Source: Escherichia coli 042 (GTDB lineage Bacteria; Pseudomonadota; Gammaproteobacteria; Enterobacterales; Enterobacteriaceae). Taken from it: a stretch of 64,000 nt of DNA. Both the position numbers and the translations under genes were made by a program. Below the pieces are notes generated by a model. That model was not told where the DNA came from. It searched no databases and saw only the letters and a list, made by a program, of their open reading frames with translations. The DNA lies in NCBI RefSeq assembly GCF_000027125.1, contig NC_017626.1. The stretch is one strand, 5' to 3'. Position 1 is the stretch's first letter; each line of letters begins with the position of its first letter. Below, in pieces: positions 1 through 64,000 of this stretch.

Positions 1-101
<101 letters not shown>

Positions 102-296
102 TTAGCTCGAGCTTCGTATGGGGTATTGGCGCCTCGTCAGGCTTTACAGCCCGGTCATCGCAGTTCTATGTGAACTCTCGATTGCCAGGCCCAAATGCCA
201 AACCCGAGATTCTCAAAGGTGGCGTAGTATACGCTGACTCAGCGATGTGCTCAAGTCCCGAACAGACAAAGATCCCGAAGGATCGCGCATAGCGGG

Positions 297-971
297 TTAA
301 ATCCAGCCGCGTTCGGCAAAAGAAACATACTCTCCACGCCCAATCACGATATGGTCGAGCACGCGTAAATCCATGAACTGACAACTCTTTATTATCCGTT
401 CAGTAATGAGTTTATCCGCTTTACTGGGTTCAGCACAACCCGAAGGGTGATTATGTGCAAGGATCAGCGCCGAGGCATTTATTTTTATCGCTTCGCGGAT
501 AATTTCCCGAGGATGGACTTCAACATGGTTTAGCGTGCCGGAAAAAAGACGGCTATGCGTTATAACCCGGTGTTGTGAGTCGAGAAAGATCACCATAAAG
601 ATCTCCCGCTCTTCACCCGTGAGCTGGCTTTGTAAAAATTCCCTCGTCATCTCCGGGCTGAGTAAAGGGCTTTCTTCACGCATCCGCACGTTGTAGTAAC
701 GCCGCGCCAGTTCAGCAATCCCCTTTAACTGGGCAAATTTCGCCACGCCAATTCCATGAACGCCACTAAATTGTTCATATTCAGAGGTTAACAAGCCATA
801 AAGAGAGCCGAAATTCTCCAGCATCTCTTTTGCCAGGGTTAATACATCTTTACCGCGCGTTCCGGTACGCAGAAATAGCGCCAGCAGCTCGACATCCGTT
901 AAGGCGCTAATACCAAACTTCAGCATTTTTTCGCGCGGCATCAACAGCTGTGCATTGTTTTTCACCTTCAC
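297..971 (-). CDS. yicR: UPF0758 / RadC-like JAB-domain protein
   Basis: 224-aa ORF with the HNHPSG JAB/MPN motif; conserved position next to coaBC. Confidence 0.9.
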
Positions 972-1136
972 CTCCTTTGTGGTGCTCGCATCCTGTCATA
1001 GCCGTTCCGTTAAATCGACGGCCAGTTTTCAATCCTGGAAAGCGCCTCGCAAAGTGATTCTCAGGTGAAGGCACGACAACAAAAGTATTGTGATAAAATC
1101 GCCAACTTCTGGTGTCACCCAACAGGAAAAATCATC

Positions 1137-2357
1137 ATGAGCCTGGCCGGTAAAAAAATCGTTCTCGGCGTCAGCGGCGGTATTGCTGCCTATAAAACCC
1201 CTGAACTGGTGCGTCGTTTGCGCGATCGCGGGGCCGACGTCCGCGTAGCCATGACCGAAGCGGCAAAAGCCTTTATCACCCCACTTAGCTTGCAGGCGGT
1301 TTCTGGTTATCCCGTTTCCGACAGTCTGCTGGACCCGGCAGCCGAAGCCGCTATGGGCCATATTGAGCTGGGTAAATGGGCTGATTTAGTGATTCTCGCC
1401 CCTGCCACGGCAGATTTGATTGCCCGTGTTGCTGCCGGAATGGCGAATGATCTGGTATCGACGATTTGTCTGGCCACACCTGCGCCTGTAGCCGTGCTCC
1501 CCGCCATGAACCAGCAGATGTACCGTGCCGCTGCCACGCAGCATAATTTAGAGGTGCTTGCTTCCCGTGGTTTGCTCATCTGGGGGCCAGACAGTGGCAG
1601 TCAGGCTTGTGGTGATATCGGCCCTGGGCGAATGCTCGATCCGTTAACCATTGTTGATATGGCGGTAGCGTATTTTTCGCCCGTCAACGACCTGAAACAT
1701 CTGAACATTATGATTACCGCCGGCCCGACGCGTGAACCGCTCGATCCGGTGCGTTATATCTCTAATCACAGCTCAGGCAAGATGGGTTTTGCTATCGCCG
1801 CCGCCGCTGCCCGTCGTGGCGCGAACGTCACGCTGGTATCAGGTCCGGTTTCACTACCGACGCCACCGTTTGTTAAACGTGTTGATGTGATGACTGCGCT
1901 GGAAATGGAAGCGGCCGTGAATGCTTCTGTACAGCAGCAAAATATTTTTATCGGTTGCGCCGCCGTGGCGGATTATCGCGCAGCTACCGTGGCCCCAGAG
2001 AAAATCAAAAAGCAGGCCACGCAGGGTGATGAATTAACAATAAAAATGGTTAAAAACCCCGATATCGTCGCAGGCGTTGCCGCACTAAAAGACCATCGAC
2101 CCTACGTCGTTGGATTTGCCGCCGAAACAAATAATGTGGAAGAATACGCCCGGCAAAAACGTATCCGTAAAAACCTTGATCTGATCTGCGCGAACGATGT
2201 TTCCCAGCCAACTCAAGGATTTAACAGCGACAACAACGCATTACACCTTTTCTGGCAGGACGGAGATAAAGTCTTACCGCTTGAGCGCAAAGAGCTCCTT
2301 GGCCAATTATTACTCGACGAGATCGTGACCCGTTATGATGAAAAAAATCGACGTTAA
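1137..2357 (+). CDS. coaBC: Bifunctional phosphopantothenoylcysteine decarboxylase / phosphopantothenate-cysteine ligase
   Basis: ORF 1065..2357; start placed at the internal Met giving [20 protein letters not shown] (flavoprotein fold N-terminus); synteny yicR-coaBC-dut. Confidence 0.9.
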
Positions 2358-2793
2358 GATTCTGGACCCGCGCGTTGGGAAGGAATTTCCGCTCCCGACT
2401 TATGCCACCTCTGGCTCTGCCGGACTTGACCTGCGTGCCTGTCTCGACGACGCCGTAGAACTGGCTCCGGGTGACACTACGCTGGTTCCGACCGGGCTGG
2501 CGATTCATATTGCCGATCCTTCACTGGCGGCAATGATGCTGCCGCGCTCCGGATTGGGACATAAGCACGGTATCGTGCTTGGTAACCTGGTAGGATTGAT
2601 CGATTCTGACTATCAGGGCCAGTTGATGATTTCCGTGTGGAACCGTGGTCAGGACAGCTTCACCATTCAACCTGGCGAACGCATCGCCCAGATGATTTTT
2701 GTTCCGGTAGTACAGGCTGAATTTAATCTGGTGGAAGATTTCGACGCCACCGACCGCGGTGAAGGCGGCTTTGGTCACTCTGGTCGTCAGTAA
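2335..2793 (+). CDS. dut: dUTP diphosphatase
   Basis: 152-aa [39 protein letters not shown]; overlaps coaBC end; true start may be the second Met at 2338. Confidence 0.9.
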
Positions 2794-2899
2794 CACATAC
2801 GCATCCGAATAACGTCATAACATAGCCGCAAACATTTCGTTTGCGGTCATAGCGTGGGTGCCGCCTGGCAAGTGCTTATTTTCAGGGGTATTTTGTAAC

Positions 2900-3496
2900 A
2901 TGGCAGAAAAACAAACTGCGAAAAGGAACCGTCGCGAGGAAATACTTCAGTCTCTGGCGCTGATGCTGGAATCCAGCGATGGAAGCCAACGTATCACGAC
3001 GGCAAAACTGGCCGCCTCTGTCGGCGTTTCCGAAGCGGCACTGTATCGCCACTTCCCCAGTAAGACCCGCATGTTCGATAGCCTGATTGAGTTTATCGAA
3101 GATAGCCTGATTACTCGCATCAATCTGATTCTGAAAGATGAGAAGGACACCACAGCGCGCCTGCGTCTGATTGTGTTGCTGCTTCTCGGTTTTGGTGAGC
3201 GTAATCCTGGCCTGACCCGCATCCTCACTGGTCATGCACTAATGTTTGAACAGGATCGCCTGCAAGGGCGCATCAACCAGCTGTTCGAGCGTATTGAAGC
3301 GCAGTTGCGTCAGGTATTGCGCGAAAAGAGAATGCGTGAGGGTGAAGGTTACACCACCGATGAAACCCTGCTGGCAAGCCAGATCCTGGCCTTCTGTGAA
3401 GGTATGCTGTCACGCTTTGTCCGCAGCGAGTTTAAATACCGCCCGACGGATGATTTTGACGCCCGCTGGCCGCTAATTGCCGCACAGTTGCAGTAA
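2900..3496 (+). CDS. slmA: Nucleoid occlusion factor SlmA (TetR family)
   Basis: ORF 2858..3496; start placed at [17 protein letters not shown]; TetR-type HTH; synteny. Confidence 0.9.
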
Positions 3497-3501
3497 TATG
3501 A

Positions 3502-3525
3502 CGCCGGATGACTTTTCATCCGGCG
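3502..3525. terminator. Hairpin between convergent slmA and pyrE (likely bidirectional terminator)
   Basis: cgccggatg-actttt-catccggcg inverted repeat directly after the slmA stop and before the pyrE 3' end. Confidence 0.5.
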
Positions 3526-3532
3526 AGTTTCT

Positions 3533-4174
3533 TTAAACGCCGAACTCTTCGCGATAGGCCTTAACCGCCGCCAGATGTTCCGCCATTTCCGGCTTCTCTT
3601 CCAGGTAAGCAATCAGGTCTTTCAAGGTGATGATAGAGATCACTTTGCAGTTGTAATCACGCTCAACTTCCTGAATTGCCGAAATCTCGCCGCGCCCCCG
3701 TTCCTGACGATCGAGCGAAATCAATACGCCAGCAAGCGTCGCGCCATTGGCCTGAATAATTTCCATCGACTCGCGGATCGCCGTTCCGGCGGTGATCACA
3801 TCATCTACCAGCATTACGCGTCCTTGTAACGCGCTACCAACCAGATTGCCGCCTTCACCGTGGTCTTTTGCCTCTTTGCGGTTAAAGCAGTACGGCAGGT
3901 CAAGGTCATGATGCTCCGCCAGCGCCACGGCGGTAGTGGTCGCAATCGGGATCCCTTTGTAAGCAGGGCCAAACAGCAGATCGAACTCAATGCCGGAATC
4001 CACCAATGCTTCAGCGTAAAAACGGCCTAACAGTGCCAGATCGCGCCCGGTATTAAACAGCCCGGCGTTGAAGAAATAGGGGCTTTTGCGCCCGGACTTC
4101 AGCGTAAACTCGCCAAACTTTAACACCTGCTTGCTAAGCGCAAATTCAATAAACTGGCGCTGATATGGTTTCAT
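3533..4174 (-). CDS. pyrE: Orotate phosphoribosyltransferase
   Basis: ORF 3533..4189; start placed at [17 protein letters not shown]-binding motif [12 protein letters not shown]. Confidence 0.9.
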
Positions 4175-4204
4175 GCCTTCGCTCCTCATCTTACTTTTCT
4201 ACAG

Positions 4205-4233
4205 ACAAAAAAAAGGCGACTCATCAGTCGCCT
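4205..4233 (-). terminator. rph-pyrE intercistronic attenuator / intrinsic terminator
   Basis: On the minus-strand transcript, hairpin aggcgactgatgagtcgcct followed by a U-run (complement of A-run 4205-4213), sitting between rph and pyrE; agrees with the known pyrE attenuation mechanism. Confidence 0.6.
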
Positions 4234-4239
4234 TAAAAA

Positions 4240-4956
4240 TCAGTTTGCCAGCGCCGCCTTCTGCGTCGCTACAATGGATTCGATTCCCCCTCGGGCCAGC
4301 GCCAACAAGGTGAGCAGCTCTTCATGGGTGAACGGCTCGCCTTCTGCCGTCCCCTGCACTTCAATGATGCGCCCGTCTTCGGTCATCACTACGTTCATGT
4401 CGGTCTCTGCGGCTGAGTCTTCAACGTATTCCAGATCGCAAACCGCTTCGCCGTTCACAATCCCGACAGAAACTGCGGCTACCATCCCTTTCATCGGGTT
4501 GGTTTTCAGCTTGCCGTTTTCCACCAGCTTCTGTAGCGCATCTGCCAGCGCCACGCAGGCACCCGTAATCGACGCGGTACGAGTGCCACCATCAGCCTGA
4601 AGCACGTCGCAGTCCAGCGTAATGGTGAACTCACCCAGCGCTTTCAAATCTACTGCCGCACGAAGAGCACGGGCGATCAGACGCTGGATTTCCATGGTGC
4701 GTCCACCCTGCTTACCTTTCGCCGCTTCACGCGCGTTACGGGTGTGGGTAGAACGTGGCAGCATGCCGTACTCTGCGGTGATCCAGCCCTGGCCCTGACC
4801 TTTCAGGAAGCGCGGCACGCCTTCTTCAATAGAGGCGGTACACAATACTTTGGTATCGCCAAATTCGACCAGCACCGAGCCTTCTGCATGTTTTGTATAG
4901 TTACGAGTCAGGGTAACGGGACGCACCTGATTATTGCTACGGCCTGCTGGACGCAT
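4240..4956 (-). CDS. rph: Ribonuclease PH (apparently full-length)
   Basis: ORF 4240..4980; start placed at [15 protein letters not shown]; reading frame runs uninterrupted to ...ATQKAALAN. Confidence 0.9.
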
Positions 4957-5082
4957 ATTGAAATCTCCGGCTTGAAACAAATGTGGCTGCGCATTATACG
5001 GACTTCCGGCGGTTATTCCTATCCTGACAAGGCATCGATGGCTATAATCCTTCCACCTCTCCTTTTATAAACAGGAACGTCT

Positions 5083-5946
5083 ATGATCCGCAGTATGACC
5101 GCCTACGCCCGGCGTGAAATCAAGGGTGAATGGGGGAGCGCAACCTGGGAAATGCGCTCGGTAAACCAGCGTTATCTGGAAACTTACTTTCGTCTGCCGG
5201 AGCAGTTCCGTAGCCTTGAACCTGTCGTTCGCGAGCGTATTCGTTCTCGCCTGACGCGCGGTAAAGTGGAATGTACCCTGCGCTATGAGCCAGATGTTAG
5301 CGCGCAAGGTGAGCTGATCCTCAACGAAAAACTGGCTAAACAGCTGGTAACTGCCGCAAACTGGGTGAAAATGCAGAGTGACGAAGGGGAAATCAACCCG
5401 GTTGATATTCTCCGCTGGCCGGGGGTAATGGCAGCCCAGGAGCAGGATCTCGACGCGATTACCGCTGAAATTCTCGCGGCGCTGGATGGTACGCTGGACG
5501 ACTTTATCGTCGCACGCGAAACCGAAGGTCAGGCGCTGAAAGCATTGATCGAGCAGCGTCTGGAAGGCGTCACCGCCGAAGTGGTCAAAGTCCGCGCCCA
5601 TATGCCGGAAATCCTGCAATGGCAGCGTGAGCGTCTGGTCGCGAAGCTGGAAGATGCTCAGGTGCAACTGGAAAACAACCGTCTGGAGCAGGAGTTGGTT
5701 CTGCTGGCACAACGAATTGACGTTGCCGAAGAACTGGATCGCCTCGAAGCGCATGTCAAAGAGACCTACAACATTCTGAAGAAAAAAGAAGCGGTTGGTC
5801 GTCGTCTGGACTTTATGATGCAGGAGTTCAACCGCGAGTCGAACACTCTTGCGTCGAAATCTATCAATGCCGAAGTGACGAATTCTGCCATCGAGCTGAA
5901 AGTGTTGATTGAGCAGATGCGCGAGCAGATCCAGAATATCGAATAA
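5083..5946 (+). CDS. yicC: YicC family stress-induced protein
   Basis: 287-aa ORF MIRSMTAYARREIKGEWGSATWEMRS; synteny rph-yicC. Confidence 0.9.
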   Translation: MIRSMTAYARREIKGEWGSATWEMRSVNQRYLETYFRLPEQFRSLEPVVRERIRSRLTRGKVECTLRYEPDVSAQGELILNEKLAKQLVTAANWVKMQSDEGEINPVDILRWPGVMAAQEQDLDAITAEILAALDGTLDDFIVARETEGQALKALIEQRLEGVTAEVVKVRAHMPEILQWQRERLVAKLEDAQVQLENNRLEQELVLLAQRIDVAEELDRLEAHVKETYNILKKKEAVGRRLDFMMQEFNRESNTLASKSINAEVTNSAIELKVLIEQMREQIQNIE

Positions 5947-5984
5947 GCTATCAATAAAAATCACCAAGCAGCAAAAAACCACAA

Positions 5985-6009
5985 AGCCCGCGAAATGTCG
6001 GGCTTTTTT
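5985..6009 (+). terminator. Intrinsic terminator after yicC
   Basis: agcccg-cgaaatgt-cgggct hairpin followed by tttttt. Confidence 0.6.
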
Positions 6010-6053
6010 GTTATCATGAGCTATCATAACGACGCAACAAAGCGCACAATATG

Positions 6054-6077
6054 CGTGTACATAGAGGTGTACATAAT
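6054..6077. repeat. Left boundary direct repeat (candidate att / integrase-binding site)
   Basis: cgtgtacatagaggtgtacataat; recurs at 25959..25982 with 2 mismatches; further tgtacat half-sites at about 6085-6106. Confidence 0.5.
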
Positions 6078-6134
6078 GACTTTCATGTACATTGCTTTAT
6101 GTACACACCCATATTCGATATTCAGGTATTCGCA

Positions 6135-7394
6135 ATGCCAAAACTCACAGATATGCAGATCCGCGCATGGATAAAGGCGGGAGACAGATTTGATGGCAAG
6201 GCAGACGGCAACGGCCTTTATATTTGCTACCCAAAAAACTACACAGTCCCGTTCTGGCGATTCCGCTATAAGCTCGCAGGAAAGCAGCGGGCTATGGTTA
6301 TAGGCTCTTACTCCGAACTGTCACTATCAAAAGCCAGAGAAACAGCAAAAGAGCTGTCAGCCAGAGTTGCTCTTGGCTATGACGTAGCAGCAGAGAAACA
6401 GGAACGAAAAGCTGAAGCACTGGCAAAAATGGAGGCTGAGAAAAACGCCATGTGCGTTTCAGATCTGGCCGCCGAATACTTCGAGCGCCAGATACTTCCA
6501 AGATGGAAACATCCCGATATCCTTCGCCGGAGAATTGATAAGGATATTAACCCCTGCATTGGGCATATGAAGGTGGAGGACGTTAAGCCACGCCACATTG
6601 ACGACATGTTGAAAGGTATCGTTGACCGAGGAGCACCAACGATAGCAACAGATGTATTACGCTGGACACGCCGTATCTTTGACTATGGGATAAAACGCCA
6701 CGCTCTGGAGATAAACCCTTGTTCAGCGTTTGAAGTATCTGATGCTGGTGGTAAAGAGGTTTCCCGCGACCGTTGGCTAACTCGCGATGAGCTTATCAGG
6801 CTATTCGAAGCTATGCGCACCGCAAAAGGATTCAGCCGCCAGAACGAACTGACATTTAAGCTATTGCTGGCACTATGCGTTCGTAAGATGGAGTTATGCG
6901 CCGCACGATGGGAAGAGTTTGATTTAGATGGTGCGGTATGGCATTTGCCGGAAGAACGCAGCAAAAACGGAGACCCTATTGATATACCTCTACCTTCCCC
7001 AGCCGTTGAATGGTTGAGAGAGCTACACACCTTTTCATGTAATAGCGCATGGGTGCTTCCAGCCAGGAAGATGCAAAACAGAATGATCCCACATATTCAG
7101 GAAAGCACTTTGCCCGTAGCACTGGCTAAGGTTCGCGCCGAAATACCGGATGTGCCTAATTTCACGATTCACGACTTCCGACGCACCGCACGTACTCATT
7201 TAGCAGCGTTGGGTGTTGATCCTGTCGTGGCGGAACGATGCCTCAATCATCGCATTAAGGGCGTAGAGGGGATTTATAACCGCCATCAGTATTTTGATGA
7301 GCGTAAAGCAGCACTGGCACAGTGGGCTGATCTGCTGGTGGCACTGGAAAGCGGAAAAGACCACAACGTAACGCCTCTCAGAAGGGCGAACTAA
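6135..7394 (+). CDS. Tyrosine recombinase, P4-type integrase
   Basis: ORF 6051..7394; start placed at MPKLTDMQIRAWIKAGDRFDGKADGNGLY (typical P4-int N-terminal arm-binding domain); C-terminal catalytic region HDFRRTARTHL ... NHRIKGVEGIYNRH. Confidence 0.8.
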   Translation: MPKLTDMQIRAWIKAGDRFDGKADGNGLYICYPKNYTVPFWRFRYKLAGKQRAMVIGSYSELSLSKARETAKELSARVALGYDVAAEKQERKAEALAKMEAEKNAMCVSDLAAEYFERQILPRWKHPDILRRRIDKDINPCIGHMKVEDVKPRHIDDMLKGIVDRGAPTIATDVLRWTRRIFDYGIKRHALEINPCSAFEVSDAGGKEVSRDRWLTRDELIRLFEAMRTAKGFSRQNELTFKLLLALCVRKMELCAARWEEFDLDGAVWHLPEERSKNGDPIDIPLPSPAVEWLRELHTFSCNSAWVLPARKMQNRMIPHIQESTLPVALAKVRAEIPDVPNFTIHDFRRTARTHLAALGVDPVVAERCLNHRIKGVEGIYNRHQYFDERKAALAQWADLLVALESGKDHNVTPLRRAN

Positions 7395-7489
7395 CTGAAT
7401 AGATTGAGCCTAGCTCGACGGGGCGAAAAGCGGGAAGCCTTACCGCCTGGCTCAATCACAAAATAAGGCGCAGCGTAAAAGGTGACGCA

Positions 7490-8335
7490 ATGAAAAAACT
7501 ACCACCAAATCTCTTTTTCCGACTTAATAGAGCAGCAAATTTATTAGAAATAGAAGTCGATGATCTTCTACTTATGGGAGTATCAGGCTCTATATTTTTG
7601 AGCACAATAATTCACCAGTATGAAGGCGTACTCTATCAAGCGGGAAACTTGCCACCAGACCACGGCAGCAAAGACATAGAAAACTTATTATTTGGTTCTA
7701 TTATTTCTACTAGAGAAGATACCGAAAGATATCTAAATGAAGGTGTTTTCGATGGTATGAAGTGCTTAGCAAGTGGATTATGGCACGTTCCTAGTGATTT
7801 CATTGCTTCCCTTGCAGGGGTTAAGAGAGCCCCTGACATTCCACTCATATTCTCACCAGCATATATAAAAAAAGAACTAGATATCACATCAGGACGTTAC
7901 TTTTTCTACGATTTTCGCGAACATGATACCACCGTATCGTCTGTGGAAGATTTGTATATATCAAGACCGTGGGTTGAATATATAGCTGAAAGCATGGATA
8001 AAAATCAGCCAATACCCAGCATACTCCATTTGGGTTCACACGATCTTTATGAAAAGGAATTTAAAAACATAGAGCATGGAAATAGAGCACGACATAGCCT
8101 GAACCGTGAGAATAGCATTATGGCGTTGATTTATGTGAAACGGCACTATCCGGAAGAGTGCAAAGGGAAAAACGGGAAAGAAACCAACGAAGCGTGGGCA
8201 AACGCTACGATAGACCACTGGCCACATGTGGGTGGCGATTATGATGAACCATCTACAGATTATTTAAAGAAGATCATATCTGACATGGACAGATTGCCGG
8301 AAAAACGTACCACGGCAGGAAAGAAGAAATCATGA
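7490..8335 (+). CDS. Hypothetical protein, AT-rich orphan cargo gene next to the integrase
   Basis: 281-aa ORF; visibly AT-rich codon usage compared with flanking genes (not computed); no family recognised. Confidence 0.55.
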   Translation: MKKLPPNLFFRLNRAANLLEIEVDDLLLMGVSGSIFLSTIIHQYEGVLYQAGNLPPDHGSKDIENLLFGSIISTREDTERYLNEGVFDGMKCLASGLWHVPSDFIASLAGVKRAPDIPLIFSPAYIKKELDITSGRYFFYDFREHDTTVSSVEDLYISRPWVEYIAESMDKNQPIPSILHLGSHDLYEKEFKNIEHGNRARHSLNRENSIMALIYVKRHYPEECKGKNGKETNEAWANATIDHWPHVGGDYDEPSTDYLKKIISDMDRLPEKRTTAGKKKS

Positions 8336-8447
8336 TAATAAAATTTAGTATCGTGACAATAAAATTTACTGTAATTCACTTTTGAGCATGCACACCATTA
8401 AATACCCGTAACGAAGCAACAACTATCGCTAAGAGGTTACGGGAAGC

Positions 8448-8651
8448 ATGAACACCGACACGATTCCTACAAAAGGCTATATCAGACGCTTTCGCCTGGC
8501 TGAATTGCTGGGCGTTAGTGTATCCACCATCGACCGTAAAGTAAGAAACGGTTCACTACCACGTCCGGTAAAGCTGGGAGAAAAAATAACTGCGTTTGAT
8601 GCGGTTGAGATTCACAACTGGCTGGCAGAACGCCGCGGGAAGGTGGCCTGA
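8448..8651 (+). CDS. AlpA-family prophage transcriptional regulator (HTH)
   Basis: 67 aa; IRRFRLAELLGVSVSTIDRKVRNGSLPRPVKLGEKITAFDAVEIHNWL matches the AlpA/Vis HTH pattern. Confidence 0.75.
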   Translation: MNTDTIPTKGYIRRFRLAELLGVSVSTIDRKVRNGSLPRPVKLGEKITAFDAVEIHNWLAERRGKVA

Positions 8652-9082
8652 TGGAAAAGAAAAACCGCCCATTACAGGCGGCTAATTCAGATACTCGCGT
8701 ATCTGATGTTACGCCCCTTACAAAATCCCTTCAAGCACCAAAGCGCACACCGAAAAAGCATCGTGCCAGAGTCTATATGCTGCGTACTGGTATAGAGGGA
8801 TGGACAGAAAATGACATTCTTCGCTACTGCCGCCTGTCTTCTGGTCGTAACTATGCAACAGAGTTAGAACGCCAGCTTGGAATCACTCTGGAGCGTATCG
8901 ACGAAAAGAATCCTGATGGTATCGGAACACACCTTCGCTACCGTTTCTCCTGCCGCGGTGATGTTCTGAAAGTGATCACTCATATTAACCATCTTGCGAA
9001 CATAAATGATCACAACGGACTTTCTCAGCAGGAAATTGCCGACATTCTGAAACTCTACCCGGACGCGTTTAACGCCGCCTAA
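8651..9082 (+). CDS. Hypothetical protein
   Basis: 143-aa ORF, start overlaps the AlpA stop (translational coupling). Confidence 0.5.
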   Translation: MEKKNRPLQAANSDTRVSDVTPLTKSLQAPKRTPKKHRARVYMLRTGIEGWTENDILRYCRLSSGRNYATELERQLGITLERIDEKNPDGIGTHLRYRFSCRGDVLKVITHINHLANINDHNGLSQQEIADILKLYPDAFNAA

Positions 9083-9094
9083 CGGAGACTGAAA

Positions 9095-9928
9095 ATGAAC
9101 ATCGAAAAAAGCAGATTAATTTCTGAGGCCGCCCCTCATCTGAACGCCTCTCTGGGCACAATTAACGGTAATGAATTTGCCGCAATTGTCCCGGTTATTC
9201 CTGGTCACATCGGTGGGCGTGAAACCAATATTGTTAGCGCAAAAGCGTTACACAAAGCGTTGGGCGTGGGAAAAGACTTCTCTACATGGATCACTGATCG
9301 CATCTCTGAATATGACTTCACCATTGGGCACGATTACTCAGTCCATAAAACAATTTCCCCAAATTTGGGGAAAAGCCCGAATGGCGCGGCTTACAGCAAG
9401 ATTAAGCAGTCTGGCAGACCCGGCAAAGACTATCTGTTAAGTGTCGGAATGGCGAAAGAACTGGCAATGATCGAACGCAATGATCAGGGTCGCGCTATCC
9501 GTCGTTATTTCATCCAGTGCGAGGAAGAATTACAGCGTAGCGTGCCTGAAATCGCCGCCCGCTATCGTCGCCAGCTAAAAGCCCGTATCAGTGCCGCAAA
9601 CAACTTTAAGCCAATGTGCGATGCGCTGAATATGGCCCGTGCCGAGCAGGGGAAAACGACGCAGCAACACCACTACACAAACGAGAGCAATATGATTTCT
9701 CGTATCGTTCTTGGAGGGCTAACTGCTAAGCAGTGGGCGCGGATAAATGGCTATTCTGGCGAACCTCGCGACCATATGAACGCAGAACAGCTTGAGCACC
9801 TCTCATATCTCGAAAGCACCAATATCACGTTAATTGATATGGGCATGGAATATGAGCAGCGCAAAGGAGAACTCACCCGCCTGTCGCAACGCTGGCTCGC
9901 CAAGCGTCTGGAGGCGGTCCATGTTTAA
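9095..9928 (+). CDS. Phage antirepressor-like protein (KilA-C / Ant-type)
   Basis: 277 aa; the segment DYLLSVGMAKELAMIERNDQGRAIRRYFIQCEEE resembles the KilA-C/antirepressor signature. Confidence 0.55.
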   Translation: MNIEKSRLISEAAPHLNASLGTINGNEFAAIVPVIPGHIGGRETNIVSAKALHKALGVGKDFSTWITDRISEYDFTIGHDYSVHKTISPNLGKSPNGAAYSKIKQSGRPGKDYLLSVGMAKELAMIERNDQGRAIRRYFIQCEEELQRSVPEIAARYRRQLKARISAANNFKPMCDALNMARAEQGKTTQQHHYTNESNMISRIVLGGLTAKQWARINGYSGEPRDHMNAEQLEHLSYLESTNITLIDMGMEYEQRKGELTRLSQRWLAKRLEAVHV

Positions 9929-10103
9929 GCCGACAGGAACACCACAACCTCAAAAACGCTACAAAGATGCCCACGGAGCACTCGTTACTGTCGAAAGCGT
10001 GTCTCACAACCGAGTGACGTTTTATCGCGACGGGTATCAATCGCCATGCGTACAACCGCTGGCGCGCTTCATGAAGGAGTTCGCGGAGGTTAACAAATGC
10101 TAA
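9921..10103 (+). CDS. Hypothetical small protein
   Basis: 60 aa; ATG overlaps the stop of the upstream gene. Confidence 0.4.
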   Translation: MFKPTGTPQPQKRYKDAHGALVTVESVSHNRVTFYRDGYQSPCVQPLARFMKEFAEVNKC

Positions 10104-10599
10104 CCGTCCAGAAGAAGATATTTTCACTGGCTGGTATGTCGCCAAAATCCAGCAATATGACAGCAAAGTCTGGCATTAATACAGCAGATGCAAGCAAAGT
10201 TTATCATTTTCTGGTGGTAGGAGCGGATGCCTTAACTATGTCAGAAATTACGGTCGATGGTGTTAGCGTTGAGAAGGTCGGCGGCTGCGCCAGAGAATTT
10301 CTGGTCGTAGATGGCTTTCTCTGCTCGCGTAGTGACTCCACAAAAACCTTCGTCCACACGCGCGACGTTAACGAAATGAGCGCGATGTATTGTGCATCTG
10401 GTGCTTCCAATAGTGAGTTTTCGGAGTCCATAAAAAAGAGCTTGCCGTTATGCGGCAACACGGTTTATGGTTATAAGGCACCTCATAAAACGGGTGCCGG
10501 GATTGGCGTCCTGGTAAATCGAATGGCGACATATGACGCGCCGAGCGTCTTTTTTTATGTCGTAGGTCTGACTCACCCATTTTTTGGGCGTTGGTGTAT

Positions 10600-10730
10600 A
10601 ATCCAGCGCCTTTGTCAATCAATGGTGGCTCAGGCAGGGGCTTCTTCGGAAGCGCCGGTATCCATTCGAGCCGGTTACGCCAACCCTGTCTGGGCTACCA
10701 CCAGCGAAATTGGCGTTTCCGGTGGTAGCG
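10600..10730 (+). ncRNA. Candidate structured RNA (P1 C4 / P4 CI-type immunity RNA) upstream of the icd-like ORF
   Basis: Block conserved with 51380..51505; the stem gctaccacc/ggtggtagc here corresponds to gctatcgcc/ggcgatagc there (compensatory changes), and a second hairpin gcttc/gaagc corresponds to cagcc/ggctg. Confidence 0.45.
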
Positions 10731-10758
10731 TTACATGCTATCGAATGGAGGCTGCCAC

Positions 10759-10953
10759 ATGCTGGCTACTACCCCTACCCAAAAACCGCAATTTATCTGG
10801 ATTATCGCCGCAGTTCGCCGCGATTGCCCGACAATTACCGCCAAAATTCATCATATTGCTGCCGAGTCTGAACGCGATGCTCGCCGTTCTCTGGTGCGCG
10901 ATCACGTCTGCTTTTTTGCTGGTCGTATCCGCATGGAGGTGGCACATGATTAA
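10759..10953 (+). CDS. Icd-like small protein (host cell-division inhibitor family, tentative)
   Basis: 64 aa; ...FIWIIAAVRRDCP...[15 protein letters not shown] is homologous to the island-2 ORF 51527..51724; RBS ggagg upstream. Confidence 0.5.
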   Translation: MLATTPTQKPQFIWIIAAVRRDCPTITAKIHHIAAESERDARRSLVRDHVCFFAGRIRMEVAHD

Positions 10954-11156
10954 AACCTACGATGTGCATATGGATCCCCTCGAACGCACAAGCCAGATCA
11001 TCACACTGACAGAAGTGATTAACGACATTCTGGTGAGCAACTCTCCCTCACGAGACGAAAGACTGAAGGCGTTACTCGCGATATTGGATCTCGCCGTTCG
11101 TGACGTTCATTTCCTGCTGGAAGGTGGCGAAATGCCAGGAAAAACGGGGGCAACCA

Positions 11157-11351
11157 ATGAATAACTCAATTAATGCCCCTCGACTTACGTCCGCACTTCA
11201 ATTAATCGAGCAAGCAGCGGCTGTCCTGGTTGCTGTCAGTCTTTCGGCTGAAGAAATGGACGCTGCTGATGTCGTGGATGCGATTAAAGCGTGCTCATCT
11301 TTGGTTAACGATGCCCGTGCAGAGCTGGTAATTCTTGGGGGTGAAAAATGA
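11157..11351 (+). CDS. Hypothetical small protein
   Basis: ORF 11100..11351, start placed at MNNSINAPRL; part of a chain of overlapping small ORFs upstream of the primase. Confidence 0.45.
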   Translation: MNNSINAPRLTSALQLIEQAAAVLVAVSLSAEEMDAADVVDAIKACSSLVNDARAELVILGGEK

Positions 11352-11611
11352 ATATCAACTTAATTTATCGTCATCCGTGTGAGCTGGAAATTGAATCATT
11401 GCTGAGTCGTGAAGAGCTATATCCAGACACATTCACTCTTGCAGATCGCACGACTGAACGGCTTACCAGAGCGCGCACAGGTCTGGTTCATGTGATGAAT
11501 GAGATTCTTCCATCGGTGGGAGGGGAACAGGCGACAGTAATCAATAGCTGGCTACAAAAAGTTACCTCCCTGATAGATATCAGTTTAATCGATGCGGAGA
11601 GTGCGAAATGA
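11348..11611 (+). CDS. Hypothetical small protein
   Basis: 87-aa ORF, start overlaps the upstream stop. Confidence 0.45.
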   Translation: MNINLIYRHPCELEIESLLSREELYPDTFTLADRTTERLTRARTGLVHVMNEILPSVGGEQATVINSWLQKVTSLIDISLIDAESAK

Positions 11612-11829
11612 CCAACATCCAGCTCATTGAAGCGCAATGTCGCATCGAACAGGTTCAGACTGTTTTAGGGTTCTGGCTTGAAGGGGCCAGCCCCAGCAAC
11701 AGAGACAAGTTAATGATTGGCGCGGTTATGTCACTGCTCAATGGCGTACCAGAAGCTATTCAGGAAGCAGACGAATTGTTGGGCAAATATGAGTTACAGA
11801 ATCATTCAGGCGAGGCGAAACATGAATAA
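11608..11829 (+). CDS. Hypothetical small protein
   Basis: 73-aa ORF, start overlaps the upstream stop. Confidence 0.45.
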   Translation: MTNIQLIEAQCRIEQVQTVLGFWLEGASPSNRDKLMIGAVMSLLNGVPEAIQEADELLGKYELQNHSGEAKHE

Positions 11830-12424
11830 TTTCTTAACCTTCCATGCAGAAGCAACGCCTGACGGCGTAAACATCATGCACCGCAGCAACGATGGCATGA
11901 CAGAACGCGTTGAGACCGTTTCATATATTGATGCCGTAAATCGTCTGGATGCCGGGGATTATGACGATAAACCAGATGAAGGTATGTCAATACATCTCGC
12001 TATTGCCGATGGCGGCAACCAGGGATATTTCGATTACACATCACAGCATAACGTCATTATGTGGAGATGGCTGATCGCAACAGTATTCATGCTGGAAATG
12101 AGAGAGGAAAACGGCACTGTCAGCATCATTGATGATACTGGCAATCCTTCCGAAGTGGCTGTTTATTCCAACGGCATCGTCGCCATGCCGCTGTATCCAG
12201 TAGCAGAGCGCCTCGCTATGGCAAACAACATTGAGGGCGCGATGATAGAACGTTTTGGCATCGAGTCTGGCACAGAACGCGCCATCATTTTCTACAGAGC
12301 CATGATGGATGTGGAACAAGGAGCACTGACTCCATTTGGTCGTGAAACGCTTGCTGAACTTCACAACAGCTTTATAGCTGAACTGAATGAAAACGGCATG
12401 CCAGCGGAACCAGTGACGCACTGA
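11822..12424 (+). CDS. Hypothetical protein
   Basis: ORF 11717..12424; start placed at MNNFLTFHAEA, overlapping the previous stop. Confidence 0.45.
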   Translation: MNNFLTFHAEATPDGVNIMHRSNDGMTERVETVSYIDAVNRLDAGDYDDKPDEGMSIHLAIADGGNQGYFDYTSQHNVIMWRWLIATVFMLEMREENGTVSIIDDTGNPSEVAVYSNGIVAMPLYPVAERLAMANNIEGAMIERFGIESGTERAIIFYRAMMDVEQGALTPFGRETLAELHNSFIAELNENGMPAEPVTH

Positions 12425-12434
12425 GGATGGATCC

Positions 12435-12776
12435 ATGATTACTAAAAATTTCCGACTGAATGCGCTGGCAAATAAGTATGCGTCGGCACTGTATAACCAC
12501 ATTACCTCCACCAGCGGCGGGGACTATTTCATGGTTCATGCGGACGGCGAGGCCGTCCGTGTGGAAATCGTCAATGGAGTAAAAGGCGTTCGCAGCCTGA
12601 TCGATAGCTACACACTGGCAGCCATGAAAGTGTTCTACCCGCAGTGGGAAACCGTGGGGATAGAGCTTCTTGATCGTTGCGTCACTAAGGACGGATTGAC
12701 TGACGTCGGGCGTGAGATATGGCAAAGCATGGTTAATGACATGGGCGCAACTGTAGCGGGAGGTTCTCATGCGTGA
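12435..12776 (+). CDS. Hypothetical protein
   Basis: 113-aa ORF. Confidence 0.45.
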   Translation: MITKNFRLNALANKYASALYNHITSTSGGDYFMVHADGEAVRVEIVNGVKGVRSLIDSYTLAAMKVFYPQWETVGIELLDRCVTKDGLTDVGREIWQSMVNDMGATVAGGSHA

Positions 12777-13140
12777 AAATGCAGAAATGGCGCTTAGCTC
12801 CGCAATCGGAGAGCAGGTGGCAAAGATTGCTGGCGCTGTGTGGATTCATAACCTTCATTCTACTGGTGAAGAGAAAATGGCAATTCAGACGCCAGAGGGA
12901 CGCACCATTACTACATCTCTGAAGGCGTCAGATGTTTGTGATCTGATTTGCGCATTCATGTACCCAGCAATGAGGACTGTCCACGGCGATAAGTGGAAAC
13001 TTGCGACAACCGCTGAATTTGATATGTGGCTAAACAATGATGGCATGCTGACTGATTACGGAATAACCAAGTGGCAGATGCTGGTTAGCCATATCGCAAA
13101 CGCTATAGACCACGTGGGGTACGGTGATGCGAAACATTGA
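12769..13140 (+). CDS. Hypothetical protein
   Basis: 123-aa ORF overlapping its neighbours. Confidence 0.45.
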   Translation: MRENAEMALSSAIGEQVAKIAGAVWIHNLHSTGEEKMAIQTPEGRTITTSLKASDVCDLICAFMYPAMRTVHGDKWKLATTAEFDMWLNNDGMLTDYGITKWQMLVSHIANAIDHVGYGDAKH

Positions 13141-15883
13141 TCTTATCCGCCAGGTTATCAGTGCGTCTGAAAACAACTGGCCTCATGTGCTGGGCTGCCT
13201 GAACATAAATGTCCCTGACTCTCCGCGCCGTCATGCTCCCTGCCCTGCATGTGGGGGCAAAGATCGATTCCGGTTCGATGACAACGGGCGCGGTAGCTTC
13301 ATCTGTAATCAGTGCGGCGCTGGTGATGGACTGGATTTAATTAAACGCGTAAATAACTGCGACACAACAGAGGCGGCGCTTCTTGCCGCTGATGTTCTGG
13401 GTATTGATTACCGGACAACGGAAACACCAGAAGCCACCAGCCAGAAACGGGAACAACTGGAAACCGAGCGCCAGCGACGCGAACAGGAGCGCCTGAAAAG
13501 GGCAGAGAAGGACGAACAACAAAGACGGGATACGTTTTCCCGTCAGTTTGATGACATGCGCAGAAAGGCTGTAAACGGCAAATCTGATTATCTGGTTGCG
13601 AAAGGGGTAGGTGATTTTACATTCCCCGTGTTGCCCGATGGATCTCTGTTGCTGGCGCTGGTGGATAAATCCGGCGCAGTAACAGCAGCACAGACTATTA
13701 CCTCACATGGTGAAAAAAGACTCCTGACAGGTTCAGCAAAGCGAGGGGCATATCACGCCATAAACGCACCAGAAACAACACAGAGCATCTTAATCGCAGA
13801 AGGGCTGGCAACGGCATTATCTGCCCATTTAATTCGTCCAGAGGCGCTGACAGTGGCGGCGATTGATGCCGGGAACCTGTTATATGTCGCCCAGGTACTG
13901 CGGGATAAATTTCCTTCAGCACAAATCATCATTGCTGCGGATAACGACCACAGCGAAGGAAGACAAAACACGGGGAGAATAGCAGCAGAAAAAGCAGCTT
14001 TATCTGTTTCTGGATGGGTGGCATTACCCCCGACAGATCACAAAGCAGACTGGAATGATTACCACCAAAAACACGGCATTAAATGCGCCACAGAAGCGTT
14101 CAATAAGTCAATGTACCAACCACAGGGTAATGGCGTGAAACAGGAGCCACAGACCATTGAGGGAAGCGATTTTAAGGTTATGGATACCGACCCACTGAAA
14201 CCAAGAATAGAAAGCCGCGAGGATGGTATTTATTGGGTATCTCCGAGAGCTGACAGCCAGAGTGGAGAAATCATCAATAACGAAAGCTGGTTATGTTCTC
14301 CGTTAAGCGTTATCGGTACTGGCAGAGACGATAAAGACCAGTATCTCATTCTTCGCTGGCTGTCGTTTGGTTCTGAAACGCCGACAACCGCTGCCATTCC
14401 ACTGGCTGATATTGGTGAACGTGAAGGATGGCGCACACTTAAAGCTGGTGGGGTAAATGTCACGACCAAAAGCAGCCTCAGAGCAATACTGGCAGACTGG
14501 CTACAACGCAGTGGCTCTCGTGAATTGTGGCGTGTTGCTCATGCCACTGGCTGGCAATGCGGAGCGTACATCATGCCTGATGGGGAAATCATCGGAACAC
14601 CTGAAAATCCTGTGCTGTTCAGCGGGAGAAGCTCAGCCGCAGCCGGATATACCGTCTCAGGGAGCGCGAAAAGCTGGCGTGATAACGTGGCGCGTCTGGC
14701 CTTTGGTAACTATTCAATGATGACCGGGATCGGCGCAGCACTGGCAGCGCCATTGATTGGGCTGGTGGGCGCTGACGGGTTCGGCATTCATTTCTATGAG
14801 CAGTCGAGCGCAGGTAAGACCACCACGGCAAACGTGGCGAGCAGCTTATACGGCAACCCTGATTTACTGCGGCTGACGTGGTACGGAACCGCGCTGGGGC
14901 TGGCAAATGAGGCCGCCGCCCACAATGACGGACTAATGCCGCTTGATGAAGTTGGTCAGGGCGCTGATCCTGTCAGCGTTTCACAGTCTGCCTATGCGTT
15001 ATTTAACGGTGTAGGGAAACTGCAAGGCGCTAAAGATGGTGGAAACCGGGATCTAAAACGCTGGCGTACAGTGGCAATCAGCACCGGAGAAATGGATTTA
15101 GAAACATTTATCGCTACTTCCGGGCGAAAAACCAAAGCCGGGCAACTGGTGCGACTGCTGAATATTCCGTTGAGTAAAGCAGTACGCTTTCACGATTACC
15201 AGAACGGAAAACAGCACGCAGACGCACTGAAAGACGCTTACCAGCATCACCACGGCGCAGCCGGGCGTGAGTGGATTAAATGGCTGGCAGACCACCAGCA
15301 ACAGGCAATTAAAACTGTTCGTGACTGCGAAAGCAGATGGAGAAGTCTGATCCCATCCGATTATGGTGAGCAGGTTCACCGTGTAGCCGCGCGATTTGCC
15401 ATTCTGGAGGCCGCATTGCTGTTAGGCGAGGTTGTAACAGGCTGGGATGCTCAGACATGCCGTGATGCGATACAGCACAGCTATAACGCATGGTTGCGCG
15501 AGTTCGGCACAGGTAACAAAGAACATCAGCAGATTATTGAACAAACGGAGGCATTTCTTAATGCCTATGGGCTTAGCCGTTTTGCACCATTTCCATACAG
15601 CCCGGCAGATTTGCCCATCAAAGATTTAGCCGGATACCGTCAGCGTGGAGAACATGACGAAAGCCCAATGATTTTCTACACATTCCCGGCCACATTTGAA
15701 AAGGAGATCGCATGTGGTTTCAACGCAAAACAGTTTGCTGAAGTGTTGAAAAAAGCCGGGATGCTAACCCCACCAAACAGCGGTCGTGGATACCAAAGAA
15801 AATCACCACGTATTCAGGGACGACAAATAAACGTTTATGTACTCAATTACCAGCCAGGAGATTACAACTCATCTGAAGAATGA
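13124..15883 (+). CDS. P4 alpha-like primase/helicase (zinc-binding N-terminus, TOPRIM primase, D5-type NTPase)
   Basis: 919 aa; CPACGGKDRFRFDDNGRGSFICNQCGAGDGLD parallels the island-2 alpha N-terminus; IAEGLATAL...IIIAADND (TOPRIM); SSAGKTT (P-loop). Confidence 0.85.
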   Translation: MMRNIDLIRQVISASENNWPHVLGCLNINVPDSPRRHAPCPACGGKDRFRFDDNGRGSFICNQCGAGDGLDLIKRVNNCDTTEAALLAADVLGIDYRTTETPEATSQKREQLETERQRREQERLKRAEKDEQQRRDTFSRQFDDMRRKAVNGKSDYLVAKGVGDFTFPVLPDGSLLLALVDKSGAVTAAQTITSHGEKRLLTGSAKRGAYHAINAPETTQSILIAEGLATALSAHLIRPEALTVAAIDAGNLLYVAQVLRDKFPSAQIIIAADNDHSEGRQNTGRIAAEKAALSVSGWVALPPTDHKADWNDYHQKHGIKCATEAFNKSMYQPQGNGVKQEPQTIEGSDFKVMDTDPLKPRIESREDGIYWVSPRADSQSGEIINNESWLCSPLSVIGTGRDDKDQYLILRWLSFGSETPTTAAIPLADIGEREGWRTLKAGGVNVTTKSSLRAILADWLQRSGSRELWRVAHATGWQCGAYIMPDGEIIGTPENPVLFSGRSSAAAGYTVSGSAKSWRDNVARLAFGNYSMMTGIGAALAAPLIGLVGADGFGIHFYEQSSAGKTTTANVASSLYGNPDLLRLTWYGTALGLANEAAAHNDGLMPLDEVGQGADPVSVSQSAYALFNGVGKLQGAKDGGNRDLKRWRTVAISTGEMDLETFIATSGRKTKAGQLVRLLNIPLSKAVRFHDYQNGKQHADALKDAYQHHHGAAGREWIKWLADHQQQAIKTVRDCESRWRSLIPSDYGEQVHRVAARFAILEAALLLGEVVTGWDAQTCRDAIQHSYNAWLREFGTGNKEHQQIIEQTEAFLNAYGLSRFAPFPYSPADLPIKDLAGYRQRGEHDESPMIFYTFPATFEKEIACGFNAKQFAEVLKKAGMLTPPNSGRGYQRKSPRIQGRQINVYVLNYQPGDYNSSEE

Positions 15884-15908
15884 GCTTCTTCATGTGCGTA
15901 GAAAAGGC

Positions 15909-16020
15909 GTTGGTTCAGTTGGTTCAGTTGGTTCAATTTGTAAAGAGTATTGTTTTATAAGGATTTTATTCTTTTTATTGAACCAACACTGAACCAACAA
16001 CACGGTATTTTGAACCAACA
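15909..16020. repeat. Iteron cluster (candidate replication origin / primase binding site)
   Basis: Three tandem GTTGGTTCA followed by three inverted TGAACCAAC(A) copies, immediately 3' of the primase gene. Confidence 0.6.
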
Positions 16021-16467
16021 CAATGTGACTGAATTGATGCGCACAACACCTGGCTGGCATCAGAGAGTATTTTACGAGACTTTCGTAAAATCCTGTGTAC
16101 AAGGGCGTGACGTTTTTGAAAGTGAGCACTACGAAATTTTCGTAGTTCAGAAAACAGCCACTGAGAAGTTGTTATGCCTGTTCAGCAAACCATCCGCATA
16201 GCTGATCGCGAATCAAATTACCAATGGAGCCAGAAGCAAGGGCAGAACTGAAAAGCGCCTGCCGTGAAGGGTAATGCGACACCATAAATATAGTTTTTAG
16301 AGTCCATAAAAAACCTGTCAAAACCTGACACACAGAACGATGCCACCAGCTACTGAGCGGTGGCATTTTTTTGTGCTATCTGTTTCATATTTTGCAATTA
16401 CGATGATGAATATTGCGATTTGTGAAACTATAATAACTGTTGTTTTATACAGTTCTAAGGGGGCGTT

Positions 16468-16629
16468 ATGGCTATTTCAGTAAAGCCGGTATTGATAAGT
16501 GAGAAGCAAATGGAAGCGATAAAGAAAATTCAGGAAGAGCAGCGTAAAAAATCAGGAATTGGAGTAGCGCCAACTCTGCATGAAATTGCTCGAGGGTTAA
16601 TAGATAAGGCGCTGGCAGGCTGTATGTGA
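16468..16629 (+). CDS. Hypothetical small protein (53 aa, below ORF-track cutoff)
   Basis: ATG at 16468 with SD aaggggg 6 nt upstream; MAISVKPVLISEKQMEAIKKIQEEQRKKSGIGVAPTLHEIARGLIDKALAGCM; stop at 16627-16629. Confidence 0.4.
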   Translation: MAISVKPVLISEKQMEAIKKIQEEQRKKSGIGVAPTLHEIARGLIDKALAGCM

Positions 16630-16645
16630 AAATGGATGGCATCGC

Positions 16646-17107
16646 ATGGAACTAAAATTTATTGATAACCCTGTGCGATTACAGGCCTTTCTTAACGATC
16701 CTGGCAATACCGAAAATATTGTTGAGCCGGGGCACACGTACTACATCAAGCCTGATGCGGTATATCTCGGCATCTACGAAGGATTGGTGCTGGCTGGCGT
16801 TCATGAAGTGCGTAACTTCTGGCATAGCATTGTTGAATGCCATGCGGTGTACGACCCCGGATTCCGTGGTGAATATGCACTGCAAGGGCATCGATTATTC
16901 TGCAAATGGCTTCTCGAAAACTCACCATTCCTTAACAGCATCACTATGGTTCCTGACACCACGAAATACGGACGGGCAATTATCCGTTTGCTTGGCGCTA
17001 CCCGTGTTGGTCACCTTGATGATGCTTATATCAGATGTGGTAAACCCGTCGGCGTAACGCTTTATCAGTTAACTCGGCAACAATATAAGGAATTCAGCGA
17101 ATGTTAA
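16646..17107 (+). CDS. Hypothetical protein, first gene of a four-gene coupled operon
   Basis: 153-aa ORF; its stop overlaps the next start. Confidence 0.55.
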   Translation: MELKFIDNPVRLQAFLNDPGNTENIVEPGHTYYIKPDAVYLGIYEGLVLAGVHEVRNFWHSIVECHAVYDPGFRGEYALQGHRLFCKWLLENSPFLNSITMVPDTTKYGRAIIRLLGATRVGHLDDAYIRCGKPVGVTLYQLTRQQYKEFSEC

Positions 17108-17778
17108 TTACCCATATAGCTCATAAACATCTCAATCGTGCCGTATACGAAAAAGGCGGTGATGGTGGTGCCTCTAAAGCTCAGGCGAAGGCCCAGCAGC
17201 AGGCAATTGATTTGCAGCGCGAGCAGTGGAATACGGTGATGAATAATCTCAAGCCGTATGCAGAAGTCGGATTGCCTGCTTTACAACAACTACAAGGACT
17301 GATGACTCTGGAAGGGCAGAATAAAGCCGCGAATGATTTCTTTGGTTCTGGTTTATATAAAACACAGGCAGATCAGGCCCGTTATCAGAACCTTGTCTCA
17401 GCAGAAGCTACCGGGGGGCTTGGCTCAACAGCTACCAGTAACCAGTTATCTTCCATTGCGCCCATGCTTTATAACAATTGGCTTAGTGGGCAAATGCAAA
17501 ATTATGGAAACCTGCTAAATGTCGGGATGAATGCGGCATCAGGGCAGGCAACGGCAGGGCAAAACTACGCCAATAATACCGGACAACTCTTGCAGGGGCT
17601 TGGCGCTATTCGTGCAGGTCAGGCGCAGCAGCCATCCAGTCTTGCGCGTGGTATTGGTGGGGCGGCATCAGGCGCTTTAGCGGGTGCGCAACTTGGTTCC
17701 GTTGTTCCGGGTATAGGTAATGTCGCCGGGGCTATTGGTGGTGGGCTTATTGGTCTTGTTGGGGGGCTTGGATTCTAA
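17101..17778 (+). CDS. Hypothetical protein with glycine-zipper C-terminus
   Basis: 225 aa; C-terminus GIGGAASGALAGAQLGSVVPGIGNVAGAIGGGLIGLVGGLGF. Confidence 0.55.
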   Translation: MLITHIAHKHLNRAVYEKGGDGGASKAQAKAQQQAIDLQREQWNTVMNNLKPYAEVGLPALQQLQGLMTLEGQNKAANDFFGSGLYKTQADQARYQNLVSAEATGGLGSTATSNQLSSIAPMLYNNWLSGQMQNYGNLLNVGMNAASGQATAGQNYANNTGQLLQGLGAIRAGQAQQPSSLARGIGGAASGALAGAQLGSVVPGIGNVAGAIGGGLIGLVGGLGF

Positions 17779-19199
17779 TGGCGACATGGCAACTTGGCGG
17801 GCTGCCTAGCATGGCACCGCAAAATGATAATGCTCCTCGTTCTTCCGTTCCTCAGCCTGTGCAGTATCAGCAGCAGCCAAACGTAGGTTTAATGGCGCTA
17901 CAGGGGCTAAGAGGCGTTGCTGAGATTAATCAGCAGGCACGTCAACAACAGCGTAAAGCAGAGTTTCAGAAAGCATATGCCGGGGCTTTTGAGTCTGGAG
18001 ACAGAAACAAAATGCGCAGTCTTATTTCTGAGTATCCAGAAGAATTTGAAAGCGTTCAGAAAGGGATGGGCTTTATTGATGACGACCAGAGAAATTCTAT
18101 TGGTCATCTTGCGACTAGTGCTCAAATCGCATCTTCGCTCGGAACTGGGGCATTTGGAAAATTCATAGCAGATAACGAAGATGAAATGCGTCGCTTGGGA
18201 ATTTCTCCTGAGTCTGTTGCCGAAATGCATGTTAATGATCCACAGGAATTCCAGCGGCTTGCTGGTAGTATGGCACTGTTTTCTCTCGGTCATGAGAAGT
18301 ACTTCGATATCAAAGATCGAATGGAAGGTCGGGATATTGAGCGTGGCAAGTTGGCAGAGACAATCCGCAGCAATCAGGCTGGAGAGGCGCTTCAGGCGAG
18401 AGGGCAGGATATTAGCCGAGCAAATGCGTTAACGTCAGCATATGCACCAACAGCCGCAATGCAGAATTACAATCAGTACGCGCAAATGTTAAAGGCGGAT
18501 CCAGAGGGGGCAGCGGCATTTGCGGCAGCGGCTGGAATTAATACAAACGCCAAAAAATTAATGAGTGTTAGGGAAAACGATGATGGCACTGTCACAAAAT
18601 ACTACACAGACGGAAGTGAAGAGCAGGGAAAACTAAACCAGCCAATATCTGGAGATGGGTTTCGTCCAATAGCTTTGCCAACAGCCCAAAAGATCATGGA
18701 AAAGTCGCCAGAAGGGGCTAAAAAAGCTGCTGGATTTGCATACAGAGTTAGGGATGCTCTTGATTCAATGGATACACTGAAAGGCCAGCTTAGCCCACAG
18801 CGAGTGGCGATCATTAATAATGCTTTGGGTAATGGGACGCTGGCTAACTTAACGCTCAGCCCAACAGAGCAGCAATACGTTGTTAATGCTAATGACGCAA
18901 TAATGGCAATACTCCGTCAGGAAACAGGGGCAGCTATCGTACCTGCTGAAATGTCAAAATATTATCAAATGTATTTCCCTCAGCCTGGCGACTCCACAAA
19001 AACCATTGATACCAAGCGCCGGAAGATGGAAAACCAGTTCAATTCGCTGAAAGCTGCTTCTGGTCGAGCTTATGATGCTTTGCGTGTTATTTCAGCAGTT
19101 GACAGAGGAACTTCTTCTTCGTCGCAGACATTGCCGCAATCTGAGCAGGTATCACAGCCAGCAGCCAGCAGTAATTTTTCTTCACTATGGGGTGATTAA
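17778..19199 (+). CDS. Hypothetical protein (Q/A-rich)
   Basis: 473-aa ORF, start overlaps the previous stop. Confidence 0.55.
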   Translation: MATWQLGGLPSMAPQNDNAPRSSVPQPVQYQQQPNVGLMALQGLRGVAEINQQARQQQRKAEFQKAYAGAFESGDRNKMRSLISEYPEEFESVQKGMGFIDDDQRNSIGHLATSAQIASSLGTGAFGKFIADNEDEMRRLGISPESVAEMHVNDPQEFQRLAGSMALFSLGHEKYFDIKDRMEGRDIERGKLAETIRSNQAGEALQARGQDISRANALTSAYAPTAAMQNYNQYAQMLKADPEGAAAFAAAAGINTNAKKLMSVRENDDGTVTKYYTDGSEEQGKLNQPISGDGFRPIALPTAQKIMEKSPEGAKKAAGFAYRVRDALDSMDTLKGQLSPQRVAIINNALGNGTLANLTLSPTEQQYVVNANDAIMAILRQETGAAIVPAEMSKYYQMYFPQPGDSTKTIDTKRRKMENQFNSLKAASGRAYDALRVISAVDRGTSSSSQTLPQSEQVSQPAASSNFSSLWGD

Positions 19200-30919: not shown

Positions 30920-33028
30920 TTGTATCTGTTTGAAAGCCTGAATCAACTGATTCAAACCTACCTGCCGGAAGACCAAATCAAGCGTCTGCGGCAGGCGTAT
31001 CTCGTTGCACGTGATGCTCACGAGGGGCAAACACGTTCAAGCGGTGAACCCTATATCACGCACCCGGTGGCGGTTGCCTGCATTCTGGCCGAGATGAAAC
31101 TCGACTATGAAACGCTAATGGCGGCACTGCTGCATGACGTGATTGAAGATACTCCCGCCACCTACCAGGACATGGAACAGCTTTTTGGTAAAAGCGTCGC
31201 CGAGCTGGTAGAGGGGGTGTCGAAACTTGATAAGCTCAAGTTCCGCGATAAGAAAGAGGCGCAGGCCGAAAACTTTCGCAAGATGATTATGGCGATGGTG
31301 CAGGATATCCGCGTCATTCTCATCAAACTTGCCGACCGTACCCACAACATGCGCACACTGGGCTCACTTCGCCCGGACAAACGTCGCCGCATCGCCCGTG
31401 AAACACTCGAAATTTACAGCCCGCTGGCGCACCGTTTAGGTATCCACCACATTAAAACCGAACTCGAAGAGCTGGGTTTTGAGGCGCTGTATCCCAACCG
31501 TTATCGCGTAATCAAAGAAGTGGTGAAAGCCGCGCGCGGCAACCGTAAAGAGATGATCCAGAAGATTCTTTCTGAAATCGAAGGGCGTTTGCAGGAAGCG
31601 GGAATACCGTGCCGCGTCAGTGGTCGCGAAAAGCATCTTTATTCGATCTACTGCAAAATGGTGCTCAAAGAGCAGCGTTTTCACTCAATCATGGACATCT
31701 ACGCCTTCCGCGTGATCGTCAATGATTCCGACACCTGTTATCGCGTGCTCGGGCAAATGCATAGCCTGTACAAGCCGCGTCCGGGTCGCGTGAAAGACTA
31801 CATCGCCATTCCAAAAGCGAACGGCTATCAGTCTTTGCACACCTCGATGATTGGCCCGCACGGCGTGCCGGTTGAGGTCCAGATCCGTACCGAAGATATG
31901 GATCAGATGGCAGAGATGGGTGTTGCCGCGCACTGGGCTTATAAAGAGCACGGCGAAACCAGTACTACCGCACAAATCCGCGCCCAGCGCTGGATGCAAA
32001 GCCTGCTGGAGCTGCAACAGAGTGCCGGTAGCTCGTTTGAATTTATCGAGAGCGTTAAATCCGATCTCTTCCCGGATGAAATTTACGTTTTCACACCGGA
32101 AGGGCGCATTGTAGAGCTGCCTGCCGGTGCAACGCCCGTCGACTTCGCTTATGCGGTGCATACCGATATCGGTCATGCCTGCGTGGGCGCACGCGTCGAC
32201 CGCCAGCCTTACCCGCTGTCGCAGCCGCTTACCAGCGGTCAAACCGTTGAAATTATTACCGCACCTGGCGCTCGCCCGAATGCCGCGTGGCTGAACTTTG
32301 TCGTTAGCTCGAAAGCGCGCGCCAAAATTCGTCAATTGCTGAAAAACCTCAAGCGTGATGATTCTGTAAGCCTGGGCCGTCGTCTGCTCAACCATGCGTT
32401 GGGTGGCAGCCGCAAGCTCAATGAAATCCCGCAGGAAAATATTCAGCGCGAGCTGGACCGCATGAAGCTGGCAACGCTTGACGATCTGCTGGCTGAAATC
32501 GGACTTGGTAACGCAATGAGCGTGGTGGTCGCGAAAAATTTGCAACATGGGGACGCCTCCATTCCACCGGCAACCCAAAGTCACGGACATCTGCCCATTA
32601 AAGGTGCTGATGGCGTGCTGATCACCTTTGCGAAATGCTGCCGCCCTATTCCTGGCGACCCGATTATCGCCCACGTCAGCCCCGGTAAAGGTCTGGTGAT
32701 CCACCATGAATCCTGCCGTAACATCCGTGGCTACCAGAAAGAGCCAGAGAAGTTTATGGCTGTGGAATGGGATAAAGAGACGGCGCAGGAGTTCATCACC
32801 GAAATCAAGGTGGAGATGTTCAATCATCAGGGTGCGCTGGCAAACCTGACGGCGGCAATTAACACCACGACCTCGAATATTCAAAGTTTGAATACGGAAG
32901 AGAAAGATGGTCGCGTCTACAGCGCCTTTATTCGTCTGACCGCCCGTGATCGTGTGCATCTGGCGAATATCATGCGCAAAATCCGCGTGATGCCAGACGT
33001 GATTAAAGTCACCCGAAACCGAAATTAA
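30920..33028 (+). CDS. spoT: Bifunctional (p)ppGpp synthetase/hydrolase SpoT
   Basis: 702 aa; TTG start as given by the ORF track; HD domain (HDVIEDT), RelA/SpoT synthetase and TGS/ACT regions. Confidence 0.9.
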   Translation: MYLFESLNQLIQTYLPEDQIKRLRQAYLVARDAHEGQTRSSGEPYITHPVAVACILAEMKLDYETLMAALLHDVIEDTPATYQDMEQLFGKSVAELVEGVSKLDKLKFRDKKEAQAENFRKMIMAMVQDIRVILIKLADRTHNMRTLGSLRPDKRRRIARETLEIYSPLAHRLGIHHIKTELEELGFEALYPNRYRVIKEVVKAARGNRKEMIQKILSEIEGRLQEAGIPCRVSGREKHLYSIYCKMVLKEQRFHSIMDIYAFRVIVNDSDTCYRVLGQMHSLYKPRPGRVKDYIAIPKANGYQSLHTSMIGPHGVPVEVQIRTEDMDQMAEMGVAAHWAYKEHGETSTTAQIRAQRWMQSLLELQQSAGSSFEFIESVKSDLFPDEIYVFTPEGRIVELPAGATPVDFAYAVHTDIGHACVGARVDRQPYPLSQPLTSGQTVEIITAPGARPNAAWLNFVVSSKARAKIRQLLKNLKRDDSVSLGRRLLNHALGGSRKLNEIPQENIQRELDRMKLATLDDLLAEIGLGNAMSVVVAKNLQHGDASIPPATQSHGHLPIKGADGVLITFAKCCRPIPGDPIIAHVSPGKGLVIHHESCRNIRGYQKEPEKFMAVEWDKETAQEFITEIKVEMFNHQGALANLTAAINTTTSNIQSLNTEEKDGRVYSAFIRLTARDRVHLANIMRKIRVMPDVIKVTRNRN

Positions 33029-33034
33029 TGTTTT

Positions 33035-33724
33035 ATGAACCCAACACGTTATGCACGTATCTGCGAAATGCTCGCCAGGCGGCAGCCTGATCTGACCGTC
33101 TGCATGGAGCAGGTCCACAAACCTCATAACGTTTCTGCGATTATTCGTACCGCAGATGCCGTTGGTGTACATGAAGTTCATGCTGTCTGGCCTGGTAGCC
33201 GGATGCGCACCATGGCTTCGGCAGCTGCGGGTAGTAACAGCTGGGTACAGGTGAAAACGCACCGCACCATTGGCGATGCCGTCGCTCATCTGAAAGGCCA
33301 GGGCATGCAGATTCTGGCAACCCATCTTTCTGATAACGCTGTCGATTTCCGCGAAATTGATTACACTCGCCCGACCTGTATTTTGATGGGACAGGAGAAA
33401 ACAGGCATCACGCAGGAAGCGTTGGCCCTGGCGGATCGGGACATCATCATTCCGATGATTGGCATGGTGCAATCGCTGAATGTTTCCGTTGCCTCAGCCC
33501 TCATTCTTTACGAAGCCCAGCGCCAGCGGCAAAATGCGGGCATGTACCTGCGTGAAAACAGCATGTTGCCGGAAGCAGAGCAACAACGCCTGCTGTTTGA
33601 AGGCGGCTATCCGGTGCTGGCGAAAGTCGCAAAACGCAAAGGCCTGCCTTACCCCCACGTCAATCAGCAGGGCGAAATTGAAGCCGATGCCGACTGGTGG
33701 GCCACTATGCAAGCTGCAGGGTAA
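33035..33724 (+). CDS. trmH: tRNA (Gm18) 2'-O-methyltransferase
   Basis: 229 aa MNPTRYARICEMLARRQPDLTVCMEQVHKPHNVSAIIRTADAVGV (SpoU fold). Confidence 0.9.
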   Translation: MNPTRYARICEMLARRQPDLTVCMEQVHKPHNVSAIIRTADAVGVHEVHAVWPGSRMRTMASAAAGSNSWVQVKTHRTIGDAVAHLKGQGMQILATHLSDNAVDFREIDYTRPTCILMGQEKTGITQEALALADRDIIIPMIGMVQSLNVSVASALILYEAQRQRQNAGMYLRENSMLPEAEQQRLLFEGGYPVLAKVAKRKGLPYPHVNQQGEIEADADWWATMQAAG

Positions 33725-33729
33725 GTACC

Positions 33730-35811
33730 ATGAAAGGTCGCCTGTTAGATGCTGTCCCGCTCAGTTCCCTAACGGGCGTTGGTGCAGCGCTTAGTAACAA
33801 GCTGGCGAAAATCAACCTGCATACCGTGCAGGATCTACTCTTACACCTTCCCCTGCGCTACGAAGATCGCACCCATCTCTACCCCATCGGAGAACTACTA
33901 CCGGGCGTTTATGCCACGGTAGAAGGCGAAGTACTGAATTGCAATATCTCCTTCGGCGGTCGGCGGATGATGACCTGCCAGATCAGCGACGGTTCCGGCA
34001 TTCTCACCATGCGCTTTTTCAACTTCAACGCGGCAATGAAAAATAGCCTGGCGACGGGCCGCCGTGTACTGGCTTATGGCGAAGCAAAGCGCGGTAAATA
34101 TGGTGCGGAGATGATCCACCCGGAATACCGCGTGCAGGGCGATCTCAGCACGCCAGAATTACAGGAAACGCTCACGCCGGTTTACCCAACTACGGAAGGC
34201 GTAAAGCAGGCCACGCTGCGTAAATTAACCGATCAGGCGCTGGATCTGCTCGACACCTGCGCCATTGAAGAACTCCTGCCGCCGGAACTGTCACAAGGAA
34301 TGATGACGCTACCGGAAGCGTTGCGCACTTTGCACCGCCCGCCGCCGACGCTACAGCTTAGCGATCTCGAAACCGGGCAGCATCCAGCACAACGCCGTCT
34401 GATTCTGGAAGAACTGCTTGCGCACAACCTCAGCATGTTGGCGTTACGCGCTGGTGCACAACGTTTCCATGCCCAGCCGCTTAGCGCCAATGACGCGCTG
34501 AAAAATAAACTCCTCGCAGCCTTACCGTTCAAGCCAACGGGCGCACAGGCACGCGTGGTGGCGGAGATCGAGCGCGATATGGCGCTGGATGCGCCGATGA
34601 TGCGCCTGGTACAGGGCGATGTAGGTTCCGGTAAAACGCTGGTCGCTGCCCTCGCCGCGCTGCGTGCGATTGCCCACGGCAAACAGGTGGCATTGATGGC
34701 ACCAACCGAATTACTCGCCGAACAGCACGCCAATAACTTCCGCAACTGGTTTGCACCGCTCGGTATCGAAGTGGGCTGGCTCGCCGGTAAACAGAAAGGT
34801 AAAGCACGGCTGGCACAGCAGGAAGCCATCGCCAGCGGTCAGGTGCAGATGATTGTCGGAACACACGCCATCTTCCAGGAACAGGTGCAGTTTAACGGCC
34901 TGGCGCTGGTGATTATCGACGAACAGCATCGTTTTGGCGTGCATCAGCGTCTGGCGTTATGGGAGAAAGGCCAGCAGCAGGGCTTCCATCCGCATCAGTT
35001 GATCATGACCGCGACGCCGATCCCCCGCACGCTGGCGATGACCGCGTATGCCGATCTCGATACCTCGGTGATAGATGAGCTGCCGCCAGGCCGCACGCCA
35101 GTGACGACAGTGGCAATCCCGGATACGCGTCGTAACGACATTATCGACCGCGTGCGCCACGCCTGTATGACTGAAGGGCGTCAGGCGTACTGGGTGTGCA
35201 CACTCATTGAAGAGTCAGAGTTACTGGAAGCGCAGGCGGCGGAAGCTACCTGGGAAGAGTTGAAACTGGCGCTACCAGAGTTGAATGTTGGTCTGGTACA
35301 CGGACGGATGAAACCAGCCGAGAAGCAGGCCGTCATGGCATCATTTAAACAAGGCGAGTTACACCTGCTGGTTGCCACTACCGTTATTGAAGTCGGCGTT
35401 GATGTGCCTAACGCCAGCCTGATGATTATCGAAAACCCGGAGCGTCTGGGTCTGGCGCAGTTGCACCAGCTTCGCGGGCGTGTAGGTCGTGGTGCGGTGG
35501 CTTCTCACTGCGTGTTGCTCTACAAAACACCGCTCTCTAAAACGGCGCAAATTCGCCTGCAGGTACTGCGCGACAGCAACGACGGTTTTGTGATTGCACA
35601 GAAAGACTTAGAGATTCGCGGACCGGGTGAACTGTTAGGTACGCGTCAGACGGGTAATGCTGAGTTTAAAGTGGCGGATTTACTGCGCGATCAGGCGATG
35701 ATCCCGGAAGTTCAGCGCCTGGCGCGACATATTCACGAACGTTACCCACAACAGGCAAAAGCCCTGATAGAACGCTGGATGCCGGAGACGGAACGTTACT
35801 CGAATGCGTAA
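33730..35811 (+). CDS. recG: ATP-dependent DNA helicase RecG
   Basis: ORF 33697..35811; start placed at MKGRLLDAVPLSSLTGVG; Walker A GDVGSGKT, DEQH box. Confidence 0.9.
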   Translation: MKGRLLDAVPLSSLTGVGAALSNKLAKINLHTVQDLLLHLPLRYEDRTHLYPIGELLPGVYATVEGEVLNCNISFGGRRMMTCQISDGSGILTMRFFNFNAAMKNSLATGRRVLAYGEAKRGKYGAEMIHPEYRVQGDLSTPELQETLTPVYPTTEGVKQATLRKLTDQALDLLDTCAIEELLPPELSQGMMTLPEALRTLHRPPPTLQLSDLETGQHPAQRRLILEELLAHNLSMLALRAGAQRFHAQPLSANDALKNKLLAALPFKPTGAQARVVAEIERDMALDAPMMRLVQGDVGSGKTLVAALAALRAIAHGKQVALMAPTELLAEQHANNFRNWFAPLGIEVGWLAGKQKGKARLAQQEAIASGQVQMIVGTHAIFQEQVQFNGLALVIIDEQHRFGVHQRLALWEKGQQQGFHPHQLIMTATPIPRTLAMTAYADLDTSVIDELPPGRTPVTTVAIPDTRRNDIIDRVRHACMTEGRQAYWVCTLIEESELLEAQAAEATWEELKLALPELNVGLVHGRMKPAEKQAVMASFKQGELHLLVATTVIEVGVDVPNASLMIIENPERLGLAQLHQLRGRVGRGAVASHCVLLYKTPLSKTAQIRLQVLRDSNDGFVIAQKDLEIRGPGELLGTRQTGNAEFKVADLLRDQAMIPEVQRLARHIHERYPQQAKALIERWMPETERYSNA

Positions 35812-35840
35812 AAGGCGGCGGTGAGAAGACCGCCGCTTCA
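35812..35840. terminator. Hairpin between convergent recG and gltS
   Basis: ggcggcgg-tgagaaga-ccgccgc directly after the recG stop. Confidence 0.5.
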
Positions 35841-35844
35841 TCGG

Positions 35845-37050
35845 TTAACCGGCAAAAATCGGCAACATTAAATACAGCTTAATCACCAGCGCGTTAACGA
35901 TATCAATAAAGAACGCACCGACCATCGGCACTACCAGGAACGCCATGTGCGACGGGCCAAAACGTTCAGTGATCGCCTGCATGTTGGCGATTGCCGTTGG
36001 CGTTGCACCGAGGCCAAAACCACAATGACCCGCAGCCAGCACTGCCGCATCGTAGTTTTTGCCCATCATGCGCCAGGTAACGAAGATGGCATACAACGCC
36101 ATGAAGATGGTCTGTACCACCAGAATCGCCAGCATCGGCAGCGCCAGCGAAGCCAGCTCCCATAGTTTCAGCCCCATCAGCGCCATCGCCAGGAACAACG
36201 ACAGGCTTACGTTACCAAGCACGGATACCGCACGCTCAAAGACGCGGTAAAAGCCCATCATTGACAGACCGTTGCTCAGAATCACGCCAACAAACAGTAC
36301 ACAGACGAAGGTCGGCAGTTCAAAAGCAGTGCCAGCCAAAAGTTGCGCAACAATTTTCCCCACCGTCAGGCAGATAGCAATCAGCGCGATAGTTTCAATC
36401 AGCACCAGCGAGGTGATCATGCGGCCCACATCCGGCTTTTCGAACGCCGTCGGGACTTCCTGGTCATCCGGAATACCGTTCGGCGTGGTGGAGTGTTTCA
36501 CCAGATAGCGCGCTACCGGACCGCCAATCAAGCCGCCCAGCACCAGACCAAACGTCGCACAGGCCATCGCCACTTCCGTCGCATTGGTGAAGCCATAACG
36601 TTCAATGAACAATTTACTCCATGCTGCTCCCGTACCGTGACCGCCGGAAAGCGTAATAGAACCGGCCAGCAGCCCCATCAGCGGATCAAGCCCTAACAGG
36701 CTAGCCATACCAATGCCAATGGCATTTTGCATCACCAACAGACCAACAACCACAATCAAGAAGATGCCAACCACACGCCCACCGGCACGCAAACTGGCAA
36801 TGTTGGCGTTCAGGCCAATGGTGGCGAAGAATGCCAGCATTAACGGATCGCGCAGGGACATATCAAAGTTGACTTCCCAGCCCATGCTTTTTTTCAGTAC
36901 CAGTAGCGCCAGCGCCACCAACAAACCACCCGCAACTGGTTCCGGTATGGTGTATTTCTTCAAAAAGGAGACGGAATGGACCAACTTACGCCCGAGCAGC
37001 AACGTCAGCGTTGCGGCAACAAGCGTTGCTAAAGTATCGAGATGAAACAT
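35845..37050 (-). CDS. gltS: Sodium/glutamate symporter
   Basis: 401 aa polytopic membrane protein MFHLDTLATLVAATLTLLLG; synteny. Confidence 0.9.
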   Translation of the reverse strand: MFHLDTLATLVAATLTLLLGRKLVHSVSFLKKYTIPEPVAGGLLVALALLVLKKSMGWEVNFDMSLRDPLMLAFFATIGLNANIASLRAGGRVVGIFLIVVVGLLVMQNAIGIGMASLLGLDPLMGLLAGSITLSGGHGTGAAWSKLFIERYGFTNATEVAMACATFGLVLGGLIGGPVARYLVKHSTTPNGIPDDQEVPTAFEKPDVGRMITSLVLIETIALIAICLTVGKIVAQLLAGTAFELPTFVCVLFVGVILSNGLSMMGFYRVFERAVSVLGNVSLSLFLAMALMGLKLWELASLALPMLAILVVQTIFMALYAIFVTWRMMGKNYDAAVLAAGHCGFGLGATPTAIANMQAITERFGPSHMAFLVVPMVGAFFIDIVNALVIKLYLMLPIFAG

Positions 37051-37328
37051 AGTTACTCCTTTGTATCCGCATCACTCTTTCATACTCGTCATACTTCATC
37101 GCGCAGTGGCAACTTATGAACTATGACGGGTATCGAGTTATGCTTTCCTGGGTCAAATTCTCAGCTGTTAATGAACAAATGGCATGGATTTTAAGCAGAA
37201 AAATACCAAAAGTTATATAAAAAAGTGCATTTATCTCATTTAAATATTTAGATGAGGATGTGGCAAACGTTTGCTTTTATCTTTCGGTCAGCTAAAATGC
37301 CCGCTTTGCTACCACGGGATTGTTTTCG

Positions 37329-38720
37329 ATGTCTGTTTCCACCCTCGAGTCAGAAAATGCGCAACCGGTTGCGCAGACTCAAAACAGCGAACTGATTTAC
37401 CGTCTTGAAGATCGTCCGCCGCTTCCTCAAACTCTGTTTGCCGCCTGTCAGCATCTGCTGGCGATGTTCGTTGCGGTGATCACGCCAGCGCTATTAATCT
37501 GCCAGGCGCTGGGTTTACCGGCACAAGACACGCAACACATTATTAGTATGTCGCTGTTTGCCTCCGGTGTGGCATCGATTATTCAAATTAAGGCCTGGGG
37601 TCCGGTTGGCTCCGGGCTGTTGTCTATTCAGGGCACCAGCTTCAACTTTGTTGCCCCGCTGATTATGGGCGGTACCGCGCTGAAAACCGGTGGTGCTGAT
37701 GTTCCTACCATGATGGCGGCTTTGTTCGGCACGTTGATGCTGGCAAGTTGCACCGAGATGGTGATCTCCCGTGTTCTGCATCTGGCGCGCCGCATTATTA
37801 CGCCGCTGGTTTCTGGCGTTGTGGTGATGATTATCGGCCTGTCGCTAATTCAGGTGGGGCTAACATCCATTGGCGGCGGTTACGCAGCCATGAGCGATAA
37901 CACCTTCGGCGCACCGAAAAATCTGTTGCTGGCAGGCGTGGTCTTAGCCTTAATTATCCTGCTTAACCGTCAACGTAACCCATATTTGCGCGTGGCCTCA
38001 CTGGTGATTGCGATGGCGGCCGGATATGCGCTGGCGTGGTTTATGGGCATGTTGCCAGAAAGCAACGAACCGATGACGCAAGAACTGATTATGGTACCAA
38101 CGCCGCTCTATTACGGCCTTGGCATTGAATGGAGTCTGCTGCTGCCGCTGATGCTGGTCTTTATGATCACTTCGCTGGAAACCATTGGCGATATCACGGC
38201 GACCTCTGACGTTTCCGAACAGCCAGTGTCCGGTCCGCTGTACATGAAACGCCTGAAAGGCGGCGTGCTGGCAAACGGCCTGAACTCGTTTGTTTCGGCG
38301 GTATTTAACACCTTCCCGAACTCCTGCTTCGGGCAGAACAACGGTGTGATCCAGTTGACCGGTGTTGCCAGCCGCTATGTCGGTTTTGTCGTCGCGCTGA
38401 TGTTGATCGTGCTGGGTCTCTTCCCGGCGGTGAGCGGTTTTGTACAACATATTCCAGAACCGGTTCTGGGCGGCGCAACGCTTGTAATGTTTGGCACCAT
38501 CGCCGCCTCCGGTGTGCGCATTGTGTCTCGTGAGCCGCTGAACCGTCGGGCGATTCTGATTATCGCGCTGTCGCTGGCGGTCGGTCTGGGCGTGTCTCAG
38601 CAGCCGCTGATTTTGCAGTTTGCCCCTGAATGGCTGAAAAACCTGCTCTCCTCCGGGATCGCCGCGGGCGGTATTACTGCCATCGTGCTGAATCTGATTT
38701 TCCCACCAGAAAAACAGTAA
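37329..38720 (+). CDS. xanP: Xanthine permease (NCS2 family)
   Basis: ORF 37320..38720; start placed at [18 protein letters not shown]; polytopic. Confidence 0.85.
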
Positions 38721-38840
38721 TTCACTGGCGGCGGTAAGATAATTACCGCCGCAGTCTCACCTCTTTCACCATTCCCGCCTTGAGGATTGCGCGTAAATCG
38801 TGCATAACTCCCTTATGTGCATTTCACGGGATGGAAGACC

Positions 38841-40550
38841 ATGAAATTTATTGGGAAGCTGCTTCTCTACATTCTCATCGCTCTGTTAGTGGTGATCGCT
38901 GGCCTCTATTTTCTTCTGCAAACCCGCTGGGGAGCAGAACATATCAGCGCATGGGTTTCCGAAAATAGTGACTATCATCTGGCCTTCGGGGCGATGGATC
39001 ACCGTTTTTCCGCGCCATCTCATATCGTGCTGGAGAACGTCACGTTTGGTCGTGATGGTCAGCCCGCGACCCTGGTGGCCAAAAGTGTCGACATTGCGCT
39101 AAGCAGTCGCCAACTGACCGAACCACGCCATGTCGATACCATCCTGCTGGAAAACGGGACGCTGAATCTCACCGACCAGACCGCGCCGCTACCGTTCAAA
39201 GCCGATCGTCTGCAACTGCGTGATATGGCGTTTAATAGCCCGAATAGCGAATGGAAACTGAGCGCGCAGCGGGTAAATGGCGGCGTGGTTCCGTGGTCAC
39301 CAGAAGCCGGTAAAGTGCTGGGTACGAAGGCGCAGATTCAGTTTAGTGCCGGATCGCTTTCGCTCAATGATGTTCCTGCCACCAATGTACTGATTGAAGG
39401 CAGTATTGATAACGATCGCGTTACGCTGACTAACCTGGGTGCCGACATCGCCCGCGGGACATTAACCGGAAACGCGCAGCGTAACGCCGACGGCAGCTGG
39501 CAAGTGGAAAATCTGCGCATGGCGGATATCCGTCTACAAAGCGAAAAATCGCTAACCGACTTCTTTGCGCCATTACTCTCTGTCCCGTCGTTGCAGATTG
39601 GTCGCCTGGAAGTCATCGACGCTCGCCTGCAAGGTCCGGACTGGGCGGTGACCGACCTCGATCTCAGCTTGCGCAACATGACCTTCAGTAAAGATGACTG
39701 GCAGACACAGGAAGGCAAACTGTCGATGAACGCTAGCGAGTTCATTTATGGTTCGCTGCATTTATTTGACCCGATTATAAACGCGGAATTTTCCCCGCAG
39801 GGCGTAGCGCTGCGCCAGTTCACCAGCCGCTGGGAAGGGGGCATGGTCAGAACGTCCGGAAACTGGCTGCGCAACGGGAAAACGTTGATCCTTGATGATG
39901 CGGCAATTGCCGGACTGGAATATACCTTGCCAAAAAACTGGCAACAGTTGTGGATGGAAACGACACCGGGTTGGTTAAACAGCCTGCAACTGAAGAGATT
40001 TAGCGCCAGCCGCAATCTGATCATTGATATCGACCCTGACTTCCCGTGGCAGCTCACCGCGCTCGATGGTTACGGTGCCAACCTGACGCTGGTTACCGAT
40101 CATAAATGGGGCGTCTGGAGTGGTTCGGCGAATCTGAATGCCGCCGCCGCGACATTCAATCGTGTTGATGTTCGTCGCCCATCGCTGGCGCTGACCGCCA
40201 ACAGCAGCACGGTGAATATCAGCGAACTGAGTGCATTTACTGAAAAAGGCATTCTGGAAGCCACCGCCAGTGTTTCACAAACGCCACAACGTCAGACCCA
40301 TATCAGCCTGAATGGACGCGGTGTGCCGGTGAATATTTTGCAACAGTGGGGATGGCCTGAATTACCGTTGACTGGCGACGGCAATATTCAGCTTACCGCC
40401 AGCGGCGATATTCAGGCCAATATCCCGCTGAAACCTACGGTTAGCGGGCAACTCCATGCCGTGAACGCCGCAAAGCAGCAAGTGACTCAAACCATGAATG
40501 CGGGCGTCGTTTCCAGTGGTGAAGTTACGTCGACGGAGCCGGTGCAGTAA
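38841..40550 (+). CDS. yicH: AsmA-family protein YicH
   Basis: ORF 38817..40550; start placed at MKFIGKLLLYILIALLVVIAGLYF (N-terminal membrane anchor). Confidence 0.85.
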   Translation: MKFIGKLLLYILIALLVVIAGLYFLLQTRWGAEHISAWVSENSDYHLAFGAMDHRFSAPSHIVLENVTFGRDGQPATLVAKSVDIALSSRQLTEPRHVDTILLENGTLNLTDQTAPLPFKADRLQLRDMAFNSPNSEWKLSAQRVNGGVVPWSPEAGKVLGTKAQIQFSAGSLSLNDVPATNVLIEGSIDNDRVTLTNLGADIARGTLTGNAQRNADGSWQVENLRMADIRLQSEKSLTDFFAPLLSVPSLQIGRLEVIDARLQGPDWAVTDLDLSLRNMTFSKDDWQTQEGKLSMNASEFIYGSLHLFDPIINAEFSPQGVALRQFTSRWEGGMVRTSGNWLRNGKTLILDDAAIAGLEYTLPKNWQQLWMETTPGWLNSLQLKRFSASRNLIIDIDPDFPWQLTALDGYGANLTLVTDHKWGVWSGSANLNAAAATFNRVDVRRPSLALTANSSTVNISELSAFTEKGILEATASVSQTPQRQTHISLNGRGVPVNILQQWGWPELPLTGDGNIQLTASGDIQANIPLKPTVSGQLHAVNAAKQQVTQTMNAGVVSSGEVTSTEPVQ

Positions 40551-40602
40551 AAATCAATCTCGCCGGGTACGACTCAGACGTACCCGGCATTCCGTCAATA
40601 GA

Positions 40603-42921
40603 TTACAACGTAATTGTCAGCGCATTCCCTTGAGGCGTCACCACCAGCCCCTGCTCACTTTCAGCCTGCGAACCGCCTTGCAGACCATTTACTTTCACAA
40701 CATTGCGCAAGCACAGTGTCCAGTTCTTCGCCTCGCCCGCACCAGTCACAGTAATCGTGTTACCAGTACGTGTTGCTTTTAGAGTAAAGATCACCGAACC
40801 GTCAGCAGCGGGCACTTCACAAAGAGCTTCATGCCCGTCTTGCAGATTAAAGAGATGGAATGCCGTGCCTTCGTGCCACGCGTAATCGGGACGTTGCTCG
40901 TTGTTGCCCAGCGCCAGTAGGGTGTTATCACGCACATAAACGGGCAGACTCAGGAAGCTGTGCTGCTGTTTATGCCAGCGACTACCATCGAGTTCATCGT
41001 TGTGCCACAGATGTGTCCAGCGACCTTCCGGCAAGTAGAACTGCACATCGCCCGCTTCAGTGAACACCGGAGCAACCATCACGTTGTCGCCTAACATGTA
41101 TTGACGGTCAAGGTAATCACAAGCCGGATCGTCCGGGAACTCCATCATCATGGCCCGCATCATCGGCGTACCCCGCGCGTTCGCACGAGCAGCTTCACGA
41201 TACAGATACGGCATCATGCGGCATTTCAGTTGCGTGAAGAAGCGCACCACATCACAGGACTCATCATCATAGGCCCACGGCACACGATAAGATTTGCTGC
41301 CATGTAAACGGCTATGGCTGGAGAGCAAACCAAACGCGCACCAGCGTTTGTAAACGTGCGCCGGAGCGGTATTCTCAAAGCCGCCGATATCGTGGCTCCA
41401 GAAGCCAAAACCTGAAAGGCCAATAGACAAACCACCGCGCAGGCTTTCCGCCATTGATTCGTAGTTAGCGTAACAGTCGCCACCCCAGTGTACCGGGAAT
41501 TTCTGCGCACCAACGGAGGCCGAGCGAGCAAACAAGACGGCTTCTTCCTGGCCAACGGTTTCCTTGAGCACGTTCCACACCAGTTCGTTGTAGATGTACG
41601 CATAATGGTTATGCATTTTCTGCGGATCGGAACCGTCAAACCATTGAACATCGGTTGGAATACGTTCGCCAAAGTCAGTCTTAAAGCAATCAACGCCCAT
41701 CGCGACCAGACCTTTCAGTTTGTCGGCGTACCATTTGCAGGCATCCGGATTGGTAAAGTCATAAATCGCCAGACCTGGCTGCCATTTATCCCACTGCCAC
41801 AGCGAACCGTCCGGGCGTTTGAGTAAATAGCCTTTCTCTTGTAACTCTTTAAAGACAGGGGATTTTTGCCCGATATAGGGGTTAATCCAGACGCAGATTT
41901 TCAGCCCTTTCGCTTTCAGGCGGCGGATCATCCCTTCCGGGTCCGGGAAAGTCAGCGGGTCCCACTCAAAATCGCACCACTGGAAGGCTTTCATCCAGAA
42001 ACAGTCAAAGTGGAAAACATGCAGTGGCAGATTGCGTTCCGCCATACCATCGATAAAGCTGTTTACCGTCGCTTCGTCGTAGTTGGTGGTAAATGAAGTG
42101 GTTAGCCACAGACCGAAGGACCACGCGGGCGGCAGCGCCGGACGACCAGTAAAACGGGTATAACGATCAAGTACCGCTTTCGGCGTCGGGCCGTCGATAA
42201 CAAAGTATTCGAGATATTCACTCTCAACGCTGAACTGCACTTTGGAGACTTTCTCCGCTCCCACTTCAAAAGAGACGCATTGAGGATGATTGACCAGTAC
42301 CCCATAACCACGGTTAGTCATATAGAACGGGATATTTTTATACGCCTGTTCAGTACTTGTGCCGCCGTCCCGGTTCCAGGTCTCTACCGTCTGGCCATTG
42401 CGCACCAGGGCAGTAAAGCGCTCACCCAGACCGTAAACTGTTTCGCCAACGCCAAGATCCAGCCGCTCAAACATATAATTTCGTTGATTATTCGTGTCCT
42501 GCACGTAGCCATTATTTTTCACCTGACTACCGGTAATACGTTCGCCGTTGCGCAGAAAATCCAGTGACCAGAACTCACCTTTGCTGACACGCGCGCTTAA
42601 GTTGCCACTTTTAAACTCAGCGTAACGTTCTGTGTTTTCGATTGTGACCTTCACGTCCTGCAAAATATTGAGCGGATAATGAGGACCGTTATTCAGCGCC
42701 CCCTGAAAATGCTCAATCCGTACACCGACAATACCTTCCTGTGGGGAGAAAAAGCGCAGCGTAAATAAAGGCGTATCAAGCTGCCAGGTTCGTTCACGCA
42801 CATCACGGGGGGCAGCATAGACCACCATTTCATTACCCTGCTGTTCAACCTCGAACACCTGAAGCGGGTGAATCAAATTGAGGCCAGGTTGAATCAACCA
42901 GTTTCCATCGCTAATTTTCAT
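40603..42921 (-). CDS. yicI: Alpha-xylosidase (GH31)
   Basis: 772 aa; GH31 catalytic region including WIDMNE-like and KTDFGE motifs. Confidence 0.9.
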
Positions 42922-42930
42922 TGCCGTTCC

Positions 42931-44313
42931 TTAGTTCTGCACTTCTTGAGAGGTGAATTGTTGCTGGCAACGGCGTTTGCCCTGGGCCAGCTGTTCCATA
43001 ACGGTTTTCAGATTGTGCGTCGTGAGTGAGTAGTAGCGTTTAGCGATAATCGCGCTCAGCAAATAACAGATCGCCGGAACAATCGTGAATAGCGCAATAA
43101 TGATGCTAATCGTGGCGCTGTTCTGCGCTTTTTCTGCCGCATCATATCCGCCATAAGCCAGCATCCAGCCGATAAGAGCGCCGCCGAAGGCCAACCCCAG
43201 TTTGAGCACAAACAGCGTGCCAGCAAAACTGATCCCGGTCAGGCGTTTACCATTGCACCACTCGCCGTAGTCGACGGTATCGGACATCATTACCCACTGG
43301 ATAGGTGTCACCAGTTGATGCAACACACCAATCACGAAGATGAAGACAAACATAGTGATGCTGGCCTGCATGGGAACAAAGAACATCGCGAGGCTAATCA
43401 CTGCCAGCAGGGCGTTCGTCCACCAGAAGATAGTGACTTTACATTTCCAGTCGGTCAGCGGTTTCGCCAGTGCGGAACCAATCAGGTTACCCACGCAATA
43501 AGTGGTAAGAAAAGCGACAAACACTTCCGGCGTACCCAAAATCCATGTGACGTAATACATCATCGCCCCGCCGCGTACGCACACCGCCAGGATATTGAAA
43601 ATGGTCAGTAAACCGACAATCCGCCACTGGTCGTTTTGCCAGATATCACGTAAATCTTCCCGCATAGACGTCGTTGTAGGTGGTGCTTCAACGCGTTCTT
43701 TAGTGGTGAAGAAACAAAATGCCAGCATCATAAATGCCACCACGGAAAGGACCGCGATACCGCCCTGGAAACCGAGTGGTTTATTATCACCACCAATTAA
43801 ATTAACCAGCGGCATCATCAGCACAGTAGAGAGCATGCCTCCCGCGGTCGCCAGCACAAAACGCCAGGATTGCAGCGAGATACGCTGAGTCGGGTCATTG
43901 GTGATTACACCACCCAATGCGCAGTAAGGGATATTAACGACAGTATAAAGTAAGGTAAGTAGGGTGTAAGTAATTGCTGCATAAATCATTTTTCCGTTCA
44001 TACTGAGATCTGGCGTGCTATAGGCCAGTACACAGACGATCCCGAATGGTAGTGCGCCAAACAGTACCCATGGACGAAATTTACCCCAGCGAGAGCGCGT
44101 TCGATCGGCCAACAACCCCATGCAAGGATCGGAAATCGCATCCAGTGCACGAGCGACCAAAAACATGGTTCCGACAAATCCGGCAGGAATGCCAAAAATA
44201 TCGGTATAAAAGAACATCATATATAACATTACGTTATCGAAAATAATGTGGCTGGCGGCGTCTCCCATGCCATAACCAATTTTCTCTTTAACGGACAACA
44301 CTTCACTCTTCAT
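42931..44313 (-). CDS. yicJ: GPH-family sugar:cation symporter
   Basis: ORF 42931..44370; start placed at MKSEVLSVKEKIGYGMGDAASH; co-directional with yicI. Confidence 0.85.
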   Translation of the reverse strand: MKSEVLSVKEKIGYGMGDAASHIIFDNVMLYMMFFYTDIFGIPAGFVGTMFLVARALDAISDPCMGLLADRTRSRWGKFRPWVLFGALPFGIVCVLAYSTPDLSMNGKMIYAAITYTLLTLLYTVVNIPYCALGGVITNDPTQRISLQSWRFVLATAGGMLSTVLMMPLVNLIGGDNKPLGFQGGIAVLSVVAFMMLAFCFFTTKERVEAPPTTTSMREDLRDIWQNDQWRIVGLLTIFNILAVCVRGGAMMYYVTWILGTPEVFVAFLTTYCVGNLIGSALAKPLTDWKCKVTIFWWTNALLAVISLAMFFVPMQASITMFVFIFVIGVLHQLVTPIQWVMMSDTVDYGEWCNGKRLTGISFAGTLFVLKLGLAFGGALIGWMLAYGGYDAAEKAQNSATISIIIALFTIVPAICYLLSAIIAKRYYSLTTHNLKTVMEQLAQGKRRCQQQFTSQEVQN

Positions 44314-44605
44314 CTGCTTTTCCTTGATGCTATAGGGGTGCTGAGACCGATAACGCATTTTGTAAACCATCCCTGTGAGAGCGAATATTCCGATATCTGG
44401 TTATTAATTTATGATTCTTGTTTTATGTGATCGTGGTAGCGTAAATTACGCTCATATATCATTGTAAAGTATGGGTTTTATATGAACTATAATGCTTTCG
44501 TGATAATACGCTGCGTGTATTAGGCGGAAAAAACTGATCTGGGGGATGTAGAAACTCAAGGAAGTAGCTATAATGCGCCCCGCCTCCATGTAGCAATCGA
44601 GGCGC

Positions 44606-44700
44606 GGAAGATCGTCGTCTCCGGTGAGGCGGCTGGACTTCAAATCCAGTTGGGGCCGCCAGCGGTCCCGGGCAGGTTCGACTCCTGTGATCTTCCGCCA
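44606..44700 (+). tRNA. selC: tRNA-Sec (selenocysteine, anticodon UCA)
   Basis: 95-nt ggaagatcgtcgtctccggtgaggcggctggacttcaaatccagttggggccgccagcggtcccgggcaggttcgactcctgtgatcttccgcca; long extra arm; anticodon loop cTTCAaa. Confidence 0.95.
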
Positions 44701-44702
44701 AA
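44680..44702. repeat. attL core (3' end of selC)
   Basis: gactcctgtgatcttccgccaaa, repeated exactly at 55733..55755. Confidence 0.8.
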
Positions 44703-44862
44703 CTTCATCCAGCCAGTTCCGAGATGATCCATAAAACCATTTATATTCAATATGATGAATAATCATCTTATCCGTAACAGTCCGAGATCGTCTCCCTAAA
44801 TCCGCGAAAAATATGTATAGTAATGTGTATAGATTTTTTATAAGTAGTTTTCAGTTATACAC

Positions 44863-46044
44863 ATGGCTCTCACCGATATACAGATCAAACGTGCAAAACC
44901 ACAAGACAAGCCATACACATTGAACGATGGACAAGGTCTGTCATTGCTTATCAATCCCGATGGCTCGAAAGGCTGGCGTTTCCGTTTCCGGTTTGCAGGG
45001 AAAGCGCGGTTAATGTCATTTGGCAGCTACGATTTAGTAAGCCTCGCAGAAGCACGTGAGAAGCGTGATATCGCCCGTAAGCAGGTTGCTAATGGCATTG
45101 ACCCGGTAGAGGAACGCAAAGCTTTAAGACTCGCCCAAAAGCTATCAACAGAAAATTCTTTCGAAGCAATATGTCGAGAATGGCATACCAACAAAGCTGA
45201 CCGCTGGACTGTGGCCTATCGAGAAGAAATCATTAAGACATTCGAGCAAGATGTCTTCCCGTTCATTGGTAAACGTCCTATCAGTGAAATCAAACCATTA
45301 GAACTGCTTGAAGTATTACGACGAATCGAAAAACGTGGAGCACTAGAGAAAACACGCAAGGTGCGTCAAAGATGCGGTGAGGTTTATCGCTATGCAATCA
45401 TAACTGGCCGTGCTGAGTACAATCCTGCACCTGATTTAGCTATCGCTCTGGCCGTTCCCAAGCAAAAACACCATCCATTTTTATCCGCTGAAGAGTTGCC
45501 TCATTTTATTCGAGATCTTGAAGCGTATACCGGTAGCATCATCACCAAAAATGCTACGAAGATAGTCATGCTGACTGGTGTAAGAACGCAGGAGATGCGC
45601 TTTGCTACGTGGGAAGAAGTAGACCTCGAAAAAGGTATATGGGAGATACCAGCGGAACGTATGAAAATGCGTAGACCTCACATTGTTCCTTTATCTACTC
45701 AGGTAGTTGACCTTTTCAAACAGCTCAAACCTATTACCGGCCATTACCCTTACATCTTTATTGGTAGGAATAACCGTAATAAACCAATCTCAAAAGAAAG
45801 TGTATCACAAGTAATTGAGTCACTCGGTTACAAAGGACGTGCTACCGGTCACGGTTTTAGACATACAATGTCGACAATTCTACATGAGCAGGGGTTTGAT
45901 AGTGCATGGATTGAGATGCAATTAGCACATGTGGACAAAAACAGTATTCGTGGGACATATAACCATGCCCAGTATCTGGAAGGCAGAAAAAAAATGATGA
46001 ATTGGTATGCTAATCATATCTTTAATATAGGGGTTCCTAAATGA
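44863..46044 (+). CDS. int: P4-type tyrosine integrase
   Basis: 393 aa MALTDIQIKRAKPQDKPYTLNDGQGLSLLINPDGSKGWRFRF; sits beside attL. Confidence 0.9.
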   Translation: MALTDIQIKRAKPQDKPYTLNDGQGLSLLINPDGSKGWRFRFRFAGKARLMSFGSYDLVSLAEAREKRDIARKQVANGIDPVEERKALRLAQKLSTENSFEAICREWHTNKADRWTVAYREEIIKTFEQDVFPFIGKRPISEIKPLELLEVLRRIEKRGALEKTRKVRQRCGEVYRYAIITGRAEYNPAPDLAIALAVPKQKHHPFLSAEELPHFIRDLEAYTGSIITKNATKIVMLTGVRTQEMRFATWEEVDLEKGIWEIPAERMKMRRPHIVPLSTQVVDLFKQLKPITGHYPYIFIGRNNRNKPISKESVSQVIESLGYKGRATGHGFRHTMSTILHEQGFDSAWIEMQLAHVDKNSIRGTYNHAQYLEGRKKMMNWYANHIFNIGVPK

Positions 46045-46179
46045 CAAACAATGTTCTTACCATACATAATCGCTTGTTTATCAACCAGTTACATTTCTAT
46101 AGAATGAATTTCACTTATATCAACTACAACGGTTGACATTTAAAAAATATTAACATTTAAAAAAAGTAGGAGCTACGCA

Positions 46180-47616
46180 ATGTGCATAGAATTAAAAAAG
46201 TTTTCAATTAAAAAATTATATGGCTATAAAGACATACATCTAATTTTCAATAAAAAAAGTACAATTATCATTGCAGAGAATGGTGCTGGCAAAACTACGC
46301 TAATCAATGCACTTAAATCCACCTTAAAAGGTGAGTTTGATGAACTAAGAAAAATCAAGTGTGAGAGTATTGATATAGAGTTTTCTGATCAAAAATTCAC
46401 ATTGAATATTGCAGCATTAAGTTATTCTGATTTTCTGAATAATGCATTGTTACCAACTAGATTTCGTGAAATCACGAAAAATCTTAATAATACACAAATT
46501 GAAGATGCATTAGCATTTCTAAGACATAAACCAGTGAAGGATGCCCGTCAGACTACATGGTACCGAAAAATGTATCATACAACTCCTTATAATTACATTG
46601 ATATCGACTCGACATTATCCGAAGTCAAAATCTTATTAAAAAATCATTATTCATCTCTTGAAAAACCTGATCTTTTCTCTGTAAATAAACCAGAACTGTC
46701 TAAAACCATCCATGCAATAGAGGAAATAAAACAGAAAACAAAAAATATTGAAATAATATATTTACCTACATACCGACGCATTGAAAAATCTACACTTCGT
46801 GATAAGTTTACTAGAGATGAAAATGAAAAATTCGTCTTTAGAGATGGAGAGATCGTCAGTATTCGCGAGGAAAGTGAAACTAACTTAAATATAGAGTTTG
46901 GTTTGTTTGATGTTGAATCAAAATTAAAAGATTTAAGCGCATCCATTGAGCGCCGTTCAAGTTTAGGCTATAGAAAGTTAAGTGCAACCATAATTGAAGA
47001 TATGATGACAGGAAAAGCCAGTGCCCCAACAAAACCTAAACTGCCATCTGTATCTGAATTATCAAGATTTTTAGGTAGGGTAGTTAATAAAGATAAGGAA
47101 AGTAATAAGAGGATAATTCAAGAAGTTACAAGCATCATGGAAAATAAAGATATGCTCGCATCAAATAATATGCTGAGTTATTTCCTATCTAAATTAAAAG
47201 CTGTCATCGACTCAACTAAAGAGCTCGAACTAAAAATAGAGAGCTTTGTTACCATTTGCAATAAATATCTACAGTTATCAGATGATTCAAAATCGCTAAA
47301 TTTTGACATTGAAACATTACAAGTTATTGTAAAAGACTTATTCACAAATAACCCCATTGAATTAGAAGATCTTTCCTCAGGCGAAAAACAAATAATTTCT
47401 TTGATGGCTCATATGTATCTTGACCATACTAAGAAAAAAATTGTTTTAATAGATGAACCAGAATTATCGCTCTCACTTGAATGGCAAGAGCATGTCCTCG
47501 TAGATATAGTGAATAGCCCTTCAGTTACTCAAATGCTTGCAATAACACATTCACCTTTTGTTTTTAATAATGAACTGAAATCCCAAGTAACATCTTTGAA
47601 AGTTATCAAGCATTGA
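46180..47616 (+). CDS. ABC-type ATPase (AAA_15/AAA_21-like), candidate AriA-like (PARIS) or AbiLi-like defense ATPase
   Basis: 478 aa; Walker A AENGAGKTTLINAL; Walker B/D-loop IVLIDEPELSLSLEW; H-loop-like AITHSP; AT-rich; SD gtaggag 8 nt upstream; in the P4 int-psu cargo slot. Confidence 0.7.
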   Translation: MCIELKKFSIKKLYGYKDIHLIFNKKSTIIIAENGAGKTTLINALKSTLKGEFDELRKIKCESIDIEFSDQKFTLNIAALSYSDFLNNALLPTRFREITKNLNNTQIEDALAFLRHKPVKDARQTTWYRKMYHTTPYNYIDIDSTLSEVKILLKNHYSSLEKPDLFSVNKPELSKTIHAIEEIKQKTKNIEIIYLPTYRRIEKSTLRDKFTRDENEKFVFRDGEIVSIREESETNLNIEFGLFDVESKLKDLSASIERRSSLGYRKLSATIIEDMMTGKASAPTKPKLPSVSELSRFLGRVVNKDKESNKRIIQEVTSIMENKDMLASNNMLSYFLSKLKAVIDSTKELELKIESFVTICNKYLQLSDDSKSLNFDIETLQVIVKDLFTNNPIELEDLSSGEKQIISLMAHMYLDHTKKKIVLIDEPELSLSLEWQEHVLVDIVNSPSVTQMLAITHSPFVFNNELKSQVTSLKVIKH

Positions 47617-47624
47617 GGATTAGA

Positions 47625-48551
47625 ATGGACGATCTTCGTTTTAATATGATGATGGATGCGATCAAAAAACCGTGTGTTTTGAGATTAAAGCTAATTAAAA
47701 ACAAAAAGGCAGGAAAGGCTTTATTTGTTTTCGAAGGTGACGATGACTATGATTTCTATCATCATGCTATAACTATTTCCGGTTTCGATAAAGAATATAC
47801 TCATATAAATGGGGCAGGAAAGAACCAATCTATTTCCCTTTATGAAGAATTATATAAAGAAAATAGTGATAATTTACAAAACACATATTTTTTTGTTGAT
47901 CAAGATTACTCTACCTTCTGTTACTCTAATAAAAACATAGTAACACTTCCATTTTATGCCATTGAGAACCCATTATCAGATGATAGAGTAATAAAACATT
48001 TTATAATCTCAACATTTAAACTTGACGAAAGGCATAGCAAAATTATAAATAGCGTTATGGGCTTTTATTCTAAGGCAAAAGCTAGCTTTTATTCTGAGAT
48101 AAAAAACATATCTATACAGCTGTATATGTCCAGAATACTTGGACTCGCGATAGAGTTTCCTTCAAACCATGAATTATTCGAAAAAATTGAAAAGGAAAAA
48201 GTCACCCTTAAAATAAATGAAATACCGGCAATTACTGATCGGTTAAAAAAAATAACAAAAGACGAAGAGAATTACTACAAAGTAATTTCCACTCTAGATA
48301 ATGACAAACTGACTAGAGGAAAGTATGTTTACTATTTTGTTAGCGAGTGGTTAATCCGCATAAAAAAATACATCAATTCAAGGATAGATAGTATAAATAA
48401 TGAAAGCGCCTTAAACTCTACCTCTTCAGTAGTGAATGAAAAAAAATTATCCAAACAACAATATGATCATACTGACCTGTCAATCGCAAGGCTTGTTCCT
48501 GCATGTATGAAAGTAAAAGAATTGGATGCTTTCTTAAAAAGGATTAATTAA
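47625..48551 (+). CDS. TOPRIM / DUF4435-like protein, candidate AriB-like (PARIS) or AbiLii-like effector
   Basis: ORF track starts at a TTG (47613); I place the start at the ATG 47625 with SD gagga 6-10 nt upstream. LFVFEGDDDYDFY and FFVDQDY fit TOPRIM Glu and DxD acidic motifs; AT-rich; separated from the upstream ATPase stop by 8 nt. Confidence 0.65.
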   Translation: MDDLRFNMMMDAIKKPCVLRLKLIKNKKAGKALFVFEGDDDYDFYHHAITISGFDKEYTHINGAGKNQSISLYEELYKENSDNLQNTYFFVDQDYSTFCYSNKNIVTLPFYAIENPLSDDRVIKHFIISTFKLDERHSKIINSVMGFYSKAKASFYSEIKNISIQLYMSRILGLAIEFPSNHELFEKIEKEKVTLKINEIPAITDRLKKITKDEENYYKVISTLDNDKLTRGKYVYYFVSEWLIRIKKYINSRIDSINNESALNSTSSVVNEKKLSKQQYDHTDLSIARLVPACMKVKELDAFLKRIN

Positions 48552-48570
48552 TAATAAAACACTGCGGGCG

Positions 48571-48589
48571 GTGCTTTCCCCGCCTCGCC
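48571..48589 (-). other. cos site (P2/P4 19-nt cohesive end)
   Basis: Reverse complement of gtgctttccccgcctcgcc is ggcgaggcggggaaagcac, the P2/P4 cohesive end as recalled; an adjacent hairpin ccgcccg-ctttgc-cgggcgg plus tttt (48589..48612) may act as a terminator. Confidence 0.7.
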
Positions 48590-48754
48590 CGCCCGCTTTG
48601 CCGGGCGGTTTTAATGCAGTTGCGCTGACACGCTCAGGCCGCGTCGGGCGCGGCGTGAGCTGCAGAAAATGAGTCAGGAAAACGCATGCAAAGCCATGCA
48701 CCTTATCGATGCATGGCTTTTTTCAGTAAAAACAGGCGGATTTTTCGGGGAGTT

Positions 48755-49327
48755 TTACACAGACTGACGTGATGCCAGTTCTGCACTTTTACGCGAAAAA
48801 ATCATGTTCTGCGCAGGGGTGAATTTTTCACGGCTGTCATCCACCGAAGCCGCGTCAGGCCTGAATCCGATGGTCGTTAAAATGTCGCTATCCTGTGCGG
48901 AATAATTAATTTTTTCCCCCTTCGCAAGCCAGGACAGAAGGGCTTCACGCAGGACATCTGTGGCACGCTGTATGGCACAGTTTCGGGCAATGGCCGTCAG
49001 CTCACTGTAGCCCATCAGCTCCGGTGCCAGTGCGGCCGCCAGTGCTGTGCCGTGCTGCTGCATAAAATCATTCAGCCGCTCGCGGATGCTGATGTGCTGA
49101 ACGGCTTCATGCGAACGAACATAACGACCGGCGGCCTGATTCACCTGCCATTTTCTGACTTCGATAATATTGCGTAATTCGTCCAGGCGACTGACGTTTC
49201 TGCCTTCCCCGGACAGAAGCCGCAGATATTCCTGTTCGGCTGCCGCCAGTTCATTTTTGCGCTGAAGCCATGCCGCTTTGTTATTCTGGCAGACCTCAAA
49301 AGCCTGCTGTAATGACATTGTGGTCAC
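48755..49327 (-). CDS. psu: Polarity suppression protein Psu (capsid decoration / Rho antagonist)
   Basis: 190 aa; MTTMSLQQAFEVCQNNKAAWLQRKNELAAAEQEYLRLL closely matches P4 Psu as recalled. Confidence 0.85.
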   Translation of the reverse strand: MTTMSLQQAFEVCQNNKAAWLQRKNELAAAEQEYLRLLSGEGRNVSRLDELRNIIEVRKWQVNQAAGRYVRSHEAVQHISIRERLNDFMQQHGTALAAALAPELMGYSELTAIARNCAIQRATDVLREALLSWLAKGEKINYSAQDSDILTTIGFRPDAASVDDSREKFTPAQNMIFSRKSAELASRQSV

Positions 49328-49341
49328 ACCCCGTCCCCTGA

Positions 49342-49587
49342 TTAATGGTTGAATGGTGAGCTGTAACAGCCTTTAACTTTTCGGACAACAGCCGGTGCTG
49401 TGCTTACCGGTGCTGGTTTTTCCTCCGTGACCGGAGAACGAATCACGGCACAAATTGACTCATGCGTTTTAAATGTCGCCGAACAGTAAATATTCTGGCA
49501 CTGCAGATAACTTTCTTTGACATTGTCACTCACATACCGGCTGGTGCGGGTATGCGCTGAATGACGACAGAAAGGGCAGCGCATCAT
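49342..49587 (-). CDS. delta: Ogr/Delta-family zinc-finger late transcription activator
   Basis: 81 aa; CPFCRHSAHTRTSRYVSDNVKESYLQCQNIYCSATF (C4 zinc finger); single-domain form. Confidence 0.8.
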   Translation of the reverse strand: MMRCPFCRHSAHTRTSRYVSDNVKESYLQCQNIYCSATFKTHESICAVIRSPVTEEKPAPVSTAPAVVRKVKGCYSSPFNH

Positions 49588-50318
49588 GACAGCAGTCCTC
49601 TGGCCTTAAGCTCTGCTCCCTGCTGGTCTATTTTGTCCTGCCACACCTTGCGCTGTGCCGGTGTGCCTGCCACCTCATAATCCATGTGCGGGAGTGTTGC
49701 CGCTGACAGTCCGGTCAGCCGGAGAACCGGCTCGCCGGTGAGGCTGATTTGCATCTGTTTTATTTTCTGTTCCAGCGATGATTTCACCTGCTGCATGACA
49801 GCCTTTTCCGGCGCGACGTAGCCCTGATGGCCGGTGGTGTTGGCGAGCGGATTTTCCTGTACCAGGATGCTCAGATGCATTGCCCGGACAAGCGCCTCAC
49901 AGGTTTCATTCAGGGCGTGTTCCAGCTCATGCTCTGCATACAGACTCAGCAGGTGATGATGTGCCTTCCGGTAGGCGGTGGCCGTGCTGTCACACGCCCC
50001 TTTCAGGCGTTCACGTTCAAAATTCAGCACCACGGCCAGATTGTCATATTCCTGTACCAGCTCCCGGCGTGCCACGCGCTCAATGTGGCGCTGTTTCAGC
50101 TCGTCGCTCAGGACACCACCGGCTGCACGAAAGGCCGTGCGCCAGTCGTCAGCGTCGTTTCCGTCGGCCTGCGCCAGCGCATTTTTTTCCTGCTCTGCCC
50201 GTTCAATGGCCGTGACGGTCTCATCCATCAGGCGGGCGTTCTCAAGATGGGCGGCTCTGGCCTTTTCCAGTTGTGCCAGCGCGGGTTGCAGATATTCAGG
50301 GATGGTGTTGTCAGACAT
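49584..50318 (-). CDS. sid: Capsid size determination protein Sid (external scaffold)
   Basis: ORF 49584..50384; start placed at MSDNTIPEYLQPALAQ (aggag SD 5 nt upstream), giving 244 aa, the length I recall for P4 Sid; position upstream of delta and psu. Confidence 0.7.
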   Translation of the reverse strand: MSDNTIPEYLQPALAQLEKARAAHLENARLMDETVTAIERAEQEKNALAQADGNDADDWRTAFRAAGGVLSDELKQRHIERVARRELVQEYDNLAVVLNFERERLKGACDSTATAYRKAHHHLLSLYAEHELEHALNETCEALVRAMHLSILVQENPLANTTGHQGYVAPEKAVMQQVKSSLEQKIKQMQISLTGEPVLRLTGLSAATLPHMDYEVAGTPAQRKVWQDKIDQQGAELKARGLLS

Positions 50319-50487
50319 TTTCCGGCTCCTCGTCACTTCAGGTTGAGAAAATTGTGACGTACACCGGACAACAACACGACGCATTGCAGATGTGCCAGCC
50401 CTGACACAGGAGACTCATCCTCAGACCGGCAAGCCAGGAAAAGGTCGCAGGAAAAACCGGCTTACTGTTTGTTTTTTTTATATTTTA

Positions 50488-50592
50488 CTGTTCACCTCTG
50501 TTCACCATAAGAAAAAAGATAAGTAATACAGTAAGTTAAAGGGTGAACAATCGCAGTAATGACTGTTCACCGTCTGTTCACCACTGTTCACC
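50488..50592. repeat. Iteron cluster (TGTTCACC / GGTGAACA), alpha-binding ori- or crr-type repeat in the sid-vis intergenic region
   Basis: At least six TGTTCACC octamers in both orientations within about 105 bp; the P4 type I iteron is TGTTCACC as recalled; which of ori or crr this set represents is not resolved. Confidence 0.6.
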
Positions 50593-50870
50593 CGTTGATG
50601 GGCTTTTTGTGCTGTTTATTACTTTTTATTTTTATTAATTCACTGAAATAAATAAGAAAAAACAATTTGTATTTCACTATAATTTTTTCCAGCTCCTTCC
50701 AGAGCGTTTTAAAGCTATCTGGCGCTGATGTACAAAAAATACACAGCCATTGTAAGGCTGCCGGAACAAATCCCCCCTGTTGCGTCTGCCGAAAATATTC
50801 ACAAAATAAAGCGCTACCCGAAGCCGGACGGACTTATCCGGTGCTGTATGGACATTAACGAGGTAGCCCG

Positions 50871-51137
50871 ATGCAAGCTGTTTTTTCTTCCCCGTCTCCC
50901 GCCCCTGTGACGCCACTGATGCCGCTGCCGGACATCACGCAGGAGCGTTTTTTACGTCTGCCGGAAGTGATGCACCTGTGCGGCCTGTCACGCTCGACCA
51001 TCTACGAACTCATCCGTAAGGGGGAATTTCCGCCGCAGGTGAGTCTTGGCGGTAAAAATGTGGCCTGGCTGCACTCTGAAGTCACCGCATGGATGGCCGG
51101 GCGCATTGCCGGACGCAAACGGGGGTACGACGCATGA
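50871..51137 (+). CDS. vis: Vis / AlpA-family regulator (P4 orf88-like)
   Basis: 88 aa; [50 protein letters not shown] (AlpA HTH). Confidence 0.75.
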
Positions 51138-51379
51138 TGATGCCCGCTCTGCAAAAAGTCCCTTTTTCTGGCTTGCCTTTTTCCGGCATTTGCGGATATA
51201 GTTTTTCCGCTGCCGCAAAATCGGCAGCCGGGCGTAGGAACCCGTGTAACTCGAAGGCGACATATGACGCGCCATGCGTCTTTTTTTGTGTCGCAATCAA
51301 CGCCACAGAGCGCCAGATTATGGTGTGGCGTGTGGTTTGCCGTGCAGGTATGATCCTGTTCGCAATCGCATGTTATGCC

Positions 51380-51505
51380 ACTGAGTCAATGGTAGCTCAG
51401 GCGGGGCAGCCTCCGGGCTGGCCGGTATTCTTCGAGGCCGGTATTCCTACCCCCGTCTGGGCTATCGCCATCGAGCGTAGGAACTCCGGCGATAGCAGTT
51501 ATTTG
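51380..51505 (+). ncRNA. Candidate CI/C4-type immunity RNA
   Basis: Homologous to 10600..10730 with compensatory stem changes; preceded by a hairpin plus T-run (gacgcgccatgcgtc ttttttt at about 51264-51292). Confidence 0.45.
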
Positions 51506-51526
51506 CTACTCGAAGGAGGCTGCCTT

Positions 51527-51724
51527 ATGGCTACAACCCTTACCCCCTCACACCCTGAATTTGTCTTTGTGTTTGCGGCTGTCCGTCGCGCAGACCGTCA
51601 TCCCCGTATCTGCATGCTTCGCACCGTCGCCGGTGATGAACGCAGCGCCCGCCGTTCCCTTGTCCGTGACTATGTGCTCTCCCTTGCTGCCCGTCTGCCG
51701 GTGGTGGAGGTGTCCCGTGCGTAA
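51527..51724 (+). CDS. Icd/Kil-like small protein
   Basis: 66 aa [50 protein letters not shown]...; gaaggagg SD; homologous to the island-1 ORF 10759..10953. Confidence 0.5.
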
Positions 51725-52004
51725 TAAAAAAGCCCCTCAGACCGTCTCAGCGCGTCATGACGCCCGTGAACACCTCAGCATTGAGGCTTACCATAAGCTC
51801 AACCGCGCCAGCGCCGTATCCCAGTTTGTTGGGGGTGATTTGATTCACCGTGAACTCTCCGGCCTGCATCAGCTCTACATTCCGCATATTTTCAGCTACC
51901 TGAATGAAGATATTGATTTTGTGCTGAATGAGCTGAAAGCCAAAGGCCTGTGCCGCGATTTTCTCGCCCAGCAGAAAGACCGGGGAGACAGGACGCATGT
52001 TTGA
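51717..52004 (+). CDS. Hypothetical protein (occupies the position of P4 epsilon)
   Basis: ORF track frame 51561..52004; proposed GTG start at 51717 overlapping the icd-like stop; start uncertain. Confidence 0.35.
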
Positions 52005-52452
52005 TTTTCCCCAGCCCGGTGAGATTTACCGTTCTGCCGGTTTTCCCGATGTGGCCGTGGTCGGCATTCTGGAAGACGGTATTCCGTGGGAAATGCCGTA
52101 CCGCTGCCCGGACATTGTCTGGAACCCGTACCGCCGTAAATTCAGTATCCTTGTGCGTATCCTCGCTGACGGGCGCACCACAGACATCCCGCTGGGGCGT
52201 TTTCTGCGGGAATTTACCTGTGACCGTCCTGACCTGTTCAAACGCAGCCCCGTAAACCGGCATGCGGTACTGAAAGAAATGGCCGGAGACCCGGAATTAC
52301 AGAAATGGCGGGTGAAATATCTGGATATTTACCCGCAGGACCCTGTTCCGGCCAGCCGGGCGGCACCGGTGGCGCGGGAATGGCGGGAAATTCCCCGCAC
52401 GGAGCCTGACCCGGAAATCACACCGGATAACAGTTACCGCAATTATCTGTAA
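51997..52452 (+). CDS. Hypothetical protein (P4 orf151-like by position and length)
   Basis: 151-aa ORF overlapping the upstream stop; the P4 left operon has an ORF of this size, as recalled. Confidence 0.5.
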   Translation: MFDFPQPGEIYRSAGFPDVAVVGILEDGIPWEMPYRCPDIVWNPYRRKFSILVRILADGRTTDIPLGRFLREFTCDRPDLFKRSPVNRHAVLKEMAGDPELQKWRVKYLDIYPQDPVPASRAAPVAREWREIPRTEPDPEITPDNSYRNYL

Positions 52453-52587
52453 TTAAAAAACGACACCCGAAAAATTAAATGTGCGTATTCGCGCAGGGAT
52501 ACGCACGTCTTCAGGAGACGCAGATATGCCTTATCAGTTAATGCAACCGGCACAGAATGCAGTCATCTGTCACAGGGAGGAAAGCAA

Positions 52588-52908
52588 ATGAAAACACCCT
52601 TACCGCCCGTCTTACGCGCTGCCCTTTACCGTCGCGCTGTCGCCTGTGCCTGGCTGACCGTGTGCGAACGTCAGCACCGCTACCCGCATCTCACCCTTGA
52701 ATCACTGGAGGCGGCCATCGCCGCTGAGCTGGAAGGCTTTTATCTGCGCCAGCACGGTGAGGAAAAAGGGCGTCAGATAGCCTGTGCCCTGCTGGAAGAT
52801 TTAATGGAATCCGGCCCCCTGAAGGCCGCGCCGTCGCTGTCCTTTCTCGGGCTGGTTGTGATGGATGAACTCTGTGCCCGTCACATAAAAGCGCCGGTAC
52901 TGCACTGA
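52588..52908 (+). CDS. Hypothetical protein
   Basis: 106-aa ORF immediately upstream of alpha. Confidence 0.45.
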
Positions 52909-52922
52909 AGGAGAACAACACC

Positions 52923-55256
52923 ATGAAAATGAACGTAACCGCCACCGTCAGCCATGCGCTCGGCCACTGGCCGCGTATTCTCCCGGCGCTGGGGATTCAG
53001 GTGCTGAAAAACCGTCATCAGCCCTGTCCGGTCTGTGGCGGGAGTGACCGCTTCCGTTTTGATGACAGGGAGGGGCGCGGCACCTGGTACTGCAATCAGT
53101 GTGGTGCCGGTGACGGCCTGAAACTGGTTGAAAAGGTGTTTGGTGTTTCCCCGTCCGACGCGGCCGCAAAGGTGGCTGCCGTGACCGGCAGCCTGCCACC
53201 GGCTGACCCGGCAGTGACGACCGCCGCCGTTGCTGAAACAGACGCTGCCCGGAAGAACGCCGCCGCACTGGCACAAACCCTGATGGCGAAAACCCGTCCC
53301 GGAACCGGTAACGCCTACCTGACCCGCAAGGGCTTTCCCGGCCGGGAATGCCGGATGCTGACCGGCACACACAGAGCCGGTGGCGTGAGCTGGCGCGCCG
53401 GTGACCTTGTGGTGCCACTGTATGACGACAGCGGCGAACTGGTTAACCTTCAGTTAATCAGTGCTGACGGCCGTAAGCGCACCCTGAAAGGCGGACAGGT
53501 CAGGGGCACCTGTCACACCCTTGAAGGACAGAATCAGGCCGGAAAACGTCTGTGGATAGCGGAGGGATACGCGACCGCACTTACCGTACATCACCTGACC
53601 GGTGAAACGGTGATGGTGGCGCTTTCTTCCGTGAACCTCCTTTCTCTGGCCAGCCTTGCCCGGCAGAAGCATCCGGCCTGTCAGATTGTCCTTGCCGCAG
53701 ACCGTGACCTCAGCGGTGACGGCCAGAAAAAAGCCGCCGCAGCCGCAGATGCGTGTGAGGGCGTTGTTGCCCTGCCGCCGGTCTTCGGTGACTGGAATGA
53801 TGCCTTCACGCAGTACGGCGGGGAGGCCACCCGTAAGGCCATTTACGATGCCATCCGGCCACCGGCTGAAAGCCCGTTCGACACCATGAGCGAAGCAGAG
53901 TTTTCCGCCATGAGTACCAGCGAAAAGGCCATGCGTATCTATGAGCATTACGGCGAGGCGCTCGCGGTCGATGCCAACGGCCAGCTTCTGTCCCGCTATG
54001 AAAATGGTGTCTGGAAGGTGCTGCCGCCACAGGACTTTGCCCGGGATGTGGCCGGGCTGTTTCAGCGGCTGCGTGCGCCGTTCTCCTCCGGGAAGGTGGC
54101 CTCCGTGGTGGACACCCTGAAGCTGATTATTCCGCAGCAGGAAGCCCCCTCCCGCCGCCTGATTGGCTTTCGTAACGGCGTGCTCGACACGCAGAACGGT
54201 ACGTTCCACCCGCACAGTCCGTCACACTGGATGCGCACCCTGTGCGATGTGGATTTCACCCCGCCGGTGGACGGTGAAACGCTGGAAACCCACGCTCCCG
54301 CGTTCTGGCGCTGGCTTGACCGTGCTGCCGGTGGTCGTGCGGAAAAACGCGACGTGATTCTGGCCGCACTGTTTATGGTGCTCGCAAACCGCTACGACTG
54401 GCAGCTCTTTCTGGAGGTGACCGGTCCCGGCGGCAGCGGCAAAAGTATCATGGCCGAAATAGCCACCCTGCTGGCCGGGGAGGATAACGCCACATCGGCC
54501 ACCATTGAGACGCTGGAATCCCCGCGTGAACGTGCCGCGTTAACTGGCTTCTCACTGATACGCCTGCCGGACCAGGAAAAATGGAGCGGCGACGGTGCCG
54601 GACTCAAGGCCATCACCGGCGGCGATGCGGTGTCCGTTGACCCGAAATACCGGGATGCATACTCCACGCATATCCCGGCGGTGATTCGGGCCGTGAACAA
54701 TAACCCGATGCGCTTCACCGACCGCAGCGGCGGCGTGTCACGCCGGCGGGTGATTATTCACTTCCCGGAACAGATAGCCCCGCAGGAGCGCGACCCGCAG
54801 CTTAAGGACAAAATCACCCGCGAGCTGGCGGTCATCGTGCGTCACCTGATGCAGAAGTTCAGCGACCCGATGCTCGCCCGGTCACTGCTTCAGTCCCAGC
54901 AGAACTCAGACGAGGCGCTGAACATCAAACGGGATGCCGACCCGACGTTTGATTTTATCGGCTATCTGGAAACCCTGCCGCAGACCAGCGGCATGTATAT
55001 GGGGAACGCCAGTATCATCCCGCGCAATTACCGTAAATACCTCTATCACGCCTATCTGGCCTACATGGAGGCAAACGGCTACCGGAACGTACTCAGTCTG
55101 AAAATGTTCGGGCTGGGGCTGCCGGTGATGCTGAAGGAATACGGACTGAATTACGAGAAACGCCATACCAAACAGGGGATACAGACCAACCTGACGCTGA
55201 AAGAGGAAAGCTACGGCGACTGGCTGCCAAAATGTGACGACCCTGCAACAACCTGA
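52923..55256 (+). CDS. alpha: P4 alpha primase-helicase
   Basis: 777 aa; CPVCGGSDRFRFDDREGRGTWYCNQCGAGDGL zinc motif; TOPRIM (IAEGYATALT ... LAADRD); P-loop GPGGSGKS; length equals P4 alpha as recalled. Confidence 0.9.
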   Translation: MKMNVTATVSHALGHWPRILPALGIQVLKNRHQPCPVCGGSDRFRFDDREGRGTWYCNQCGAGDGLKLVEKVFGVSPSDAAAKVAAVTGSLPPADPAVTTAAVAETDAARKNAAALAQTLMAKTRPGTGNAYLTRKGFPGRECRMLTGTHRAGGVSWRAGDLVVPLYDDSGELVNLQLISADGRKRTLKGGQVRGTCHTLEGQNQAGKRLWIAEGYATALTVHHLTGETVMVALSSVNLLSLASLARQKHPACQIVLAADRDLSGDGQKKAAAAADACEGVVALPPVFGDWNDAFTQYGGEATRKAIYDAIRPPAESPFDTMSEAEFSAMSTSEKAMRIYEHYGEALAVDANGQLLSRYENGVWKVLPPQDFARDVAGLFQRLRAPFSSGKVASVVDTLKLIIPQQEAPSRRLIGFRNGVLDTQNGTFHPHSPSHWMRTLCDVDFTPPVDGETLETHAPAFWRWLDRAAGGRAEKRDVILAALFMVLANRYDWQLFLEVTGPGGSGKSIMAEIATLLAGEDNATSATIETLESPRERAALTGFSLIRLPDQEKWSGDGAGLKAITGGDAVSVDPKYRDAYSTHIPAVIRAVNNNPMRFTDRSGGVSRRRVIIHFPEQIAPQERDPQLKDKITRELAVIVRHLMQKFSDPMLARSLLQSQQNSDEALNIKRDADPTFDFIGYLETLPQTSGMYMGNASIIPRNYRKYLYHAYLAYMEANGYRNVLSLKMFGLGLPVMLKEYGLNYEKRHTKQGIQTNLTLKEESYGDWLPKCDDPATT

Positions 55257-55305
55257 CCCACCTGACCGGCATCTGCCGGTCTTTTTTTATCCCGACATCC
55301 CCCGA

Positions 55306-55580
55306 AGGTGAACAATCCAGTGTTCACCCTTCACCGTATATTCACCCGTTATCACACTGAAATTAAAAGAAAAAAACGAAAGGTGAACAGTGTGAACAAT
55401 CAAATCAAAAAAACTTTTTTTCTTCCTGTGTGATTTTCAGTGCGGAGGATTAATCACCTGTATGAGTCACACCGGCAGAATGCCGTAGGTGAAGAATCGA
55501 ATGTTCACCCTTCACCCATTATTCACCACCTATCCAACTGAAATAAAAGGAGAAAACAGAAAGGGGAACAGTGTGAACAG
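55306..55580. repeat. Two direct copies of a 95-bp iteron-containing unit (crr- or ori-like) downstream of alpha
   Basis: Unit aggtgaaCaatccaGtgttcacccttcacc...aaaggtgaacagtgtgaacaa at 55306..55400, repeated with minor changes at 55486..55580; each unit has several TGTTCACC/GGTGAACA octamers. Confidence 0.65.
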
Positions 55581-55732
55581 TTCTTCCGAAAAAAAATTTT
55601 TTTCCTGAGTTAACGTGCGTGAAGATGCGTGTAAAAATTAATCGATAGATATTATATGTATAAGGATGTGTATAAATGAATTAGAGCTGATAAATATAAA
55701 CGATTGGAATCAAATGGTTATATATCAATTTA

Positions 55733-55755
55733 GACTCCTGTGATCTTCCGCCAAA
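55733..55755. repeat. attR (duplicate of the selC 3' end)
   Basis: gactcctgtgatcttccgccaaa, identical to 44680..44702. Confidence 0.8.
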
Positions 55756-56391
55756 ATTCCTCTTCTGACGTTCTCCAACCCCTTGTAATACTGTCAATCC
55801 AGATATTTTCTACTGCTCAATATTCAATCGGCTTCAGGAATACCTGATCAAAGGTTTTGTGATGGACGATGAGCGACTGAAGAATCCGCCTGTCGGTTCT
55901 TCTGTCCTCGAACGCATCCGCGATATTCGCGCCAGCATGCGCCGTGTTTATTTGCAGGTGATTTGCCCCCCTGCTGACTCTCAGCCAACTGTATCGCCAT
56001 TAAGGTGAAGATGTTGTTTTACACGCCCCAGAACACCCTTTTTTTATACGACGATTCTATTCCTTTAACCGCTGACGAAAAAAACTGACCTATAAACTTC
56101 ACCAATAATCAGACTGCCATCAAGATTAATGTGTTCATTTAATATATCAAATAAACTTGTTTTATTTTTACTATCAAAAATAGCTCATTGCCTTACTATA
56201 ATTAATATATAAATTCGGTGATTAATTCTTAACATGCTTTTGCTAATAATCTCAATTGCTGGCCCTATAATATTGCGCTAGCATTGTTTTCTGGTTGTAT
56301 CAGCGATACTCAAAAATTCTTAATATAATACTCATTCGACTGGTACTTATTTGTAACTCAGTTATATTTTGTCGCCCGGTGATTCAGAAGA

Positions 56392-57576
56392 ATGCAAAAA
56401 ACGGCTACCACTCCATCAAAAATACTTGATCTCACTGCCGCGGCATTTTTACTTGTCGCCTTTCTGACTGGTATTGCGGGCGCTCTCCAGACTCCCACTC
56501 TAAGTATATTCCTCGCAGATGAACTGAAAGCCCGTCCTATAATGGTAGGTTTTTTCTTCACCGGTAGCGCTATTATGGGAATTCTGGTCAGTCAATTTCT
56601 GGCAAGGCACTCCGATAAACAAGGCGACCGTAAATTACTGATCCTGCTATGTTGCTTATTTGGAGTGCTGGCCTGCACGCTTTTTGCATGGAATCGCAAC
56701 TACTTCATTCTCCTCTCTACGGGCGTACTTCTGAGTAGTTTTGCTTCCACTGCAAACCCGCAAATGTTCGCCCTCGCCCGTGAACACGCCGACAGAACAG
56801 GCCGTGAGACGGTCATGTTCAGTACATTTTTACGTGCTCAGATCTCGCTTGCCTGGGTTATCGGGCCACCGCTCGCTTATGAGCTGGCAATGGGATTTAG
56901 TTTTAAAGTGATGTATCTCACCGCTGCCATCGCATTTGTTGTTTGCGGGCTGATAGTCTGGTTGTTTTTGCCATCAATACAAAGAAATATTCCTGTCGTT
57001 ACCCAACCCGTAGAAATTTTACCCTCCATCCATAGAAAGCGGGATACACGGCTACTTTTTGTGGTCTGTTCAATGATGTGGGCGGCGAATAATCTCTACA
57101 TGATAAATATGCCGCTATTTATTATTGATGAACTGCATCTAACCGATAAACTGGCTGGAGAAATGATTGGTATTGCTGCCGGTCTGGAAATTCCGATGAT
57201 GTTAATCGCAGGCTATTACATGAAACGTATTGGCAAGCGACTATTAATGCTCATTGCTATCGTGAGTGGTATGTGTTTTTACGCCAGCGTACTCATGGCG
57301 ACGACTCCGGCAGTAGAGCTGGAATTGCAAATTCTAAATGCCATCTTCCTTGGTATTCTCTGTGGTATAGGCATGCTTTATTTTCAGGATCTGATGCCTG
57401 AAAAAATAGGCTCTGCGACAACGTTATATGCAAATACCTCACGCGTCGGCTGGATTATCGCCGGCTCTGTTGACGGAATTATGGTTGAAATCTGGAGCTA
57501 CCACGCGTTGTTCTGGCTGGCGATAGGAATGCTGGGTATTGCGATGATTTGCCTGCTGTTTATTAAAGATATTTAG
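56392..57576 (+). CDS. setC: Sugar efflux transporter (MFS, SET family)
   Basis: 394 aa MQKTATTPSKILDLTAAAFLLVAFLTGIAG; synteny downstream of selC. Confidence 0.85.
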   Translation: MQKTATTPSKILDLTAAAFLLVAFLTGIAGALQTPTLSIFLADELKARPIMVGFFFTGSAIMGILVSQFLARHSDKQGDRKLLILLCCLFGVLACTLFAWNRNYFILLSTGVLLSSFASTANPQMFALAREHADRTGRETVMFSTFLRAQISLAWVIGPPLAYELAMGFSFKVMYLTAAIAFVVCGLIVWLFLPSIQRNIPVVTQPVEILPSIHRKRDTRLLFVVCSMMWAANNLYMINMPLFIIDELHLTDKLAGEMIGIAAGLEIPMMLIAGYYMKRIGKRLLMLIAIVSGMCFYASVLMATTPAVELELQILNAIFLGILCGIGMLYFQDLMPEKIGSATTLYANTSRVGWIIAGSVDGIMVEIWSYHALFWLAIGMLGIAMICLLFIKDI

Positions 57577-57686
57577 CTCACCTGTCTGGGCTAAGAAAAA
57601 TCGGCGTGGCGCAAACAGAGCCATCCTCGCCATTTTTGCTATCATGCCTGCATACATAAACGACAAAACAGTATGCAGAGGGAAAA

Positions 57687-58610
57687 ATGGGTTCCACCAG
57701 AAAGGGGATGCTGAACGTTCTGATTGCCGCCGTGTTGTGGGGAAGTTCAGGGGTCTGCGCGCAATACATCATGGAGCAAAGCCAGATGTCGTCGCAGTTT
57801 TTGACTATGACGCGTTTGATATTCGCCGGTTTGATTCTGCTGACGCTGTCATTTGTGCATGGCGATAAAATCTTTTCTATTATTAACAATCACAAAGATG
57901 CCATTAGTCTGCTGATTTTTTCCGTGGTTGGTGCGCTAACCGTACAGCTCACTTTTTTACTAACCATTGAAAAATCGAATGCTGCCACGGCAACGGTGCT
58001 GCAATTCCTCTCACCGACGATTATCGTCGCCTGGTTCTCACTGGTGCGTAAATCTCGCCCGGGCATTCTGGTTTTCTGCGCTATTTTGACATCGCTGATC
58101 GGGACTTTTTTATTGGTGACACACGGTAATCCGACGTCATTATCGATCTCTCCGGCCGCGTTATTCTGGGGCATTGCCTCGGCATTTGCTGCTGCATTCT
58201 ATACCACCTATCCCTCAACGCTGATTGCCCGCTATGGCACGTTACCGGTCGTCGGCTGGAGTATGCTGATCGGTGGTCTGATCCTGCTGCCCTTCTATGC
58301 CGGGCAAGGAACAAACTTCGTGGTTAATGGCAGCCTGATTCTGGCGTTTTTCTATCTGGTGGTAATCGGAACTTCGCTAACCTTTAGTCTATATCTGAAA
58401 GGCGCACAGCTCATTGGCGGGCCAAAAGCCAGCATTCTGAGCTGTGCAGAACCATTAAGTAGCGCGCTGCTCTCTTTGCTGTTGCTGGGGATCACGTTCA
58501 CATTGCCGGACTGGCTGGGAACGCTGCTGATTCTGTCATCGGTGATTTTGATTTCAATGGATTCTCGTCGCCGCGCCAGAAAAATAAATCGTCCGGCGCG
58601 GCATGAGTGA
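57687..58610 (+). CDS. yicL: EamA/DMT-family transporter
   Basis: 307 aa polytopic [27 protein letters not shown]. Confidence 0.85.
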
Positions 58611-58613
58611 GAA

Positions 58614-59432
58614 TTACCAGCCAGGCACCGCGCCACCGTTAAAGATGGTTTCTGCCGCTTTAGCGACTTCGGGCGATTGATAAGATTGCAGAAATTCCTT
58701 CACGTTTTCTGCATTCTTATTATCTTCCCGTGCCACCAGAATATTCACATACGGCGAATTCTTATCTTCAATAAATACGCTGTCGTGCACCGGAGAAAGC
58801 CCGGTCTGCTGAATGTAAGTGGTGCTGATAATCGCCACATCAACTTTGGGATCATCCAGTACGCGCGGGAGCTGTGCCCCCTCGAGTTCCATAATCTGCA
58901 AATGACGAGGATTCTCGGTTATATCCAGCGCGGTAGGTAGTAACCCTTTTCCCTCTTTCAGAGTAATTAGCTTCTCTTTTTGCAACAGTAAAAGCGCGCG
59001 ACCAAGGTTGGTCGGGTCGTTGGGGATCGCCACTGTCGCGCCTTCTTTTATTTGCGCCACGGTTTTGATTTTTTTGGAATAACCCGCCATGGGGAAGACA
59101 AACGTATTTCCCACCGCTACCAGTTTATAACCATGCGCCTGATTATCTTGTTCAAGAAAGGGGCGATGCTGGAAGACGTTCGCATCAAGCTCGCCATGAT
59201 TTGTCGCATCGTTCGGTAGCAACGAACCGCTAAATCCTACCAGTTCAACATCGAGGCCATACTTCTCTTTTGCCACCTTTTTAGCGACTTCCGCGACATC
59301 TTGTTCTGCGCCATTAATAACGCCCACTTTAATGTGCTTTTCATCGCTGTTGCTCTGGTCGCAACCTGCCAGCAGAATTCCTGCCAGCAATAATGAGGCC
59401 CCCACCCGTAGATGATGTGTTGTCAGTTTCAC
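58614..59432 (-). CDS. nlpA: Methionine-binding lipoprotein (lipoprotein-28)
   Basis: 272 aa; lipobox LLAGC at the N-terminus; MetQ/NlpA fold. Confidence 0.85.
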   Translation of the reverse strand: MKLTTHHLRVGASLLLAGILLAGCDQSNSDEKHIKVGVINGAEQDVAEVAKKVAKEKYGLDVELVGFSGSLLPNDATNHGELDANVFQHRPFLEQDNQAHGYKLVAVGNTFVFPMAGYSKKIKTVAQIKEGATVAIPNDPTNLGRALLLLQKEKLITLKEGKGLLPTALDITENPRHLQIMELEGAQLPRVLDDPKVDVAIISTTYIQQTGLSPVHDSVFIEDKNSPYVNILVAREDNKNAENVKEFLQSYQSPEVAKAAETIFNGGAVPGW

Positions 59433-59641
59433 TTTTTTATCCTTTTTTTAATCGTTAACTGACTATAATGGCAAGATCACTACGATTTAAAAAACGAAAA
59501 GCTATCGAATAGAAGAAAAAGGTATATAAAACTGGCACTTCTTACTGACCACGCAAACACCTTTCGTACAGCATGATGAGAGCGGCAAAAGCAAACTACA
59601 CTTATGCTTCATTCGATGCACATTTGCAGAAGGTTGCAGCT

Positions 59642-59935
59642 ATGAAGCCAACGATGCTACTCATGATTACCGTATTCCTGACTTTTTCAGCCATTTCTCA
59701 GGCCGAATCGCCATTCAGTTCTCTACAGTCGGCAAAAGAAAAGACCACGGTATTGCAAGATTTACGTAAAATTTGCACGCCACAGGCGTCATTATCAGAC
59801 GAAGCGTGGGAAAAATTAATGTTGTCTGATGAGAATAACAAACAACATATCCGCGAAGCTATTGTGGCGATGGAGCGTAATAATCAGAATAACTACTGGG
59901 AAGCGCTGGGTAAGGTGGAATGCCCGGATATGTGA
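59642..59935 (+). CDS. yicS: Small secreted protein YicS
   Basis: ORF 59573..59935; start placed at MKPTMLLMITVFLTFSAISQA (signal peptide). Confidence 0.75.
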   Translation: MKPTMLLMITVFLTFSAISQAESPFSSLQSAKEKTTVLQDLRKICTPQASLSDEAWEKLMLSDENNKQHIREAIVAMERNNQNNYWEALGKVECPDM

Positions 59936-60236
59936 ATTTCGCACACCTCCGCGCTCAGGCCAGCAGCCGCTGACGTACGCTCGCACATCAGTAAATCACC
60001 TGCTTTTTCAAATTCCAATCAAAATTGCACCCGTTCATCAGGATTGTGGAGGAATTTCCCTCTACATTGTTTTCATTTCATCACATAGAAAATCTTATCT
60101 CATTGAAACAATACTTGTTTTTAATGAAGAAAAGGAAGCCCAACGGATGGGCATAAAAATGAGCGAATTTTGATATCACCACCCTCTAAAAAATGGTGAA
60201 GTCTGCACAAAGAATGTTCGAAAGGAGAGAGTAGAG

Positions 60237-60734
60237 ATGGAAAGCGCAAATCTGGATTTAGAAGAAAATAAAGAAATTGCCAGTAAGTTCGAACGTGCAC
60301 TAGGTATGGGAGCAACACTTGCAGAGCTGCATGGCATTACTCCGGATACACTTGAAGGCGTTTATGCTTACGCTTATAACTTTTATGAAAAAGGAAGACT
60401 TGACGAAGCTGAACTCTTTTTTAAATTTCTCTGTATTTATGATTTCCAAAATTATAACTATTTAAAAGGATATGCCGCCGTCTGTCAGTTGAAGAAAGAT
60501 TATCAAAAGGCATTCGACATGTATCATATCTGTTTAATGCTATCTCCCGATAACGATTTCTCTTTGGTTTATTACATGGGCCAGTGCCAGATGGGCTTAA
60601 AAAACACTAAAATGGCCACGGAGTTATTTAATACAGTCGTAACCTACAGCCAAAATGAAAAAATTAAAGAGATGGCTACTGCTTATCTTGAACTCTTGAC
60701 AGCCAATACCGAAGAGGAAGTTCAAACAGAGTGA
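60237..60734 (+). CDS. Type III secretion class II (TPR) chaperone, SicA/SycD/IpgC family
   Basis: 165 aa; TPR-like helices (LEGVYAYAYNFYEKGRLDEAELFFKFLCIYDFQNYNYLKGYAAVCQ); strong SD aaaggaga; followed by translocator-like genes; possibly the eicA-eipBCD locus described in enteroaggregative E. coli (from memory). Confidence 0.65.
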   Translation: MESANLDLEENKEIASKFERALGMGATLAELHGITPDTLEGVYAYAYNFYEKGRLDEAELFFKFLCIYDFQNYNYLKGYAAVCQLKKDYQKAFDMYHICLMLSPDNDFSLVYYMGQCQMGLKNTKMATELFNTVVTYSQNEKIKEMATAYLELLTANTEEEVQTE

Positions 60735-60980
60735 GTCGGCAAAATGAACATAAACGGAAAAAACTCTTCTTTTACGCCTGAAGAGTTAACCAGGAAATAT
60801 CATGAGAAAGCCCCGGTTGATTTAAAAATAACCATAGCGATAAAATAAATGAGAAGAATAACAATAAACACATTGCTTACTTTCCCGTTGATGCCATTTT
60901 AGATGGGAATAAACATCTGCCATGAGTTAAATAAAAAAGAATTAATTACACCCGATGATAGCTTAAAAAGGAGGTGAATT

Positions 60981-62762
60981 ATGTCGGCACCGATTACGGG
61001 ACAAACGATCACGTTTGAACAAATCAGCGAAACATTGCGCACACAGTATAGCGATGCGGAAAAAAGACTGCAGGACAGCAGCAAAACGCAAGTTGATCCC
61101 ATGCGGCTTAATAAAAACCCGAAATCCCTTGATAATGATATTCGCGCTCGTCTTGAAAACAAACCGATGCTTGCTCCGCCTGAAATGCAGGTTTTAGATT
61201 CAGACAACGCCACTACAGCAAAGACGAACGATGCCCGCCTGACGATGATTTTGGGTAATCTAACAGGCATTGCCGATCAGGATATTACAACACGATTGCA
61301 TAATAACCTTGACAGCACCCTGCTTCGACACGAAATGGCACATAATAAGTTTCGTGAATTAAGTGACGCTTACTCCTCGTCATTAGATTCCGCGCAAAAA
61401 GCCAACGACATCATGCATCAGGCCAATAATAATTACAATGCGGTCGATAAAAAGGTGCAATCGCTGGAGAAAAAAGTCAATGCATTGAATCAAGAGCTGT
61501 CGCAACTGCAACCTGGCGATCCGCAATATAATAAAGTGCTGACGCAAAAAAATGCGGCTGAGAAAACACTCACGCTGTCATTACAAAAAAAATCGTTAGC
61601 TGAGAAATCGTTAAATACAGCCATTATGGATGCTGATGCTGCGATCGGCCAAAGTATGGAAATTTTTGACGAAATTCAACAGCAAGAACAGATTAATAAC
61701 TTTACCACCAATATTTGCCTGACCCAGGAAAACCAGAAAAACAGAAACGCGACAGCCACATTTATCCTTTTGATTACCTCAGTAATGGAAGTTATTGGTG
61801 ATACCAATTGCGAATCTATTAAAAATCAGTCTGAGGTAATGAAAGAGATTAACCATGTCAGGGAAAATAAACTCAATGAAACAGCGCGTAAATATACTAA
61901 ATGGACAAAAGTTGTAAAAATCGTTAATGAGTGTGTAACTGTAGCTACCATTGCCATGAGCGCAATCTTAATTGTTGTTGGTCTTCTTGCTGCAGTTCCA
62001 AGTGGTGGTTCAAGTATTGCGGGTGCATTAGCACTTATTGGAGGAATAGCGGGCGCAGTAGTATTAGGTGTAGATATCACTTGTCAAATCGCTCTGGGCA
62101 CCACGGCTACCGGCTGGATTTTAGGGAAAGTTGTAGAAGGTCTTTCGGCTGCTATTAAAACAGTTGATCCCACTCTGCTCGCAATCACCGCGCTTCTGGA
62201 CGTTATTGGTGTCGATCAAGATACGATTGAACTGGTTAAAAGTATTTACGCAAGTGCAGCCGCTTCTATTGTCATGGCGACAGTAATGATTGGTGCAGCT
62301 GTAATATGTTCTGTAGCAATAGGGGCCGTTGTTTCTGCATTATCAAAAACAGCCGCAGAAGAAGTCACCAAAGAAATAACAAGCACTATAAAATCAACCA
62401 TTGAATCTATTATTAAATCCGTTTCAAAAAATATTATAAAGGTATTAAACAGAGTATGCAGCATGATACAAACATCAGTCGTAGTTTTGAAGTTGATTGC
62501 CAAGATAAGTAATGCTCTGGAGAAAATAGGCTTAGCTATCTGTGAAACAGCAACATCGATAATGAATTATTGTGTTGCTGAAAACTCTGCCGACATGGCA
62601 ATTTTACAACAGGACATGAGTAATCTATCAAAAACGCGTGAACAAATGCTTTCAGTATTGCAAAGGGTGGATAAAACCGTCGAACAAGAGGTAAGTCAGA
62701 TGGTAAGAGTATTACAACACCGAACTGAAACCTTAAAATTTGCTTCCCATTCTATCGTATAA
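60981..62762 (+). CDS. T3SS major translocator, SipB/IpaB/YopB family-like
   Basis: 593 aa; coiled-coil N-terminal region then long hydrophobic hairpin (AMSAILIVVGLLAAVPSGGSSIAGALALIGGIAGAVVLGV...); SD aaggagg; directly after the chaperone gene. Confidence 0.6.
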   Translation: MSAPITGQTITFEQISETLRTQYSDAEKRLQDSSKTQVDPMRLNKNPKSLDNDIRARLENKPMLAPPEMQVLDSDNATTAKTNDARLTMILGNLTGIADQDITTRLHNNLDSTLLRHEMAHNKFRELSDAYSSSLDSAQKANDIMHQANNNYNAVDKKVQSLEKKVNALNQELSQLQPGDPQYNKVLTQKNAAEKTLTLSLQKKSLAEKSLNTAIMDADAAIGQSMEIFDEIQQQEQINNFTTNICLTQENQKNRNATATFILLITSVMEVIGDTNCESIKNQSEVMKEINHVRENKLNETARKYTKWTKVVKIVNECVTVATIAMSAILIVVGLLAAVPSGGSSIAGALALIGGIAGAVVLGVDITCQIALGTTATGWILGKVVEGLSAAIKTVDPTLLAITALLDVIGVDQDTIELVKSIYASAAASIVMATVMIGAAVICSVAIGAVVSALSKTAAEEVTKEITSTIKSTIESIIKSVSKNIIKVLNRVCSMIQTSVVVLKLIAKISNALEKIGLAICETATSIMNYCVAENSADMAILQQDMSNLSKTREQMLSVLQRVDKTVEQEVSQMVRVLQHRTETLKFASHSIV

Positions 62763-62774
62763 GAGGGTTCTAAC

Positions 62775-63926
62775 ATGGCCACCTATGAAATTAAAAATGC
62801 GACCAGCACACATAATATTAACAATCTCGATAAAACAATCTTTGATAGAGATTATAGTAAAGAAAACAACATACCAAATGATAATAAAATTGTGCAATAC
62901 TATAACCTTAAAGATATTAAGCATGACATAAGCTCTCAGTTTATAATATTAAAAAATACAGACAGAGAAGTCTGTCCGGAACTAAGAGTAAAACTATTGG
63001 ATAATCTTAATTATTCAAGGAATACGCTAGATAATTTGAGGGGTGACCTTAACAAACCTACAATTACATCCAGTCAATCAAGCAGTTCTACAGAGCAGAC
63101 CACTATTAAAATATCTAAATTTAATATCCTTGATATGCTAGATAATTTGACCATGCGACAACAAGCTGTTATGGAGGAATTTTTAAGGGTATTCACATCA
63201 ATGTATAAAGCCTCAGCTATGTCTGAGGCTATTATGAGCAATGTTTTTGAACAACTTGTCCAGTATCAGAGAAAAGAAACCGAACGCGCCACAGCAGCAA
63301 GTTCGATAGGTGTTATTATCGGGTCAGGAGTTGGCGCAGTCGGGGCCTCGGCATCTGCCGTAGCAAATTACAGAAGCCATCCCAAAAAGATGGTAACCCT
63401 TACACCTGACCAAGAGCATACTATCGAAAGAACTGATGATAATGCACAGCGCGCGTCAAAAAGGGAAGTTATAGAGCAACAAGCTTCTCTCAAACAAATA
63501 GATGAAAAAATAAAAAATACAACGAAAGATACGAATCTTAATGAAAAAGAAAAAGAAGAGGCGCTGAAATCATATGATAAAGAAAAAGAAGCTACTCTAG
63601 AAAAGATTAGAGATACAAACGAGAAAATTAGCACAAAACATAACAATAGGTATAATAAATATTTTACTATAGGTAAAGCAGATGTACTTTCACAGCTTAG
63701 CAATGAATCAATTCGAGCAACATCTAGATATCTAGAAAGCACTACTCATGCAGAAAAAGACATTGTTGAACAGGCTAAAAATGTTATGCATTCAGTTATG
63801 AGTAGCTATCTGGATCAAATTAGTCGTGATGTTCAAGGAAGAGATCAGGCACTTAATTTATTACAGCAAATAATACAAACCATTATTGATACTGATAGCG
63901 CTATCGTTCAAGGCATTCGCTCATAA
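62775..63926 (+). CDS. T3SS minor translocator, SipC/IpaC family-like
   Basis: 383 aa; central hydrophobic segment AASSIGVIIGSGVGAVGASASAV; K/E-rich coiled-coil C-terminal region; position after the SipB-like gene. Confidence 0.5.
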   Translation: MATYEIKNATSTHNINNLDKTIFDRDYSKENNIPNDNKIVQYYNLKDIKHDISSQFIILKNTDREVCPELRVKLLDNLNYSRNTLDNLRGDLNKPTITSSQSSSSTEQTTIKISKFNILDMLDNLTMRQQAVMEEFLRVFTSMYKASAMSEAIMSNVFEQLVQYQRKETERATAASSIGVIIGSGVGAVGASASAVANYRSHPKKMVTLTPDQEHTIERTDDNAQRASKREVIEQQASLKQIDEKIKNTTKDTNLNEKEKEEALKSYDKEKEATLEKIRDTNEKISTKHNNRYNKYFTIGKADVLSQLSNESIRATSRYLESTTHAEKDIVEQAKNVMHSVMSSYLDQISRDVQGRDQALNLLQQIIQTIIDTDSAIVQGIRS

Positions 63927-63969
63927 ATAATTGCAATAATAGTTAATTATATTTAAGGAGGAATGACTC

Positions 63970-64000: not shown

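Follow-up and report, generated by a model that had tools for sequence, protein, structure and literature searches.

Organization of the P4-type satellite at selC

We analyzed a stretch of 64,000 nucleotides from the Escherichia coli 042 chromosome (hereafter, the window), which contains a complete P4-type prophage of about 11.05 kb at selC. The tRNA-SeC gene was located at 44606-44700 using ARAGORN. Its 3′ end holds attL (44677..44709, plus strand), which is repeated directly as attR (55730..55762, plus strand), a 33-nt repeat with 91% identity. The integrase gene (44863..46044, plus strand) was recognized by the Pfam models Arm-DNA-bind_3, Phage_int_M, and Phage_integrase. Between int and cos, the hotspot carries a PARIS-type cargo (46180..48551, plus strand), in which PADLOC and Pfam identified AriA, an AAA_15 ATPase (PADLOC, 1.4e-32), and AriB, a DUF4435 protein (PADLOC, 1.5e-15). 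The cos site (48571..48589, minus strand) showed zero mismatches to the P4 cohesive-end 19-mer; 0.02 chance matches were expected. The alpha primase-helicase gene (52923..55256, plus strand) encodes 777 aa, as long as P4 alpha, and matched Zn_Ribbon_Prim, Toprim_3, D5_N, and Pox_D5. An alpA-like gene, a cI/epsilon region, ORF151, a DUF5375 gene, and 120-bp crr repeats were the other parts of the satellite.

The remaining window is ordinary E. coli chromosome, running from tdh through waa to yicJ, and no P2-like helper prophage was found within the window. Just outside attR, at about 55831-55959, lies a short rhuM pseudogene fragment according to the VR50 annotation, possibly left behind by another island formerly inserted at selC.

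The gene under study lies in the late operon sid-delta-psu on the minus strand. The sid gene (49584..50318) encodes 244 aa, of which 243 are identical to P4 Sid. The mechanically called sid ORF spans 49584-50384 (266 codons); homology to P4 and the RefSeq CDS place the true start at 50318, and the extra 22 codons overlap the Psid promoter sites. The psu gene (48755..49327) encodes 187-190 aa depending on the start codon, matched Pfam Psu with an E value of 6.5e-89, and is 94% identical to P4 Psu at the protein level. Between them lies delta (49342..49587), which reads from ATG to TAA with 81 codons plus the stop codon. Just as in P4, the sid stop codon and the delta ATG overlap (ATGA), and psu starts 14-23 nt past the delta stop; delta appears to be translationally coupled to sid. 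This delta sits between sid and psu in an element that also has int, alpA, epsilon, alpha, and cos.

Domain structure of the window Delta

The ORF, its Pfam match, its RefSeq entry, and its dN/dS values all point to a predicted single-domain late activator of the Ogr/Delta type. The initial annotation had described a single Ogr-like domain in this 81-aa protein and had given P4 Delta as a tandem form about twice as long; we found both statements to be correct. Pfam PF04606 (Ogr_Delta) matched one stretch of the window Delta, at residues 3-45, with an E value of 1.4e-18 and 67 bits. This score is above the curated threshold of 26.3 bits and makes the protein a member of the Ogr/Delta family by profile. 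P4 Delta (NP_042043.1; NC_001609 10314-10814), with 166 aa, showed two stretches matching the same model.

The zinc-finger domain (49453..49581, minus strand; aa 3-45), delimited by the Pfam stretch, the alignment, and the AF2 model, contains Cys4, Cys7, Cys30, and Cys35 in a CxxC-22-CxxxxC pattern, and these residues are the putative zinc ligands. In an alignment of 24 sequences, C4, C30, and C35 were invariant and C7 was nearly so. AF2 modelled aa 1-40 as a three-stranded zinc ribbon, with pLDDT above 90. The C-terminal tail (49345..49452, minus strand; aa 46-81) is set apart by homologue conservation, its own dN/dS, and the AF2 model, in which confidence across the tail was low (48-65). The tail ends in the motif KGCYSSPFNH (49345-49374, minus strand; aa 72-81), which is conserved in the short family. 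A sequence search of the PDB returned no Ogr/Delta family member, with NrdR as the best match (E 0.14), and a Foldseek search with the AF2 model of the window Delta gave nothing below E 0.6. The identical gene is annotated in E. coli VR50 as an "ogr/Delta-like zinc finger family protein" (RefSeq WP_000984202.1).

Alignment with P4 Delta and the helper activators

The window Delta was aligned with P4 Delta, P2 Ogr, and 186 B. It could be aligned to both halves of P4 Delta, with 23/45 residues identical in the N half and 21/56 in the C half. When the proteins were compared with one another, identity was 31/71 to P2 Ogr and 32/71 to 186 B versus 27/73 and 22/72 to the two P4 Delta halves; the short protein is thus closer to both helper activators than to either half of P4 Delta. 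After the finger, the window Delta keeps an ES-I-x-x-x-I-x-x-P segment, whereas the N half of P4 Delta is without it, and the I-x-x-x-I-x-x-P part is also present in the single-domain Ogr and 186 B proteins. Position 42 is His in the window Delta, Tyr in Ogr, and Met in B; work on the ogr52 mutant reportedly implicates this position in contact with the alpha subunit of RNA polymerase.

The phage collection was searched with both DNA and protein. A megablast with the psu-delta-sid segment returned only P4 records and one fragment, and the best protein identities were found in P2-like phages, at 45-57%.

Exchange of delta on the P4 backbone

We then compared the DNA of this region with P4. Identity was 97-100% across sid and collapsed right after the shared TGTCATGAT at the start of delta. 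Within the first hundred bases of psu, it was back to 85-88% and then to 95-100%. The drop in identity covers 49305..49580 (minus strand), which takes in delta from its third codon onward, the spacer between delta and psu, and the opening codons of psu. Because identity to P4 collapses at codon 3 and returns in the first codons of psu, the alignment tells us that delta is a precisely bounded swapped cassette on a P4 backbone, standing in place of the 166-aa tandem Delta. The 1,751-bp psu-delta-sid segment is 100% identical to that of E. coli VR50. E. coli matches with a long delta aligned as two pieces, spanning 2064 bp versus the 1751 bp here.

The frequency of both forms was counted in 5,426 complete E. 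coli genomes. The psu-sid backbone was found at 1,305 places in 1,081 genomes. The short delta was present in 153 genomes (156 places, almost all with at least 99% identity) and the long P4 delta in 925 (1,070 places). The one-finger form thus accounts for approximately one-eighth of the P4-backbone satellites of complete E. coli genomes.

In addition, natural 81-aa chimeras were found in four assemblies (L035, 5966-6211; L036, 932-1177; L037, 5906-6151; L038, 11-256). Nucleotides 1-117 of the chimeras correspond to the N-finger sequence of the long P4 delta with at least 99% identity, nucleotides 109-246 correspond to the short-delta allele of the window with 99.6-100% identity, and the crossover lies in the shared GCGACATTT. 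The chimeras sit in otherwise complete satellites with different cargoes. These four chimeras therefore indicate that finger and tail have been exchanged in nature.

A conserved family of short Deltas

A protein search returned single-domain homologues of 79-88 aa with 62-83% identity from Escherichia, Salmonella, Citrobacter, Raoultella, Klebsiella, Tatumella, Mangrovibacter, and other hosts. At every homologue locus that we examined, Delta was flanked by Sid (245 aa) and Psu (187-188 aa) within a P4-like element, and this sid-delta-psu context was kept in E. coli/Enterobacter, Raoultella, Tatumella, and other hosts. A second P4-like lineage has a short delta of its own; here, the 81-aa Delta was 70-79% identical to that of the window versus 61-66% for Sid and Psu. 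The initial annotation had proposed a P4 relative of the single-domain type. This proposal was borne out insofar as a large family of single-domain satellite Deltas exists, always between sid and psu; however, the element in the window is not a distant relative but a P4 backbone in which only the delta cassette has been exchanged. Two Salmonella clusters (P0028 and P0025) contain proteins of 100-103 aa with the finger at residues 23-68, and their extra length may reflect an extended N terminus, unless the start codon was mis-called.

Across genera, the terminal motif recurs in every short Delta as KGCYSSPF(N/R/S)H; Ogr, 186 B, and P4 Delta do not have it. We estimated dN/dS between the window delta and its homologues by the Nei-Gojobori method and obtained values of 0.07-0.21 for the whole gene, 0.06-0.16 for the finger, and 0.11-0.29 for the tail. 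The whole-gene values indicate that the short-delta homologues are under purifying selection.

The exact 81-aa protein was listed in 7,461 index blocks. We inspected 20 of its genomic contexts, nearly all of which were complete satellites; they carried about a dozen different cargoes in the hotspot and were inserted at one of three sites, namely selC, ssrA, or the proA side. Other satellites with an identical delta carried Gabija-like, Hachiman-like, nSTAND/Mrr, and other cargoes. The single-domain delta is already annotated, being present in RefSeq and in thousands of genomes, and is a common, ordinary variant.

Putative activator sites upstream of sid and the alpA-like gene

Pattern matching located two TGT-N12-ACA sites in the Psid late promoter region (50353..50408, minus strand), at 50391-50408 and 50353-50370, centred 81.5 and 43.5 nt upstream of the sid ATG. 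These two are the putative -55 and -18 activator sites. Every base of both dyads agrees between the window, P4, and an E. coli satellite with a long delta. A further TGT-N12-ACA site (50751..50768, no strand assigned) lies in the region of the leftward late promoter, PLL, upstream of the alpA-like gene; its half-sites are kept, and the spacer varies between elements. The motif was not enriched across the window, with 18 occurrences found versus 14.9 expected; therefore, we used only the position of the sites and their identity to P4 as evidence.

In the native short-delta lineage (L017, L020, and L021, at about 2215-2232), the proximal Psid site is degenerate and reads TGT-N12-AGA; the distal dyad is retained there, with its spacing to the sid ATG unchanged. 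Given the degenerate proximal site, some co-adaptation between the activator allele and its promoter may have occurred. The initial annotation had suggested that the single domain may affect which helper late promoters are activated. The satellite promoter sites on the P4 backbone are identical with either allele, and a changed DNA recognition is not suggested by these sequences.

Alternative explanations for the short delta

The combined evidence makes it very likely that this ORF is a functional delta, in its single-domain allelic form, belonging to a complete P4-type satellite at selC, and several other readings were weighed against this one. The ORF might be a truncated pseudogene of a P4-type 166-aa delta, as the initial annotation had already considered. 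The window Delta is half as long as P4 Delta, its finger region aligns to the N half, and real truncations do exist: E. coli Z0117EC0116 retains only the first 66 nt of a P4-type delta (L040, 1501-1566), interrupted by IS1A and flagged as a pseudogene in RefSeq, and P0053 is the product of a frameshifted sid-delta fusion. However, no remnant of a second domain precedes psu in the window, and the delta DNA, the finger included, has only about 40-70% identity to P4 delta. The 81-aa length and the terminal KGCYSSPFxH are conserved across genera, dN/dS is low in the tail as well, and the exact protein recurs in thousands of assemblies within complete satellites. The conserved tail, selection, the absent second-domain remnant, and wide occurrence refute this reading, which we find hardly credible. 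Recent capture of a helper-phage ogr or B gene by the satellite would account for the Ogr-like size and architecture and for the best matches in the phage collection being P2-like phages. Nevertheless, no phage record exceeded about 57% identity over most of the protein, the C-terminal motif is missing from Ogr and B, and the close homologues are all in the satellite sid-delta-psu context. On the grounds of the low phage identity and the missing tail motif, recent capture was rejected as very improbable.

It is also conceivable that the tandem form is ancestral and that the short delta arose by internal deletion or recombination within it, leaving an N-type finger joined to a C-type tail. Consistent with this, the finger of the window Delta is most like the N half of P4 Delta, the post-finger segment ICAVIRSPVTEEKPA has its counterpart in the tail of the C half (INRFIVRPVTPDELA) rather than in the N half, and the natural chimeras demonstrate that recombination within delta is real. 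A recent deletion derivative of P4 delta was rejected because of the divergence of the DNA noted above. Moreover, since Ogr and 186 B also have the I-x-x-x-I-x-x-P segment, it belongs to the ordinary layout of the family and does not mark a C half. Ogr and B resemble the short protein more closely than either P4 half does, and the short form is found in a more divergent P4-like lineage, where it is better conserved than Sid and Psu. Taken together, we consider a tandem ancestor quite unlikely. Rather, the single-domain form probably came first in satellites, with the tandem form of P4 derived; this direction is read from distribution and identity levels, a second lineage having the short form at 70-79% identity but Sid and Psu at only 61-66%. 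Finally, the short and long alleles may be functionally distinct specificity variants, differing in helper range or promoter preference and maintained as a polymorphism of a single P4 backbone. Each allele is frequent (153 versus 925 genomes) and the backbones are nearly identical, the cassette is sharply bounded, a conserved terminal motif is peculiar to the short family, and the proximal Psid site differs in the native short-delta lineage. On the other hand, the satellite promoter sites are identical with either allele, and the 1996 work of Julien and Calendar reportedly found that phiR73 Delta and P4 Delta act alike on P2 and P4 late promoters. We regard functional divergence as unlikely. 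In a bolder version, the delta polymorphism would set which P2-like helpers can be exploited, the disordered-looking KGCYSSPFxH would be an interaction motif not described before, serving dimerisation or contact with a partner from the helper or the host, and the chimeras would show finger and tail to be exchangeable modules; we consider this combination improbable and put it forward as speculation.

Proposed mode of action and significance

Published work describes Delta as an Ogr homologue that activates transcription (PMC7552001, PMC8628076), and phiR73 Delta is reported to activate the P2 PF promoter strongly (bioRxiv 10.1101/2022.11.09.515794). By analogy with P2 Ogr, 186 B, PSP3 Pag, and the P4 and phiR73 Deltas, we propose that the single-domain allele in the window would be made from Psid after infection by, or induction of, a helper. 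It would bind the TGT-N12-ACA dyad upstream of P2 late promoters and of the satellite Psid and PLL promoters, and, once bound, would recruit RNA polymerase through the alpha subunit. The helper morphogenesis genes would thereby be switched on, and expression of sid, delta, and psu would be amplified. As the site is a dyad, the one-finger Delta most likely binds as a homodimer, as is thought for Ogr, whereas the two-finger Delta of P4 would supply both halves of the dyad in one chain. In the work of Julien and Calendar from 1995/1996, activator sites reportedly lie at about -55, P4 promoters have an extra site at about -18, and the activator contacts the alpha subunit of RNA polymerase.

The proper annotation of this gene is that of an intact satellite late activator (delta, single-domain type), not a fragment, and the significance beyond correct annotation is small. 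At the population level, there is modest added value in viewing delta as a sharply bounded, exchangeable cassette on a near-clonal P4 backbone. Should the short and long forms turn out to differ in helper range, P4-like satellites would be diversified by delta as a third module, next to the defence hotspot and the integrase.

Comparison with known Delta and Ogr proteins

The window Delta resembles P4 Delta in its position between sid and psu, in the ATGA overlap, and in its Pfam family, and the Psid target sites in cis are identical. However, there are two Ogr_Delta stretches in P4 versus one here, so that the protein does not have the two domains and about 166 aa of the P4 form. The delta DNA could not be aligned with that of P4 by megablast, and the terminal KGCYSSPFNH is absent from P4 Delta.

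P2 Ogr and 186 B (72 aa) share with the window Delta one Cys4 finger with identical cysteine spacing and 44-45% identity, and, by analogy, the same recognition dyad is expected. In contrast, Ogr and B are encoded by helper phages, are nine residues shorter, and are without the KGCYSSPFxH terminus.

With respect to phiR73, the hotspot cargo differs, being PARIS here and retron Ec73 in phiR73. No retron-bearing, phiR73-like context turned up among 20 inspected neighbourhoods, which covered the exact protein and a nearly identical variant, and phiR73 is not named among the sources of six homologue clusters. A 968-aa RVT_1 protein adjoins an 88-aa Raoultella homologue, and this is not a retron Ec73-type locus. 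The Delta of retronphage phiR73 is reportedly a single Ogr-sized protein of a P4-like prophage in selC (Sun et al. 1991; Julien and Calendar 1996). The element in the window is likewise inserted in selC and has a single Ogr-sized Delta; in this respect, the two would be alike in kind.
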